The notes under the pieces were generated by a model that saw only the letters and a list, made by a program, of their open reading frames with translations, had not been told where the DNA came from and made no database searches. Source: Mytilus edulis (taxonomy: Eukaryota). Taken from it: a stretch of 64,000 nt of DNA. The position numbers were made by a program, and so were the translations under genes. The DNA lies in contig NC_092352.1 of the NCBI RefSeq assembly GCF_963676685.1, positions 14,384,001 to 14,448,000 on the forward strand. The letters are read 5' to 3'. Positions 1-64,000 of this stretch are shown here, one piece after another. How positions within the stretch are numbered: the first letter of the stretch is position 1; each line of letters opens with the position of its first letter.

Positions 1-477
1 TTTAGAAAGAGGTTTCGTGGAGCACTTGGAAGACCCAGCAATATACCGTTGTTTGTAAGGACACTTATGTAGTTTAGGTATCCAATACAGTGATGGAAGA
101 TCCAGTTCTTCATCTTTTGTTGAAATACCAAAGGAACAAAGAACAGACCTATGATTATCCAGGATTTCCTCTTTGGTAAGTGTCGTGAGGGTATATGTTG
201 AGTTTCCTAGTGAATTGTCTATACCTAATTCGTTTATCAAGCAATTAATATAGTGACTTTTACTGACAAAAACGATGTTATTTGGGACTTTGTCTGCGGG
301 GACAACAACATATTTATCATGGAGGTCGGATAAGTGTTTAGCAACATTTGGGTCTTTAAAGATTGACGTAGCATGGGCATTGATGGACCCATTCAGTTTC
401 TTGATTCTGATTTGTATTAACGACCTCACTGCCTTAATCCATTCGGATAGAGTGTCTACGTCTTCCTTTTCACGTTT
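1..477 (-). mobile_element. Penelope-like retroelement reverse transcriptase fragment (5'-truncated, runs off the window start)
   Basis: Stop-free minus-strand frame 477->1: KREKEDVDTLSEWIKAVRSLIQIRIKK...LHDKYVVVPADKVPNNIVFVSKSHYINCL...LPSLYWIPKLHKCPYKQRYIAGSSKCSTKPLSK. PADK and YWIPKLHK are characteristic of the N-terminal part of Penelope RTs. Confidence 0.85.
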
Positions 478-2572
478 AATAATATTCTCTAAAAGCTCCA
501 ATATTTTTATCCAAATTCGAAAGTATATTCAGATTCAGAAGATCCAGTTTAGTTTGGGACTTCAATATAACTTGATTTTTAGAGAATTGTTCTACTGCGT
601 TAGGTACAAGTAAAGAAAAGTAAGCCTTTTTTGAAGCAGATGTTTTGGCTATCTTTGACTTGCTTTGCAGAGAATTTACGGAATATTGTAACGAATGTGA
701 TGTCACTGCTGTAAATATTGGTAGCAAGAATACAGTCGTTGCCATGAAGAGAAACAAGAATCTATGTCCTATGAACACAAAAACTAAAGCTACTGCTATA
801 ACGGAAAATAAAGAATATCCCCACAAGTGGCGAAACGCGGAAACAAAATGATTTGAACGTTTAAATTCTTCTTCAACGGCGCTTTGAGGTATCCAGTGTG
901 TGTTGTTTGTTATAATTGCATGAAACGCACGACAGATCCTGACTGTACCAGTTACTGCTTCCGGTGTAAATTGCAAAATGGATGCTATCGTTTCTATAAT
1001 AACTATTTTATACGTTTTACTATTGCAAGTTGCGAACTTTGGAAATATGATTACTAGAAACATAGTCACCGATATAGAAGCATATTCATTTTTAAAAATG
1101 CCAAACATATGAACAATTAGAAATAGTAGCAAGAGCGGCTTTACAAACATTTGTCTCAGCGCACAATGAGCAATAAATGAAAATACAAAATCGTGTTTTG
1201 AAATTGTTCTTACTGTAGGTTCAACAAAGTTTTTCTGGAATTTTCTTTGCAGACATCTAAGAGGTTTTCCTAAAATCTTTGGCGAGTAATACATCGCTAA
1301 TAAAACCTCTCCTTTGTTCCATCTTCTTTCCCTTATACCCCATGTGACATAGTTATAGGGTGGAGCTTCCTTGAGCGGTATACTACCAACATACAAGACA
1401 TTCATAATAGATGCTTCAAAAGAGTCATGGCTGAGAACATCTATTGGTACACGTTCGATCAATTTCGCTTTATATCCGATTACTTTCTGAATGTATAATT
1501 TGTTATTTATTAACCCTTTCCCGAAAAAGGACGAATGATCGAAAAGAGCGGTCATAGCATTCGTCAATGGTAAGTTGATTACTTGTCGCATCGCGTCTAA
1601 ATGCATAAAAAGAGTGTCCCCTTTCTTACAATCAACCTCAATACCTGGTTGTATTATTCCACGATCCGGATTTCCGGCTGCCACATCCAATAGCTTGATA
1701 ACAGTACCCTCTGGAACTGTTGTGTCGCCATCCAGAACTAATGTATAGTCAAACCGTTTTCCCACAATTCTCCCCGTATCGGCGGAAGTTTCAAATAAAA
1801 GAACTCCATACGTGCGTGCGTAATCGTTATACAATTCTCGATCACAGTACGTGTAGGCTTTCGTTTCCCCCTCTGATAAAAGGATGAGATCTTGGTATTG
1901 GCCACATTTTCTCAAAACTTTTGATAGTCTGTGAACGACCATAAAATTGTCCATTCGCTCTTTACAAATACTGTGGATATGAAATGATTTTAACTCTTTC
2001 GTAACATAATCTCTATATGCACTCCAAAAATTTTGAAGACGAGGTCCATCAATTTCATTGTAGCGCATTTTGCAAAATGCCATGCCTTCGAGGTACAATT
2101 TAGAATATATCATTCTTCGAATGTCATCGCGAACATAGAGCTCATAATCCTTAAGTTTTACATCCTTCGTTGCACTGACTAGAACGGCTGCGACGTTTGC
2201 GTGTAAATTTCCCATATATGCCTCAAACATATTTTGCATACATTCGTCTATATCGTTTTCGCACGTGGCGAGAAGATTATAATTTAGTATCAATTTTAAT
2301 TTATGGTTCTTAGTAGAAACTGGTACTCGTCCATGTCCTCCAAGAGCAATACAAAATATTGTTTGCATGGGTATCTCTAATACGGTTCCCTGTAAAACCG
2401 CTAATAAAATAATCAAAATCACACCGGTGAGCCAATGGGAACGCTTCCAGTCAATGTTTAATGTATTTAAAACAATCGAAATAATTATGAAAAATATCCA
2501 AATTCCAAAATACAGAAAAAGTTTTAATTTATTTCCCATAGCTAAGTTAAACTCCTTAAATCTTTTATGCAA
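476..2572 (-). CDS. Intronless GT2-family membrane glucosyltransferase, OpgH/MdoH-like (beta-1,2-glucan synthase-type motifs), 698 aa
   Basis: Two N-terminal hydrophobic segments, a soluble GT-A domain and several C-terminal TM segments. Motifs RKCGQYQD, YTLVLDGDT (DxD), NPDRGIIQP, SFFGKG, VLSHDSFEA and EAPPYN...RERRWNKG correspond by eye to OpgH (RKSGN, VLDADS, GIIQ, LSHDFVEA, EELPPN..RDRRWC.G) and to the cyclic beta-1,2-glucan synthase GT domain. Confidence 0.8.
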   Translation of the reverse strand: MHKRFKEFNLAMGNKLKLFLYFGIWIFFIIISIVLNTLNIDWKRSHWLTGVILIILLAVLQGTVLEIPMQTIFCIALGGHGRVPVSTKNHKLKLILNYNLLATCENDIDECMQNMFEAYMGNLHANVAAVLVSATKDVKLKDYELYVRDDIRRMIYSKLYLEGMAFCKMRYNEIDGPRLQNFWSAYRDYVTKELKSFHIHSICKERMDNFMVVHRLSKVLRKCGQYQDLILLSEGETKAYTYCDRELYNDYARTYGVLLFETSADTGRIVGKRFDYTLVLDGDTTVPEGTVIKLLDVAAGNPDRGIIQPGIEVDCKKGDTLFMHLDAMRQVINLPLTNAMTALFDHSSFFGKGLINNKLYIQKVIGYKAKLIERVPIDVLSHDSFEASIMNVLYVGSIPLKEAPPYNYVTWGIRERRWNKGEVLLAMYYSPKILGKPLRCLQRKFQKNFVEPTVRTISKHDFVFSFIAHCALRQMFVKPLLLLFLIVHMFGIFKNEYASISVTMFLVIIFPKFATCNSKTYKIVIIETIASILQFTPEAVTGTVRICRAFHAIITNNTHWIPQSAVEEEFKRSNHFVSAFRHLWGYSLFSVIAVALVFVFIGHRFLFLFMATTVFLLPIFTAVTSHSLQYSVNSLQSKSKIAKTSASKKAYFSLLVPNAVEQFSKNQVILKSQTKLDLLNLNILSNLDKNIGAFREYY

Positions 2573-4682
2573 TAATGTTGTAATCCCTGAGATTTGAATT
2601 TTTTTTTTTAATGTCGATCAGAATGAACGATTGTGTATCAAGCTTCTTTTCAAAACGAAAGGGTTAGAAACTTGACAGCCAACGTGGACCTATAATCTCC
2701 TTATATCAGTCATTCCATTTGATATTTGATTCTGAATTGTCATATCTAGTCATAACTGGTGTTGATTTCAAAGTAGTATAAATTTAAAATGTCAACGCTT
2801 TGATTTCAGACGAATTTGTTTTGCTCGTTCTTTAATACTTGAAATGGGTAAGCGGTTTCGGAAAATAAGAAAAAAATGCTGTTGGCTTTTATTTATCAAA
2901 ACCAATTAAGTACAAAAATTCTATTACCAACTATATTCACCAAATGTTCAAATGATTTAGAAATAAAATAAAATGCCAAGACATAAAAATCATGTGTGTG
3001 GAGTATGGTTAAAACCTGTGGAAAAATAACCTTCAAACCGAAAAGGGATAGACATTTGGTAGCACCATTGCAATAATAAGTATTCATTTATTTGTGAAAA
3101 TATTTACAAGGTAAAACGGTAAAATAAACAGACTTCCTTTCTTTCAATGGTAACGTTTGATTTGAAAACTGTTAGTATCTTCAATCACTAACGTGTTATT
3201 ATGTCTACAAGTTTTCCCCCACATTCTCTGATTACATTAGCTCTAAACAGGAGTCTTTTGACATGAAACATGACAATCTTTAGGGAAGTTCCATCTCCGG
3301 TCCGGATTCTGTTCATCTATGGGGAGTAGGGATTTCTTATACCAGAACGGAATCTATCACTGCGCTGGATTGTTGATACATAGAAGTTAAGAAAAAGTTA
3401 AATAACAAAAATACCGAACTCTGAGGGAAATTCAAAGTGGAAAGTCCCTAATCAAGCGAATGGATAACAATTTGTTCTCTAAATGTAAGATAACTTTCTC
3501 GATTTTGATCACATGATGAATTTTGTTACTAATTGAATAAAAACGTAATTGCAGTAGAAGACATGAACATGTACTACCAACAAGAAGACAACGACAACAT
3601 TCGTGACCGATTCCAGACTTATAATACTAACGTTGATTAACATATATTTTCAATCTATAATATGAAATTAAACAGACCTAAAAACAAAATGCAGTTGCAC
3701 GAGTCCGCTTTCTATTTATATCTAAATTTATGTTTATATTGCTTATATGACCATCAGATGTCTTCTGAGGTCAACTCGAAAGTTAATTATTTGACGTTAA
3801 GACTAAAATTTACACGAAACGAAGCTACATGTTATTGAGCTCATGACCTGTAAATTGTTTATTATAGATTTTTTATAATTTGAATAAATGTTTTACGTGG
3901 TTATAAATCAAATATATAAATTCGAGTCAAATCGGTGAACATGAATTTAACAGCTAGTGCTCTTTTAAATTTCTATCCATTCGACCTGTAAATGACTAAG
4001 GAAAATTCAAAAAAAATATATCGTCTATGATATATAGGGTAAGGTATTGTTTTTGTGGGTTTTCTTTTATCATTAATGGTTATCAGTTTAGTGGCTGTAA
4101 TGATATACATTCATCTTTTTGTATATTTGTTACATAACTTGTACTTATGAAATAAGAAATATGAAATACTAGTATGTTTCTCTTATCGTTGCTATCAGTG
4201 AATTAAATATCAGTCCCTACTTTGCATAAGATAAAGGATAAGAATAGGAATGTGTCAAAGATACAACACACTATGTTATTATCAAGTTATGATCTCACGA
4301 TATGCATGGTGCAAAATTGGGGTGAAATCTCTATATAATTTGTTACTATAATAAATTTAATATTAAGGAGAACACAAACGAGAAATATTTTTCAAATGTA
4401 GCATCATTTAAAAAAATCTGGTTTCCTTTTTAGTTTAATGCTTTAATTTCCAAAGACGGCAAAGAAGACAACAGTGAAGACACACTAGAATCTCCATTGT
4501 TTGTAAAACAATTGAAAGGTCTTTCCTGTAAAAGTGATGTTTTCGTAATGTGCTGTGTACGACCTTTCGTTTGATAAACGATAAGCATACCTTCTGAAAC
4601 TTTTCGCTTTTTACATTTAATGACCTCATCGGCTTCATTTTTGAGATCGGAAGTATGATATATGTAACACAGGGTAGAGGAG

Positions 4683-5095
4683 CTTTCATTTGATATGAGA
4701 CAACGCCATGTTCTAGAAGTTAGATTTTTGCACTAAATAACCCTATCCAACTCATTTTTTGGATCGGTAATTTGATATTTCAAAGTACACATGACCTTTC
4801 ATTTGATATAAAACAATCGTATCGTAAAAGAAAATTTATTGTTTGCACTCAATGACCCCATCCAACCATTTTTTGTGGGACGTCAATTTGAAATTTGAAA
4901 TGTACGCTTTATGTTCTATCATTTGATATGCGACAACTTTACCATCTGAGAAATTTTAATTTTTTCACTAAATGACCCCCCCCTTTCCCCCTTCCCCCTG
5001 GGATGAAACAGAGGTTCAAAATTTTCATTTTTAAGTAGAGTTTAATGAGACCTTCAATTTTGATATATCAGATGACCCCATTTGACAAAGTGCCA
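4683..5095. repeat. Degenerate ~120-bp tandem repeat (about 4 units)
   Basis: Recurring TTTCATTTGATAT...GCACTAAATGACCCC motifs near 4685, 4797, 4918 and 5055. Confidence 0.5.
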
Positions 5096-5148
5096 AAAAT
5101 GATGCAATATCAACTATATAAATAGAAGTTATGAAACTTACAAAGTCA

Positions 5149-5472
5149 ATGAGAGCCGTGGTGTTGTGGTTAGTACATCGGACTACTAACACAAAGGTTC
5201 CTGGTTCGATTCCCGTTTGGGATGAAAATTTCAGGAACTCTATTTTCGGCTCTCCCTTGACACCATCTGCGAGTATGGTCTTGAGGAAACGATGATAGTC
5301 CGTCGAAAATGGCTGACCCGTGTTAAGAGAGAGCCATATCTCTTGCACGTTAAAGACACCCTTGTAAATTTCGAAAACGAGTAGTCGCACCCGCACAGTG
5401 GAAAGGGAATAATATAAGTTGCAAAACTTGTTTCCCAATCCACTATAAATAAATATGTTTAAACTAAACTAA
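5149..5472 (+). mobile_element. tRNA-derived SINE (Nin/Deu-like central domain)
   Basis: tRNA-like head with A box TGGTGTTGTGG (~5158) and B box GGTTCGATTCC (5203-5213), central CCCGTGT...GCACGTTAAAGA, and a (TAAAC)n tail. A second copy lies at 48711-49029. Confidence 0.8.
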
Positions 5473-6563
5473 TGCAAAACATGAAAATTTCAAATTGATT
5501 TTTTGGGTGTTTTTTTCCATGGAATGTTTTCGGTATTTAGTCAAACATATAACTATGTTAACCTCTTCAATTTCTTAAACATTTTAAGTGATAAGCTGTT
5601 GTTGATTCAGAAATACATGCTGCCGCTCGCAAAATTGCAAACTGCATTATCTTTAAAACGACAATAGATATCTCAAATCTGTTAAATAATAAATAATCTA
5701 CAGTTGAAGGACAACATTATAGAAAAAAATGGGACAATTCCAAAGTTCATCAATGTCACAATGAATCATCAAATATATGATGCAATACCAAACTTGAGAA
5801 CCGAAAGTCGTTCATGGACTATGAAGAGACATGGAACTACCACCATTCAACTCAGGACTACTTGACCTTTCAAATATCACAAGGTCAAGGTCATTGTATA
5901 CTGTGAAGGTCAAGGTGATATTTCATCATGAACTGACATTGACCTCAAATTGAAGGTCTTGAATTACTGATCATCTTTGCAGTTTATAGTAGGTTGATAT
6001 CTGTTACCTTTAAAAAGATATACACACAATACTATACTTTTAAGAATCATCCCGTTGTAACTTTTGAACAGACGGTTTAACATTTTTGGCCTTATTGTAT
6101 AAAATGTAGAGCTCGTCGAGGGGAACAATTTATACGCTGTATGTATGCAGCAAAGTCTTATCGTTTTCCTAATATGTAAGCTTGAAATTGCAGCGTAATT
6201 TTTTTTTGCACTCGGTTACCTTTGACCTTGTGTGCATTTTAAAGGTCACATGAATTAAAGATTATTGGTGAAGGTTCCAAGTCTCTATGACTTCTGGTTC
6301 TCGAAATTAAATTTTTCAAAAATTATTTATAATTTTTAAAGGGAAATAACTCCTTATAAGGTTTAGGAACAAAGTAATTGTTTATGTTTATAAACATTAC
6401 CATCTGTTCTTGTACATGCTGCCTTTTTTAAATCGATTCTATCTCTAATACTTTAAAAAAAAATGCAAATAAAAGAAATTCCTTCAAGGGGACATAACTC
6501 TCAAAGGAGATGATGACCTCTTACGCAGTCTCATATGGTAATACATCATGATGAAATCTACCT

Positions 6564-6860
6564 CTGTCCAGATAAGTTTATGATATCTTTAAAAACAACG
6601 AGGTGGGGCTATGTCGAAGAATAACAATAAAAGGGAGATAACTTCTACGGGGGATGATGAAATCCTACACAGCCTCATCTGATAATACTTCATGAGATCT
6701 ACCGATGGTCCATTGTCCAGATAAGTTTATGATATCTTTAAAAACAACGAGGGGGGGCCATGTCGAAGAATAACAATAAAAGGGAGATAACTTCTACAGG
6801 GGATGATGAAATCCTACACAGCCTCATCTGATAATACTTCATGAGATCTACCGATGGTCT
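6564..6860. repeat. Near-identical ~149-bp tandem duplication
   Basis: TGTCCAGATAAGTTTATGATATC...GATCTACCGATGGTC occurs twice head-to-tail. Confidence 0.85.
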
Positions 6861-6985
6861 CGCGTAGAGGAAAGACCTTGATAATTGAAACTTCGATGAA
6901 TGAGTCACAACAACGGAAAATTATTGATTTCTTATCGTTTCCAATCGTTACCTGACTAGATAGAATAAAAATAACAAATTACTGT

Positions 6986-7165
6986 TAAAAAGTAAAATCA
7001 CAAAAATACTGAACTCAGAGGAAATTCAAAAAGGAAATTCCCTAATCAAATGGCAAATTCAAAAGCGCAAACATACCAATAGAAAGGATAACAACTGTCA
7101 TATTCCTGATTTGGTACAGGCAATTTCTTAATATGTAGAAAATGGCGGATTTAACCTGCAGGTTT
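6986..7165 (+). repeat. Abundant interspersed repeat (AAAAGTAAAATCACAAAAATACTGAACTC family)
   Basis: Homologous copies near 3395, 13706, 26600, 27303 and reversed near 18790-18950. Confidence 0.7.
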
Positions 7166-7171
7166 TAAATA

Positions 7172-7480
7172 CTTATTAAAGGTACCAAGATTATAATTTG
7201 ATACGCCAGACGCACGTTTCGTCTAAATAAGACTCATCAGTGACGCTCAGATCAAAATAGTTATTCAGCCATACAAGTACAAAGTTGAAGAGCATTGGAG
7301 ACCAAAAATTCCAAAATATTGTGCCAAATACGACTAAGGTAATCTATGCCTGGAATCAGAAAATTCATAGTATTTCGAAAAATTCAAACTTTTGTAAACA
7401 GGAAATTTATAAAATGACCACATAATTGATATTCATGTCAACACCGGAGTGCTGACTACTGACTGGTGATACCCTCGGGT
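7172..7480 (-). mobile_element. Retrozyme monomer (hammerhead-containing non-autonomous retroelement)
   Basis: Contains the hammerhead at 7203-7246; homologous to copies at 10041, 18500, 24435 and 26827. Confidence 0.8.
7203..7246 (-). ncRNA. Type I hammerhead ribozyme, intact core
   Basis: Minus strand reads GCGUCA CUGAUGA GUCU-UAUU-UAGAC GAAAC GUGC GUC UGGCGU: stem I, conserved core, stem II, minimal stem III and GUC cleavage triplet. Confidence 0.85.
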
Positions 7481-7813
7481 AGCTAAACCTCTCTCTTGTT
7501 TGACAGTCGCACTGAATTCCATTATATTGACAACGATACGTGAAAACAAAACAGACATAAAAGATAGAAAATGTCAAAAATAGGGGTACAACAGTCATCA
7601 TTGTGTTATAATCTTAATCACCATAAAAACAAACAAATATGTAACAAATAATCACAAAATGTCATATAGACCAAGTAAATTAGCAAAAATTAAAGACAAG
7701 AACACACAAATTTTACATAGTACAATAACACAATGTCGGGATATTTAAGTATAGAGACTCGTAAGATGTAAGTATCAAAGAACCATAATAAGGCATATAG
7801 ACAAAGCACATTA

Positions 7814-9584
7814 GGGACTGTTCAATATTTATCAGATGGATGGGCCGGTGCAAAATGGGGCGGGGCAAGCACTTTTTTGTGGAAATATTTGGATGGGCAA
7901 GAACTTTTTTTAATATATATAGTAGATGGGCTAGAACTGATTTTATTTGAAAAAAATTTGCTTTCAATTTTATTGGTGTGGAGGAAATTCCTTTTGCAGG
8001 CACAAAAAACATAAGGGACATGGTCTCAACAATAATTTTCAGTTTATGCCAAATCCAGATAGTCAACTTTAATTTTTTTTATAACTTTTTCAAATCAACA
8101 TGGATTTTCATAAAACTCTACAATTATTTCATTTATATATTGATCTTACAGAATACCAGGTTGTTTGGTAGTTTGGTGAATTGCTTTCATCCTATGGATT
8201 TAATAAATAGGTTAAAAAAAAGCTAAAATTTTCAGTTTTGGCTAAATCCAGATAGTCATCTTTAATTTTTTTCATAACTTTTTCAGATCAACTGACATTT
8301 TCATAAAACTCTACAATTATTTCATTTATATATTGATCTTATAGAACACCAGTTTGTTTTGGTAGTTTGGTGTATTGCTGTCATTCTATGGATTTAATAA
8401 ATAGGTTAAAAAAAAAGCTAAAATTTTCAGTTTTGGCTATATCCAGATAGTCATTTTTATTTTTTTTTCATAACTTTTTCAAATCAACTGACATTTTCAT
8501 GAAACTCTACAATTATTTCATTTATATATTGATCTTACAGAATACCAGGTTGTTTGGTAGTTTGGTGAATTTCTGTCATTCTATGGATTTAATAGAAAGG
8601 TTAAAAAAGCTAAAATTTTCAGTCTAGGCTGAATCCAGAAAGTCATCTTTAATTTTTTTTATAACTTTTTCAAATTAACATGGATTTCCATAAAACTCTA
8701 TAGTTATTTCATTTATATATTGATCTTACAGAATACCCGGTTGTTTGGTAGTTTGGTGAATTGGTGTCATTCTTATGGATTTAATAAAAAGGTTAAAACA
8801 AGCTTAAATTTTCAGTTTAGGCCAAATCATTGGATAGTCATCTTTAAACTTTTTTATAACTTTTTCAAATCAATTTAGATCTTCATATAACTCTACAGCT
8901 ATCTCATTTATAAATTAATCTTACAGAATGCCAGGTTGTTTGGTGTTTTACTGTCAAATGTTCAGATTTAATTAATAGGTGAAAAAGGGTGCATCAAAGT
9001 CAAAAATATGTCTGCCTAAATTGCTTAAAAAGACCATAATTTCTTTTTTGAAAGATTAGATAAAGGGACATTGGTATTTGAACTATATTTAACATGCTGT
9101 GTTATTAAGACAATAATTAGTAATTCAGCATATGATAATATTTTTACTAGTCCAAGAGTTATTGTCCCTTAGTTTAAATTATTTCCTTTATTTTAAATCA
9201 ATATTGTATCTGAGGCTGCAAATATAAAATCAAATATATACATGTATATTCATGCTGGTTTTAAAAACAATAAAATGTATGGTTCTGATACACACTTAAA
9301 TATTTATATAAATGGAATTAACTAGCACATTTTAAATTTTGTATTTACACCAAAGTCTATTCTTTGATTTCAAGACATAAACCTGCAAACTTTCAAATAG
9401 AAAAAGAACTTTAATATTTTTTGATTGTTTTAAGCTTTAGAGGGGCAAGGACTTTTTTTTATAGATTTTTTTAGATGGGCGAGGACTTTTTTTTCAGAAT
9501 TTAAAAGGATGGGCATTAACTTTTTTAATGAATTAATATTAAGAATACACCGGCCCATCCATCTGATAAATATTGAACGGTCCC
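7814..9584. mobile_element. PIF/Harbinger-type non-autonomous DNA transposon carrying an internal satellite array
   Basis: ~37-bp TIRs GGGAC(T/C)GTTCAATATTTATCAGATGGATGGGCCGGTG; TTA target duplication at 7811-7813 and 9585-9587. Confidence 0.85.
8036..8975. repeat. Tandem array of five ~193-bp units
   Basis: Units beginning TTTTCAGTTT..GC.AAATCCAGATAGTCA at about 8036, 8229, 8424, 8616 and 8809. Confidence 0.9.
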
Positions 9585-10040
9585 TTAGCAAAACTAAAAG
9601 GCAAGCATGCAAAAATGTTTTATAATAGCAAACTAACGTCATGTAAAAGTACAGTGCACTTCATATGTATAAAAGAACCCCCGAAAGGCATATAGAAAAA
9701 GCACATTAATTGATATTCAAATCTTTGCAGTTTATCAAAGGTTTAGTTACGGCGTTCTCCGAGTGCTGTTGAGTGAATATCTTTGGGTGGAATCAGTTTC
9801 AGAAAACAATTTAAAGGTTTGTATAAAATTACATAAAAGGGGAGTCTTGTCAGTAACAATGATTATTCTATCTCTCTTTATTTTGTATGTAAATCTAACA
9901 TCAATACATTCATTTTAAAACTGTCTCTCATTATTAAAATGCCATAATCAGTGCAACATACATAAATAAGATATGAAATCATATAACCGGCTCTTGTTAC
10001 TTGATAACCTTATAAACTTACAATGTTAAAATTGTGAAGA

Positions 10041-10399
10041 CACCACTGGATCGATGCCACTGCTGGTGGACGTTTCGTCCCCGAGAGTATCACCAGCCCA
10101 GTAGTCAACACTTCGGTGTTGACATAAATATCAATAATGTGGTCCTTTTTTTTTATTATAAATTTCCTGTTTACAAAACAATGAATTTTTCGAAAAAATA
10201 AGGATTTTCTTATCCCAGGAATAGATTACCTTAGCCGTATTTGGCACAACTTTTTGGAATTTGGGATCCTCAATGCTCTTCAACTTTGTACTTGTTTGGC
10301 TTTATGAATATTTTGATATAAGCGTCACTGATGAGTTTTATGCACACGAAACGCGCGTCTGGCGTACTAAATTATAATCCTGGTATCTTTGATAACTAT
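10041..10399 (+). mobile_element. Full-length retrozyme monomer (~360 bp); hammerhead at 10322-10365 with degenerate stem II
   Basis: GCGTCA CTGATGA GTTTTATGCACAC GAAAC GCGC GTC TGGCGT, followed by the family end ...GGTATCTTTGATAACTAT. Confidence 0.8.
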
Positions 10400-10941
10400 C
10401 ATAAAAAAATGAATGCTCAGTCAAATATCATATTATTCATACATATTTCAATTATTTTAAATATATCAAGTTATGTATGGTACAGAATAAGGATAAGGTG
10501 TCTTATCTAATGTTGTTATTATGATAGCCAAAATATTGTGAAGATAATATAGATTGTTCTTTTGCAAATGCAGCATGATGATTTAAAATAAACTAATCAG
10601 GGTTTTCCTTTTAGTTTAATACTTCTGCTTTCAAAACATGGCGAAGAAAAACAAATAAATTTTGAAATTACATGATAGTGACACCATCGGTGAGAAGCAG
10701 TGACGGGGAGAGTCTTTATTATTCGGTTAACTGACCTTTATCAGAAAACAATTTAAATGTTTCTGTATAATTATGATGAAAGGGAGTCTTGTCTTCAATA
10801 GTGATTGTTCTATCTCTTTCTTTTCATGTAAATCTAACATCAATAACTAATTGTAGTAGTTTACATTTTAAAATTGTTTAATTGTCACATTGCAATTCCA
10901 TTTATCAAATAACTGTCTTTTCTCATCGTATTACCGTTTAA

Positions 10942-11751
10942 GGTCAATGAACAGTAAATATGCTATGTCATAGTTTTTGGTAAAATGATGTGTACAACTT
11001 TGGCTCGTTGAATTCTCTAAGAAAATCTATAAAATAAAATAATGCCTTTACCTCTTTTTTCTTCTTAAATATGACTGATTGAATTCTATCAAGATGTATG
11101 AACATTTGTGAAACAACATATCGAAAAACGTTCATTAATTTGTATAAAAATCATCAAATGTCTAAATTCAAATCCATAGATTTTTCTTTCAAAAAAAAAC
11201 AAAATATTGTTAATACATAAATTTCTGTTTGAATGATATAAAAATAATCATCACCGACTTAGTTTTTTTTTTTGCGTTTTAACCAAACTCTTTCCTAGAT
11301 GGTATGACAAAATTATAAAAAAAATCGACTTTTAGGGTCTACAACGCGTTGACGTGACTTCGACGTAATGTGGTATTTCTCACCAAGTACACTATTTTGG
11401 ATCATGTTAAACTTTTAAATGAAATCGGTGTACCTATTATTGATAAACATCATTTAAAACGGAAATTATTGTACCAATTGACAACAAAGAGTGTTTTTTT
11501 TTTTAATAAAAGTTTGCATTAAAATTAAAGATTTGATTATTTTAAAACAAATTTAAGAACGTTTTTGCCGATTGTATGTGCTTTTTACACACTGTTTACC
11601 TATATTGATGGAATTCAATCAGTAATGTTTCAGAAAATATAACAGATAGGTGCATAGTATTTAGTTTCGATTTTCAATTAAAGCTCAACAAACCAAAATT
11701 TGCAAAATTTTATGAAAATCTATTACTAAGCCCATTTACTGCAACTTGACC
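10942..11751. mobile_element. Kolobok-type MITE
   Basis: TTAA|GGTCAA...CAGTAAAT at the left end, ATTTACTG...TTGACC|TTAA at the right end; imperfect TIRs with TTAA on both sides. Confidence 0.7.
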
Positions 11752-14097
11752 TTAAACTGAAAATGTTACAATGAATAGTATATAACCCATATAAGTTATG
11801 TATACTAAAATAAACAACATGATGTCATTTTCGGAAGCTTGTAGGAGGCTTTAAATTAACTCTCATGGATCTCTTTTAATAATGAAGAAAACAAGTTAGA
11901 TATAAAACAGTATTTGAATTCACATTATATTTGCGCATTCTACAAAAGTTAAACTTGAAATGAAAAACAAATGCTTCAATCTGCTTCAGACAAATATGAA
12001 ACTTCACGACGACAAAAATAAACTCACAACAAAAGACATACATGGTTCAACACACAGTCGAAAATGCGATGGTAACCGTCCACCCAAAACAGCAAGCTTT
12101 GGATGGTCCCATTTAAAATAAAAGCAACTACACTCAAGGGCACATTAAAATACATAACTAGCACAAGGTGAACTAAAGTTATTGCGGGACAAGCACATAA
12201 ATAAAACCTACACACGCTTGACTTTGACAAGAATTTTGGAGAAAAAAGTGACACTGTAAAATGTATTTAGTTAAGTGTTCTATATCATAAGTTTTAAGAT
12301 TTAATTATTTAAAGGCAACGGCTGTTATCTCAATTCTTTTTATATCTTTTAGCCTATAGTTGTCTTTTTCGTATTTTTTCGGTCATTTTTCTCCATTCAT
12401 TCTAGCAGACTGTCGTTCATGTTATCACACACTATTCATTTGGTCCTAAATTATTAGCACTGGTTATCAATGTTAAACGATAAGCAATTCGTTAGTTAAT
12501 AAATTCAAGAATAAAGAAGAATTTCGCCGGTTAACATTGATGTTCCTCGTTTATTAAGTGAGGGAGGAAGGTGGTCACATCTTCAACTAAGATTGTATGT
12601 TTTATTCTCTCAGATGATTTGTGTAAAACTAACATCATTGTATCATTTTAATATTTATTTTAAGATTTTCTATGCCACTGTTGATCACACGAGAATAATT
12701 TGTGACTCCATGTCATCACTTATAATGTATAAAATCAAATAATGCATTGTTTAGGTACACTTAAGTTATCGTATAACTCTGGTAAAAGTATCAATCATTA
12801 ACGATTTATGGTCGTTTTAAAAAATAAATCCACCTACAATACTGCATTCCAATTTACAATCTGAAAAGATATCACATTTGGGACAATGTCACAACGGCAG
12901 ATCAAAATCCATCTTAATATTTATCATATATTTAAAAAAAAAAAGGGATTTGGGCCATGACACTACTTCAGTTCAAACATGCCAAACAATAACAATTAAA
13001 CAATTAATATTCAACATATTTCAATTCGGATTCGGACCCCTTATGAGACATAATGTACATTATAGGACAGACAAATATGAATAAAGATAATAATAACATA
13101 ACCTATTTTCTGACACATTCTATTATATGAATAAATATATTGAACGGTTAAAGTAGTTCCAATTCTAAGTATGTCAGTGCACAAGTTATTACAGAAATAA
13201 CATATGAACAAATATTAAGGAATATATAGATTCTATGTATATAAAATAGAATTTGGACCGTATTTGTTAAACATCTCAAGTCATATATTTACGCAGATAT
13301 GCAATAATAAAACTTAATTGTTTACAAATGTGCGAAAATCTCTATACAAAAATATAAAGGCAACAGTAGTATGCTGCTGTTAAAAATTCATGAATCGATT
13401 GAGATAAAACTAATCCGGGTTACAAACTAAAACTGATAAATCTTTGATCTTACTTCAGGTTTTTTGTGGAGTTCTAGTTGCTTCTTTGTCTTTATAGTTT
13501 TATTGCATCATTTAAGTTTATAGCAGATATGAAATGGTAACAAGTTGATTTTTATCAATATGAGAAATTTCATGACTTTATTAATTTACTTCACATTTAC
13601 AAGAAAATGAATTTAGCCTGAGTTTTATCAGGTCATTATCTAAAACATTTATAATCTTTCTTTGTGCTAATAAGTAAATGTTACTAAACCTTAATAACTA
13701 TTAGTAAAAAGTATAAAATCACAAAAATACTGAACTCCGAGGAAAATTTACAGAAAGTCCCTAATCGAATGGCAAAATCAAAGGATAAAACACATCAAAC
13801 GAACTGGCAACAACTGTCATATTCCTAGTTCAAGTTTAAAGTTTTCAAATATAATTCGGTTGGTGGTTGATTTAGTTCAAGGTTTTTAGTATAATTCGGT
13901 GAATATTTTTAAAATATTATAAAGATCAATGCCGTTTTATCTTCGTTTCAGTGCAAATATAACCAGTGTATCATTTAAGTTTTTAACATCAATAATGACT
14001 TTCTATGTTATGTTACAATTACATTGTTTGAAATAGTAATATCTCTACCGACAATAGTATAAATCATTCATAATTTAACTCGATGTAACTGTATACT

Positions 14098-14374
14098 TTA
14101 CGGTAATCTTACTATCTTGTGCAATGTCATACCACTTCTAATACCCATTTGCGCCAAAGTGGCGTTCAATATGATATCGTTGATGTCATATTTAAAATTT
14201 TTAGCATCATTTATAAGATGTCGTGCTGTAATTATGTTTATTTATATAAGTTTCGGATTTATTTGCCCCAGATTTTGCCTTTGTGTGAGAAATTTCATGA
14301 ATTTATTAATTACATTCATATTAACGGGAAAATGTTAACCCTGGGTTTTATGGGTCAATGTTTTATATCTTCAT
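14098..14374 (-). pseudogene. Possible decayed ubiquitin-like coding sequence
   Basis: Minus-strand frame ends ...DIILNATLAQMGIRSGMTLHKIVRLP*, resembling the ubiquitin C-terminus (TLSDYNIQKESTLHLVLRL). Upstream MKI...GLTF-PVNM is interrupted by stops and a frameshift. Confidence 0.3.
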
Positions 14375-14553
14375 TTGTCGATGTACGTTTCGTTAACGGA
14401 TTCCTCGTTTGTGTACTTAAATTCGGGTTTCCGGCGGAGTATGCAGAACCTGCTCCACCTGTGACACCCTTCGTATTCGTCATAAAATTCTAATTAGTCT
14501 AAATCGGTAGGTCACATTCGGGTAAAAGAGTACGGCATATTGGTTACAACATA

Positions 14554-15185
14554 ACGTAAGGGTACCCAAATTGCACCGAGTACCCAAATTGCACCTATTC
14601 AGAAAAAATAGCAACGGAAATCTTACAAGATTTTGTAGAGACTAAACAATTTGTATTTTTATGATTTGATACTATGCACGTCTTTCAACATAGGTAAACA
14701 TATTTAGATAAACACAAAACGTTCACAGTATTTATCAACAGATGGACTGTTTACTGAAAAGGCAAAATGTACGAAAACGTCACCATGCGACGTCATCAAA
14801 ACGTCATCTTTTTTAAAATTAGCAAATACAATATATTATAAGTATCCATTTCGTAAAATATGAAGAGTAAACATGGACTAATATCCAATTGTTCAAAATA
14901 TTTGAATAAATTAAACAGAAGCTCGGTTATTAGACTTTTGACGATGTGAATTTAAGCATGGATGCAATTTGGGTACTCCTCATTACAGAATCATGGATAG
15001 TTTGGAGGTTGATTCAAACCCATTTTTTTATGACTCAATATGGATTAAAAATCAAACTGGTGTACCTATACAATAAAGAAGGATAGGGCTACAAAATAAA
15101 CACAGTATGGACATTTTTTTCTTGATCATAACAAAACGTAGGTGAAAAAACTGTCAAAATAGGTGCAATTTGGGTACCGTCACGT
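14554..15185. mobile_element. Tc1/mariner-type MITE
   Basis: TA|ACGT(A/G)A(G/C)GGTACCCAAATTGCACC TIRs at both ends; internal copies of GTACCCAAATTGCA; TA on both sides. Confidence 0.8.
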
Positions 15186-15249
15186 TAGGAGCATTAATGT
15201 CGTCACCTGTAAAGTAGATATTCCATAACTTTTAATCAACTCGTTATAG

Positions 15250-15660
15250 CGGCCGTTACGAATGGATTATTTCAATTTCGTCACTTGGTAATCCTGATTT
15301 AATTACTTCCTACTTAGCAGCTACCTTCTATCAAGGAAATGAGATAAGAAATATATGCCCTGGTATATCGTATCAACTTAGAGATATATACGTCGTATGC
15401 AGGCTCTACTGGAATGATACTACATAGAAATAGAAAGTTCACAATTGGAAAGCTGAAATTATCTCTTTTGTCGTAAAATTTTGATTTCAACCTACCCTGA
15501 TAGTCAATTTCTAGAAGTCAAGATATGAGGAAGACTTAACTGTTGTTGTTGTACCCTTTATCTCAACTTTGATGGGATAGTAACATACTAACCGAAGTTT
15601 GAATTATTTAGTGGAAAACATCATCTATATAGCGGAAAGTATAGTTCAAGGATATTGCAT
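15250..15660 (-). mobile_element. Degenerate Penelope-like RT C-terminal fragment
   Basis: Minus strand encodes ...SYLD..EIDYQGRLKSKFYDKRDNFSFPIVNFLFLCS.IP..PAYDVYISKLIRY. A similar relic lies at ~24040-24430. Confidence 0.7.
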
Positions 15661-17499
15661 ACTTCTTTTTTAATTCCTCAGACGTTTCTTTATAGCCTCA
15701 TGGGAATAAAGGAACTAGTCGGCAAGATAAATGGCACATTTTTTTCCCATGGAAATGCCGATTGTCTGTTGAAAACACGTCCTCCAAACGTAACGAATAT
15801 GCTGTCTATCAAGAAATCTAGCATCTTGATAACGATGGTTTCAGAAAAATTGTTATTTGCATCAGAGTGAAATTTGAAAAGTAGGATTTATTCCTCCCGA
15901 GAACAAGATACTTGTAGAATCGCATTCATAACAGTGTGGCTGTGGACATTAATTGATTGGCGCACTTTAATATCCCAATATGGGACATATTAGATGAACG
16001 TTCGTCAATAACGCCCATTGCTCAAGACGTCCTAAGTATAGACATTTTTAAAAACCGTGGGGTCACCAAAGGTTCTCAACGCCTAAATAAAATAATTCGA
16101 AATACTAATCAGAAGAATTTGTGTTTTGATTTATATTGATTAATTAAAGGCAGTTGCTATTTGTCCGGCCAATACAATGCGCATGTCACTATTTGTGTGT
16201 GCGTGTAATATTATCTTCAGCAGCACCAGGGGCTAGCAAATGTTTGTTATCTTTATTGTTAGGGCCCAATCTTGTTACTGGTAATTGAAATTGTTGTTTT
16301 CTTCATATATCTATTATATAATAGTCATTATCTATTCCATATTTATTACTTCATCTATGACTTAACATTGTAAGAACAGAGAAGAAATTAGTTGTAAAAC
16401 AAACTCGGGTCGTGTTTGACTTTTGCATTTTTTTTTATATATTTTATTACTCCACCGTGGCTTTTTATAATCCTATGTCCACTTTTGTTAACCTCAATAC
16501 CCGTGTTGCGTTAGTGGTTTGTGTAATGTTGGCAACAATTTACTTCATGACTTTTTTCAATCTTCCTGCTAAGGGTTGATACAGAAGGACGCATCAAATT
16601 TTAAAAAAATTGTATTTTTCAAGGTAGGCTTTATCGAAATTGAAAAGTAGAAAAACCACAAAAAAATATCACAATTGGAAAGGTCTGCTTTGAATTTGTG
16701 ATTTTGAGAAGTCATGTGAGTTATCCTTACTGCTTCATTTACTACTTCATTCTATTGGTTTTGAAAGTGTCAGCGAGGTAATTGTTGGTAATTAAACAAT
16801 AGTTTGAAATATGTTCAGAAGATATGTTTCAATTAAAGTCTTTTGTATTTCGTAGCTAATAGACATGGTCCAACTTTAAATATGTCCTGAAGACATTATA
16901 GTTTTCCAAAGTTCCCTTTTTTCTCTCCTTTATCACATCAAACTGATTTTGACAAAGCCCGCATTTGAAGCAAGAATTTTTCAACGTATCCATTGTTTTA
17001 TTTTTTTACAGCACTAATAGACTTTTCTTCCCCGAGGGTATCATCAGCTCAGTAGTCAGTTCTTTGGTACTGACATGATTTAACAAATCTTTCTAAAATT
17101 GTCCGTTTATAAATTTTGAAATTTTAATGAGGCTAAGGTGTCAACTTCCATGCAATGTTGACCTTAGATTTTGCTATCTTTTAAGTCCTTTTTGGTTATA
17201 TAGCTCTTCGGATGTTTTGTTTCTTGGTTTTCAAATTTTTGGCTTTCAGCGTTCAAAATTTTAAGCCTGTTATCTCTTATGAGGATATAATATTAGTGAC
17301 ACTACTTTGAGTTGAAACTTTAACAAGCTGTTGCTGATTTACATAATTGTACATGAGTGTTATTCATTATTTTGATTTTATGTATTAAAAATAAGGCATC
17401 ATTAATATGCCGCTGTCCAAAAGTCGATTAAACACACAAAAAAAAGTAAAGTATTTTATTTATGTTGTCATGCATATAATAGGTTTAAAATAGGTTACT

Positions 17500-17680
17500 T
17501 TTCTCGTTTGAATTGTTTTACATTGTCTTATCGGGGCCTTTTATAGCTGACTATGCGGTATGGGCTTTGCTCATTGTTGAAGGCCGTACGGTGATCTATA
17601 GTTGTTAATGTCTGTGTCATTTTGGTCTTTTGTGGATAGTTGTCTCATTGGCAATCATACTACATCTTCTTTCTTATATT
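17500..17680 (+). repeat. Abundant interspersed repeat (GCCTTTTATAGCTGACTATGCGGTATGGGC...CCACATCTTC family)
   Basis: Copies at ~33170-33340, ~36425-36570, ~58436-58570 and reversed at ~49790-49930. Confidence 0.75.
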
Positions 17681-18499
17681 ACAAGTATTTTCCTTAACGG
17701 ATGAGTATTCAAAACAGAACAGTTATTCTACACATAACGCTATCCCTCGTGTATGTATTGCCTTATTTTCATAATTGTTTTACCGTTTTTAAATTTCGGA
17801 TTTATTTTGGCCTTCAAACTGTTTTGATTCGAGCACTACTTATGGGTCTTATTTGAACAAACATACGCCTAGAGTACCAGATTATAAACCTGTTTCTTTA
17901 TGAGTTTTTACAACAACAGGATAGATGCAAAGCGATTTTTAGCAGAGTAATGCAAAATTAATGACAGTTTTCCGGGAAATTAACATTGGCGTGAATATTT
18001 TTGCTAAACAATTCTTTGTATAAAATATTCTTTACTTTCAACAAAATCTCAATTGGCGAGGGGTGTCATTTAGAGTCAGGAAATAAGGTGAAAACAGTTG
18101 AAATTTGTAAAAAATGGATGGAAATGAAATATTTTCCTATTTTGGGCTAATATCTTTATAAATATGTGACAGATATACTTTATTTTCTTATTTTTCTTTT
18201 AACTATCCTACATTTAGCCATTAACATTTGATAATTAAAGGAGGTTTGAAAATTTTCGAATGATTCAACATTTTAGACATAAGATTTACAGAAATTACTA
18301 TAACAAGGATATTCTGTTCAGCAACGATGCACTGATTATTAGGTAATATCAACAGGGAACATTCGAAACCATTTCTTTTCTAAACAAAGGAAACAACAAC
18401 ATTATCAAAATAGATTAAAAACATAAAAAAAAATCAAATGTAAAGTCATGTGATGTGCTAAAGTAGCAATGCACATATTATTGTTAGGACCATTTGATT

Positions 18500-18768
18500 G
18501 ATGTCGGTGTTGAAATGAATGAATATCAATAATGTGGTCATTTTTATGAATTTCCTGTTTACAAAACATTGAATTGTTGGAAAAACTAAGGATTTTCTTA
18601 TCCCAGGCATATATTACCTTAGCATTAATTGGCACAACTTTTTGGAATTTTGGATCCTAATGCTCTTCAACTTTGTACTTTAAATATGAGCGTCATTGAT
18701 GAGTCTTTTGTAGACGAAACGCGCGCCTGGCGTACTAAATTATAATCCTGGTACCTTTGATAACTATA
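18500..18768 (+). mobile_element. Retrozyme copy with mutated hammerhead (18690-18733)
   Basis: GCGTCA TTGATGA GTCTTTTGTAGAC GAAAC GCGC GCC TGGCGT: C3U change and GUC->GCC. Confidence 0.75.
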
Positions 18769-20259
18769 TCTTAGGTATGTCAATGACCGTGCTTCAAAAC
18801 CAGGTTTAATCCCCCTTTTTTCTACATAAGCAAATGTCTTAACCAAGTGAGGAATATGTACGTCAGTTGTTTTCATTCGTTTGATGTTTTTGATAATTGA
18901 TATGGGACTTTCCATTTTAAATTTCTCTTGGAGTTCGATATTTTCTTATCTTTTTTTTTTTATTTTTTAATGTATTTTGTGTCACACCTCAGATTTCGTG
19001 GCAAACCCGATTAATCTAAGAAATTGAAAATGCAGAAACATTTTTTTCTAACAACACAGAACAATATGTAGATTGCTTACAGAACGACTTTTTGTGGATA
19101 AATCATTTAAAAGAATAGAAATAATCTTTATTTTGAAAACTTAGTTCACATAAAATGTCATATTAAATGTGTTGTTGTTGATTTATTAGTGCTGATTTCT
19201 AAAATGCAAATTTCATTTCTAGAAACTTACTGAATACATTTTTTTTTAAATGACATATCACTTGATTTCAAAGGAGTAACACGGCGGCTGTCGCATGTGG
19301 AGCACGATCTGTTTATCCTGCCTGTGCAACTGAAATGCTGTTGTTTGTCTGTTTTTTAGCCATGAAGTTGTCAGTTTATTTTCGACTTATGAGTTTAATT
19401 ACTAATTTGGTATTTTTTTTTATCTTGAAAAGGGTCTTAGTTTTATTTCAGAATTCTTCATATTTTCTTCATATGTTTGTTCTAAATGCACAAAACATTT
19501 GCTTTCTCGAAAGCTAATATGAACAGCAATATTTGTTTTTCTCTTGATTTGGATATGCCAGTTTCAAAAGAGGAACACTTTATCAATATTTACACTATAA
19601 CAGACGACTTTCGTTCTCTATTATTAATTTTCCTTTTTCAGACAATGTGTGAGTCCTTCTATAGTTTAATTATTTCCTAACTCGTTCTCTTATTCGTATC
19701 TGCATGTACGTTTTTGATTACAATGACGTTATATGTGCTTGACTGATATTTTAGTTCAAGTGATAGATTGTGTCGCAACAAGTTACTTAAACTTTAGCTT
19801 TCTGCGTTGTTTATGTTTCGTTTGTATATCTACAAATATTTGTCTTTTTTTGTCATGGTATTGTCAGTTTATTGTCGACAAATGCAATTGAGTGTCCCTT
19901 AAGTATCTTTGATGTCTTGATGTATATTTATCTTATTGTCGATTTCACCTAATCTCATTATTCTCATATGAGTTATGATACAAAGGCAAATGTATATTAT
20001 AGTTTAAATATAATCCGTGAAACATAAGAAAACAATGAAACAATTGAAACAACATTCATTTGAATATAAACTGTTTGTTACTTCAACGTCACAATTGATT
20101 TAAAAAATGAATGAAATTAAGTTTTACAACAAACATACCAGCCGGCGCGACGTGTATTTCGGGAATAACTTTAACAAGGAACGTTCGAAACTTAAAGTTA
20201 AGAGAACCAAATCCTTATACCGTGTGAAGACATTCAAACTGGAAAGAGTCGTCAATCAT

Positions 20260-23108
20260 TTAAATAACTAATTTGTTCAGTAATTCTTCAGCAAAGCGTG
20301 CCATTTCATTCAAACATTCACACTGTGCTTTGTATATATGCAGGTTGACGATTTTATTCAGGGTGTATGTGTGAAGTAGATTGACCTCTGGAATAAAGAA
20401 CACAGGCATACTCTGATTTTCAACACAGAAAAGCATTCTTCTAGTTATTTTGTATGCCCAAGCGGTTGCTGAATCCCCATCCGGTTCAACAGTTGAGTGT
20501 TCATTTGAATTGTATTGATCTAAATAAATTTCTAGTTCGTAGAGAAAGCATGATTTCAACATGTATGTAGTAAGATATTCTACGCTTGGTTCATCGTCAT
20601 CGTCTTTGTCCCAAACAGTTGGGAAATATTCGGATTTGTGTAATGCTTTCACCAGAATGTACCCTTTTCGTATTGACGGTGTCATGCTTCTTATGATATC
20701 GGCCTCGACGTCTGCTGTCGATATTCTGAGAAGTATATTCCAATCTCTAAACACCTCCGAGGCAGGAGTTTTGAACACAACTGAATAATTTGGTTCCAAA
20801 TGTAACTGATTCATTAAATTGTTGTGCAAGTTTATGGTTTTTGGTAGCCATTTTGTTGGTTCTACAACAGGAACAATGTCTACAGATATATCAAGATCCT
20901 TAAATGATTTACCAGTCCATCGAAAATTTATATTAGAAATCGAACCTTTGTGTAGATCAAGAAAGGATTTCAGATAAAGATTTGTACTTGTAAGAACATC
21001 ATTATTCAACAAAGCCAAGTTTATGGCTGAATACAAGCTTCTGACGACCTTCATGCTATCGATGAAGCCATTTTCATCCACGTATTTTTGTAACAGCTTA
21101 CTATTTGCACCACCTTTTAGCTTGAGTTTAACAAAACCTTTCGGAAAATCGGGAAGCTCTATTGGCTCTACGTGTTCACTAAATTTTAGTAGATGCCATT
21201 TGATATCAAATTCGTCATTTTGTCCTATCTTTGTTCCTTCTTTTCTACTTCCTGACAGTGTAACATTACATTCAAGAATAGGGTTTGTCATTTTCACATA
21301 CTGAGCTAGGCTTTTCATAATATTTTCAATAGATAATGCAATATCATGGTTTTCATCAGTGTAATAGTATAACCCCATGTCACAAGAATCGCGAATTAAA
21401 CCAGCAAATTTGCCAAAAGCGTCCTTATGGTCTTGTAAATGTAATTTCCATTCACTGATATTTAGTTCATTATCACAACATTTTAATATATTCAAGAAAG
21501 GGCACCCGCCAAATATGTTTTCTTTGCATATACATTCTCTGTTTTCAAACTTGTTATCCGTCATACGCTCATGTGTATGTTGCACATGGATAATGTTATA
21601 TGGTTCTTCTTCGGGCATATTCTGACTTTTACCGAAAGCCTGAAGACAGACTCCAAGGTCGCTTGCACTTGCACCTGCAGACTTATAAGTTTTATATGGA
21701 GTAATCAGTTGATATAACATATATTCATAATTAAGGAATTTTGCATAATCTATTGGATTTCTACCGTCTGAATTTTCAACGACAGGATCGAATCCTCTGT
21801 TTAAAAGCATTGAAAATGAACCATTATCCTGATACCATATCGCCCAATGAAAAAACGTAGAGCCAAAATTATCCTGGATGTTGACAATACTAGAACAATG
21901 TGTTTCCAATATAATCTCTAAAATTTCAGGATGTTTACTCGCTATGTGACATGATGTTTCTCCTGTTTTCGCTTTAGCAGTTGGATCTGCGCCAAGTTTC
22001 AATAATATCTCAACTAGATGCTTTCTCCCCTTTTGAACAGCATAGTGTAAAGGTGTCAAACTTTGGAGATTTGTCTCGTTTACATTTAATCCTCGATTAA
22101 CAAGAAACTTGACAATTTGGATTATTTCGTTATCTCTTGATTCGAGTTCATCGTCTTCAGCGTTTTCGATTGGGTCATCTGGAGGTGACATAATCATATG
22201 AAGTACAGTGGATCCCATTTTATCCCTTTTCCTAAAATCCATCCCTTTCTTTAGCAGGTGTTGTACATGATTCAGTTGGACCTTGTCGGAAAACATTATC
22301 TGATGGAGTAAACTTTGTCCAAAACCATCCTCCATGTTTACATCCAGTCCATATTTCATTAGACAATCAATTGATTCTTTGAAACCTTCATAACTTGGAT
22401 TTTCTGACAAATAATGAAGTGCTGATTCATCATAAATATTTACGTCATATGGGTGTGCTCCGTTTTCTAATAAAAAATATATTGCTTGGTCACAACATAC
22501 TGATGCAGCATAAATAAGCGGTGTCATTTTGGTTAAATCTTTACTATTCACAGATGCACCCGCTGTAATAATCGCTGCAAAAAATCTACGCAATTATGAT
22601 TTTCACTTTTAGATGACTGTTCTTCTTCAGAAGGATGAATGACATGTATAAAGTGAATCGGACATTTCCCTTCCGGATTAGGAGATAAAACATCTTTGGA
22701 GAGTTCAAGCAGTCTACTGATTCTTGTATAACACCTACCCTCTCCAATCGTTGTACAGTCTTTAAAAAGACTCAAGAGAGCATTTTCACCCGACACGTTG
22801 CAAAAGTTCACGTCTGCTCCATGATCAATTAAAAGTTCAAATATCTTAATATCGACATCGTCGTAGAGAGCCATGAATAACGGAGTTTTACCATCTTTAT
22901 CTGGAATATTAGGATCGGCCCCATGTCGAAACAAGATGTTTACTATTTCTATTTCGTTATTACATACGGCAACATACAGAGGTGTCGTATCCAATCCAGA
23001 TCTATTTTCGGCGTGATTTACATTTGCCCCGTCATCTAATAACTTACTCACGTCTTTTCTTCTTCCTTCCACAACTGCATTAATAAGGCTACACTCCTTA
23101 CTTTGCAT
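20260..23108 (-). CDS. Ankyrin-repeat + Mab-21/cGAS-like nucleotidyltransferase (cGLR), ~949 aa if a 1-nt frameshift at 22579-22584 is corrected
   Basis: ORFs 22548-23108 and 20260-22593 join (…CVDFFAAIITAGASVNSKD…) by adding one T to a T6 run. About 12-13 ANK repeats (TPLYVAV, TPLFMAL, TPLIYAA, TPLHYAV...). NTase motifs SGSRKEG...DEFD and VDIVP; Mab-21 C-lobe motifs RISTADVE, TTYMLKS and PVFFIPEVNLL. A splice acceptor TATTTTTAG lies ~31 nt upstream of the ATG. Confidence 0.9.
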
Positions 23109-24434
23109 GGTAATTTAATTTTAATTCAGCTTCTCAAATCTAAAAATAGAAATTTAAATATTTATAAGAGAAAAAGTACTGAATTATATATAATGAGTCT
23201 TAATACCTTTAATAAAAGTATCATGTCAAACTTTGTTATTTTACTGAAGAAATTGTTTTTGACCTCATGCATAAATTAGTTCAGTCATTTGTAATATGAA
23301 ATAGAATTCAATTCTAAAAACTTATATCGCAAAGCTTATGTTTGTTACCTACATTCGTTTTCATCATCTATTTAGTAGATAAGAACATCGATGAAATACA
23401 GGGAAAACGGTACTATTTATTCTGTCATAGGCGACAATATTAACATTTTCTAAATTTACCACTTTTTAAGATAAAAACCTGGTTAAACAGTTATATGTTG
23501 TGTAAGTACTTTATTATTCTGTTTTAAAAATTAAAGCCAAATAGTATCATGACCAACTTCCAACGGAGTTTGTTTATGTTATCCATGCCCACCGTCATTT
23601 TGCACCAAATTAATGAGATTTTGCAAGTCTTTTCGAATAATTCTCTTGAAAATATTTCAATAGGTTTCAAAATGTATATGGTAAATATACACATTGCAGT
23701 TATTCATAGATGAATAAAAAATATATTGTACCCTTACATCCAATCACAGCGCTCCTAATTTGACTTCCTTCACCTGCCTTGGGTACACAAAAGGCCTATA
23801 GCTAATGCTGGGAAAATTTAATACTACCGTTTTCCCTACAATCAGTATGTCGTTTAAAAGAAAATAGTAGGAAAATATTACGGGAACATTAAAAACTCAG
23901 TAGTGAAAAACTGACAATGTCATGACAATTAACGAAAACCTCAGACGAAAACGCCGAAAGGATCCACAACTACATGAAAACTTAAAATCTAGCAAAACGA
24001 ACCCCGCCAAAATCCAGGGTTGAACACAGAGTGATCTGCAAGGGTAGACTGTCCTTGTTCCGATAATTCTTATTCATTGATGTCGCAGTCGAGGATTTTT
24101 TTTCTCAAGAGGACGGAATTGTTTGTACGGCAATTTGAACATATTCGTCGTATTATCTAATATTCTATAACGGCCAAACAGGTCGTGATGTCATTCGGAA
24201 AACTTTCGAAGCGATGACTTCAAATTCAAAATTTGGAACGCTTGGTTAAATAACTTACTAATGAGTCTATCAAGAAAATCATTATAGGAAACACAAGCTG
24301 GAATATCGTATCAACTGGGAGATTTATACTTCATATGCAGACGCTGATGCAATCTTGGCTCTTGCTACATAGAAATGGAAAGTTCACAATGGGGAAGCTT
24401 AAATCATCCCTTTTGTGGAAAAGTTTTGTTCTTA

Positions 24435-24635
24435 ATAGTTATCAAAAGTACCAGGATAATAATTTAGTTCGCCAGACGCGCGTTTCGTCTACATAAGACT
24501 CATCCGTGACGCTCATATCAAAATAGTTATAAAGCCAAACTAGTACACAGTTGAAGAGCATTCAGGTTCCAAAATTCCAAAAAGCTGTGCCAAATACGGC
24601 TAAGGTAATCTATTCCTGGGACAGGAAAATCCTAT
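24435..24635 (-). mobile_element. Retrozyme fragment with mutated hammerhead core (CGGAUGA), inserted in a Penelope relic
   Basis: Family end ATAGTTATCAAAAGTACCAGG followed by CGCCAGACGCGCGTTTCGTCTACATAAGACTCATCCGTGACGC; Penelope-like sequence on both sides. Confidence 0.7.
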
Positions 24636-25502
24636 CCTAATTGTCAATTTTGTATATGTATATGTAAGTCAAGATATAAGTAAAAAATCTTTCGATTTAG
24701 ACATATAAGGCATAGATTCCCATATACTAGTTGTAGATGATTAAATACATAACCGAGACACCCAAAATTACATAAACAGAAAATACACTAGAGATACACA
24801 CTCATAAAAAACAAGATACTCATAATTACTATAAGGACTGTAATATTTCATAAAAAAAAGATTTCATGCTTATGATTTGTACACCAGAAGCGCGTATCGT
24901 ATTCATATGACTCATAAGTGACGCTAGAATCAAAACAGTCGGAATGCCAAATCAAGTACGGAGTTGAAGAGCATTAAAAAAAAAGTAATAAGAATGTGTT
25001 TTAGGACACGATGCACCCGCTCAAGCTTTGCAATTTTCAGAGTAAAAAAGGAGTATAACTCAAAAGGGGTAAACGACTCATTTTCCGAACTTTGTCTGTA
25101 TGGTGTGGTTCTTGGCATTGTGTAAAAGTTTAATTAAATTTGGATCAAACAAACTTTTGTTAGAATGCGGAACCTAAACAATTAGCAATTTCCCAAGTTA
25201 TAAAGGGCATAACTCTAGAACTGTAAATGACTTACTGGCCAAATTTACACTTTGTCTGTGTGTAATGGTTCTTAATATTGTGTATGAGTTTCATAAAATT
25301 CGTTTTTAAAAATTATCTTCAAAACTTTCATACTTAGACAGAAAATATTGTAAAGGCAAACATAATAATAAATCTTGTAACATTTGGTCAGATAAGGTGA
25401 AAACAGTTCTGAATGAGCCTGGTATAATTAAGACTAAGTGTAATCTATTTTAAAACTCATATATATTGGTTCACACAAAATAAAAATAAAATGGATCACT
25501 TA

Positions 25503-25862
25503 CAGTTAAAATAATAAAGCATGCAAACCAAGAGTTTAAATGCCTTGCTTGCAAACTTTGTTTGGTTGTTTGCTTAGGCATTGTAATTAAGATTGACGCC
25601 TAATTTCAATGGGAAGGTGGAGTATAACAGTCTGTTTACTAAACACAAAGATTTTATTGGTCAATGAATATCAAAATTGTTACACTATAATATCCATTGT
25701 CCAATCAACTCTTTTTTATATAGTAAACAAACTGTTACTCCACCTCTCCATTTCATTTAGGTGTTAATCTTAATTACAATGCCTGAGCAAACAACCAAAC
25801 AGAGTTGGTAAGCAACTTGAGGCATTTAAACTCTTGGTTTGCATGCTTTATTAGTTTAACTG
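25503..25862. mobile_element. Foldback Tc1/mariner-type MITE (near-complete palindrome)
   Basis: TA|CAGTTAAA.TAATAAAGCATGCAAACCAAGAGTTTAAATGCC ... GGCATTTAAACTCTTGGTTTGCATGCTTTATTAGTTTAACTG|TA; the arms pair over ~165 bp. Confidence 0.85.
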
Positions 25863-26860
25863 TAATACTAACTAGGCGAGTATTACTGTTCATGAATACT
25901 TATATATAAGGAAAAGTTTACATGAATTGAGCAAATACTATATGAAGTATGTTCGTGAGACAAACTTTGTTCTTCAAACATAACATAGAATGAAAATAAG
26001 ACTTTGTAAATGTTATGTGTCCGTAACGCTTTTCTAGAATTTTATCTTCAACTGGAATGTCCAAACCTTAAATATTTGAAAGCCGATGATGAATAAAAAT
26101 GTAAATACATGAGGAGCTTTTATGGACCATAGGGACCTTAATCTATTAGCCCAAACCACATAAGTCAACTCTGCATGAGGATGTTGAAACATCCTAGTGG
26201 GTAAATGATTTGAAATTGGACACCGGAAAAAATAAGAAAGGTGTGTTATTAAAAAGGGGCATAAGATACCAGGGGGACATTCAAATTCATAAATCTAAAA
26301 TAAACTGACAACGCGATGGTTAAAAAAGAAAAAGACAAACAAACAAACAATAGTTAACAAAACACAAAACACCGAAAATTAATGAAGCCACACGAAACCC
26401 ACCAACAACCAGGAGTGATAGCAGGTGTTCCGGGAGGATAAGCAGATCCTATGTCATTAGTATGAGCCAGTGATATCCTCTGTGAATACAAGTATTCCGC
26501 CTTCAGCGATACAGACTTGTTGCCGAAAATCGTTGGTTTTCTACTGGCACTAGAACATGAAAAAACACATATATATAAAGTTGATGGGTTAGTAAAATGT
26601 AAAATAACAAAAATACCATCGAACTCGGAGGAAGTTTCAAAACAGAAAGTTGCTTATAAAATGCCACAATCAAAAGCTTAAACACATCAAACGAATATAA
26701 AACAAATGTCATATTCGATGCGCTTATCTTAATAAACCTTCATAAGGCAAGCTTAAATCAAATAATTTTAAATCTATAGATGATTAGATATTCGAGTAAT
26801 TACAAAATAATTGAGCTATATGACAAATAGTTATCAAAGGTACCAGGATTATAATTTAGT

Positions 26861-26904
26861 ACGCCAGACGCGCGTTTCGTCTACATAAGACTCATCAGTG
26901 ACGC
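26861..26904 (-). ncRNA. Type I hammerhead ribozyme, intact core (in retrozyme fragment 26827-26950)
   Basis: Minus strand GCGUCA CUGAUGA GUCU-UAUG-UAGAC GAAAC GCGC GUC UGGCGU. Confidence 0.9.
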
Positions 26905-27053
26905 TCATATCAAAATATTTATAAAGCCAAACAAGTACGAAGTTGAAGATCAGAAACAGAACACACAAATCAAGCTCAACTTTGAATGAGGAAGTTTTAG
27001 GATATTTATATTAGTATGTTTTGAATTTTTTAAACAGACATATAAATTACTAA

Positions 27054-27213
27054 CTTACCAAACTGTTTGAACAGTATAAGGGAAGTTCCTGGTTTATTGA
27101 ATGGTTGATTTACTTCTGTTGTTTAATTCAATGGCAGAATGTCAAGATTACCTGTACAGTTTAAACTGCTTTATACATAGTACGTACTATATATATAGAT
27201 TAGAGGAAGTGAA
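27054..27213 (-). promoter_or_regulatory. Candidate promoter/first non-coding exon of the cGLR gene
   Basis: Minus-strand donor G|GTAAGT at ~27059, kB-type GGGAAGTTCC at 27080-27089, TATATATA at ~27188-27197, ETS-type AGAGGAAGTG at ~27202. The link to the cGLR acceptor at 23140 is inferred. Confidence 0.3.
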
Positions 27214-27664
27214 TTCATGAAATACTATTATATAAGAGAATGAAAATTGGAGGACACTTGAACAAGATGTTTTGAGCTAGATGTGCACTTGCTTATCTGC
27301 TAATAAAAGTAAAATCACAAAAATACTGAACTCCGAGGAAAATTCAAAACGGAAAGTCCCTTATCAAATAGCAAAATCAAATGATAAAACACATCAAACG
27401 AATAGACAACTGTCATATTCCTGACTGAGGGGGGGGGGGGCCTCCTGACTTGCTACAGGCATTTTCATATGTAGAAAATGGTGGATTGAACCTGGTTTTA
27501 TAGCGCTAAACCTCTCACTTGTATGACAGTCGCATTAAATTCCATGATATTTACAACGATGCGTGAATAAACCAGACATAATAGGTCACATTGTCATAAT
27601 ATGGGTATACATACCAAAATGTGAACAAATAATGAAAACATATGATCAGCAAAATAAGTTCTAC

Positions 27665-28455
27665 AAATAAACTCATCATAGATACCAGGACTTAAATTTT
27701 ACAATTACGCCAGACGCGCGTCTACAAAAGACTCATCAGTAACGCTCGAATAAAAAATATAAAAAAGGCCAAATAAATTACGAAGTTGACGAGCATTGAG
27801 GACCAAATATTCCTTAAAGTTTTGCCAAATACAGCTAAGGTAATCTATTCCTGAGGTAGAAAAGCCTTAGTATTTCAAAAATTCAAAGTTTTGTCAACAG
27901 TTTATTTATTATTATGAACATATCAATGATAACTCAAATCAACACAGAAGTGCCGACTACTGGGCTGGTGATACCCTCGGGGAAATAAATCTCCACCAGC
28001 AGTGGCATCGACCAAGTGGTTGTAAATAAACTCATCAAAGATACCAGGAATAAAATTTTACACTTACGCCAGACGCGAGTTTCGTCTACAAAAGACTCGT
28101 CAGTGACGCTCGAATCAAACAAAAATTAAAAGGCCAAATAAATTACGGAGTTGAAGAGCATTGAGGACCAAATATTCCTTTAAGTTTTGCCAAATACAGC
28201 TAAGGTAATCTATTCCTGAGGTAGAAAAGCCTTAGTATTTCAAAAATTCAAAGTTTTGTTAACAGTTTATTTATTATTATGAACATATCAATGATAACTC
28301 AAATCAACACAGAAGTGCTGACTTCTGGGCTGGTGATACCCTCGGGGAAATAAATCTCCACCAGCAGTGGCATCGACCCAGTGGTTGTAAATAAACTCAT
28401 CATAGATACCAGGACTAAAATTTCACACTTACGCTAGATGCGGGTTTAGTCTAGG
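27665..28455 (-). mobile_element. Tandem retrozyme multimer (two ~360-bp units plus a partial third), second subfamily
   Basis: Units start AAACTCATCA.AGATACCAGG at about 27668, 28027 and 28394; each carries a hammerhead-derived segment. Confidence 0.85.
28066..28109 (-). ncRNA. Type I hammerhead ribozyme, intact core
   Basis: Minus strand GCGUCA CUGACGA GUCU-UUUG-UAGAC GAAAC UCGC GUC UGGCGU. The neighbouring copy at 27706-27745 has lost the GAAA. Confidence 0.85.
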
Positions 28456-28529
28456 CTAGGCTTAGGGAGGGACAAATCATAGTTTGTAAATAAAATAAAT
28501 TCGATTCAAACAAACGATTTTCTGTAACT

Positions 28530-28995
28530 GACATTATCAATTACCTTGATTGACTACACATTCGTTACGTTTTATGGCGTGTTTTCAACAAGCAATATGC
28601 ATTCTAATACCAATTGTGCTACTCTTCTTTTACCTATATGGGGCTGCTTCATACATGAATTTCTTAGGAAGAAAGAACAGAAGTTAGCAGTAGCCTTTTT
28701 CTTCACTCTCTTCTATAAAGTTGATGTTCTCTCACTTAATTTGGTGACTATATTGAACGCATCTATCCCGTCAGGCTTGAGATAAAGGATGCAACAGAGA
28801 CAGTTAAGCCTGTCTCATGCTTTGGCTAATATCTGGAAATTGAGAATGAGGGTCTGCTGAAAACAAAAGTTCATGACAATTGAGATGATATAACCTTCCC
28901 AATTGTGCACTTTCCATTTATATGCAGCAACAATGTAACAGAACCTGCATACGGAGTATACATTTTATTTGATACCGTTTACGATATTCCTGATC
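28530..28995 (+). mobile_element. Degenerate Penelope-like RT fragment
   Basis: Broken frames give TNCA.LL, FIHE.LRKK..KLA, DVLSLN, IYP..LEIKD.TET, YLEI.NEG.LKTK, FPIVHFPFICSN..EPAYGVYI. Confidence 0.7.
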
Positions 28996-29760
28996 TTCAA
29001 TTGTGGCAACCACAATCCTGAGGTCACATATGTTTTTGTGGTGGTCATATTGTTATGTCTCTAGTTTTCTATGCTGCAATTTGTTTACTGTTGTTTGTTA
29101 TTTGATCGGGTTTGATGTTTTGCATGTTAAATTTGTTAAATTTGAGGATGGGAATATGTCAAATAGCCAACAACCCGACCAAAGAGGAGACAACAGCCGA
29201 GGTTGTATATTTTTTGGTGGGTTTGAACTATACCCCTACTGGAAAATTGTCATTTTCGGTGTATCTTCGATCATAATACGACCTTGAGAGGTTAACATTG
29301 ATCAAACTGTGTTTATTTGTCATTCGTGTAAAACCTTATAGTTACAACAGTCCATCCATACTGGCTGGAAGTAAATGTGACTCGAGTGTCTTTCTGAGAA
29401 ATTAGTATTGGCAAGCTAGGTCTGCCTAAATGTACGTTTTTACAGATTTCTGACAAATGTGTGACCTAGATTTAAGACCAGATTTCTTTTGGTCCTACTT
29501 TACCTCCTGGTGTTCCTGTACCATCTATACATGTATTTAGGATAATAAATAATACCTACAGCTCATACTGGAAATGTTGGCTATCAAAAGACTCCCATCC
29601 CACCTGATTTTGGCTGCTTTTCACATGTTTCTGATTTTGAACAATAAACATGCTAATAAAGTTGACATATTTTAATATACACACGTCTGATAAGAGTTAT
29701 GAACTAGGAATTTCATGGTTCGTGTCCATGCTGTCAAGACAGTTCTGCTGGGGCAGTTTT

Positions 29761-30607
29761 AAACTAGAGGCTTCAAGGAGCCTGTGTCGCTCACCTGATA
29801 TTTGTGTTTACAATTGATACATGAAATAATGCAAGCATTATACTTTTGCTTTAGTTTCAGAGTTATAAGCCAAAAACTGCATTACTAGTATACCCTTATG
29901 TTCTATTTTAGCCATGTTTGCCATGTAGGTTGGCAGGCAGGTTCATCAGGCACATTTTTTAAACTAAATACCCCTATGATGATTGTGACCAAATTCGGTT
30001 AAATTTGTCTCAGTAGTTTCAGAGGAGAAGATTTTTGTTAAGGATTACAAAAATTTACAAAACTTGTTAAAAATTTACTTTTAAGGGCAATAACTCCTTA
30101 AGGGATCAATTGACAATTTTGATCATGTTGACTTATTTGTAGGTCTTACTTTGCTAAACTTTATTGCTGTTACAGTTTATCTCTTTCTATAATAATATTC
30201 AAGATAATAAGCAAAAACTTTAAAATTTCCTTAAAATTGCCAATTCAGGGACATCAACCCATCAACAGGTTTTCTGGTTTGTATGAAAATTTTAGAGCAG
30301 ATAGATCATGACCTGAGTAATGATTTTATCCTAGTCAGCTATCCTGTAAATGCTTTGGTTTCAGAGATATAAACAAAGATCTACATTTTACCCCTATGTT
30401 CTTTTTTAAGCCATGGTGGGCAGGTTGTCAGACACATTGTTTTTTGAAATAGATACCCTCATGATTATTGTTGGCAAGTTTGATTAATTTTGGCCCAGTA
30501 TTTATTGAGAAGATTATTGTAAAAGTTAGCAGATGACAACAACGTACGACGGACACCAAAGGTGATGAGTAAAGCTCACTTGGCCTATTAGGCCAGGTGA
30601 CCTAAAA
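29761..30607 (-). mobile_element. Helentron/HINE-like non-autonomous element
   Basis: Terminal hairpin AGGCTTCAAGGAGCCT, subterminal GCTCACCTG / CAGGTGACC inverted repeat, hairpin TGGCCTATTAGGCCA and A/T-run insertion site. Confidence 0.65.
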
Positions 30608-31444
30608 GTATGTTGGGTTATACAAGCCATCAAAGAATGGTGGTCTCCTAACAATTCTACAGGTGGGATTGTGGGAGAATGGGCTAATGCCCCCAATGCA
30701 CCATTTGCCTGTGTCAGGGGCAGACAACAAACAATAGCAGAAGGTTATTGTCAATACAGGTAGGTATTAAATATCTTGAAATTTACGAACCATTTTGTTC
30801 AAAATATTATGGATTTAAATCAATATACTGTTACTCAACCATATGCAAGATTGAGACATAATGTATAACCCATATCTATCTTCCAAGAATTTTTTTTTTG
30901 ATTATCTGTGTCACTAGGTTGCTATCTCATTGACATATACCCAAAACCTCCTTAAATGTTTATTTATTTTTCTTGACAATATTGATATCACAAATTTTAG
31001 CTATGTATATTATTCCAAATCATTCATTCTTTGTAACAGTATAAAAGATAAAATAGCAGTAAATAATCTGTTGATAAAATGTCAACTTCAAAGATAACAA
31101 AAAAATATTCAAAATGTAAAGTAAAAAAAAATATATAGAAAATTTATTTCAAATAAATAGACACCAATACACCTTATTGCTATTTGTACACCATTACTGG
31201 ACATCATAAAGGTTCCCGTAAAATGTTGACGTCACAATAGAAAAGTCTGACACCTCAAACAGAAAGTGATTGCTGTATGATGTCAATAGTTTAAGTGTCG
31301 TAGATTATCTGGTCAAGCTTTGCAGATTCCCAAATAGCTATATGGTCTGTTAAATACTTCCTTGAAGTCCCAGTAGGGTGTAACAAGAGGTGCATGTGCA
31401 ATCAATATAAGTCCTAAGCTTTTGTAAACTAAGCAAAGTCTACA

Positions 31445-35606
<4,162 letters not shown>

Positions 35607-36874
35607 TGTTTACTATCTGAGACTAGTCTTAGTTACTATGAATTATCAAAAAGTGTCAGTCTGAAAATATAGGTGTACAGTAAAAAGGCATTGCTACATC
35701 TTTAGGATCTCTATCAAAAAAATACTTTGAATCTTCTGTGAATACTTTAAATTTTGTTATTGTTTTTTTTTTATTCTCTGTGCTATTATTTCAAATCATT
35801 TCATATGTAATGGCTGTCACCACATGTTCATGTATCTGTCCAAAGTTAGCAACCTCGTAAATGGTTTTTTTTCTATAGGTGATAATTGGTGGATTTTAAT
35901 AATATGATGAATTGGATATTTATCTTTTAGGGTTAGTCTGGATTGGATGATTCTGTAAAATTGTAAAACAATGAATCAGCATAATTGTTCTCAAAACCCT
36001 ACACTTCATAGCCTTAAAGCAGCAAACCCTGTACAGTATTGTAAGCTAAACGAGGCCTTATTCATTGTGAGAAGAGGACATGGCTAACAGTGTGCCTTCT
36101 ATCCAAATTAATTCAGACATCAAATGTTAGTGTGTCTTGATAAAAGAGAAGTGGAAGAATACAAAGGAGCATTATAGTTGATGACAAACTGATAAAGCCA
36201 TGTAAAAAAAAAGAAAAACAACCAAATCCCAGAAATCAAGTGCTTGTAAGCACTGAATGGTAAAGATTGCTTTAATTTATCAGTTGGAAGAAAAATTTAA
36301 TATTGCATTGGTTGTAGATGTTTTAACAGCAATTCTAGACAAAGGAAGATAACTCCATTTTTTTTTTAAAGATGACTTTAACAATGGCATCATTTATATT
36401 CTTAGAACAGGTATAAAATTCATGCCCTTTATAGCTTGTTGTTCGGTGTGAGCCAAGGCTCCGTGTTGAAAGCCGTACATTAACCTATAATGGTTTACTT
36501 TTTTTTAAACTGTTATTTGGATAGAAAGTTGTCTCATAGGCACTCACACCACATCTTCCTATATCTACCTAACAAAAGTTATGTAATTTTCATGACAAGT
36601 GTAACATCATTTTGTGCCTTGAATATCTGAGCATATATTACATTGTTAAATTTCTGGAAATGTTCATGGACAGGATATATAAAATATTATGATCAATACA
36701 CTATAATATGTGTATCAATAAGGTTGTGATAAGTCTTGGAAGAATTGATATCAAGTCAATCCCATAAGGTTTTGATTGAATTTCATGCAATCTTTACCTT
36801 TAAAATTATGACATAGAAAAGAAAAGACTAAGCAACAGACCCACAAAAAAAACAAAAAAACTCTGGTATATTTG

Positions 36875-37042
36875 TATAGATTATCGGGTTTTCTACACAT
36901 TGATATCGTTAAATATCAGAGCGAGCCACAATGCGAACCTTTTTGGCGAGTGAGCGTAGCGAACGAGCTAAAAAGTTTCACATTGTGTCGACCGGCTGAT
37001 ATTTTACGATATCTATACGTAGAAAATCCGATTATCTGTTTA
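36875..37042. repeat. Palindromic end of an interspersed DNA element
   Basis: AGATTATCGGGTTTTCTAC...GATATCGTTAAATATCAG pairs with CTGATATTTTACGATATC...GTAGAAAATCCGATTATCT; followed by a 32-bp tandem duplication at ~37108-37173. Confidence 0.65.
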
Positions 37043-38190
37043 TCGTTCTATTAATGGTATTTTTTCCTCTCCCTAAGACAGTTTTAAGCTTGACGAAAGC
37101 AAGCTTGATAACTTCTCCTCTCGCATTGTGACGTCGCTGATAACTTCTCCTCTCACATTGTGACGTCGCTGATAATGCCTGGTCTCGTTTTGAAGTCTTG
37201 ATACGAGAATTACTGAGCGACAGAGCAGGGTGATATAGGCGTAGGGAAGGACGATAATAAGATTTATTGGGATAAAAGACAACTTCAGAATAGCAAAATA
37301 ATGAAACTTTGAGACCAAATGTCATTTCCCAAAAATGCAATTAGAGCAAATTGAGTTAATCATATTAAAATAAATAGGTAATAAAAAATTAGAAATTATG
37401 TGTTTTTGGTTTTTTGATCTTTAAATCCTGATCCATTATCTCTATTTTTCCAGATTTTCTCTTTGGAGTAGTATCAGTAATGCCCCAACCTTATAGAATA
37501 ATAGGTTATGCAATTGTGATAGTTGTGGTTTTACCATCAATATAGTTTTAGTAACAAATGTGAATTTAACTAAGTTTCTGGGCTCAAAGTTATCAGAATT
37601 TTCTCAGAATTCTTACCTGTGTTTAGTTTTATCTCATTTCATTAGTTACAAAGGTTTTAGGTTCACATTTGTTTAAAGTCTTTAAGTTTTTATTCATTTT
37701 ATACTCAACTGATTTTACCTTCAAACCAGAAGTGGGATTTAGCTTGTGCAGAAGCACAAACTTTTAGTAACCTAATTTCATTGGTATATTGATAATTATT
37801 TCAGTCAATCAGAGCATGATATGTTAAAAATTTTCAAAGTCTTTCAGGAAGATAGTTATTTCATATCCTAAAAGCTAGGTATTTTACAAAGTAAAACCTA
37901 TGAACTGTAAAGGGTTCATTCAAGTTAAAAAGGTCATACTTTTTTTACCATATAAGTCTGTATATTCCTTATATTCATTGGTACATTTTGTACATGTCTA
38001 AAGGCGACAGGTATGTTACCCAATGGAATTGTATTCAATTCTAGTTTTTGATACCATTTACTTAGATTAGTATTAGAGAGGACTGTTTCAATCCATTATG
38101 TTGGTATTCAAACTTGAGCAATTTTGTGGTCTATAAAGAGTTTTCTTTTTTTTTTGTTAGATGACTTTTTGTTAGGACGATTTTATAGAT

Positions 38191-39635
38191 GGCACTGGCT
38201 ACAGTTACATGGAAATGTAACAATAATAAAAATATTATTGTTACATTGGAGACTAATTGCCGGAATGCAAAGTTGGGTAAGGAACCGATTAATTATGAAT
38301 GTAACAATAATTATTGAGGCTACGGTTACATTGCATTATTGTTACATGAAAAACAGCAATGTACGCTAGATTTATTAAACTTAAATCTTCTATTTAGTTT
38401 TGTTGCTTAATTCATTCAGGTCTACTAAATAATACTTGTTATAATAATAAATATTATTATTCAACAAATGGTGTTTAAATAGTTTTAGGTATTAATGGAT
38501 TTGATGTTCTTAAAGATACTAGGCAATATAGGAAAGGTGTACCGACATAAGTAGTCTCTAAACACATTAGCTCCAAATGGAGCTTTCGTTAGTTCTTAAA
38601 GATACTACTTCAAATTAGTAGTGCCAAAGGCAAAAAATATAGTTCAATGGTTTGTTGTTGAAAACTCAGGCTGAGAAAACTGTTCACTTTTAAGTATTTA
38701 ACTGCACACCTACTCGTATTACTGTCATTATACTTTGAACAAAAGATGAAGAGATTCCTATTACCAATTCTGTTTGGGTGAAAAATTTAAAACTTGCATG
38801 GGATGCGTTTGAAACGAAACTGAAACAATATCAAGACACAAATTTCATACCGCTATACAACGCACTTACCAAAAATTGGTACATCAAAAAGTTTGCTGAC
38901 TGTGAACTAACACTGTGAACTTCTGTATACATGTATAAAATTGAGAATGGAAATGGGAAATGTATCAAAGCGACAACAACCCGAACATAGAGAGACAACA
39001 GCCGAAGGTCACCAATGGGTCTTCAATGTAGTGAGAAACTCCCACACCCGTCAGAGGCGTCCTTCAGCTGGTCCCTAAACAAATATGTATACGAGTTCGG
39101 TGATAATGGACGTCATACTAAACTCTGAATTATACACAAGAAACTAACATTAAAAATCATACAAGACAAACAAAGGCCATGCAAAGGCACCTGACTTGAG
39201 AAAGGCGCAAAATTGCAGCGGGGTTAAACATGTTTATGACATCTCAACCCTCCCCTATACCTCCAGCCAATGCATAAAAAACAAACGCACAACACTACGC
39301 ATAGTAAAACTCAGTTTAAGAGATGCCTAGTCCGATTTCAGAATCCATGGAGGACGTACTATAAAAAAATCAAAAATTGTATGTTATACTTGTATGTATT
39401 GTAAATATAAGATAATGTCTTCAACTTTTATTATTTAGTACATATTACTAGTCCCATCGAATATTGCTGTTTTTCATGAAACAATAACGCAATGTAACCG
39501 TAGCCTCAATAATTATTGTTACATTGGTAATTAATCGGTTCCTTATCCAACCATGCATTCCGGCATTTAGTCCCCAATGTAACAATAATATTTTTATTAT
39601 TGTTACATTTCCATGTAACTGTAGCCAGTGCTTGC
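38191..39635. mobile_element. Mutator-like (MULE) non-autonomous element
   Basis: ~175-bp TIRs (GCACTGGCTACAGTTACATGGAAATGTAACAATAAT...) and a 9-bp TSD TTTATAGAT at 38182-38190 and 39636-39644. Contains a nested repeat (38935-39340) also present reversed at 46612-46900. Confidence 0.8.
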
Positions 39636-40168
39636 TTTATAGATACTTCCAGTAGGTCAATTGTCAAATCCTGGTTTCAAAGTTAGATAAATAAAATAAA
39701 TAAGTATAACTTGTTTGATATTGTAAGCTGATTAAATTTTGTAATTTGTTATAATAAAAGTTGTGCTTTAAAATCTTTGTTTTTCAAAGCCTATACAAGC
39801 ATCTGATGATCTGAGAGATACGAACCAGGACAGGTACTTACCAGGACAGGTACTTTACTACACGGTCCAGGACTAGTCCCAATCGAACCCCACAGTATAC
39901 TGGGACCTGTTCCTGTTACACAATGATCTAATAAATGCAGAGATGTGTTTTGTGCAGTTGCTTGAGGATTTCAAGACTCAGGCTCTATACAAATTAAAAC
40001 AGGCTTTCAAGTTTTTTGAAATAGTTGTTTTTTAGCTTCATTAAAATTCCTAAGTTTATAAAGATGTCAGACGTTTGTTCTATTTTGGAAGAAAGATCCT
40101 TTATACATCAACCTATTTTAAGTATATTAAATAGTTCATATTGTTTCACTTGCTTTATGAACATGTAT

Positions 40169-40195
40169 ATAGAATAGAATAGAATAGAATAGAAT
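40169..40195. repeat. (ATAGA)n microsatellite
   Basis: Five tandem ATAGA units. Confidence 0.9.
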
Positions 40196-40483
40196 ATATA
40201 TATACCATCTAACGTCCCATAGACTGTCGTTCTATTTAATGACCTATTTGTTTATTACCGCTTAAGATCATAAACAATTGACATGCATTAATTTTGATAT
40301 GATTTCCACTCATTTAGTTTGTAGAAAAAAAACATTTTGAAATTTGGAATTTCAGATATTATTTTTAAATGTATATTTACAAGTCATAAGGCTTTTTAAG
40401 AAAAAAATAGATATTATCTTATTGTTGTAAGCGACAACTGAACATTGGTGAAAAATCCTGCTTCTAGAAAAATATAACAGACT

Positions 40484-43400
40484 ATGGCCTCAGTCTTAGA
40501 GCAGTATGTCAATACAGTACAGAACCTGTCTTCCCAAGGTATAAGAAATAATTATTTCAGCATTAAAAATTAAATTCAATCAACTAGTGTAGACAAATCT
40601 TACAGTTACATGACATTTGAACCCCATCTCCTAAAATAAATGAAAAAAAATCATCATTTTACTCTGTCTTGTTGAGTGGGTCCGGGGTAATTCCGTACAC
40701 TTTCGGTCCTAAATGAATATCATTTGGTTCCCTGTTTGATACAACAAAGTTCAAGAAGGAAACCGGTAACTAGATTATTCGTAGATTGTAGACGTGTATG
40801 ACTTTTTCTTTAGCAATCAACAAAAAATACCAAGAATGACTAAATCGTACTGAAAAGTCACAGTAGGGTAAATACGTACGCATGTCGTGTATCTTCGTAC
40901 ACCATGATGTGTAATTCCGTACAATTATATTACATCGATATAATTCAAAATACTGTTTCTCTTTGGAAAGAGCTTTCCTGATTTTTGTCGAGCCTTCGAC
41001 TTTAGTCGAAAAAGCGAGACTAAGCGATCCTACATTCCATCGGCGGCGGCGGCGTCCACAAATATTCACTCTGTGTTTAAAGTTTTTGAAATTTTAATAA
41101 CTTTCTTAAACTATACTGAATTTCTACCAAACTTGGACAGAAGCTTGTTTATGATCATAAGAAAGTATCCAGAAGTAAATTTTGTAAAAATAAAATTCCA
41201 TTTTTTTCCGTATTTTACTTATAAATGGACTTAGTTTTTCTGCGAGGAAACATTACATTCACTCTGGTTAAAGTTTTTAAAATTTTAATAACTTTCATAA
41301 ACTATCCTTGATTTGTACCAAACTTGGACAGAAGCTTGTTTATGATCATAAGATACATTTGTAGTATCACGAAGAAAAATTTGAAAAAAAAAATTTCCAC
41401 TTTTCCGTATTTTACTTATAAATGGACTTAGTTTTTTTGCCAGAAACAAAACATTCACTCTGTCATGTCTGTGGTTTAAATTTTTAAAATTTTTATAATG
41501 TTCTTAAACTATCCTGGATTTCTACCAAACTTAGACAAAAGCTTGTTTCTGATCATAATCACTTTTTCCGTATTTTACTTATAAATGGACTTAGTTTTTC
41601 TTCCAGTTAACATTACATACAGTCTGCAGTTAAAGTTTATAAAACATTTATTAGATTCATAAACTATCCTGGATTTTTTTTTACCAAACTTGGAAGCTTC
41701 TTTCAATCAAAAGACAGTATCGAGAGGGAAATTTTTATTGATGTTTTTCCTCATTATTGTTGAGTCTGCGATTAACAACAAAAGTAGGCGAGACACTGGG
41801 TTCCGTGGAACCCTTACAATTTTTTTTTTAAAATAGAACTTTTTCCAAAACTCAATCGGCAGTGAATATGGATAAAATTAAAAGCTTTATTGCATATTAT
41901 TTATAAATTAAAAAAAATGCAGGCATGGAATTGGATCATACAACGTTTTTTTTCTTATAAAAAGTTAAATCAACTTTGTTGACCTCTAGTTGTTAACTTA
42001 TAGCTTGGTTTATCTACTTTAGGGCAGCAATATGATCGTGAATAGTCTTTACAGGAACTCCATATTTCATGGAAGATTTTCTTAGTGACATATTGTTGTG
42101 TTTGACATCATTTACAGCTTTTTGCAAACTTTCAGTGGTATAGCTTTTACGTTTTAGGAGAGTTTTCCTTTTTTTGGCATAACTGAAAAAAGAGAAGACA
42201 AAAGTTAAAGAAATTGATAAATATTTTATTAATTACAATTATCTCAAAGAAAAAGTATGTTTAGTCAGACCAGGACTGGTATTCAAACTCATCAGTTGTT
42301 TCTAAAAGTGTCCTCAAATTTTCAAGATACGGATGTATTCCTACAGGTAAGTTTGATAATTGATGATGATGAACCAAACTTCGCACTTAATAAGTTAATG
42401 GTAGTTCTCCTACTTCATATGATGATAACCATTTTTTAACAACATTCAATGCAATATTTCCAATGGTTTTATCGGAAAGCTAATGTACAATGCAATCAAC
42501 CACAAAGTATTGCTTGACTTCATGAAACATTGGCATGTCTAGTTTCATAAGCTGCCATGCAATTAGGGAGGAGTAGTTGTTATGTATACCAATATCTCTG
42601 TTCATTAAATATATGACAACTGAATGTTGATTCATAACTGAAAAATATAAAGAATGGTTTCTTTTTTTACAATTTATTTCGTTCTACGAATATTGTTGAT
42701 GCCAGTTAACTTTGTATCTTTTTTTTTTTTAATTTGCTTCTCTTATTTCAGTTCTGTTTTAATTGATAGACAAGTACAGAAATCGTTACTCACCTTTCCC
42801 ACTTCACCCGCTTATTACTATACACAGGGTCAAATTTTGTAACATCATTTCACGGTGAAATAAAACAACGTGAAGATAGTGTCTGTATTTATGTTTATTT
42901 TTTGCGTAAAGTTCACTGGTAAAAGCAAAGGTTAGTAATATATAACGTTTCATTTTATAACATGATATTTCATATATCTGAAAACTGAAGTGTACGATAT
43001 TAGACTACTTGCATTTTAATGTAAAATATCACAAAGGGTAATACCGTACACCCACTCCTAGTCATATTTTTGGGAAACATCTTCACAAATACTACATAAA
43101 ACAGTATATGTCAATTGTAAAATATTCAGGGCATTCATTTGCCATCAATTTTCTTAAATTTAGATGCAAGTAAAAAATTCTTACCTTTAAATATCGAAAC
43201 TTGGTTACTAGCAAAATCTGGTGACTTTTTCCACAAGACTAGCTTTCAAAAAAACCTGCAAATCAAACTTTCCGATCAATCGTGATGCGTATATATTCTG
43301 TGGCCATTTTAACTTTAAAGCTTAAAAAAATAAGGTCGTAAATATTTAATTATCTATATACAACACTAAAACACACTTTATTAATCTTATTTATTATAAA

Positions 43401-46400
43401 AACAACAGAAAAACAATATGTACGGTATTAACCCGACTGTACGAAATTACCCGGACCGACTCTACCATATTAAAACTAATCATGAATATTTTACATTTAA
43501 CAAACTTTAAATGATGTTGTTTGTCAGTTGGAAGAATTTTTTTCAATTTCTTTGGTAGTTTTAAGTGTATATATAGTCCAAATAATTATTATGCCTTGAA
43601 CTGCAGTTCTTTTACAATTGTACATTTACATTATACTTCTACCATATATATACATTTAGTGACTGCCTTCAACAAATTGAATATCATTTCATTGGAGGAA
43701 ACTTACAACAAGACAGAAATTTATATATACAAAATTAAGGAATACAGGAAAATGAAAAATGCTATGTATATTATAAAGTTTGATGTAATAGTTGAGGTAA
43801 CATAGATGCTTAGAAATTGAAGATTTGAACATGTTAAAAGATTCAGCAGGGTTTTTACTAAGGCGAGTCCTTGAGTCCTGGACTCGTGAAAATTTGTCAA
43901 AACTTGCGAGTCCAACATTGTCCAAAGATGCATCAAGATTGAAATATTTTTCTATAAACTGAACAAGTGTAAAGCAAAATTATATCTGGGTGAAATTTGA
44001 TCCGGAGGAAAAAATGTCATAGTAGTTGTTGTTATTTTTTTATCCAGAGGAAACTTATTTCCCTGGGATATGTTTTCCTTTGCTGTGGAATTCTATCTGG
44101 GAAGTTAACTTATTAAATAGATGATAGTTATTAGAAAAAAAAACTTAATCTTTACAATACAAATACTATGAAATAATAATCAGTGATACAATGTAATACA
44201 AATGTAATGTATTTGAATTTATAGAGCTAAAATGTTACAAATTATCATTGAAAAAATTTCAAATGTCCAGTGATTTCCTGCATGCCATCTAGCTAAAAAT
44301 TAATTATTTAGATAAAAGAAAGGTTTTATAGTACAAAAGTTATTGAATTTGAACCAAACAGACTACCAAGCATGCAAAGCAAAATTTATTTCAATCTGAT
44401 TTTAATTTGACTTAAATGAAACAAGTTTTATCTGATGATGTAACTTTTTTAATAGAAATTGTCTAAATATGGTTAATCATCAGATTGTAGTTATAAAGAT
44501 AATCTTGAACTTATCAATTTTAATCTTTTCTGTCCCTTCAGAATACTAAAACAATTACAAGAATGATTCTATTTGTGTTACATTGCCGATATAACGAAAT
44601 CAGGTAATAGATGATATTACTGGCCATGCAGACACCAGAGATTCCACTGTATATGATTTTTCTGATTTTTATTATTTGGACTTGTGTTGCTTTGGGGAGA
44701 GAAGTTTTGCCCCAAAAAGGACATGAAGGATGCATATGGCTGTTATATGATTATATTAATATTGTTATTTCTTGAAAATATGAACTTTGTTGCATATATT
44801 TGGGATAGTTTTGTTGAATTTAAATTTGGAATAATAAAAAAAGTAAGTGGGCTTTGAATTAATATTGTATATTTCAATCAACTTTTTATTTTAAAACTCG
44901 CACATAGTGTTGTACTTTACACTCATAGTCAAACACTAAAACACATAGATGTGGTGTTTCCCATTCTTAACAAATTTAATTTACTTCTGTTGTAGGAAAT
45001 TTTTCTCAGCTGTGTGAATTCATTGGAAAAAGTGCAGATGCCCTAACCAAAAATGCAAGTCATTTGGACAATGTGTTAGCAACATTAGATATTCAGCAAC
45101 ATTCTCTAGGAATTTTGGGTATTTTGTAAGTAAACATATTCAGATTTCTTTTGTTTATTTTGTTAAATGATTTTTTACTGTCAGTAACACCACAAAAGAC
45201 AGATAAAGATGTTCAATATAACAATTTTAACCAGTTAAAAATTGGTACCACCGCAGTTATTTTCTTACTACATGTAACATAACAAAAATAGATACATTTC
45301 TTTTAAATAAATTAAAGATCTGACATACAAACCTTTAAAAGAAGTTTATTTCTACGGTTCATATGGATGTTTTTATTTTACTTATGCAGGTATCAATGAG
45401 AAAGAATACTTTTCCATCTTTAGTTGTATCTAAAAATGTATAACAAATATGTTTAACAAAAAGGAAACTGGTCACAAAGAGGATACTATTTCATATATTT
45501 ATATCATTATTTCTCAACAAACCAAATGACATTGGTGTAGAGATAATTTCTGATTATTGATGTAATTTCTGTTGAATTGTCCTACATTAACCATAATGTA
45601 ATACCCAATGATGTATTGTTTCAGATGTGTTAAGTACAGTTTACCAAATATACCAGATTTTGAGATTTTATTTATACAGACTCAGGAATTCATCCATAAT
45701 TGTAATGGAGAGCATGTCAGATATGCCACAGACAGTTGTAAGTTTATACAACAAAATAATCTTTATTAAGACATAGTTGCCAATCTCTGACAGTGTCTGA
45801 GCTACCATTGAAGCAACAACACACTTGGCATGCTCAAATGAAATGACCAAAAACAAAATTCATAAAAAATCATAACAGTCAAATTTTTTGCCTTGCTACT
45901 ATTGGCAACTTTGGTGTGCACATCATTATAAGTCTACCTACAACACTGTCTGACAATGACAAATCAAGTCAAAAAGCGTGTGAAAACATGTGACATAAAT
46001 ACAGACTTTTTAATATGAACATTGGCATGACACGGGTTATGTTCTTCTCATATATGTTATGATGGTATGATACTAAACCCCTAACAGGAAGGATTGTGCC
46101 TACATTTTTTATGGATTGTTTCAAACTATTGATTAAAGTTGCTTAACTCTGAGGCTATTATACTAATTTCAATATATTATGGCCCAGCTTAATAACTTTT
46201 ATATTTTTTTATGAGAAACACTGAATTTCATACACAAGATAATTTTTAATTAAATTGTAATAATGATATATTATAATTTCTTTACATTTTCTAAAATAAT
46301 TTTTTTTTTTAGTGCTAGATATTTAGTTGGAATAAGTTTCTCACAAGAACCTTAGTAAAACTTAAACAACTTTTAATTTCAAATGTTACTTTAATTGTAT

Positions 46401-49400
46401 TTTTTTTACTCAAATATGAATTTTACTCAGATATGAATTGAACAATATAAAAAGAACATTATTTACATATGGCCCTTTATACTATTGTAAAATCCAAACA
46501 TTGTAGCGCACCGCACGAATGAGCACTTCTCTTTCAAATCTCACCACTTCTCCCTATCAGTTTCAAAAAGAGAAGTCACTTCTCCCTATAATTCTGAAGT
46601 AGTGTGAGCCCTGGTTTAACCCCGCCGCATTTTTGCGCCTGTCCCAAGTCAGGAGCCTCTGGCCTTTGTTAGTCTTGTATTATTTTAATTTTAGTTTCTT
46701 GTGTACAATTTGGAAATTAGTAAGGCGTTCATTATCACTGAACTAGTATATATTTGTTTAGGGGCCAGTTGAAGGACGCCTCCGGGTGCTGGAATTTCTC
46801 GCTACATTGAAGACCTGTTGGTGACCTTCTGCTGTTGTTTTTTTCTATGGTTGGGTTGTTGTCTCTTTGGCACATTCCCCATTTCCATTCTCAATTTTAT
46901 TATACATTTTTTATATTAAAGTATAATTCTACTGTAAACTTTTATTGCATTCAATAGTCTGTTTTGCTGCATTCGCAACAACACAACTAGGCACATATTT
47001 CAAAACATCTGGCAGTTTATTTAAGGTGTTGTCTTATCTTCTTTCTTTATATATTATATACTGGTATGCATTTAAAAGTATACCAGTGATATAGCAAATA
47101 TAATAAAATGGAGAAATTACATAAAATCTTAACAACAAGAAACACAAATGTTCAGAAATGATGCAGTGCACAAACTTTAAACCCTAGCCTAAAACCCAAA
47201 CATTATTTTAATCATCTACATACTGACGAAATTTGTTACAATAATCACTTTGATGAGTTTTGTGAATTAAGCTATAATTTTCCTGAAAATAACCCATATC
47301 ATGCCTTTTTACTAAGATATGGCCACAGACCACAATTAATTCCTCTATCAGTTCTTTATAACGTTTTGCATCATTAAAAAAATTGCACCATGCACTTTTG
47401 TCAAATTTTGTGTGTGTAATGTATAGTCCTAGTCCAAATATATATCCAAAATTCAGAAAGATTGAACCAATCACTTTTACAAAGGAGTAGGTCCGGTAAG
47501 GACCGATTTTGGCCTCAAATTTCAGGTTCATCTGACGAAAGATTTTGACCACTTTTTAAACACTTAAGTGTCTATTTTATTTGAATTAATTAGTTTATGT
47601 GAAAGATTTTAACAGATTTAGTCATTAAAAACGATCTGAATGCTCAAATATGAAAAATCTACCTGATATGCCAAAAAATGTCACTTTTCAGATGTTTTTT
47701 CGTAAAAATGAAAGTGTTCATCCTTAACCTTTATATATGTTATGTATTATCATAAAATACAACTTACATTTCAATATTAAGGATGAACACGAATGCGTCC
47801 ACTTTCGTTTTATACGAAAACCGTCTAAAATTTAACTAAAATGCTAGAATTATGTGGATTTCAGTAATTTAGCATGACTTAATGGTGCTAGTACCGGATA
47901 TATGTGCATTGTATTGTCAAAAACAGCCCATATTAATGTAGCAGAAGCATTCTACTATCCAATAAATAACTAAAGGTTTACATTTTAACAGTTTTGTAAA
48001 ACTGCTATATTTTGGGGCCAAAAAGGTGTCTTACTGAACCTACTCCTTTAGCCAATACACATGCATACCCCTATTGACAAGCTAAGAGATGTTCCGAAAA
48101 CTGTAAATATTACCTTTTTGCACTTGGCCTAATCACTCATTCCATATCAAAATCAGTTTAAATACAACATCCAAAAATTTATTTCACCTCTCTTCTTTCA
48201 TTTCCACCCAAGAAAATCTAAGAATTGAGTGAGGAAGGGAAAGAAAAATTTTAAGGAAAAATACACTCTAATTAAAAGGAACTATATTCGTGGACAACGA
48301 AAAGCAGGGTAATAAATTGTAGTCTTGGGATGACAAAGTAATTTGTTTTGGATGAATGGTTGGAGCGGAAAAATATTAAATGGATATGAGTTGATTTTCA
48401 TGTCTCTAAGATACATTAGCTGACTTTTGTTTAGCTTTCTGCTATCTATTAAATCACTATTGGAATTCTAGCTTATAAAAATTCCATAAATTTATCAAAT
48501 AATTTACTTTTATGATTTACATGTTGATATGTTAAATTGTCTCCCATGATTATATACCATAATTTATGTTTAATGATAATATTTTTTAAATATTTTTTTC
48601 TCTTTTCAGTTGCAGATTTATGTCATAGATTTACACAAAATTTGGTAGAAAAGAAACAGGTGAAATACTTAATTCAAATATTTTCAAATGACCTTAAATG
48701 TATAGCCTTAGTTTAAACATATTTATTAAGTGTGGATTGGGAAACAAGTTTGTTGCAACTTATATTAATCCCTTTCCACTTTGCCGATGCTAGTGCTGTC
48801 TTGTAGTGGCATTAGCCTGCTCTTTTTCAAAATCTACAAGGGTGTCTTTTACGTGCAAGAGATATTGATCTCTCTTAACACAGGCCAGCCATGTATTGTT
48901 TCCTTCCAACAGACTATCCTAATTTCTCAAGACCATGTTAGCAAATGGTGTCAAGAGAAAGTCGAAAATTCAGTCCCTGAAATTTTCTCGCCAGAACAGG
49001 GATCAAATCAGGAACCTTTGTGTTATTAGTGTATAGCCTTAAATAGTGGATATTGGATTTGAGTAAACAAATTTAAAAAAAATATGTAGAGCTTTAACCA
49101 TTGTTTGAAAGCACAATACAGCTTGCCTTTTAAATACTATCTTCAAATTAAGTAGAATTTTACCCAACTCAAGTCCAATCTTAATTAACTAGGATTGTCA
49201 GTTTTCCTACCTAAGGTCATGTACATTAGATTTCACTGAATATGGAAATGTGATATTATTAGCATGGCATTTTACCTTATAATCACATATCTTCATTATT
49301 TTTTTAAATCAAAATGATATTCCTTTTTTTATTTATTAAATTATGTACATTGTTCTATTGCAGCCAATGAGAGGCATCAAACTATTAGTGAATGCCATTG

Positions 49401-52400
49401 ATAAGATTCAGTTATTTTCAGCTCAGTTAACATCAATTCATGCAGATCTGTGTCAGGTAATTTGGGAATGAATAAAGAAATGGTCATGTTTGACAAGTAC
49501 TTTTGAGTACTTTTATCCGTGGGGTTCCAATTTTTGTGGGTTTTTTTTTATGGAACCCAGGAACATGTAAATTTTGCTAAAACCATGAAAATTGATACCC
49601 ATGAATAGAAGTACTGTAACAGTATTGCTTTATAATATATCATAAACATTAGGAAATGATAAATGTCAAGTATTATTTCCTGTTTGCATGCTTTTCACAA
49701 AAAAGTTCATCATTTTGTTGATCATGTTGATAATCAATTAATATCCAACCATGAATTGAATTTATGTGTGGAAAGATATAAATGAGGAGATGGGTATATT
49801 GCCAATGAGACCACTATCCAATAGAGTTAAAAAAAAAGATGTAATAAGCAATTATAGGTCACCACATATGGCCTCCAACAATGAGGAAAATTAACATATC
49901 GTGTAGCCTGCTATAAAAGGCCCTGACATAAAAAATGTGAAACAATTCAAAAGATTAAACTAACTACCAAATAAATATCAAAACAATTTATAAAAAAAAA
50001 TGGAAAGACATGAACCAGCAATAACCACTGGACTACAGGCTCCCAACATGGTACTGGCACATAAAGGATATGGTGGTGTTCATCTTCTCAGTTCAAAAGC
50101 CATAACAGATATGATAGTATTTGATTATTAACCAGTTTATGTTTTTTAAGGACATTTTTTTTCAATACTTATGTCAATACCAGCTCCTGATTTGAGATAC
50201 CACATAGAAACAATATAAGATTGAAAAGTCATACAGTGATAAAAAGACAATAATGAAATAATCAGTTGAAATATTATCCTAGTACTGCATTACTGGTTAA
50301 AAATGTTTAATTTGACAATATAAGATATATTTTAAGTTTGTCATATGTTTTGTTGTTTTGACGTCAGACTTTGTAATTATGACTTTTTATCTATATTTTA
50401 GTTGTGTTTATTGTCCAAGAACATGACATCAGCAATACCATTCCTAGATGTGGAAATCAATGAAATAAGTAAAGAGGTAACACAATATTAAGATTTTGTC
50501 TTCAAATGAATTTATAACTGATTTCATTGAACATGTAGGCAAAGGTAATATCTTTGGTTAGCTTGCTTGTTAGCTGAACCATGAAGTCAATATTTGGTTA
50601 GGTAAAGTACCCTCCTTTTTAGAGTAGACTAGTCTGATAGATAACCAATCTATCTGTCTATTGGACTAGGCTACTTCGAAAGGAGGGTAGTATACCTGAC
50701 CTAATAATGACTTCATGGTTCAGCTAACAAGCAAGCTAACCAAAGATATTACCTTTGCCTACACACTCAATGAAATCGGCTGTAATGTTAAATTACTGTT
50801 AACGAAATACATTTTGAATTGTATTTATTGAAGTCAAAGATAAAAAGGCAAAAACTGTGGGTTTTTTATGCCCCACCTACGATAGTAGAGGGGCATTATG
50901 TTTTCTGGTCTGTGCATCTGTGCGTCCGTTCGTCCGTCCATCTGTCCGTCCGTTTGTCCGTCGTACCGTTCGTTCGTCCGTCTGTCCCACTTCAGATTAA
51001 AGTTTTTGGTCAAGGTAGTTTTTGATGAAGCTGAAGTCCGATCAACTTCAAACTTAGTATACATGTTCCTTATGATATGATCTTTCTAATTTTACAGCCA
51101 AATTAAACTTTTGACCCCAATTTCACGGTCCACTGAACATAGAAAATGAAAGTGTGATTTTCAGGTTAAAGTTTTTGGTCAAGGTAGTTTCTGATGAAGC
51201 TGATCAAGTCCAATCAACTTGAAACTTAGTACACATGTTCCTTATGATATGATCTTTCTAATTTTAGTCAAGTTAAATTGTTGACCCCAATTTCACGGTC
51301 CACTGAAGTTACTGAACATAGAAAATGAAATTGAGTTTCAGGTTAAAATTTTTGGTCAAGGTAGTTTTTGATGAAGTTGAAGTCCAATCAACTTGAAACT
51401 TAGTACACATGTTCCCTATGGTGTGATCTTTCTAATTTAATGCCAAATAAGATTTTTTACCCAATTTCACGGTCCATTGAACATGTAAAATAATAGTGCG
51501 AGTGGGGCATCCGTGTACTTTGGACACATTCTTGTTTTAGCTTAAATTTTTAGAAAGATACTCAATTTACATTTTATAAAAACTGGTGGTATTTCAATGC
51601 TGTCAAGGAAATGATATATATAAAGTCAAACTGCATATTCTGATTTTTTTGCATTGTTTTTATCAAATTGTGAAAGATTCCCAAAAATATAAAAAAAAAT
51701 ATTGTTTTTTTTAATAGTTCAAATGATGCATTTCCCCAAATTGCAATAAAAAATCTCGTATTTGTGTCCATTGTTCAACAATCCCAATAAAAAGATGTAT
51801 GCAAAATGTTTGAAGTAACAGTACTTAAATGTTATCGATAAAGGGATGATTTTATTTCAGGGTGGCCATTTTGATGCTAAAGATTTATTATTGTATTATT
51901 ACTATGGAGGAATGATCTACACTGCACTGAAAAACAATGATAGAGCATTGTACTTCTATGAAATTGTAAGATATTTATTGGAAAAGTTTTGATGGATCCT
52001 GAAATAAGTCTTTTATTATTCCATGTGCCTTATTTATACAAAATATTTTTTAAATTTTGGATGGTATTTAAACTACTGCATAATTCAATTTTAAATATTG
52101 AAATTCGTCACACAAGGTTTATTTGTTGATATTTGTGTTTATGTTTCATTAATGCTGATTAATAATAGATGATGTGTAAATATAAATAGAAAGAGATGAG
52201 AGACATACCTTAATGAGAAAGTATGCCAATAACAAACCAAACATCCTCAACCACATTTTTACGGAAAATATTAGTTTGAGGTTTTCATTTCATAATTTTT
52301 TCAATGTCACAATTTTCTCAATGTCATAGTTAGTTACATAAAATGTAGTAGTATCATAGTTTTCTCGATGGCATAGTTAGTTAGTAGAATCATAGTTTAC

Positions 52401-55400
52401 TTTTTTACCAAAATACAGGTTGAGATTGACAATTTCAGTAGGTTCACCATAAACAATATGGAGATTTACACCTCTGGACTGAGCATAACTTACTGAAGAA
52501 CATGTTAAGAATACCAAAAAAAATGATTGGTCTTAATGATAAAAGATCCATAATGTTAGCAGAAGTTCAAATATATTTCTTTGTTTACAGGCCATTTGGT
52601 CTTAATGATAAAAGATCCATAATGTTAGCAGAAGTTCAAATATATTTCTTTGTTTACAGGCCATTTGGTCTTAATGATAAAAGATCCATAATGTTAGCAG
52701 AAGTTCAAATATATTTCTTTGTTTACAGGCCATTACCACACCAAGTATGGCAGTCAGTCATGTAATGTTAGAGGCTTATAAAAAGTATATTTTGGTAGCA
52801 CTTATAGTCCATGGAAAGGTAAGTTGAAGAGGAATACTATCCAGTAACAATTTTTTTTTCAAGCTGCCAGTTAGGAATGGAATATAGATTTTGCTTGTTA
52901 CTTAGTCAAAGACCAAGGTCAAAGTTACTAAAAATATACAAAAATTGTTCAGAAAAGCAGTTCAGGATGCTTAATCAAATACAACATATTGGATTGATCT
53001 TTAATTTAGACTTTTGGTCACATATATTGAAAGGAAGATCCTTTTTAATTTTGAAGTAAGTCACTTGGTCAAAGATCAAGGTCCCTGTTAATAAAAATGG
53101 AATTGTATAAGACAATATTACTGTCTTAAAACTTGAAAAAAGATCATAGATTGAATTAAACTTTGCCATCAGGTCCCTGTAAGCGTTTTCCTTTTATATG
53201 TATGGTGCTGGATATGTGAACTTGCTAACTGAAGGTTCTTTTATTATCTTTCAGGTACCAAATTTACCAAAATATACATCACCTGTTGTTGCTAGATACA
53301 TTAAGGTAAGTGTTATAAAGTGAAACTTTTTAAGTTCATCAAATACCGGTACATTGATAGATTTTTTTCATAGAAACTATAATTTACATATGACAAATCG
53401 GTTATATTACTACAAAAAATACCAGGAATTCACACCAAACAAAACCATGTAAATTGCCACAGGAAATAAATAGTGAAAATTGTTCAATGGATAGAAATAA
53501 ACTCAAAAGGAAAAATGTAGAGATTGACAGCCACTTGACTGTCTTTTTTAAAGACATACAGATATCCATGGCATGTGTTGGATAAGATTAGTTTTATAGG
53601 TCCTGGACATTCTACCTCTTATCATATACCTTATACAGTTATCAGTACATAACAGAAAGATGTGGAGTGAATTTAAAATAGCACTTCAACCAATTTAAAG
53701 AAAAACATTTTCAAGAAGATGTTCAAGGGTTGATTGATATAAAAAAAAGTTCAGAAAATTGTAAGCAAGAATTCCCATGCAGTAACTTTTGAATGCAATG
53801 AAATTTAATGCAGTTGATTTCCATCTTGTAGAGGTGTATTTCTTGAGGGGTATGATTTCAGATCAGAGTATATTTTTTGGAATGCAATGAAAGTTGGTTG
53901 ATACAGTTGGGTATACATTTACAATTAATTCTCCATAGGCCGTAATGGTAACGTTTTCCTCCGTTGCTCAGTCCATATCGTTTACTTGAACATGTATGAT
54001 GGCTCATATCGAAGCTGATACATTTATACATGTCTGGTTAAATTTTCGGGGTGGCAAGTGAGATTACTTTTTTCGCAAATTGATGGACCCCGGAAGATGG
54101 TGAAAAATGTCAGTCTCCTCATGAAATAATCCCAAAATTCTGATCATAAAATTCAATGAAAAAATTGTCCTTTCTAATAATTTATTTCAGGTCAAATCTA
54201 CATCTTTCTTTTCTCATCACACCAGCTCTATAAAACAGTTCTTATTGTTCATTTATGTCCATTTTTAAAATCACAGCATCCACAATTGTATGGCGGACTA
54301 ATATTTTTTTTAATTACGTCATCTGAGTTCCTCATCTCAAGGTCTATTAGGGATCCTGACCCATATTGAAATTCATACTTCTGATTTTTCCAAATATTTT
54401 TATGTGATCTTCATCCGTATAACATTCTGAATAAATCTGTGTATTTTTGTCCATTTCTGAAAAAAAATAAAGTTGTTTTAGCACTATAAGGTAATGACAC
54501 TTTCGTCGCTATATTCATTTATTTTGAATACAATGTGTTTGTATAATTAATTTCTTCCAGAATACCTTCACTAGTCAAAACAAGGACAAAACTTCTGATT
54601 ATAACCTTTAATTACAATACACAGACCCTGTTAAAGCATTCTATAAAATTTTCTTGTGCCTTAAAGTGCATTTTGACAGAGAAATTATGCAAAAATGAAG
54701 ATTTTATAAAAAAACCAACACCAAAATAATTATTCTTACTAGTGGAAATCTGGTATTTAAAACTGTGGAAAGCACTCTTAACTACTTGGAAAGTCATCTT
54801 TATCATATAATTAGAGTGCAATATAGTGCAAATTTTCAAAACTTGTCCTTTCACATAATTCTATTTGAGTAAAAAATGTTTTTAACATGTATTTCAGTGA
54901 AAACCTTTTATTAGTGAGAAATCCACATGAGGTTTTAAAGGAAACATTGTGACATCACATGTATTATGGCGTCATTAAATAACGACAGATCAAAATAGAG
55001 CTAAATATAGTTTGCAGTGTTACGTGAGAAACAGTTGCCGCAAGATTTAACTCGAAATATTGAGTCGAAACGATCTGTAACTAAGCCTTTTCATTTAATA
55101 CCAAGACCATAGCAACAGTTTTCATATTTGCATATTTTTAACATACCGACTGTAATTTCAATTGCATAAATACCATAAATAAACAATTTAGAGCTTGCCT
55201 AATACAGCAAAATGCTTACCAGTTATTCAGGACTTTTTAAAACCTCTAGTTTGCCATCTCAGGTTAAAAAGTAATGATATGTCTGGAACTGAAATAAGAC
55301 AAAAAAATTACTCAGGCTGTGTTATCATTTGATTTAACCCTTTCGGTGCCAAAGCGACATATATGTCGTTTGGGGGTTGACTGCCGAAGCGACAAATATG

Positions 55401-58400
55401 TCGTTTGGGGGTTGACTGCCGATGCGACATATATGTCGTTTAATTGGTTTTAATAAAACAATCATATTTTATTTCTTTTTATCTTTTATGCTTTTGATAT
55501 TCTTATATAATATATACATTGTTGTTTTGAATTCATTATGACGTAATACGTTAAGTATATATGACGTCATAAATGTCAAAAGATCGTCTGTACTGTTCCC
55601 GACATAGCTATGGAAGACAGTGACGGTGACATAACAGACATAGTAACTTCGGGCGACGAAGATTCTGACGATGCTGATGTTGAAATGCCAGACAATGCTG
55701 CAAGACAGCCTAACCCTTGGTTTTCTGTGGTAGACAAAGAAACGTTTGAGCTAGACGTTAATCGTGATTTCGAAGAACGGATTGGGCCGTGTGGATTTGA
55801 AGCCAATTTTTCACCGGTGGATTACTTTGATAAATTTTTGAAAACAGAAGATGATGACTTGATTGATCGCATTGTAGATGAAACAAATAGGTACATTATT
55901 GGTTTTATATGTTTCAAATTATAACGTTCTTAATTTTCTTTGAATGTATATTTATATGTTTCCGTAATATAATTGCGGTCTACAAATCAATTTTCAAAGT
56001 ATTCTAATAATTAAATAACGCTCCAAAAGATAGCAGAGACATTTTTTCACAACATTAATTTAAAAGTTCTTGCTACCCTCCCACCCCCCCCCCCCCCCCC
56101 CCTCATCCAACAAAAACACCAGTAATCCTGTATATCCAATAACATATAACTGGTTTTGTCAACAGGTATGCCAACCAGTGCCAAACTACAGAGAATCCAA
56201 CAAGACATGCCAGATCAAACGAATGGTCACCAGTTAGCTATGCTGAGATGAGAGCCTTTATTGGTCTTGTTCTCGCGATGGGTATCGTAAAGAAATCCTC
56301 CATTGAAAGCTATTGGGAAGCGTCTGGTATCTCTGAAACCCCAAATTTCAGGGATGTGATGTCCAGAAATAGATTTCAGGCAATACTGAGATATCTGCAT
56401 TGCAGCAACAATACAACAGCAGTTCCAAGAGGTCAGCCAGGATACGACCCCCTCCACAAGATAAATCCAGTTGTTGAATTCTTCAATGAAGTGTTCGAAC
56501 TTAATTATAGGTAAATGTCAACTCAAATATAGAAATATACACAAGCCATTACGCGGTCATGTTTCCATGTTAAAAATAAACATAATTTATTGCTGGAACT
56601 GAGACGAATTTTGTCCTAATCATATTTTCCACTGCATACTAACTGTCATTGATTTAACACTGGTACCTCTTGTTTCGGGAAAGATAAGAGTAAAAAAAAA
56701 TCAATGTAATCAAAATTGTACAATCTGGTTATGTCGTTCATTATAAAATTCTAAAATATACATATTATTTTTTAATGTATTTTTTTTTTAATTGAGACAA
56801 GACTTGTTGTAAATAGATTTTACGGATTTTCAGACTATCTCAAAACATAGTTGTGGATGAGAGAATAGTTGGTTTCAAAGGGCGTCATGTTTTGAAACAA
56901 TACATTTCAAACAAGAAGGCACACAGATGGGGAGCAAAGTTGTTCGTCTTAGCTGAATCCAGAACAGGTTATACCCATCAGATAAATGTGTACAAAGGGA
57001 AACGAAATACAGAACGCCATCCCAATGGACAAGGGTAAGTGAAAAAAAGGGGGTGGTAACTCTGGATTTTCAGGTTTAGCGAAAATGCCAAAATAATATC
57101 GGCGAGATAATTTTTATGAAAATACCTTATCGGAAAAGAACACGAAAAATATTACTTTAATTGACTCAAATTAACATGATTGTTTCTGTAAATCGATGGC
57201 GACTGTATTGCGAATGAATATGACAATCCATGAAAGTAGACCAAAATTTACGCACATCTCCAGGTTTATACAGGGTATAACTTAATGACGCTGTTAATTA
57301 AGAAATGCCTACTTCTTATAATCAAGTAAGGCCGAATATAAGACTCGCATATTTAACATTTTGACTTGATAAAAAGTTCTAATTCTTACCTATTTCTATC
57401 TAATCGTTTCATTTTGTTATTGTCGGTTTTCCTTTTATTTTTTTTCGTCATGATTATACATGCAATATTTGTGACTGGACAAACACTCAAGCAATCAATC
57501 AATTTTTTTTATAGATATAAATCGGTAATGGATTTAGTACGTCCTCATTTTGGCAAAAACCATCATGTAACTATGGATAATTGGTTTTCATCACCTAAAC
57601 TGATGAACGACCTAAGGAACCGGGGAACAAATGCAACAGGAACTGTAATAGCAAGACGGAAGGGCTTACCTGCAAGTTTTAAAACAGCTCGGCTTCCCAA
57701 AGGAAGTGTTGTTGTTAAATCACAGAGAGGTCTTTTGGCTATTTTGTACGTAGATCGGAGAAATGTGACTTTCCTGACAACAAGTGAAAATGCACGGTAA
57801 GTTTCTTGTTTTTCAACCCAGCTTTGTCCGATAGGCCAATCCCTATATAATTTGACAATACTTGACTTTTAAAATAAAAAGTTATTAAAATACAACGTTG
57901 TCAAAAAAATACTTACATCGTGGAATATATGAAATACTTTCTTACACAATGTCAAAATTAACTATACAACAAAGTACAAGCTTGAAGTAACAGTCATGGC
58001 TAATAAAATTATAATATCACCAAAGTAAACATACAATAAAACAAGTCTTACTTAATATACTTTTCAGAACTGTGCGAAAAGTTAATAGTAAAGGTAGAGT
58101 TGTGTCTGCTCCAAGTGTTGTCCACAAATACAACCAGACCATGGGCGGTGTCGATCTTGGGGATCAGCTTTTGCTTAAATTTGAGCCACAATTTAAAGGT
58201 GTGAAACTCTGGAGAAAAATTCTCTTCAACCTTCTTACTACAGCTACAGGTATGTCTCATCTTAAACATTTGCAAGCTTTTTTAGTTGTCAATTCAAAGC
58301 CTAACTAAAAGACTATGTGCTTATGTTCAGTTGCAAATATTTCATGCATTGCCTAGAACAAGGATAAGTTGATATAAGTACCACGTATGATTTTTTTCAC

Positions 58401-61296
58401 TCGTTCCCGTTATCATTTCTTATCTAATTACAAGTATATAGCTTACTGTTTGGTGTGAGCTAATGCTCCGTGTTGAAGGCCGTACTTTGACTTATAATTG
58501 TTAACTTTTTATACACTGACTTGGATGGAGAGTTGTCTCTTTGGCACTTATACCACATCTTCTTATTTATATATATGTATATAATAGATTTGCACGGACT
58601 TAAACAAATAAACTTGCACTTAATATTTTTTCAGTAAATGCATATATATGCTACAGAAACTGTTTTCTTGTCCAGAGGAAATTAGACCATGTGAAATTTC
58701 AAAACGCAGTAGTTCGTGGTTTGATCGGGGATTTTAGAGGAGGCAACAGAAGGAGGGGGAGAAGACCAGACAACATTCCTATTGCAAATGCAATAAGGAT
58801 GCATTTTCTTGATGTTATTCCTGATGGCAAGAGGCGAAAATGTGTTAAGTGTTCAGGTTATAACAAGTACAGGAAATCCCGTATATCAACATGGTGTTCT
58901 GTATGTGGCGTGGGTCTTTGTGTTGGTCGGTGTTTCAGAGAGTTTCATTCATATGGACAGGAAGAGTAAACAGTTGAATTTTGAAATATTATTCATGTAA
59001 AATACAGTGCAATAATAAAGGATCTTTTAAAAAGATTTCATGTTGTATTAAACAAATGAGTTAAAAAAAGTCAAGGATTTTTTTTTTCGCTGAAAATTCT
59101 TTTGTGTTCTCTAAAAGTTAAAAGAAAAACAAAAAAGATTTATGATTATTTCAAAGCGAAGAAATATTTTTAAAACATTTCTGTGTTTGTTGGTCCTCAT
59201 TTCATGAAATTCTGTCAACGAACGACTTCGTTTTGATCTTTTGAAAACACGAGTTTTTGTATAAACTTTTGACGTTTTCACAACGACGGCGGCGATATTT
59301 TATTTTTATTTGGCTGTAGAACGTCACTCGGTGAAATCTTTATGGTGACGTTTCTAACGTCGGGAATTTGAATTCGGCACCGAAAGGGTTAAACACATAA
59401 GTACTATTGAGAGAGAAAAATCTAATTCTTGAAAGTTTAATCACAAAGAAAGACAAATGCTTCTCCCTTGTGGCTTAGTCACCTTCATTTAAACCTTTTA
59501 TTTTAGAAGCAATGGGTAGTAGCTAACTAGCTTAATAGTTGAATAGGTGCAGAAATATGGTTTTCAAAAAGGTTTGACCCTCCCCCTTTTTCACTGAGAA
59601 ATGACAATATCTATTGTTTTGCTCAAGCGCATTAAAAATATTAGTTCTTGATTTTCTTAAAACATGTACATGTTTTTTCTGTTTTTTTTGCATATGATAT
59701 CTACTGACCAGGGGTCAAATCATTGGATAAAAGCACATGCGATGATGTATCTCACTTTACTCGTATGAAGTGTGTTATCTCCCTTGATTATCAGGTATTC
59801 CTGTAGACCGAAGTGATAATTACATAACAAAGACTATATTGTGTCATGTTTACTTACAATTTAATAATATTTAAAAGTTGTTTCTTGCCTTTTTCAATAT
59901 AGTAAACAAATTCCTTTCGGATCTCTCGGAAGTAAACAAAGTGATGATTGTGCCTAAAAAAAGTGTTCAGCCCCGTGCCAGTAATGCATTTTAAAAGCAA
60001 AGTTTCATTGAGTTTTTGCTGATCTTTATCAATAATATTTATCTTAAACCATTTATAATAACTAGGTATAAATAAAAAACTACTAACCATCATTTTCGGT
60101 GGTGTACAAGGTGAAATCATCCATAAATCAGCCTGAAAACTTCCGGAATTAAGCTTCTAATTTGGGTATACATTTACAATTAATTCTCCATAGGCCGTAA
60201 TGGTAACGTTTTCCTCCGTTGCTCAGTCCATATCGTTTACTTGAACATGTATGATGGCTCATATCGAAGCTGATACATTTATACATGTCTGGTTAAATTT
60301 TCGGGGTGGCAAGTGAGATTACTTTTTTCGCAAATTGATGGACCCCGGAAGATGGTGAAAAATGTCAGTCTCCTCATGAAATAATCCCAAAATTCTGATC
60401 ATAAAATTCAATGAAAAAATTGTCCTTTCTAATAATTTATTTCAGGTCAAATCTACATCTTTCTTTTCTCATCACACCAGCTCTATAAAACAGTTCTTAT
60501 TGTTCATTTATGTCCATTTTTAAAATCACAGCATCCACAATTGTATGGCGGACTAATATTTTTTTTAATTACGTCATCTGAGTTCCTCATCTCAAGGTCT
60601 ATTAGGGATCCTGACCCAGTTGCTGTATTTCATGGACATTTTTTTCAACCATGAGCAATTTGAAGACAGCCTTTTGTTTGTTTGGCATTATAGCCCATGA
60701 GACAACTATCAATCATAGACCAACTGATTTATGGATGAAAGCAATTGTAGGTCAAAGTACACTTCAATAATGAGAAACATTAATATTGTATAGTAAGCTA
60801 TAAAAGCTCCTCCTCATGACAATTAACACTTCATTACATTTTTAGCAATTATTACATAATCAAATCTCTAAATTTAGATACAATTAAGACTAACGGTAAA
60901 TCATAAAGAGTATCACATAATATGTTATAATACCTTAGCATACTAGCTGTTGCAAAAAGACTTGTTTTTACCATCTATGTACTCTAATGATTTAGCCTTT
61001 AAACATTACCCTATTGTTCCTTCGCACTTAAGCAAACAAACAACCATCGTACTTATAAAGCATGAGACACCATCGCACTTAAGCATAGACCATCACACTT
61101 TTGAGTACCATTGCACTTTAGAGTCCTAAATATATGATTGGTATTTTATTTAAATTAAAAAGTGGGAATCTGAATTATTTTGTTTGTTTTACAGCCATTA
61201 TGCCAGCCATATCATGATCTTGCTGCATCTTATACAACCAATAATCCATCAGAGTTACGAAACACTGTGGGTAAACATCAGGAAACGTTTAATAGG
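40484..61296 (+). CDS. COPS3: COP9 signalosome subunit 3, first 10 coding exons (3' part beyond window)
   Basis: Exons 40484-40538, 44996-45125, 45625-45737, 48610-48659, 49364-49456, 50402-50476, 51861-51965, 52729-52818, 53255-53305 and 61195-61296 are all GT-AG and in phase. Translation: [19 protein letters not shown]...[17 protein letters not shown]...CNGEHVRYA...[15 protein letters not shown]...[13 protein letters not shown]...[23 protein letters not shown]...LPKYTS. Confidence 0.96.
40674..43462. mobile_element. Old TIR DNA element with GAG...CTC termini (Sola-like?)
   Basis: GAGTGGGTCCGGGGTAATTCCGTACA versus TGTACGAAATTACCCGGACCGACTC; internal repeats of GTAAT.CCGTACA. No TSD recognisable. 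Confidence 0.5.
40982..41822 (+). mobile_element. Helentron/HINE-like element with ~195-bp internal tandem cores
   Basis: 5' hairpin TTCGACTTTAGTCGAA, (GGC)n microsatellite, about 4 core repeats, 3' hairpin GGGTTCCG/TGGAACCC and T-run flanks. Confidence 0.75.
47483..48047. mobile_element. Kolobok-type MITE
   Basis: TIRs AGGAGTAGGTCCGGTAAG..TTTTGGCC / GGCCAAAA..CTTACTGAACCTACTCCT; TTAA flanks are degenerate. Confidence 0.65.
48711..49029 (-). mobile_element. 5'-truncated tRNA-derived SINE with 12-bp TSD
   Basis: Reverse complement of the 5149-5472 family; TGTATAGCCTTA is duplicated at 48699-48710 and 49030-49041. Confidence 0.8.
50515..50782. mobile_element. Foldback MITE (near-perfect palindrome, TA flanks)
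   Basis: GTAGGCAAAGGTAATATCTTTGGTTAGCTTGCTTGTTAGCTGAACCATGAAGTCA has an exact reverse complement at ~50708-50762. Confidence 0.85.
50862..51537 (+). mobile_element. Helentron/HINE-like element with (CGTC)n microsatellite and three ~170-bp cores
   Basis: Subterminal ATGCCCCAC / GTGGGGCAT, CGTC/CGTT microsatellite, three GTTAAAGTTTTTGGTCAAGGTAG cores and a 3' hairpin GTGT.C..GGACAC. Confidence 0.8.
52528..52735 (+). repeat. Perfect 69-bp triplication spanning the COPS3 exon-8 splice acceptor
   Basis: TTGGTCTTAATGATAAAAG...TTTCTTTGTTTACAG|GCCAT three times; the AGs end at 52590, 52659 and 52728. Confidence 0.95.
55338..59388 (+). mobile_element. Complete piggyBac transposon (4051 bp)
   Basis: TTAA|CCCTTTCGGTGCC ... 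GGCACCGAAAGGG|TTAA; 35-bp subterminal repeats with the palindrome CGACATATATGTCG at 55354-55440. Confidence 0.95.
55610..58969 (+). CDS. piggyBac DDD transposase, 541 aa, six exons
   Basis: Exons 55610-55890, 56166-56510, 56834-57034, 57515-57796, 58068-58249 and 58635-58969 splice GT-AG into one 1626-nt frame. Motifs [37 protein letters not shown] and the C-terminal Cys-rich domain CVKC...CSVC...[11 protein letters not shown]. Confidence 0.93.
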
Positions 61297-61563
61297 GTAG
61301 GTAACTCTTGCATTTCATTGCTTAACATACAATTGCATGAAATCACATGCAAGTCATTTCATTTAGTTTCCTTGGTATATATTAATTTTCATATTTGAAA
61401 TATTTTCTCTTTTGAGGGTATCTAAACTGATTAGTTCATAAATCATGTTCTAAGATTTTTGCAGACTTATTGGGGTTTTGTTAGGTTTTTTTTGGTATTT
61501 ACACAAAAACAAAGTGTATATTTGTCTTTGATTCTTAAAAAAAGAACTTTATTTCATCCTTAA

Positions 61564-64000
61564 AGGGAAACTTCGCAAAAAAATCAAAGATTGATATTAT
61601 GTTCATTCTGTATAAAAATGCTCAAATTCATATATATTAAAGTTTTATTCCGCTAGATAAGCGATCACCATCGATTTTAAATTTAGAGTATCAATTCTCT
61701 GCATTCGGCCATTTTGTCTTCTTTCTCGATTAATAACAACGATATGTCTACAAACCACAAAGGAACAAAACGACAGTAACCGATGTAGTCGTAATTGCGT
61801 GTCGATATCTTGTCACTCGTACGGTTGTTTTATCCGACTAATAACTTGATACGGAAAATATTCTTATTTTTTTTAATTACCATGGTCTGTTGTTTTTAAA
61901 CTGTTAATATTGGAATTAGGTAAAAAGTCAAAGTTGAAATCATAAATAAGTGTTCCGTGAAAATTGTTTTCGAAAATCTAATTTGTTCATAATTCTTTAA
62001 AGTAATAAACTTTTTTCAAATAAATTCTGATCTTCCCTCATCTGATCACCAGCATGGCTAAAGGTATTACTTCCAAAGGTATTGTGAGGGGTGTGAGGTG
62101 ACACGTCCAGGTATTCAAGCAATTTCCTGTCGGGCTTGCAAGTTCATGCATCGTTTCACTTCTGCAGGTATTGATCAGTGTACACGGCCCATAACTTATA
62201 ACTTTCCATTTTGAACTATCAGATGTATAATATACAAGTCTGTCTTACTTGTCATTACTAAACTCATACGCTTGTTTATAAATAACATTTCTGGTGTAAA
62301 GAATATTATTCATACAAATATAAATAATACCCCAAAAAATAAGATTTGATGAAAATTTAATTAAAATCTATTTAAATATTTTTTCCAAGGGTGAATTTGG
62401 GAAAATGTAATATATACTCGTTGTCAATAGTGAAGGACAGAGTGGAACATACCAGAAATATTGATTTAAAAAATGAACGCACTTGTCGACGATTCGTTTA
62501 TACGACTGGGTAGAAAGTTACGGAACTATAGCAATTTAAAATATATACATGTATACATTGAACATAAGAAAAAAAAAATATTTTGAATAAATTGGGGTAA
62601 AAGTTTTGTAAACAACAATATGTAATCATCGAATGTCGATAGACTATTGTATACCAAAAGAAGAAGAAGAGAACCAATTTGATTTAAATACAGGTCGATG
62701 TATAACTTGCTTTGGTTCATCGAAGTTGTGGACATAGTAAAATCACAGATTTATATTTCAATAAGATTGTTCTTGAACAAAGGAAGGAATTCGTCATCAC
62801 AATTGTTATATATGCCACTGGACGGACACTAATTATAAAAATAAATTGCTTGTCCGCTAAATAGGGGTATTCTTGTCAGATAAAAGACTTTTAGTTATAT
62901 TAAAAAAATAGGGAAATATGACTTAAATTGGTTCTGTCTTTTTTTTTTAAACATCGTTAAAAAGATGTGTGTCTAAGGTGAACGCCACAAGAACCCTGTA
63001 ATACTAGTACGAGAGTATAGCATGTAAACATTCCTTTTCAATAATATGGTTGTATTGGAAATCTTTTCATACAGATTGACAACTCATGGTCCTATATGCA
63101 TGTAATATTTGCCACATGACGCCCATAGTTCTTTCTACCATCATCATCTTATTCTTTAATATTGCTGTTAACATTGATGGTTCACACCCAAACAAAATGG
63201 GAGTGATGTACCTTCAGAGCTTCTCCGTGTTATAACTTGTGAATCTTAATATATAGACGAAATTTCGGTATTGAAATGAATCTACATCTCACAAACAGGA
63301 TGTTTAACTGATAACGATTTTGAGTAATCCCCTAACGAACCAATATAAACGTATGGCAAGATATAACCATGATTGAAGGAATTTAGTTTTTGTCAGACGC
63401 AAGAACTCATCACTATCATAAACGTATACGTATATATGCATGCAGTTTCAAATATCAAGAACAAGCGGTCGATGTTGATAGTCTGTTTTCTAACTGTTCA
63501 GAGTTAGACATGTCACTTGTTCATTCTTGGAAGCCTTCATATTCCCCGTCCAACGATTGGAACTCTTTCTGGTTGTGTTGACTATATATGCTTGTATGGT
63601 TATTCTGTCGATTATTTGTACAACTGGTTGCATTTCCTTTCCCAACAAACAAACTAACGAAACGCTACTAGTCTGCTTTCTCTGGAGCTCATCCTCAATG
63701 GCGCTTATACGTCGGGAAACTTGCATGTATACTAATAATGATTGTTTCAAGAACAACGATGTAGGGACGAACTATTCTAATTTCGTCAATATCAGTTATG
63801 CATGACTAAAATATAAGTTTTATTACAACAACTGTATTTGGTCTCGAATGTATGTAAACTAAATAATGTGTTTTTATAGACTAGCTCAAATCCTCATCCA
63901 AATAATATAATCTATATGTAATAATCGTTTCCTACCACACCGAGATTTAATGCCAAGCGGTAGACATATTTTAGGTACTAATTAAGTAATTAAACGAACA
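61564..64000 (+). mobile_element. Probable left part of a TTAA-AGGG (Kolobok/Crypton-type) element with decayed coding remnants
   Basis: TTAA|AGGGAAACTTCGC start; PHD-like relic YCEGC...CRAC..SFHFC (frameshifted) at ~62078-62167. No right end found in the window. Confidence 0.35.

What the first reader, a model, noticed from the sequence alone, without database searches (positions are those of the whole stretch)
476..2572. Bacterial-type OpgH/beta-1,2-glucan synthase-like gene sitting intact and intronless in an animal chromosome
Seen: a 698-aa uninterrupted ORF with OpgH-like topology and all catalytic-type motifs (DxD, LSHD, RxRRW), flanked by animal repeats on the same sequence as intron-rich COPS3 and NT5M, and AT-rich like its surroundings. 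Known: OpgH/MdoH and cyclic beta-1,2-glucan synthases make bacterial periplasmic glucans, and this is not a standard metazoan GT2 (chitin and hyaluronan synthases use GED/QRRRW-type motifs). Inference: a horizontally acquired, domesticated glucan synthase that could give the animal an undescribed beta-glucan pathway (osmotic, shell/mucus or microbial-interaction role).
Basis: partly seen in the sequence, partly recalled or inferred. Interest (0 to 1): 0.85.

Follow-up and report, generated by a model that had tools for sequence, protein, structure and literature searches.

The report
Mussel OpgH/Cgs-like membrane glycosyltransferase gene
A mussel chromosome carries an intact, intron-free, selectively maintained gene for a membrane sugar-polymerising enzyme that distantly resembles bacterial periplasmic-glucan synthases. 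It belongs to a small, old family shared by molluscs, acorn worms, a ribbon worm, protists and giant viruses, so it is not a recent bacterial import.

Summary
The ORF is real: window 476-2572, minus strand. The likely CDS is 687 aa, starting at the ATG at 2539. It sits in a Mytilus (edulis-type) chromosome beside a retroelement and animal genes.

It is a true but remote homolog of bacterial OpgH (hhalign 97%, E 1e-10). [quoted passage not shown] The DxD, SHD (catalytic base) and RW motifs are conserved. The first UDP-binding Asp is Ala or Val in all 22 aligned members.

It is not a recent bacterial acquisition:
- None of 185,579 prokaryote genomes has the family signatures.
- Only 375 of 1.84 billion protein representatives match the family profile.
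- Named members are bivalves, gastropods, cephalopods, hemichordates, a nemertean, dinoflagellates, an ichthyosporean and giant viruses.
- Protist members are fused to ABC, MFS or formin domains.

Mytilus has at least four intronless paralogs. Against its tandem copy the window gene gives dN/dS 0.15.

The origin (ancient eukaryote/virus exchange or vertical descent with losses) is unresolved by AU tests. NCBI already labels some orthologs "glucans biosynthesis glucosyltransferase H-like", but I found no study of them.

The parts
476..2539 (-). Probable CDS (687 aa + stop) of the OpgH/Cgs-like membrane glycosyltransferase. ATG at 2539-2537, TAA at 478-476.
   Evidence: ORF list. N-terminus aligns with the Met of homologs. 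Confident AF2 model, pLDDT 82.9. 99.6% identical to M. edulis CAG2214284.
2540..2572 (-). In-frame upstream extension from a TTG (11 codons), probably 5' UTR and not coding.
   Evidence: Homologs start at the aligned Met. The tandem copy has a TAG in this stretch yet keeps the rest of the frame.
2168..2176 (-). Codons S122-A123-T124 at the end of beta-strand 2. Ala replaces the first UDP-coordinating Asp (Cgs D527, OpgH 'LSDS').
   Evidence: phmmer alignment to Cgs, with a numbering offset of 19 verified on D739 and R773. The block is SAT, SVT or SAS in all 22 aligned members.
1886..1909 (-). Invariant KCGQYQDL block (K211-L218), the family signature. It probably corresponds to OpgH 'KSGNIDDF' and BcsA 'KAGN'.
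   Evidence: Invariant columns. Used as the scan pattern that found no prokaryote. The correspondence to KAGN is my inference from motif position.
1724..1732 (-). DxD motif (D270-G-D272), the metal/UDP-binding site.
   Evidence: Invariant in the family. Aligned to OpgH 'DAD' by hhalign. Equivalent to Cgs D624/D626.
1424..1432 (-). S370-H371-D372. D372 is the predicted catalytic base (Cgs D739).
   Evidence: Alignments to Cgs and OpgH. Residue role from the Cgs paper PMC10901819.
1316..1333 (-). R403-E-R-R406-W407-N408, the 'RW' acceptor-binding motif (Cgs R773).
476..679 (-). C-terminal tail (residues ~620-687), poorly conserved and predicted disordered.
   Evidence: pLDDT below 50 for residues 620-687. 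The tail is variable in the alignment. It is shared with the tandem copy up to the stop codon.
2573..3313 (-). About 740 nt of upstream sequence duplicated together with the gene; putative promoter and 5' UTR.
   Evidence: BLASTN homology with the tandem copy spans window 3313-479 at 89-95% identity. A promoter function was not tested.
1..477 (-). Start of a reverse-transcriptase-bearing retroelement ORF (at least 499 codons, continuing beyond the window). It abuts the GT stop codon, in the same orientation and another frame.
   Evidence: Translation of L001:1-1499 is open and contains a YIDD RT motif. Homology between the two tandem GT copies ends at the stop codon. No Pfam hit for the first 159 aa alone.

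Best explanation
Window 476-2539 (minus strand) is a functional Mytilus gene. [quoted passage not shown]

Shown:
- It belongs to a small, sharply delimited family found only in eukaryotes and giant viruses. Named members are bivalves, gastropods, cephalopods, hemichordates, a nemertean, dinoflagellates and an ichthyosporean.
- It is one of at least four intronless Mytilus paralogs.
- It is under purifying selection.
- The family is older than the split of the mollusc classes and has no close bacterial member.

Inferred mechanism:
- The cytosolic GT domain binds a nucleotide sugar through the DxD motif, most likely UDP-glucose by analogy with OpgH and Cgs. It uses D372 (SHD) as the base and the RW motif to hold the acceptor.
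- It builds a beta-linked gluco-oligo- or polysaccharide, perhaps beta-1,2, at the membrane face.
- The product is passed through or along the TM bundle, or handed to a separate exporter. The ABC and MFS fusions in protist members point to an exporter, echoing the bacterial Cgs-Cgt (synthase-ABC exporter) pair.

The family-wide Asp-to-Ala change at the first UDP-binding position means that donor binding differs in detail from OpgH and Cgs.

Origin: an ancient event. It was either exchange among eukaryotes, with giant viruses as plausible vehicles, or vertical descent with many losses. It was not a recent bacterial transfer.
For: Homology and fold:
- NCBIfam matches only MdoH models, weakly.
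- hhalign of the family against E. coli OpgH gives 97%, E 1e-10.
- 26 of 30 ESM Atlas neighbours are OpgH/MdoH clusters.
- The AF2 model (pLDDT 82.9) matches Cgs 8rf9 at Foldseek E 8e-17 and VIA Z 24.5, rmsd 3.3 A, 505 residues, model 1-624 on Cgs 402-988. BcsA scores Z 18 and HAS Z 15.

Catalytic residues: mapped through the Cgs paper.

Family limits:
- 73 invariant columns across 22 diverse members.
- 375 hits in 1.84e9 representatives.
- No prokaryote among 185,579 species carries the signatures.

Taxa:
- The giant-virus contigs carry NCLDV capsid and topoisomerase II genes.
- Fusions to ABC, MFS, FH2 and a second GT2 domain occur in protist members.

Gene status:
- Paralogs in the genome are single open frames of 719 and 672 codons.
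- Against the tandem copy, dS is 0.126, dN 0.019 and omega 0.15 over 685 codons.
- Both tandem loci are annotated in M. edulis.
- Chromosomal animal context.

Phylogeny.
Against:
- The sugar donor, linkage and processivity are inferred only from remote relatives at 14-21% identity.
- The first UDP-coordinating Asp is missing family-wide, so the donor or binding mode may differ.
- No OpgG/MdoG partner is detectable in the genome.
- The Cgs cyclase and GH94 domains are absent.
- No conserved Tyr is evident at the Cgs Y694 primer position.
- A retroelement sits directly after the stop codon and could disturb 3' processing of this copy.
- The window paralog lies on a long branch (0.5-0.6 substitutions per site).
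- Most non-animal members are unnamed metagenome proteins, so the taxon range is incompletely known.
Confidence: 0.75

Rival explanations
1. One reading: a bacterial opgH/cgs-type gene transferred directly from a bacterium into this animal lineage and then domesticated.
For: - Remote homology to OpgH and Cgs is real.
- The gene is intronless in an intron-rich genome.
- A true bacterium-to-eukaryote OpgH transfer is documented in Verticillium and Fusarium (PMC3145793).
Against: - No signature match in 185,579 prokaryote species.
- Only about 25 bits against MdoH models with cut-offs of 328-1131.
- About 20% identity to E. coli OpgH.
- The profile finds only 375 proteins in 1.84e9, and every member whose source could be identified is eukaryotic or giant-viral. 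Most of the 375 are unnamed and the hits beyond rank 150 were never seen.
- The gene is shared at 50-57% identity by all major mollusc classes and at 44-48% by hemichordates.
- If a bacterial ancestor existed, it predates the whole eukaryote/virus family.
Confidence: 0.05
2. Origin by horizontal transfer among eukaryotes. Molluscs, hemichordates and nemerteans (or an early ancestor of some of them) received the gene from protists or giant viruses, or the reverse, and it has since been kept intronless.
For: - The distribution is very patchy. The named animal hits are only molluscs, hemichordates and a nemertean.
- Full-length members lie on bona fide giant-virus contigs.
- In the free trees a protist clade groups with the molluscs to the exclusion of hemichordates (SH-aLRT 93 and 98).
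- All four Mytilus copies are intronless.
Against: - AU tests do not reject mollusc monophyly (p 0.76) or a mollusc+hemichordate clade (p 0.82).
- The viruses branch outside the core family, not next to the animals.
- The root rests on long branches.
- Most protist sequences are unnamed.
Confidence: 0.45
3. Vertical inheritance. An ancient eukaryotic (or at least bilaterian) gene was retained in a few marine phyla and lost from most animals.
For: - Animal monophyly is not rejected.
- An ichthyosporean (holozoan) has a distant member.
- Hemichordates form one clade, and gastropods and cephalopods form clades within the mollusc sequences.
Against: - It requires very many independent losses.
- Old animal genes are rarely intronless across all paralogs.
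- The ichthyosporean sequence belongs to the divergent tier-2 group, not next to the animals.
- The nemertean sequence does not group with the molluscs.
Confidence: 0.3
4. The enzyme is active but does not make a beta-1,2-glucan. It uses another donor or makes another product, such as a different beta-glycan, a glycolipid or a protein-linked glycan. Alternatively it is a non-processive transferase.
For: - The first UDP-binding Asp is replaced family-wide, and the 'KAGN'-type block is altered to KCGQYQ.
- A helical insert of about 130 residues lies between beta-strand 2 and the DxD strand, absent from OpgH.
- There is no OpgG partner.
- There are no cyclase or phosphorylase domains.
- Some protist and viral members carry, or sit near, a second GT2.
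Against: - The two nearest characterised relatives, OpgH and Cgs, both use UDP-Glc and make beta-1,2 chains (established knowledge; PMC10901819).
- The FFGKG and RW motifs typical of processive enzymes are kept.
- The full TM-GT-TM module superposes on Cgs.
Confidence: 0.4
5. Artefact: bacterial contamination, a chimeric assembly, or a decaying pseudogene.
For: - This assembly's tandem copy has a 31-nt frameshifting deletion.
- A retroelement abuts the gene.
Against: - The gene lies 14.4 Mb into a chromosome-scale contig of a 1.37-Gb genome.
- Coding density is eukaryotic, with 5 long ORFs in 64 kb.
- Animal genes and transposons flank it.
- Orthologs lie on chromosome-scale scaffolds of more than 20 molluscs.
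- Omega is 0.15.
- All 73 family-invariant residues are retained.
- The same two loci are annotated in independent M. edulis assemblies, without the deletion.
Confidence: 0.02

Closest known systems
[quoted passage not shown]
   Same: - Best structural match: Z 24.5, rmsd 3.3 A, 505 aligned residues, model 1-624 on Cgs 402-988; Foldseek E 8e-17.
- Same TM-GT-TM module.
- DxD, catalytic Asp in 'SHD' and the RW motif are at matching positions.
- Protist members are fused to ABC exporters, recalling the separate Cgs-Cgt synthase/exporter pair.
   Different: - Only 14-16% identity.
- Lacks the N-terminal domain, the cyclase domain and the GH94 phosphorylase half (687 aa against about 2,800).
- The equivalent of Cgs D527 is Ala.
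- No conserved Tyr at the Y694 primer site.
- Eukaryotic or viral host.
OpgH/MdoH, the osmoregulated periplasmic glucan glucosyltransferase of Proteobacteria (GT2; NCBIfam PRK05454 models)
   Same: - The only sequence-family match.
- hhalign 97%, E 1e-10 over 337 columns, covering the GT core from the DxD motif onward and the C-terminal TM helices.
- Similar size and topology.
- The motif series 'VLDxD', 'NP..GIIQ', 'SHDxxEA' and 'R.RRW..G' is shared.
- The ESM Atlas neighbours are OpgH clusters.
   Different: - About 25 bits against cut-offs of 328-1131 bits.
- About 20% identity.
- First UDP-binding Asp ('LSDS') replaced by 'SAT'.
- A helical insert of about 130 residues follows beta-strand 2.
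- No OpgG partner in the genome.
- No prokaryotic members of the clade.
Fungal OpgH homologs of Verticillium, Fusarium oxysporum and Metarhizium (VDAG_02071; PMC3145793)
   Same: An OpgH-type glucosyltransferase residing in a eukaryotic genome. The knock-out shows a biological role, reduced virulence.
   Different: The fungal genes are close relatives of Rhizobiales OpgH, a clear recent bacterial transfer. The mussel family has no close bacterial relative and is far older and wider.
Animal processive GT2 synthases (hyaluronan synthase, chitin synthase) and cellulose synthases (BcsA/CesA)
   Same: The same superfamily architecture: a GT-A domain docked under a TM bundle, with DxD, a catalytic Asp and the RW motif. 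Z is 15-18.
   Different: - Clearly weaker matches: Foldseek TMq 0.25-0.48, E 1e-9 to 1e-5.
- No Pfam chitin-synthase, HAS or cellulose-synthase hit.
- Different motif spelling: SHD, not (G/T)ED.

Membership tests
OpgH/MdoH (NCBIfam PRK05454 equivalogs; GT2) | Whole-protein score above the curated model cut-off | tested here: not met
   The best hit is 25.3 bits against a cut-off of 419. Eight MdoH models were hit, all far below their cut-offs. The same holds for the paralog L004 at 33.9 bits.
OpgH/MdoH (NCBIfam PRK05454 equivalogs; GT2) | GT-A core with DxD, a catalytic Asp ('SHD') and the R-W motif | tested here: met
   D270/D272, D372 and R406-W407 are invariant in the family and aligned to the OpgH equivalents.
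OpgH/MdoH (NCBIfam PRK05454 equivalogs; GT2) | First UDP-coordinating Asp at the end of beta-strand 2 ('LSDS' in OpgH, D527 in Cgs, D179 in BcsA) | tested here: not met
   Ala123 in 'LVSAT'. The block is SAT, SVT or SAS in all 22 aligned members. The Cgs numbering was verified through D739 and R773.
OpgH/MdoH (NCBIfam PRK05454 equivalogs; GT2) | N-terminal TM helices, a large cytoplasmic GT domain and a C-terminal TM bundle | tested here: met
   Hydropathy analysis and the AF2 secondary structure.
OpgH/MdoH (NCBIfam PRK05454 equivalogs; GT2) | Works with a periplasmic OpgG/MdoG partner (opgGH operon) | tested here: not met
   PF04349 finds nothing in the 1.37-Gb genome, while the control finds E. 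coli. Exon-split genes could be missed.
OpgH/MdoH (NCBIfam PRK05454 equivalogs; GT2) | UDP-glucose-dependent synthesis of a beta-1,2-glucan backbone | not testable with these tools
   Needs biochemistry.
[quoted passage not shown] | GT84-type modified GT2 fold docked under six TM helices | tested here: met
   Z 24.5, 505 aligned residues, rmsd 3.3 A, covering Cgs 402-988. Foldseek E 8e-17.
[quoted passage not shown] | Cyclase domain and C-terminal GH94 phosphorylase domain | tested here: not met
   The protein ends at 687 aa. It has no Pfam domains, and the structural match stops at Cgs residue 988.
[quoted passage not shown] | Tyr (Y694) in the IF1-homology loop carrying the covalently linked glucan primer | tested here: inconclusive
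   Extrapolating the alignment puts Y694 near residue 321, which is Ile. No family-conserved Tyr lies there. The alignment is weak in this loop.
Animal GT2 polymer synthases (hyaluronan synthase, chitin synthase) | Match to the HAS or chitin-synthase sequence families, or best structural match to them | tested here: not met
   No Pfam hit. HAS scores Z 15 and the chitin synthases Foldseek TMq 0.25-0.29, well below Cgs.
Eukaryote/giant-virus OpgH-like clade (unnamed; defined here) | Signature blocks NYNLLA, LVSAT, KCGQYQDL, LVLDxDT, IIQP, FFGKGL, VPxDVLSHDTFEA, RERRWNxGE, QFTPE and W.PQ | tested here: met
   The window protein keeps all 73 invariant columns. It scores 1044 bits on the family HMM and nests in the bivalve part of the tree.

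The most novel reading that the evidence does not exclude
Molluscs, hemichordates and nemerteans synthesise a beta-1,2-type (OPG- or cyclic-glucan-like) glucan using an enzyme family that has moved among marine eukaryotes on giant viruses. This would be the first animal beta-1,2-glucan synthase. It would also define a previously unrecognised eukaryote/giant-virus branch of the OpgH/Cgs superfamily with a non-canonical donor site (Ala in place of the first UDP-binding Asp).
Probability: 0.3. Interest if true: 0.8.

Novelty: new variant of a known kind. Interest (0 to 1): 0.55.

Why it matters
Beta-1,2-glucans and their synthases are regarded as essentially bacterial, with roles in osmoadaptation, symbiosis and virulence. 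A conserved, multi-copy, selectively constrained relative in molluscs, hemichordates and a nemertean points to an unstudied glycan pathway in marine animals. Its presence in dinoflagellates and giant viruses, with fusions to exporters in protists, adds a concrete case for asking how membrane glycan synthases spread among eukaryotes and viruses. The family-wide loss of a canonical UDP-binding Asp makes it an informative test of GT2/GT84 donor recognition. It also corrects the automatic label 'glucans biosynthesis glucosyltransferase H-like', which suggests an orthology that is not there.

Tried and rejected
- Pfam on the ORF gave no hit.
- PDB sequence search gave only marginal Cgs hits at E 0.1. 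The Ras/TTC21B hits are noise.
- The first literature query was too loose. Later queries found no paper on the animal family, on beta-1,2-glucan in molluscs or on giant-virus members.
- The genome-contig scan with the family signatures found no prokaryote.
- The PCI and NT5C family searches did not land in the window, so COPS3 and NT5M are unverified.
- Greedy hhalign of the N-terminal GT half against OpgH was unreliable, with confidence near 0. I therefore used the Cgs alignment, with verified numbering, for the first Asp.
- The mixture-model AU test did not finish and was redone with LG+G4 on 40 rows. The 'careful' tree also did not finish, so the quick PMSF tree is reported.
- An E. coli locus could not be used as the centre for a survey of bacterial genomes.
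- One paper query was rejected for syntax, and one Pfam call was over the size limit.
- Considered and rejected: contamination, a chance ORF, a pseudogene, chitin or hyaluronan synthase, and true OpgH orthology.
Full report
**Observation**

The minus strand of window 476-2572 holds an uninterrupted frame of 698 codons beginning at a TTG. The first ATG is codon 12 (window 2539). It coincides with the N-terminal Met of homologs in the family alignment, so the likely CDS is 687 aa at window 2539-476. The whole 64-kb window contains only five ORFs of at least 130 aa. That is the coding density of an intron-rich eukaryotic chromosome, and it makes a 698-codon frame in 35% GC DNA far beyond chance. 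GC is 34-41% in the ORF and 25-37% in the flanks.

**Identity of the host**

The window is G000:C9:14384001-14448000 of a 1.37-Gb genome. The 96%-identity protein cluster contains Mytilus edulis, M. trossulus and M. coruscus entries. The window protein is 99.6% identical to M. edulis CAG2214284.

The context is animal:
- A reverse-transcriptase ORF of at least 499 codons, with a YIDD motif, starts right after the stop codon.
- An ankyrin+Mab21 gene lies at 20260-23108 and a piggyBac transposase fragment at 57366-57800.

PCI and NT5C model searches did not land in the window, but that test is weak for exon-split genes.

**What the protein is**

Sequence evidence:
- Pfam finds nothing.
- NCBIfam finds only MdoH/OpgH models, at 11-25 bits against cut-offs of 328-1131.
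- A profile of 22 family members aligns to E. coli OpgH with 97% probability, E 1e-10, over 337 columns. These cover the GT core from the DxD motif onward and the C-terminal helices.
- 26 of 30 ESM Atlas neighbours are OpgH/MdoH clusters.

Structural evidence:
- An AlphaFold2 model built from the family alignment is confident: pLDDT 82.9, pTM 0.80, with only the tail (residues 620-687) disordered.
[quoted passage not shown] Foldseek gives E 8e-17 and TMq 0.59. VIA-align gives Z 24.5, rmsd 3.3 A and 505 residues, with model 1-624 on Cgs 402-988.
- Cellulose synthase BcsA follows at Z about 18 and hyaluronan synthases at about 15. Chitin synthases are weaker still, at Foldseek TMq 0.25-0.29.
- Hydropathy and the model show 2 N-terminal TM helices, a cytosolic GT domain and a C-terminal TM bundle.

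**Catalytic residues**

The Cgs structure paper (PMC10901819) names four residues: D527 and D624 as UDP ligands, D739 as the catalytic base, and R773 of the RW motif. In the alignment the PDB chain numbering is offset by 19 from the paper's numbering, and I checked that offset on both D739 and R773.

The mapping onto the mussel protein is:
- D739 corresponds to D372 (SHD).
- R773 corresponds to R406 (RERRWN).
- The DxD motif corresponds to D270/D272.
- D527 corresponds to A123.

The 'LVSAT' block is SAT, SVT or SAS in all 22 aligned members. Three of the four signature positions are therefore conserved, and the first UDP-binding Asp is replaced family-wide. No conserved Tyr is evident at the Cgs Y694 primer position, although the alignment there is weak.

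**The family and its range**

The gene is not peculiar to this animal. The search for homologous proteins returned homologs as follows:
- 50-57% identity in bivalves: Sinanodonta, Potamilus, Mya, Dreissena, Mactra, Mercenaria, Mizuhopecten, Pinctada, Saccostrea, Argopecten.
- 50-57% identity in gastropods: Haliotis, Patella, Lottia, Littorina, Babylonia, Nucella, Batillaria.
- 50-57% identity in cephalopods: Argonauta, Octopus.
- 44-48% identity in hemichordates: Saccoglossus, Glandiceps, Ptychodera.
- About 40% identity in longer proteins from other sources.

Several of the mollusc proteins are already named 'glucans biosynthesis glucosyltransferase H-like' by NCBI. They are often in tandem arrays on chromosome-scale scaffolds.

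The more distant members that could be identified are all eukaryotic or viral:
- The dinoflagellates Biecheleria and Noctiluca and the ichthyosporean Chromosphaera.
- A divergent member in the nemertean Tubulanus.
- Protist members fused to ABC-exporter, MFS, formin FH2 or a second GT2 domain. Some carry two or three tandem copies of the module.
- A deep, AT-rich group encoded on giant-virus metagenome-assembled genomes. These contigs also carry NCLDV major capsid protein, topoisomerase II and DUF5755 genes. One viral protein is 34% identical to the mussel protein over 616 residues, with all signatures kept.

Two results bound the family:
- A profile search of 1.84 billion representative proteins found only 375 hits at E<=1e-3.
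- A scan of 185,579 prokaryote species genomes for the KCGQYQDL and VP[IV]DVLSHD signatures found none.

The family is therefore a discrete eukaryote + giant-virus clade. It is related to bacterial OpgH and Cgs only at superfamily distance.

**Phylogeny**

I built a 175-row tree and a 58-row mixture-model tree. Both show:
- Giant viruses as a separate clade (support 100).
- A divergent 'tier-2' eukaryote group and the nemertean branching deep.
- Hemichordates as one clade (support 99).
- A set uniting all molluscs with a protist clade (support 93 and 98), with poor resolution inside it.
- Old mollusc paralog lineages.

The window gene sits in a Mytilus-only group on a long stem (0.5-0.6 substitutions per site). 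It is sister to the Mytilus paralog on C4:86.59 Mb and to a Pinctada gene. The third Mytilus paralog groups with oyster, scallop and pearl-oyster genes.

AU tests (LG+G4, 40 rows) reject neither mollusc monophyly (p 0.76) nor a mollusc+hemichordate clade against protists and viruses (p 0.82). The number and direction of transfers are therefore unresolved. What is clear is that the gene predates the divergence of the mollusc classes.

**Gene status in Mytilus**

The genome has at least four copies, all single open frames:
- The window gene.
- A tandem copy about 53 kb away on the same contig.
- Two paralogs on contig C4, at 56% and 51% identity, with open frames of 719 and 672 codons.
- A short remnant is also present.

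The tandem copy shares 89-95% nucleotide identity from about 740 nt upstream of the CDS to exactly the stop codon. Over 685 codons dS is 0.126, dN is 0.019 and omega is 0.15, which indicates strong purifying selection.

The copy's 'TAG' lies upstream of the real ATG. Its only lesion is a 31-nt deletion at codon ~570. The matching M. edulis protein CAG2222194 and a Logan-derived protein run on intact past that point. The deletion is therefore haplotype-specific or an assembly slip.

**Mechanism (inferred)**

By analogy with OpgH and Cgs, the cytosolic GT-A domain should transfer sugar from a nucleotide donor, most likely UDP-Glc, with inversion. It would build a beta-linked chain held by the FFGKG and RW motifs at the membrane face.

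The ABC and MFS fusions in protists suggest that the product is exported by a dedicated transporter, as in the bacterial Cgs-Cgt pair. In molluscs the enzyme is stand-alone.

Several features warn that donor binding, product or partners may differ:
- The missing first Asp.
- The altered KAGN-type block (KCGQYQ).
- A helical insert of about 130 residues after beta-strand 2.
- The absence of an OpgG homolog.
- The absence of the cyclase and GH94 domains.

I put about 40-50% on a beta-1,2-type glucan product.

**Comparison with what is known, and novelty**

The only described eukaryotic OpgH case I found is in Verticillium, Fusarium and Metarhizium. It is a recent transfer from Rhizobiales (PMC3145793) and a different situation. 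No paper in the searchable library treats the animal, protist or giant-virus family. Automatic annotation has noticed the OpgH resemblance.

I class this as a new variant of a known kind: a distinct eukaryote/giant-virus branch of the OpgH/Cgs-type membrane glycan synthases. It is not a recent bacterial import.

**Limits**

- Most non-animal members are unnamed.
- The tree roots rest on long branches.

Noticed in passing
G000:C9:14330475-14332534 (locus L002), about 53 kb from the window gene: A tandem paralog with 95% nucleotide identity from 740 nt upstream to the stop codon. In this assembly it carries a 31-nt frameshifting deletion at codon ~570. The matching M. edulis protein CAG2222194 and a Logan protein are intact past that point, so the lesion is haplotype-specific or an assembly slip.
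   Followed up: yes
window 1-477 (-), continuing in L001:1-1499 (-): A retroelement ORF of at least 499 codons with a YIDD reverse-transcriptase motif begins immediately after the GT stop codon. It has the same orientation but another frame, and may have replaced the original 3' UTR of this copy.
   Followed up: partly
window 20260-23108 (-): Two adjoining ORFs (777 and 186 aa) with ankyrin repeats plus Mab-21 nucleotidyltransferase and Mab-21_C domains: a cGAS-like receptor gene, as another first-stage note says. The catalytic residues were not checked.
   Followed up: partly
window 57366-57800 (+): A 144-aa ORF matching the piggyBac-type transposase family DDE_Tnp_1_7 (E 6e-17); a transposon fragment.
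   Followed up: no
L010 (GVMAG-M-3300005613-11) and L011 (IMGVR 3300017730_002450): Two giant-virus contigs share the gene order topoisomerase II, OpgH/Cgs-like GT, unknown ORF, DUF5755, AAA ATPase, GT2, major capsid protein. The GT is therefore a stable part of these viral genomes.
   Followed up: partly
proteins P0150, P0151, P0152, P0153, P0157, P0160, P0077: Protist (metagenome or transcriptome) members carry 2-3 tandem copies of the GT module and/or fusions to ABC exporter, MFS transporter or formin FH2 domains. This is 'Rosetta stone' evidence for coupling to export and to the cytoskeleton.
   Followed up: partly
protein P0225 (3289 aa, on a 144.5-kb JGI contig): A very large protein combining a classical GT2 domain (PF00535) with a divergent copy of this family's module. 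The source organism is unknown; it could be a giant virus, a protist or a bacterium.
   Followed up: no
G000:C4:86715474-86715653 (L006): A short fragment (58 aa, 40% identity) of the family near the C4 paralog; probably a decayed duplicate.
   Followed up: no
window 275-613 (+): A 112-aa ORF antisense to the 3' end of the GT gene and the retroelement junction. It has a low-complexity translation and is most likely spurious.
   Followed up: no

What the first reader, a model, noticed from the sequence alone, without database searches (positions are those of the whole stretch)
53909..60617. Composite-like element with identical 454-bp terminal direct repeats carrying a whole piggyBac as cargo
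Seen: two apparently identical 454-bp direct repeats with GGGT...ACCC ends, an outer 4-bp TSD AGTT, inner flanks ATAT and ATTT, ~1.7 kb of non-coding interior and no gag/pol. Known: KolobokP DNA transposons of molluscs have long terminal direct repeats of this size class and resemble bacterial composite transposons. Inference: a young non-autonomous LTDR element that either received or transports an autonomous piggyBac. The nesting is COPS3 intron > LTDR element > piggyBac > repeat in a piggyBac intron.
Basis: partly seen in the sequence, partly recalled or inferred. Interest (0 to 1): 0.7.

Follow-up and report, generated by a model that had tools for sequence, protein, structure and literature searches.

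The report
Transposon that swapped its end repeats
This is a gene-less copy of a known shellfish jumping element (KolobokP) with one intact piggyBac transposon inserted in it, and its non-coding middle also occurs in sister elements with very different end repeats, which likely means the middle was re-capped with the ends of a gene-carrying relative.

Summary
Observation confirmed. Two identical 454-bp repeats (53909-54362, 60164-60617) with an AGTT target duplication lie in a COPS3 intron; an empty allele with one AGTT exists in two public runs. The element is a non-autonomous KolobokP: its repeat is 95.6% identical to that of a 5.1-kb autonomous partner in the same genome (Mutator-like transposase, His-Me nuclease) that reads like published KolobokP-1_MyGa. 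Monomers, solo repeats and multimers occur; 46 of 46 insertions checked have a 4-bp duplication. The piggyBac (541-aa spliced frame, no stop) is a one-off nested insertion, not shown cargo: its left junction occurs once against 343 empty sites. The new result is the interior. It barely aligns to the partner's interior, yet is 95% identical to interiors capped by repeats only 62-63% like ours. Repeat and interior trees conflict (AU p 0.001 to 2e-10), so end repeats were likely exchanged at least twice. No mixed-end intermediate was seen and the route is untested. The scan noted a non-autonomous KolobokP before in another genome, not this exchange.

The parts
52729..52818 (+). COPS3 exon (host gene, upstream)
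   Evidence: COP9 signalosome subunit 3, E 1.1e-9
53255..53305 (+). COPS3 exon directly before the intron that holds the element
   Evidence: in frame with both neighbouring exons
53905..53908 (.). left target-site duplication AGTT
   Evidence: single AGTT in the empty allele
53909..54362 (+). left long terminal direct repeat (LTDR, type A, KolobokP-1-like), 454 bp
54363..55337 (+). non-coding interior, left part, ending in the TTAA used by piggyBac
55338..59388 (+). full-length piggyBac transposon, 4051 bp, 13-bp perfect terminal inverted repeats
55347..55441 (.). 35-bp subterminal tandem repeat (2.7 copies) at the piggyBac left end
55610..58969 (+). piggyBac transposase gene, six predicted exons (55610-55890, 56166-56510, 56834-57034, 57515-57796, 58068-58249, 58635-58969), 541 aa without internal stop
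   Evidence: GT-AG introns, VDE and DNWF motifs; GGVD visible in the translation; PF13843 on three exons
58426..58590 (.). dispersed host repeat inside piggyBac intron 5, shared by the other piggyBac copies
59389..59392 (.). right TTAA duplication of the piggyBac
59393..60163 (+). non-coding interior, right part, ending ATTT
60164..60617 (+). right LTDR, identical to the left one
60618..60621 (.). right target-site duplication AGTT
61195..61296 (+). COPS3 exon after the intron (3' boundary approximate)
   Evidence: E 2e-9

Best explanation
The element is a non-autonomous KolobokP DNA transposon whose end repeats match a gene-carrying KolobokP family of the same genome while its interior matches non-autonomous elements with other end repeats, so the interior was likely re-capped with the partner's repeats and is likely moved in trans by the partner's transposase; an intact piggyBac sits once at a TTAA of the interior. 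Shown: identity of the repeats, target duplication, empty allele, family structure (monomer, solo, multimer), coding content of the partner, one filled against 343 empty TTAA sites, and the conflict between repeat and interior trees. Inferred: (1) mobilisation by the partner's transposase; (2) direction, from B/C-type repeats to the A type, because both sides of the deepest split of the midpoint-rooted interior tree carry B/C-type repeats and the A repeat groups with two autonomous families whose repeats and interiors diverged together; (3) route: a repeat is lost from an array or monomer, an A-type repeat enters at the exposed interior end (which reads ATAT or ATTT and fits the ANNT target) or replaces the old repeat by recombination through the conserved first 175 bp, and homogenisation of the two repeats or array turnover fixes it on both sides; (4) the piggyBac arrived by its own cut-and-paste. 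Whether it arrived before or after the host element landed in COPS3 is open.
For: Partner: L065, 5112 bp, 455-bp repeats 95.6% identical to ours, ACAT duplication, 738-aa frame PF20700 E 8.7e-58 and antisense 144-aa frame PF05551 E 1.2e-14; its repeat and interior ends read like published KolobokP-1_MyGa (456/455 bp, 4-bp duplication, 5127 bp; supplements 1 and 3 of PMC9587614, compared by eye). Duplications 46 of 46, first base A in 46, last base T in 44. Empty allele in runs X8 and X1 of two studies. Mean identities: repeats A-auto1 95.6, A-auto2 76.5, A-B 63.4, A-C 61.7, C-C2 97.9, B-C 87.9; interiors A-B 95.4, A-C 95.1, B-C 95.8, A-C2 88.5, C-C2 87.8. Control: autonomous families 1 and 2 differ alike in repeat (76.4%) and interior (about 79% and 74% over two blocks). 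AU tests: repeat tree rejects one clade of all 31 elements sharing the interior (p 0.001) and A+B+B2+C (p 1.8e-10); interior tree rejects C+C2+C3 (p 0.0017). Homogenisation: 27 of 45 monomers have identical repeat pairs, and 31 element-private variant sites are in both repeats against 47 variants in one only. Interior-to-A-repeat joint also in contigs of runs X15, X16, X18, and the paper's Data S2 lists KolobokP-1_MyGa repeat pairs about 2200 apart with no interior named (5 pairs in the first 30 of 138 places). PiggyBac: junction counts 1 and 1, 343 empty sites, 0.67-0.72% from three other full copies.
Against: No element with an A repeat on one side and a B/C repeat on the other was seen in the first 100 of 308 left and first 100 of 328 right junctions (paired by eye) or in the fetched loci, so the intermediate is missing. 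No autonomous element with B/C repeats was found (113 of 703 candidates scored; 20 loci fetched; first 100 of 337 matches), so the origin of the interior is not shown; it aligns only faintly to autonomous 5' ends (score 138 against shuffle maximum 79 for family 2; 95 against 95 for family 1; 3' end no better than shuffles). The interior tree has no outgroup and its bootstrap had not settled; its A versus B/C split is itself one branch (98/98), so direction rests on the midpoint root. Groups were named from identities before the trees but after the BLAST maps. The left inverted end of our repeat is weak (4 perfect bases, 10 of 20; partner 6 and 13 of 20). 'Private' variants are relative to 45 sampled monomers. 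The 343 sites include array units and all repeat types, so they are not independent insertions; the right-junction pattern holds a base private to this copy and is the weaker test. No listed contig of the four runs bridged the interior-piggyBac junction (table cut).
Confidence: 0.85

Rival explanations
1. The KolobokP element carries the piggyBac as cargo: the piggyBac entered a donor copy elsewhere and the 6.7-kb composite then jumped into COPS3.
For: The order of the two insertions is not resolved: the host unit differs from six close sisters by 9-12 of about 2200 bases (22 and 51 from two older copies) and the piggyBac from three copies by 27-29 of about 4040. Cut-and-paste could have emptied a donor. 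Other passengers have been multiplied inside arrays.
Against: Left junction 1 time in the genome; only the window spans the junction among 40 scored of 738 candidates; 11 other piggyBac loci lack KolobokP flanks; 10 of 10 passengers examined sit at different interior positions and share no long similarity.
Confidence: 0.07
2. Ordinary deletion derivative of the autonomous KolobokP-1 family, with a diverged interior and no exchange of repeats.
For: Repeat 95.6% identical to the partner; both interiors start ATAT and end ATTT; faint 5' similarity.
Against: No BLAST hit over 42 bp and no protein remnant between the two interiors, while the same interior is 95% identical in B- and C-capped elements; tree tests reject joint descent.
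Confidence: 0.04
3. The His-Me nuclease of the autonomous family cuts foreign repeats, and repair copies its own repeat in (a homing-like conversion of end repeats). This is one possible route within the best explanation.
For: Partner has an open His-Me frame; B/C repeats look mosaic, 75-92% like autonomous repeats over columns 25-175 but 39-54% over 175-400, and the first 25 bases of B resemble family 2 (80% against 48%) and of C family 1 (80% against 60%); repeat pairs are homogenised.
Against: No cut site is known or was tested; stronger constraint on the first 175 bp gives a similar profile; the 25-base windows are small; excision and re-insertion of solo repeats explains exchange without a nuclease (extra 4-5 bases between interior and right repeat in L080, L168, L177).
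Confidence: 0.2
4. Non-autonomous LTR retrotransposon (TRIM/LARD type), or two independent solo insertions.
For: Direct repeats with a 4-bp duplication and tandem arrays also occur in such elements (PMC9587614, discussion).
Against: GG..CC ends; the partner with the same repeats encodes a DDE transposase and a His-Me nuclease; inner flanks constant across copies and outer duplications in 46 of 46. PBS and PPT were not searched for directly.
Confidence: 0.01

Closest known systems
KolobokP-1_MyGa and non-autonomous KolobokP families (Kojima and Bao 2022, PMC9587614; read parts 1-5 of 6 of the text, searched supplements 1-4)
   Same: About 450-bp direct terminal repeats with GG..CC ends, 4-bp duplication, repeat sequence near-identical by eye to KolobokP-1_MyGa-LTDR, monomer length 2654 bp within the 1738-3261 bp reported for oyster non-autonomous families, solo repeats, multimers and interior-interior joints with micro-deletions.
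   Different: No non-autonomous MyGa family is in Table S1; short words of this interior and of the B/C repeats were not found in supplement 3 (line breaks can hide words). The main text has no 'swap', 'chimer', 'exchange' or 'nested'; it mentions only shifts of repeat length. Here one interior family carries repeat types 62-98% alike, and target sites are ANNT.
LTR swapping between autonomous and non-autonomous retrotransposons in soybean (Du et al. 2010, PMC2828711; title seen only, in reference lists; paper not held)
   Same: A non-autonomous element takes on terminal repeats of an autonomous partner.
   Different: A retrotransposon would do this during reverse transcription (recalled); KolobokP has no reverse transcriptase and needs a DNA-level route.
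IS26 pseudo-compound transposons and translocatable units (search listing and abstract starts only; discussed in PMC9587614)
   Same: Directly repeated terminal modules that bound exchangeable passengers, form tandem arrays and may pass through a one-repeat circle.
   Different: In IS26 the repeat itself encodes the transposase; here the repeat is non-coding and the passenger has no known function.
piggyBac superfamily (Pfam DDE_Tnp_1_7, PF13843)
   Same: TTAA duplication, CCC..GGG ends, 13-bp inverted repeats, DDD-type motifs, C-terminal cysteine-rich region (family hallmarks recalled).
   Different: Five predicted introns, one holding a host repeat shared by the family; no match to a named family was tested.

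Membership tests
KolobokP (non-autonomous) | LTDR-interior-LTDR with repeats near 450 or 660 bp | tested here: met
   454 bp, identical pair
KolobokP (non-autonomous) | Termini 5'-RR and YY-3' | tested here: met
   GG..CC on each repeat
KolobokP (non-autonomous) | Each repeat has its own short inverted ends (11-18 bp in oyster families; 6 bp listed for KolobokP-1_MyGa) | tested here: inconclusive
   4 perfect bases, 10 of 20; partner 6 perfect, 13 of 20; Table S1 lists values from 1 to 21 for mussel families
KolobokP (non-autonomous) | Target duplication of 3-5 bp outside the outer ends | tested here: met
   AGTT; 46 of 46 insertions; empty allele
KolobokP (non-autonomous) | Autonomous partner with DDD/E transposase on the direct strand and His-Me nuclease on the opposite strand, sharing the repeat | tested here: met
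   L065: PF20700 and PF05551, repeat 95.6% identical; no transposase tree was built
KolobokP (non-autonomous) | Solo repeats, multimers sharing repeats, and interior-interior joints | tested here: met
   solo L081, arrays on C1, C2, C4, C5, joints in L036, L070, L090
KolobokP (non-autonomous) | Mobilisation by the partner's transposase | not testable with these tools
   inferred from repeat identity and the shared ANNT duplications
Deletion derivative of KolobokP-1_MyGa | Interior ends homologous to the partner's interior at about the identity of the repeats | tested here: not met
   no hit over 42 bp; 5' score 95 against shuffle maxima 85 and 95
piggyBac | TTAA duplication and short terminal inverted repeats | tested here: met
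piggyBac | Intact transposase frame with catalytic motifs | tested here: met
   541 aa, no internal stop under a predicted six-exon model; PF13843; splicing not shown by RNA
Cargo-carrying composite transposon (piggyBac as cargo) | Same passenger junction at two or more loci | tested here: not met
   1 left junction, 343 empty sites
LTR retrotransposon (TRIM/LARD) | TG..CA ends and a gag/pol partner | tested here: not met
LTR retrotransposon (TRIM/LARD) | Primer-binding site and polypurine tract | not tested
   no search was run

The most novel reading that the evidence does not exclude
KolobokP end repeats are free, exchangeable caps: the autonomous element's homing-type nuclease and transposase convert or replace the repeats of other families, so that a eukaryotic DNA transposon builds new composite elements around foreign interiors, as IS26 does in bacteria, and any DNA between two caps (an intact piggyBac included) can be multiplied in arrays and moved. 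The exchange itself is well supported; the nuclease-driven route and movement of passengers to new loci are untested.
Probability: 0.2. Interest if true: 0.75.

Novelty: new variant of a known kind. Interest (0 to 1): 0.45.

Why it matters
The nested piggyBac is an ordinary event. The exchange of end repeats bears on the question that the KolobokP paper leaves open, how the composite architecture is kept or rebuilt and what the His-Me nuclease does (the 2026 review PMC13565253, one passage read, still calls the model unconfirmed). Three repeat types on one interior, with two gene-carrying families in the same genome, give matched natural substrates for cutting and transposition tests. It also warns annotators that KolobokP families defined by their repeats or by their interiors will not coincide. 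The intact piggyBac and the polymorphic 6.7-kb insertion in COPS3 are usable markers of recent activity.

Tried and rejected
Cargo transport of the piggyBac: rejected by junction counts. Coding remnants in the interior: none. Interior as a deletion product of family 1: rejected. KolobokP-H1_MyEd (2664 bp, similar size) as the family: its repeat and interior start read like family 2, not like ours. Mixed-end intermediates: none seen. Autonomous element with B/C repeats: none found; the one exact hit was a truncated repeat (L178). First exon models of the piggyBac had a wrong acceptor and showed false stops; corrected. Laying four runs on the element did not show a contig across the interior-piggyBac junction among the listed pieces, which proves nothing either way; X15 may be the source sample. 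X18 did not cover the insertion site. Rows left out of the trees: repeated units of arrays, truncated or passenger-bearing elements and a few further monomers; 31 elements, one per locus, were kept, plus 5 autonomous repeats. Literature searches: 'KolobokP' (2 papers), Kolobok+piggyBac+Mytilus (3), 'LTR swapping' (12), Kolobok+'long terminal direct repeats' (1), Kolobok+non-autonomous+terminal repeat+recombination+bivalve (1), LTDR+transposon (5), (8); judged from listings, none but the two papers read concerns KolobokP. Repbase and subscription journals were not available, so a named family or a note on repeat exchange there cannot be excluded; supplement 4 was cut when stored and supplement 2 was only word-searched.

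Full report
Observation. The repeats at 53909-54362 and 60164-60617 are identical over 454 bp, start GGGT, end ACCC, and have AGTT outside and ATAT / ATTT inside. Between them lie 1745-1746 bp of non-coding interior and a 4051-bp piggyBac with TTAA on both sides. The flanking exons are COPS3. Contigs of runs X8 and X1, from two studies, read from the left flank through one AGTT into right-flank sequence, so the duplication is real and an empty allele exists; X15 continues into the repeat without a difference and may be the source sample.

Family. The last 25 bases of the repeat occur 293 times in the genome, 0 times for the control. Fetched loci show monomers, a solo repeat, multimers with a 2198-2205-bp unit and interior-interior joints with small deletions. 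All 46 insertions checked have a 4-bp duplication, A first in 46 and T last in 44. A 5112-bp element with repeats 95.6% identical to ours has a 738-aa frame (PF20700, E 8.7e-58) and an antisense His-Me frame (PF05551, E 1.2e-14); a protein search lists over 50 places at 98-100% identity, many in arrays, among 113 scored of 703 candidates. These are the features of KolobokP (PMC9587614, parts 1-5 of 6 read). The published KolobokP-1_MyGa repeat and interior ends read like this partner (by eye), which suggests a Mytilus host (inference). The paper's Data S2 lists such repeats in pairs about 2200 bp apart without a named interior (5 pairs in the first 30 of 138 places), so this non-autonomous family was present in those data but not described there.

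The piggyBac. Six predicted exons give 541 aa without an internal stop and three exons hit PF13843. Three other full copies differ by 0.67-0.72%; one keeps the frame with 4 changes, one has an in-frame length change, one is frameshifted under the same model. The left junction occurs once in the genome and the right junction once (the right pattern holds a private base), against 343 empty sites, which include array units and all repeat types. None of 11 other piggyBac loci has KolobokP flanks. Ten passengers examined in interiors all lie at different positions (these loci were partly picked for odd spacing). The piggyBac is therefore a single nested insertion. Its timing relative to the COPS3 insertion is open.

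The interior is the passenger. Our interior has no BLAST hit over 42 bp to the partner's interior and no protein remnant; only its 5' part aligns faintly to autonomous interiors. Yet the same interior lies between other repeats: types B and C. Mean identities over 31 non-autonomous elements and 5 autonomous repeats: repeats A-auto1 95.6, A-auto2 76.5, A-B 63.4, A-C 61.7, B-C 87.9, C-C2 97.9; interiors A-B 95.4, A-C 95.1, B-C 95.8, A-C2 88.5, C-C2 87.8. The interior identity is even along its length (90-98% in 150-base windows). The two autonomous families diverged alike in repeat (76%) and interior (about 79% and 74%), so repeats do not simply evolve faster. The repeat tree joins A with autonomous family 1 (100/99) and rejects one clade of all elements sharing the interior (p-AU 0.001) and A+B+B2+C (1.8e-10); the interior tree rejects C+C2+C3 (0.0017). 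At least two exchanges follow (inference). Of the first 100 of 308 left junctions, 71 are A, 4 B and 25 C. The interior-to-A joint is also in contigs of three runs.

Direction and route (inferred). B/C-type repeats occur on both sides of the deepest split of the midpoint-rooted interior tree, and A groups with two autonomous families, so A is likely the newcomer; there is no outgroup. Repeat pairs are homogenised: 27 of 45 monomers have identical pairs, mean 1.0 difference within against 4.9 between A elements, and 31 private variant sites are shared by both repeats against 47 single ones. A repeat gained on one side would thus spread to both. Interior ends fit the ANNT target, and three loci have 4-5 extra bases between interior and right repeat, in L080 equal to the target duplication, as excision and re-insertion of a repeat would leave. 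B/C repeats stay 75-92% like autonomous repeats over columns 25-175 and fall to 39-54% over 175-400, which offers homology for recombination or records older partial conversion. Against this, no mixed-end element and no autonomous element with B/C repeats was found.

What is known. KolobokP structure, solo repeats, multimers and proposed circle and nuclease models are published; the main text has no 'swap', 'chimer', 'exchange' or 'nested'. Searches listed no other KolobokP study than a 2026 review (one passage read). LTR swapping is known for soybean retrotransposons (title only). Repbase was not available. The scan's earlier notes hold nothing for this genome and one non-autonomous KolobokP in another genome (not checked).

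Verdict. A real, young, non-autonomous member of a known family with an ordinary nested piggyBac; the cargo claim fails. The exchange of end repeats between KolobokP lineages is a well-supported pattern that I did not find in print, with an untested route. Interest 0.45; new variant of a known kind.

Noticed in passing
G000:C2:6.529-6.581 Mb (L074, L090, L091): A roughly 52-kb array made mostly of interiors without repeats (unit 1740-1741 bp; 28 listed sites, 5 repeat ends; ATAT at both outer ends). The paper's examples reach four joined interiors; this behaves like a satellite born from a KolobokP interior.
   Followed up: partly
G000:C4:96.57-96.64 Mb (L085-L089, L164): C-type array of about 19 units of 3633 bp, nearly all carrying the same 1427-bp passenger with an 8-bp overlap at its ends; ATCT at both outer ends. 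Multimerisation multiplies nested passengers.
   Followed up: partly
G000:C2:35.34-35.36 Mb (L040, L041) and C2:38.64 Mb (L073): A-type arrays in which a 557-bp and a 363-bp passenger were multiplied with the unit (2768 and 2565 bp).
   Followed up: partly
L080:5690-5720, L168:2735-2765, L177:6800-6840: Four or five extra bases between interior end and right repeat; in L080 they equal the element's target duplication, as if the repeat had left and come back.
   Followed up: partly
L077 (G000:C2:19.14 Mb): Two interiors joined head to head in inverted orientation, with a further repeat tail to tail 10 bases from the right repeat.
   Followed up: no
L187, L155, L156, L193: B-like repeats with a C-like 3' end (L187), another 5' end (L155, L156) or 11 differences between left and right copy (L193): possible B/C mosaics.
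   Followed up: no
G000:C10:1.70-1.78 Mb, C1975, C2:32.94-32.97 Mb; C12:58.93 Mb, C72, C520, C740: Long arrays of autonomous KolobokP family 1 with open transposase frames, and arrays of more distant relatives (38-40% identity).
   Followed up: partly
L080:6449-6908: A solo C-type repeat about 300 bases from an autonomous family-1 element.
   Followed up: no
window 52527-52734: Three exact copies of a 69-bp unit that includes the splice acceptor and first bases of a COPS3 exon: a very recent duplication or an assembly slip.
   Followed up: no
window 57843 and L047/L048: A 28-base insertion in piggyBac intron 4 in runs X16 and X8, and two piggyBac copies about 7 kb apart on C7 with the same interruption.
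   Followed up: no

Follow-up and report, generated by a model that had tools for sequence, protein, structure and literature searches.

The window analysed here is a stretch of 64,000 nucleotides from Mytilus edulis (contig NC_092352.1, positions 14,384,001 to 14,448,000), and positions 55338-59388 of it are occupied by a 4051-bp element that has TTAA on either side and begins and ends with perfect terminal inverted repeats (TIRs), as the initial annotation had described. The repeats, CCCTTTCGGTGCC, are short (13 bp) and start with 5'-CCC in the manner of piggyBac elements. Between them lie six exons that join to 1626 nt, or 541 codons and a stop codon with no internal stop, and a recomputation of the gene agreed throughout with the uninterrupted 541-aa protein and the five intron sizes and phases predicted earlier (Table 1). 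All five introns have GT..AG ends and pyrimidine-rich 3' ends, and are poorer in GC than the exons (27-33% vs 41%); their removal at the exact boundaries restores the reading frame, as expected of U2-type introns. The longest ORF within a single exon is 144 aa.

The TGACGTAA and TGACGTCA motifs upstream of the ATG might be promoter elements, and TGACGTCA-like motifs also occur upstream of the ATG in the sister-family locus L044, while the three subterminal direct repeats constitute a putative transposase-binding region. The host repeat that had been noticed in intron 5 occurs in the genome in very many copies: a first look gave 4137 candidates, and read depth also showed spikes. An Rfam search of positions 55000-59700, the intron-5 repeat included, gave no match at E values up to 0.1.

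Table 1. Features of the piggyBac element and of its predicted transposase gene (positions in the window)
Feature	Position	Strand	Remarks
Left TTAA target-site duplication	55334-55337	.	Only one TTAA at empty paralogous sites
5' terminal inverted repeat CCCTTTCGGTGCC	55338-55350	+	13 bp, perfect
Three 35-bp subterminal direct repeats, palindromic core CGACATATATGTCG	55347-55451	+	Same motif at sister-family ends
TGACGTAA and TGACGTCA motifs	55539-55569	+	40-70 bp 5' of ATG
Exon 1	55610-55890	+	ATG; acidic N-terminal region
Intron 1	55891-56165	+	275 bp, phase 2; only in this family; ancestral AG/GT site; joint seen in contigs
Exon 2	56166-56510	+	PF13843 positions 25-120
Intron 2	56511-56833	+	323 bp, phase 2; common to three sister families
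Exon 3	56834-57034	+	Catalytic D217, codon 56856-56858
Intron 3	57035-57514	+	480 bp, phase 2; in P0153 and P0154 families, not in P0156 family
Exon 4	57515-57796	+	Catalytic D297, codon 57576-57578; private Y315N (57630-57632) and D348G (57729-57731)
Intron 4	57797-58067	+	271 bp, phase 2; common to sister families
Exon 5	58068-58249	+	D399 (58153-58155), D402 (58162-58164)
Intron 5	58250-58634	+	385 bp, phase 1
High-copy dispersed repeat inside intron 5	58437-58572	.	Present in all family copies
Exon 6	58635-58969	+	Putative C-terminal Cys-rich domain C500, C503, C518, C521, C526, C530, H535; stop codon
AATAAA polyadenylation signal	59014-59019	+	Spliced contigs end at 59020-59035
3' terminal inverted repeat, reverse complement of CCCTTTCGGTGCC	59376-59388	-	
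Right TTAA target-site duplication	59389-59392	.	Seen in sequence and in empty sites

The Predicted Transposase

Pfam searches were run exon by exon, and for searches with a whole protein the public unnamed Mytilus edulis gene model P0151, which differs from the spliced 541-aa product by 3 residues, was used as a stand-in. Exons 2-5 match PF13843 (DDE_Tnp_1_7) colinearly, at profile positions 25-120, 125-184, 195-280 and 288-343, with E values for the individual exons that range from 6.5e-25 to 8e-07. The whole profile (positions 1-349) is matched by P0151 with 301 bits, and residues 47-536 of the same protein align with the piggyBat transposase 9c0f (E 2.9e-42); the piggyBac transposase of T. 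ni, 6x67, is matched at E 1e-25. D217, D297 and D399 correspond to D268, D346 and D447 of 6x67, and D402 to D450, so that the DDD triad reported by the initial annotation is indeed intact. The Cys-rich C-terminal domain that it also reported has a complete Cys/His pattern and aligns with the C-terminal domain of piggyBat; its Pfam zf-Tnp_2 match (E 0.001) reaches 20 bits and lies below the 24-bit cut-off. The 541-aa product may be catalytically competent. The copy in the window has private substitutions, two of which are Y315N and D348G, and the first of these places an asparagine where every relative has an aromatic residue, Y or F. P0151 is thus an annotated protein, although its link to a mobile element has gone unnoticed.

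Target Site and Flanking Host Repeat

The element is surrounded by 1.2 units of a tandemly arrayed host repeat of ~2.2 kb, which elsewhere in the genome forms tandem arrays with periods of ~1.75, 2.2, 2.57 and 2.77 kb. In many other units of this repeat the matches to the left and right flanks overlap by exactly the 4-bp TTAA (for example, at C4:36619661-36620456, C3:53242573-53243368 and C1:34884131-34884925), and the junction at such empty sites reads GATTTAA/ATACATAAG. The flanks were also considered as parts of a composite element with piggyBac as its cargo, or of an LTR-like host element, and both proposals were rejected because the flanks are a tandem repeat of which other units carry a single TTAA and no piggyBac. 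The identity of the flanking direct repeats had been taken as a sign of recent movement; as units of a tandem repeat, they give no date for the insertion.

Copies, Mobility and Selection

The Mytilus assembly examined (1.37 Gb) contains 13 places with the 3' end of the element, all candidates having been scored. The expectation of near-identical copies at other TTAA sites was thus borne out, both by these copies at different sites and by the paralogous empty sites, and single-copy status, which had been named beforehand as evidence against mobility, was not what we found. The 11 near-full copies that were examined occupy ten different sites, because two of them (C7a and C7b) lie at a single site that has undergone segmental duplication. 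Nine have TTAA on both sides (the window copy and 8 of the 10 others), one is flanked by CTAA/TTAA and one by ATAT/ATAT, and the 5' TIR is identical in 10 of the 11. The five introns are present with intact GT/AG ends in all near-full copies except one that carries a deletion. Matches of 81-86% to bases 1-104 of the element turned out to be the ends of sister families.

These copies bear directly on the question of whether the locus represents a domesticated host gene of the PGBD5 kind with ends that resemble TIRs by coincidence. Its several introns, and its appearance as an ordinary gene model in the annotations of Mytilus edulis and M. coruscus, are what such a gene might offer. However, a PGBD-like gene would be single-copy, syntenic and without TIRs or a target-site duplication (TSD), and here the same TIRs end all 13 copies, ten unrelated sites are occupied, the copies with both ends examined have 4-bp target duplications that are nearly all TTAA, empty sites exist, and the copies decay individually. 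A search of the assembly for TIR-less copies at >=95% identity found none. We therefore regard domestication as extremely improbable.

A different possibility is that the family is a true intron-bearing piggyBac that has died out, with all of its copies now inactive relics and its transcripts a matter of background or read-through that is spliced by chance. Pairwise divergence among the copies is 0.4-2.9%; no identical copies were found at different sites, the minimum divergence being 0.4%, and 4 of the 11 near-full copies are frame-broken. Short non-autonomous (MITE-like) derivatives, which would have pointed independently to abundant transposase activity, were not found in the genome either. 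Against extinction stand the 7 of 11 copies that keep the full 541-codon frame over six exons and have lost none of their splice sites, and a significant excess of synonymous change: the variants among the copies comprise 22 synonymous and 25 nonsynonymous ones (per-site ratio 0.32, binomial p = 1.3e-4). The coding sequence is under purifying selection. In the comparison of exons with introns, the proportions of variable sites (2.9% vs 4.0%) did not differ significantly (p = 0.09). On an evolutionary scale, the family has moved recently.

Transcripts and Splicing

Contigs from two public sequencing runs, X3 and X7, were taken as RNA by guess, and X21 is a certified RNA-Seq run. Those from X3 contain all five predicted GT..AG joints, exactly as placed, and those from X7 contain four exact ones. 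In the raw reads of X21, where coverage is ~1-4x and of similar depth in introns and exons, two reads cross joint 3, the only junction with reads. The predicted junctions are used, as the initial annotation required. One contig of 1141 nt covers exons 1-4, and one spliced contig begins at 55482. At the positions of the window copy's private substitutions, the RNA contigs agree with the other copies. A retrocopy was rejected as the origin of the spliced contigs, as the probes found intron-bearing genomic copies only; an exon 2-to-exon 4 probe and a 3'-end probe detected no intronless copy in the assembly. For the proposal of a dead family, the very low RNA depth in X21 is a point in favour, and the spliced, apparently polyadenylated contigs in two runs, which are labelled as different organisms, are a point against it. 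Taking the genomic and the RNA evidence together, we consider extinction somewhat unlikely.

Unspliced contigs in X3 extend over introns 2 and 3, where their depth is about half that of the spliced contigs, and leave introns 1 and 4 nearly uncovered, an uneven pattern that uniform DNA contamination would not produce. When intron 2 or 3 is retained, a stop codon follows right after the exon (AGG TAA and GGG TAA, respectively). Such observations raise the prospect that splicing is a regulator, whereby a retained intron in some tissues would yield a truncated, catalytically dead N-terminal repressor, as with the P element, in which splicing limits activity to the germline. The unspliced contigs might come from variant copies or from pre-mRNA, however, and in any gene a retained intron will as a rule bring in a stop at once; we view regulation of this kind as distinctly unlikely.

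Sister Families and the Probable Gain of Introns

Three sister piggyBac families, represented by P0153, P0154 and P0156, exist in the same genome, and relatives are present in other molluscs, namely Haliotis, Tegillarca, Saccostrea and Argopecten (P0159, P0162, P0160 and P0009, respectively). Their ends, where read, have TTAACCC, start with TTAACCCTCTTA and contain similar subterminal palindromes. Introns 2, 4 and 5 are common to all four families at identical positions and in identical phases, despite protein identities of only 43-50% among the four, and intron 3 is common to three (this family, P0153 and P0154). Intron 1 is found only in the family described here, and the sisters read GAAACAAATAG/GTATGC without interruption at the corresponding AG/GT site. 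The shared introns, together with the private intron 1, indicate a probable stepwise gain of introns while the lineage stayed mobile. An introner-like origin of intron 1 from another repeat found no support, as its 275 bp matched only the family's own copies. The AGGTA present at both ends of this intron was discounted as a target duplication because it is too near the splice consensus. The central proposal of the initial annotation, a mobile TIR-bearing piggyBac of an intron-rich lineage with an intact transposase gene split by five spliceosomal introns, is upheld.

We regard the element, whose structure, multicopy insertion with TSDs, empty sites, splicing, shared intron positions and purifying selection are shown above, as very probably an autonomous-type piggyBac of Mytilus that inserted by cut-and-paste at a TTAA within a tandem repeat, and that carries inside it a six-exon transposase gene with introns gained stepwise. 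Transcription would begin in the 5' subterminal region, the host spliceosome would take out the five GT..AG introns, and the message would stop just 3' of the AATAAA. The 541-aa product would combine a complete piggyBac catalytic domain (D217, D297 and D399) with a putative Cys-rich domain at the C terminus, the presumed binding module for the subterminal repeats with their palindromic core. Since transposition moves DNA, the introns travel with the element, and all copies contain them. Introns 2, 4 and 5 are common to the four families and intron 3 to three of them, whereas intron 1 would have been gained in this family only, at an AG/GT proto-splice site.

It might be supposed further that a bivalve piggyBac clade piled up introns (three, then four, then five) while mobile as the introns benefit the element. 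The benefit could conceivably be that the element evades a host defence against incoming DNA that lacks introns, such as the HUSH system in mammals (PMC8770142), or that regulated retention of introns restricts active transposase to particular tissues. Although we think this proposal unlikely, if true it would make the family the first active piggyBac with several introns, one in which the gain of introns by a selfish element could be followed in nature.

Implications

A piggyBac that stays mobile with a six-exon gene implies that ORF-length screens and surveys of the superfamily undercount such lineages, which annotators file as ordinary "PGBD4-like" host genes. With its longest exon ORF of 144 aa, the element would be missed by ORF-based screens that require >300 aa (PMC10294476). 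This is in line with the suggestion that ORF-based annotation overlooks the element; the 541-aa product was already public as a gene model. Within a single genome, the four related families document with unusual clarity how a selfish element gains introns, and the state before intron 1, an uninterrupted AG/GT, is kept in the sister families. Five donor and five acceptor sites also make the element a ready source of exonisation whenever it inserts into an intron of the host; in the public Mytilus edulis gene models P0001 and P0004, its exon 2 is already joined to coding sequence of unrelated origin. If the cDNA, with a product 3 aa from P0151, is active as a transposase, a divergent piggyBac could be added to the toolbox.

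Comparison with Known Systems

The mussel element shares with T. ni piggyBac, piggyBat and Uribo2 the TTAA duplication, CCC TIRs, the DDD of PF13843 and, probably, the C-terminal Cys-rich domain, and differs from them in having six exons in place of one uninterrupted ORF. With PGBD5, PiggyMac and TPB2 it shares a piggyBac-derived coding sequence that is split by several spliceosomal introns. Those single-copy host genes, however, have neither TIRs nor TSDs, and the canonical DDD is missing from PGBD5 (PMC5381638, PMC3902484), whereas the mussel element is multicopy, bounded by TIRs and TSDs, and, unlike PGBD5, has kept the DDD. The survey of Bouallegue et al. (2017) reported introns for domesticated PGBD genes only (PMC5381638).

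A precedent within the superfamily is Pokey of Daphnia pulex/pulicaria, a mobile piggyBac with one GT-AG intron verified by RT-PCR (PMC3849761, PMC3575242). Both have TIRs, insert at TTAA and splice canonical GT-AG introns from the transposase gene. Pokey has one intron of 68-84 bp as against five of 271-480 bp here and three or four in the sister families, and it targets rDNA, as the mussel family apparently does not. The view of the initial annotation that canonical piggyBac transposases are single-ORF and that multi-intron forms are typically domesticated was too absolute, given that Pokey is mobile with one intron. From the same mollusc group, the pteriomorph bivalves, come the Tc1-like TLEWI elements, the transposase genes of which have 2-5 GT-AG introns in numbers that vary by lineage; their transcripts are without introns, and the authors argue that they are on the way to domestication (bioRxiv 10.1101/656579). 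They belong to Tc1/mariner and are without TIRs, in contrast to the intact TIRs and TSDs of the mussel family.

In searches of the published papers on intron-bearing piggyBac elements, we found no description of a multi-intron piggyBac that bears TIRs. The P element, Tol2 and Ac are autonomous DNA transposons that have introns of their own and depend on host splicing; they belong to other superfamilies, and the likeness lies in the introns that the element itself carries. The gene layout of the mussel element is one that is rarely described for the piggyBac superfamily and is known in other DNA transposons.

Structure of the element and its transposase

The initial annotation described a mobile piggyBac transposon whose transposase gene is divided by five introns, and this finding is real and was correctly read: the element represents a multi-intron, recently mobile piggyBac family in a small clade that has accumulated introns. 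Its termini, exons, introns, intron phases, 541-residue frame and catalytic residues were all reproduced by recomputation. The six exons join into 541 codons plus a stop with no internal stops, across four introns of phase 2 and one of phase 1, and their G+C content is 41%, versus 27-33% in the introns. The left subterminal region, which carries TGACGTAA and TGACGTCA motifs, probably contains the promoter. A long poly-C tract in intron 1 varies in length among copies, and contigs break there. The host repeat noted in intron 5 was confirmed as a ~136-bp dispersed sequence with thousands of genomic copies (87-92% identity), very high depth in all sequencing runs and no match in Rfam; it is present in every copy of the family, so its insertion predates the spread of the family.

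Features of the element, its insertion site and related loci (window positions, or contigs C1-C6 of the window's own assembly, G000)
Feature	Position	Remarks
piggyBac element	55338-59388	4051 bp
TTAA target-site duplication	55334-55337 and 59389-59392	both flanks
Terminal inverted repeat CCCTTTCGGTGCC	both ends of element	perfect, 13 bp
Direct repeats, left subterminal	55347-55451	three of 35 bp; 14-bp palindromic core
TGACGTAA and TGACGTCA motifs	55539-55569	recur upstream of ATG in sister family
Coding exons 1-6	55610-55890, 56166-56510, 56834-57034, 57515-57796, 58068-58249, 58635-58969	
Introns 1-5		275, 323, 480, 271, 385 bp; GT start, AG end, pyrimidine-rich 3' tract
Poly-C tract	56069-56116	intron 1
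Dispersed repeat	58437-58572	intron 5
AATAAA	59014-59019	
Host repeat	53907-55337 and 59389-60618	
Host-repeat arrays	C5:86835461-86861338, C4:69242558-69269729, C2:35341912-35362082	
Empty-site examples	C4:36619661-36620456, C3:53242573-53243368, C1:34884131-34884925	
Copy L004	C4:27932710-27936795	ATAT/ATAT flanks
Further P0153-related family	C2:53258792-53259586, C5:71874963-71875604, C6:12770273-12770818	

Protein searches were run exon by exon, and the exons were joined in scripts for length, stop count and comparison with P0151, an unnamed 541-residue Mytilus edulis gene model with 3 residue differences from the window's spliced product. The exon-wise translations of exons 2-5 match PF13843 in order (profile positions 25-120, 125-184, 195-280 and 288-343), and exon 6 gives a weak match to the piggyBac zinc-finger domain. 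In exon-wise alignments D217, D297 and D399, which form the DDD triad originally proposed, and D402 lie opposite D268, D346, D447 and D450 of the T. ni piggyBac transposase (6x67). P0151 served as proxy for the window transposase in whole-protein searches; it matches the entire PF13843 profile (301 bits), and its residues 47-536, including the C-terminal Cys-rich domain, align with the piggyBat transposase (9c0f; E 2.9e-42). We infer that the transposase is catalytically competent, and its Cys-rich domain probably binds the subterminal palindromes. Two replacements, Y315N and D348G, are private to the window copy; residue 315 is Y or F in every relative inspected.

The window element involves no new mechanism. 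Its own transposase would excise it and insert it at TTAA, as in any piggyBac, and the difference would lie upstream of catalysis, where the host spliceosome would have to remove five introns from the mRNA before any transposase is made.

Insertion site and genomic copies

Both 400-bp flanks of the element are part of a repeat that has >700 candidate genomic matches and often lies in tandem arrays with periods of ~2.2 kb and also of ~1.75, 2.57 and 2.77 kb. The matches to the left and right flanks overlap by exactly the four bases TTAA in many other units of this repeat, and the units that were fetched read GATTTAA|ATACATAAG across the junction, with 394-395 of 400 positions identical. These units are therefore empty sites, and the element was inserted with duplication of a TTAA. 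The window holds 1.2 units of the host repeat (53907-54363 is identical to 60162-60618), spaced 2204 bp apart after removal of the element. A reading of these identical direct repeats as LTR-like ends was ruled out, since they are tandem-repeat units, and for the same reason they cannot date the insertion and lose the value first placed on them as a sign of recent movement. Nor does the piggyBac represent cargo carried by a composite element. The host repeat itself is very young, its flanks being 99-100% identical to dozens of units, and it forms long arrays on several chromosomes; a macrosatellite and an arrayed mobile element are the candidate readings.

Within the window's own genome (1.37 Gb assembly), a search returned ~12 copies that share 96-99% identity with the query and are colinear with it across all introns. 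With every candidate scored, a probe from the 3' end located exactly 13 places, and a 5'-end probe located the same places plus two fragments, so near-identical copies do exist elsewhere. Eleven near-full copies were aligned; they occupy ten different sites, and the flanks of two of them, C7a and C7b, are identical because of one segmental duplication. Nine have TTAA/TTAA flanks, one CTAA/TTAA and one, the otherwise typical L004, ATAT/ATAT, which could stem either from integration off target or from mutation that followed in an AT-repeat context. The TTAA-flanked copies at different sites, together with the paralogous empty sites, bear out the proposal of a mobile family, and the introns have travelled with the element in its multicopy spread.

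Pairwise substitution divergence between copies is 0.4-2.9%, and their larger indels lie in introns or non-coding parts. The GT and AG are intact at every intron save in one copy with a deletion, and the complete spliced frame persists in seven of the 11 copies, one of these having an in-frame 3-bp deletion. The variants comprise 25 nonsynonymous and 22 synonymous changes, giving a per-site ratio of 0.32 where free decay would give 1 (binomial p = 1.3e-4), which indicates that the coding sequence was under selection during diversification of the family.

Intron gain among related families

The same genome contains many single-ORF piggyBacs with open frames of 579-617 residues, 30-37% identical to the query proteins, and three closer families, whose representatives are P0153 and P0154 (49-50% identity with the window transposase) and P0156 (43%). 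Intron maps were drawn from exon-by-exon matches and direct reading of fetched loci. Introns 2, 3 and 4 of the P0154 family have the same positions and phases as in the window element, and an intron 5 with the same position and phase is implied by the exon-skipped model P0012. In the P0153 family all of positions 2-5 have introns; in the P0156 family positions 2, 4 and 5 do, and position 3 is uninterrupted. Intron 1 is absent from all three. A maximum-likelihood tree places P0156 as sister to the other three families (support 99/96) and all four within a mollusc clade with Haliotis and Tegillarca proteins (96/94). The shared positions and phases and this grouping sustain the suggestion of an intron-rich lineage. 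On the simplest history, the common ancestor already had three introns, a fourth arose before the divergence of the three closer families, and a fifth was acquired by the window family alone. Public oyster and scallop gene models (P0160, P0009) either end or have a skip precisely at positions 2 and 4, which hints that the introns there are older than Mytilus.

The P0154-family loci contain the uninterrupted sequence GAAACAAATAG|GTATGC, the exact join of exons 1 and 2 of the window element. GAAACAAATAG|GTATGC is a classical AG|GT proto-splice site, in which the "before" state of intron 1 is preserved. The 275-bp intron 1 had no match in the window's genome outside the family's own copies. In the P0154 and P0156 families, the readable copies begin with TTAACCC ~270-290 bp upstream of the ATG and have similar palindromic subterminal repeats, so these too are TIR-type elements. 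A further family, 51-56% identical to P0153, has a single open frame across the position of intron 2, with matches that all end near residue 273, and could differ in its intron map. The window family offers a clean natural example of introns gained by a selfish element.

Splicing in public sequencing runs

Four public runs were compared with the element, of which X21 is certified RNA-Seq and X3 and X7 are labelled RNA by guess only. The predicted junctions are used: X3 contigs contain all five joints at the exact GT..AG boundaries (skips of 275, 323, 480, 271 and 385), X7 contigs contain four, and joint 3 is spanned in X21 by two reads with different starts, at ~1-4x coverage and with intron cover about equal to exon cover. 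An X7 contig of 1141 nt runs from 55482 across exons 1-4 with three introns removed, and contig 3' ends fall at 59020-59035, directly past the AATAAA. The fourth run, X1, resembles DNA, with even depth across the unspliced element; genome probes detected no intronless copy in the assembly that could give spliced contigs from DNA. At seven tested positions the spliced contigs share the base of 9-10 of the 11 genomic copies and differ from the private base of the window copy, which means that the family is expressed and spliced, the evidence applying to the family and not to the window copy.

In X3, introns 2 and 3 are covered by unspliced contigs and introns 1 and 4 are not, and retention of intron 2 or 3 brings a stop directly after the exon. 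This is only a hint that retention could yield truncated N-terminal proteins, as such contigs could equally come from pre-mRNA or variant copies. Identical contigs in X3 and X7, whose organisms are labelled differently, match the element from 55628 after 255 nt of unrelated sequence, and others depart from it at 57272, within intron 3; such contigs may represent variant or chimeric copies that the assembly lacks. Two Mytilus edulis models join exon 2 of the element to unrelated coding sequence, P0001 with an ankyrin-repeat C-terminus and P0004 with a long unrelated N-terminus, and may represent either exonisation of an intron-bearing transposon in host genes or mis-annotation.

Comparison with known systems

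Autonomous DNA transposons that carry introns are commonplace outside the piggyBac superfamily, as exemplified by the P element, Tol2 and Ac. A curated bivalve transposon library required ORFs of >300 residues (PMC10294476), and the longest unbroken ORF within the window element is 144 residues; ORF-based annotation would thus miss such elements, as anticipated, and the family is a caution for that approach. The bivalve TLEWI elements are Tc1-like, with 2-5 introns, and their possible domestication has been discussed (bioRxiv 10.1101/656579); they resemble the window element in having several introns but lack the TIRs that it bears. Paper searches on intron-bearing piggyBac elements returned no multi-intron, TIR-bearing piggyBac. 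The initial premise that canonical piggyBac transposases are single-ORF and multi-intron forms typically domesticated agrees with the superfamily survey of Bouallegue et al. 2017, in which introns were reported only for the domesticated PGBD5, PGM and TPB2 (PMC5381638), but is too absolute in view of Pokey of Daphnia, a mobile piggyBac with one GT-AG intron of 68-84 bp confirmed by RT-PCR (PMC3849761, PMC3575242). Since Pokey is mobile and intron-bearing, as is the window element, the principle has a precedent, and the novelty lies in the number of introns, five here as against one.
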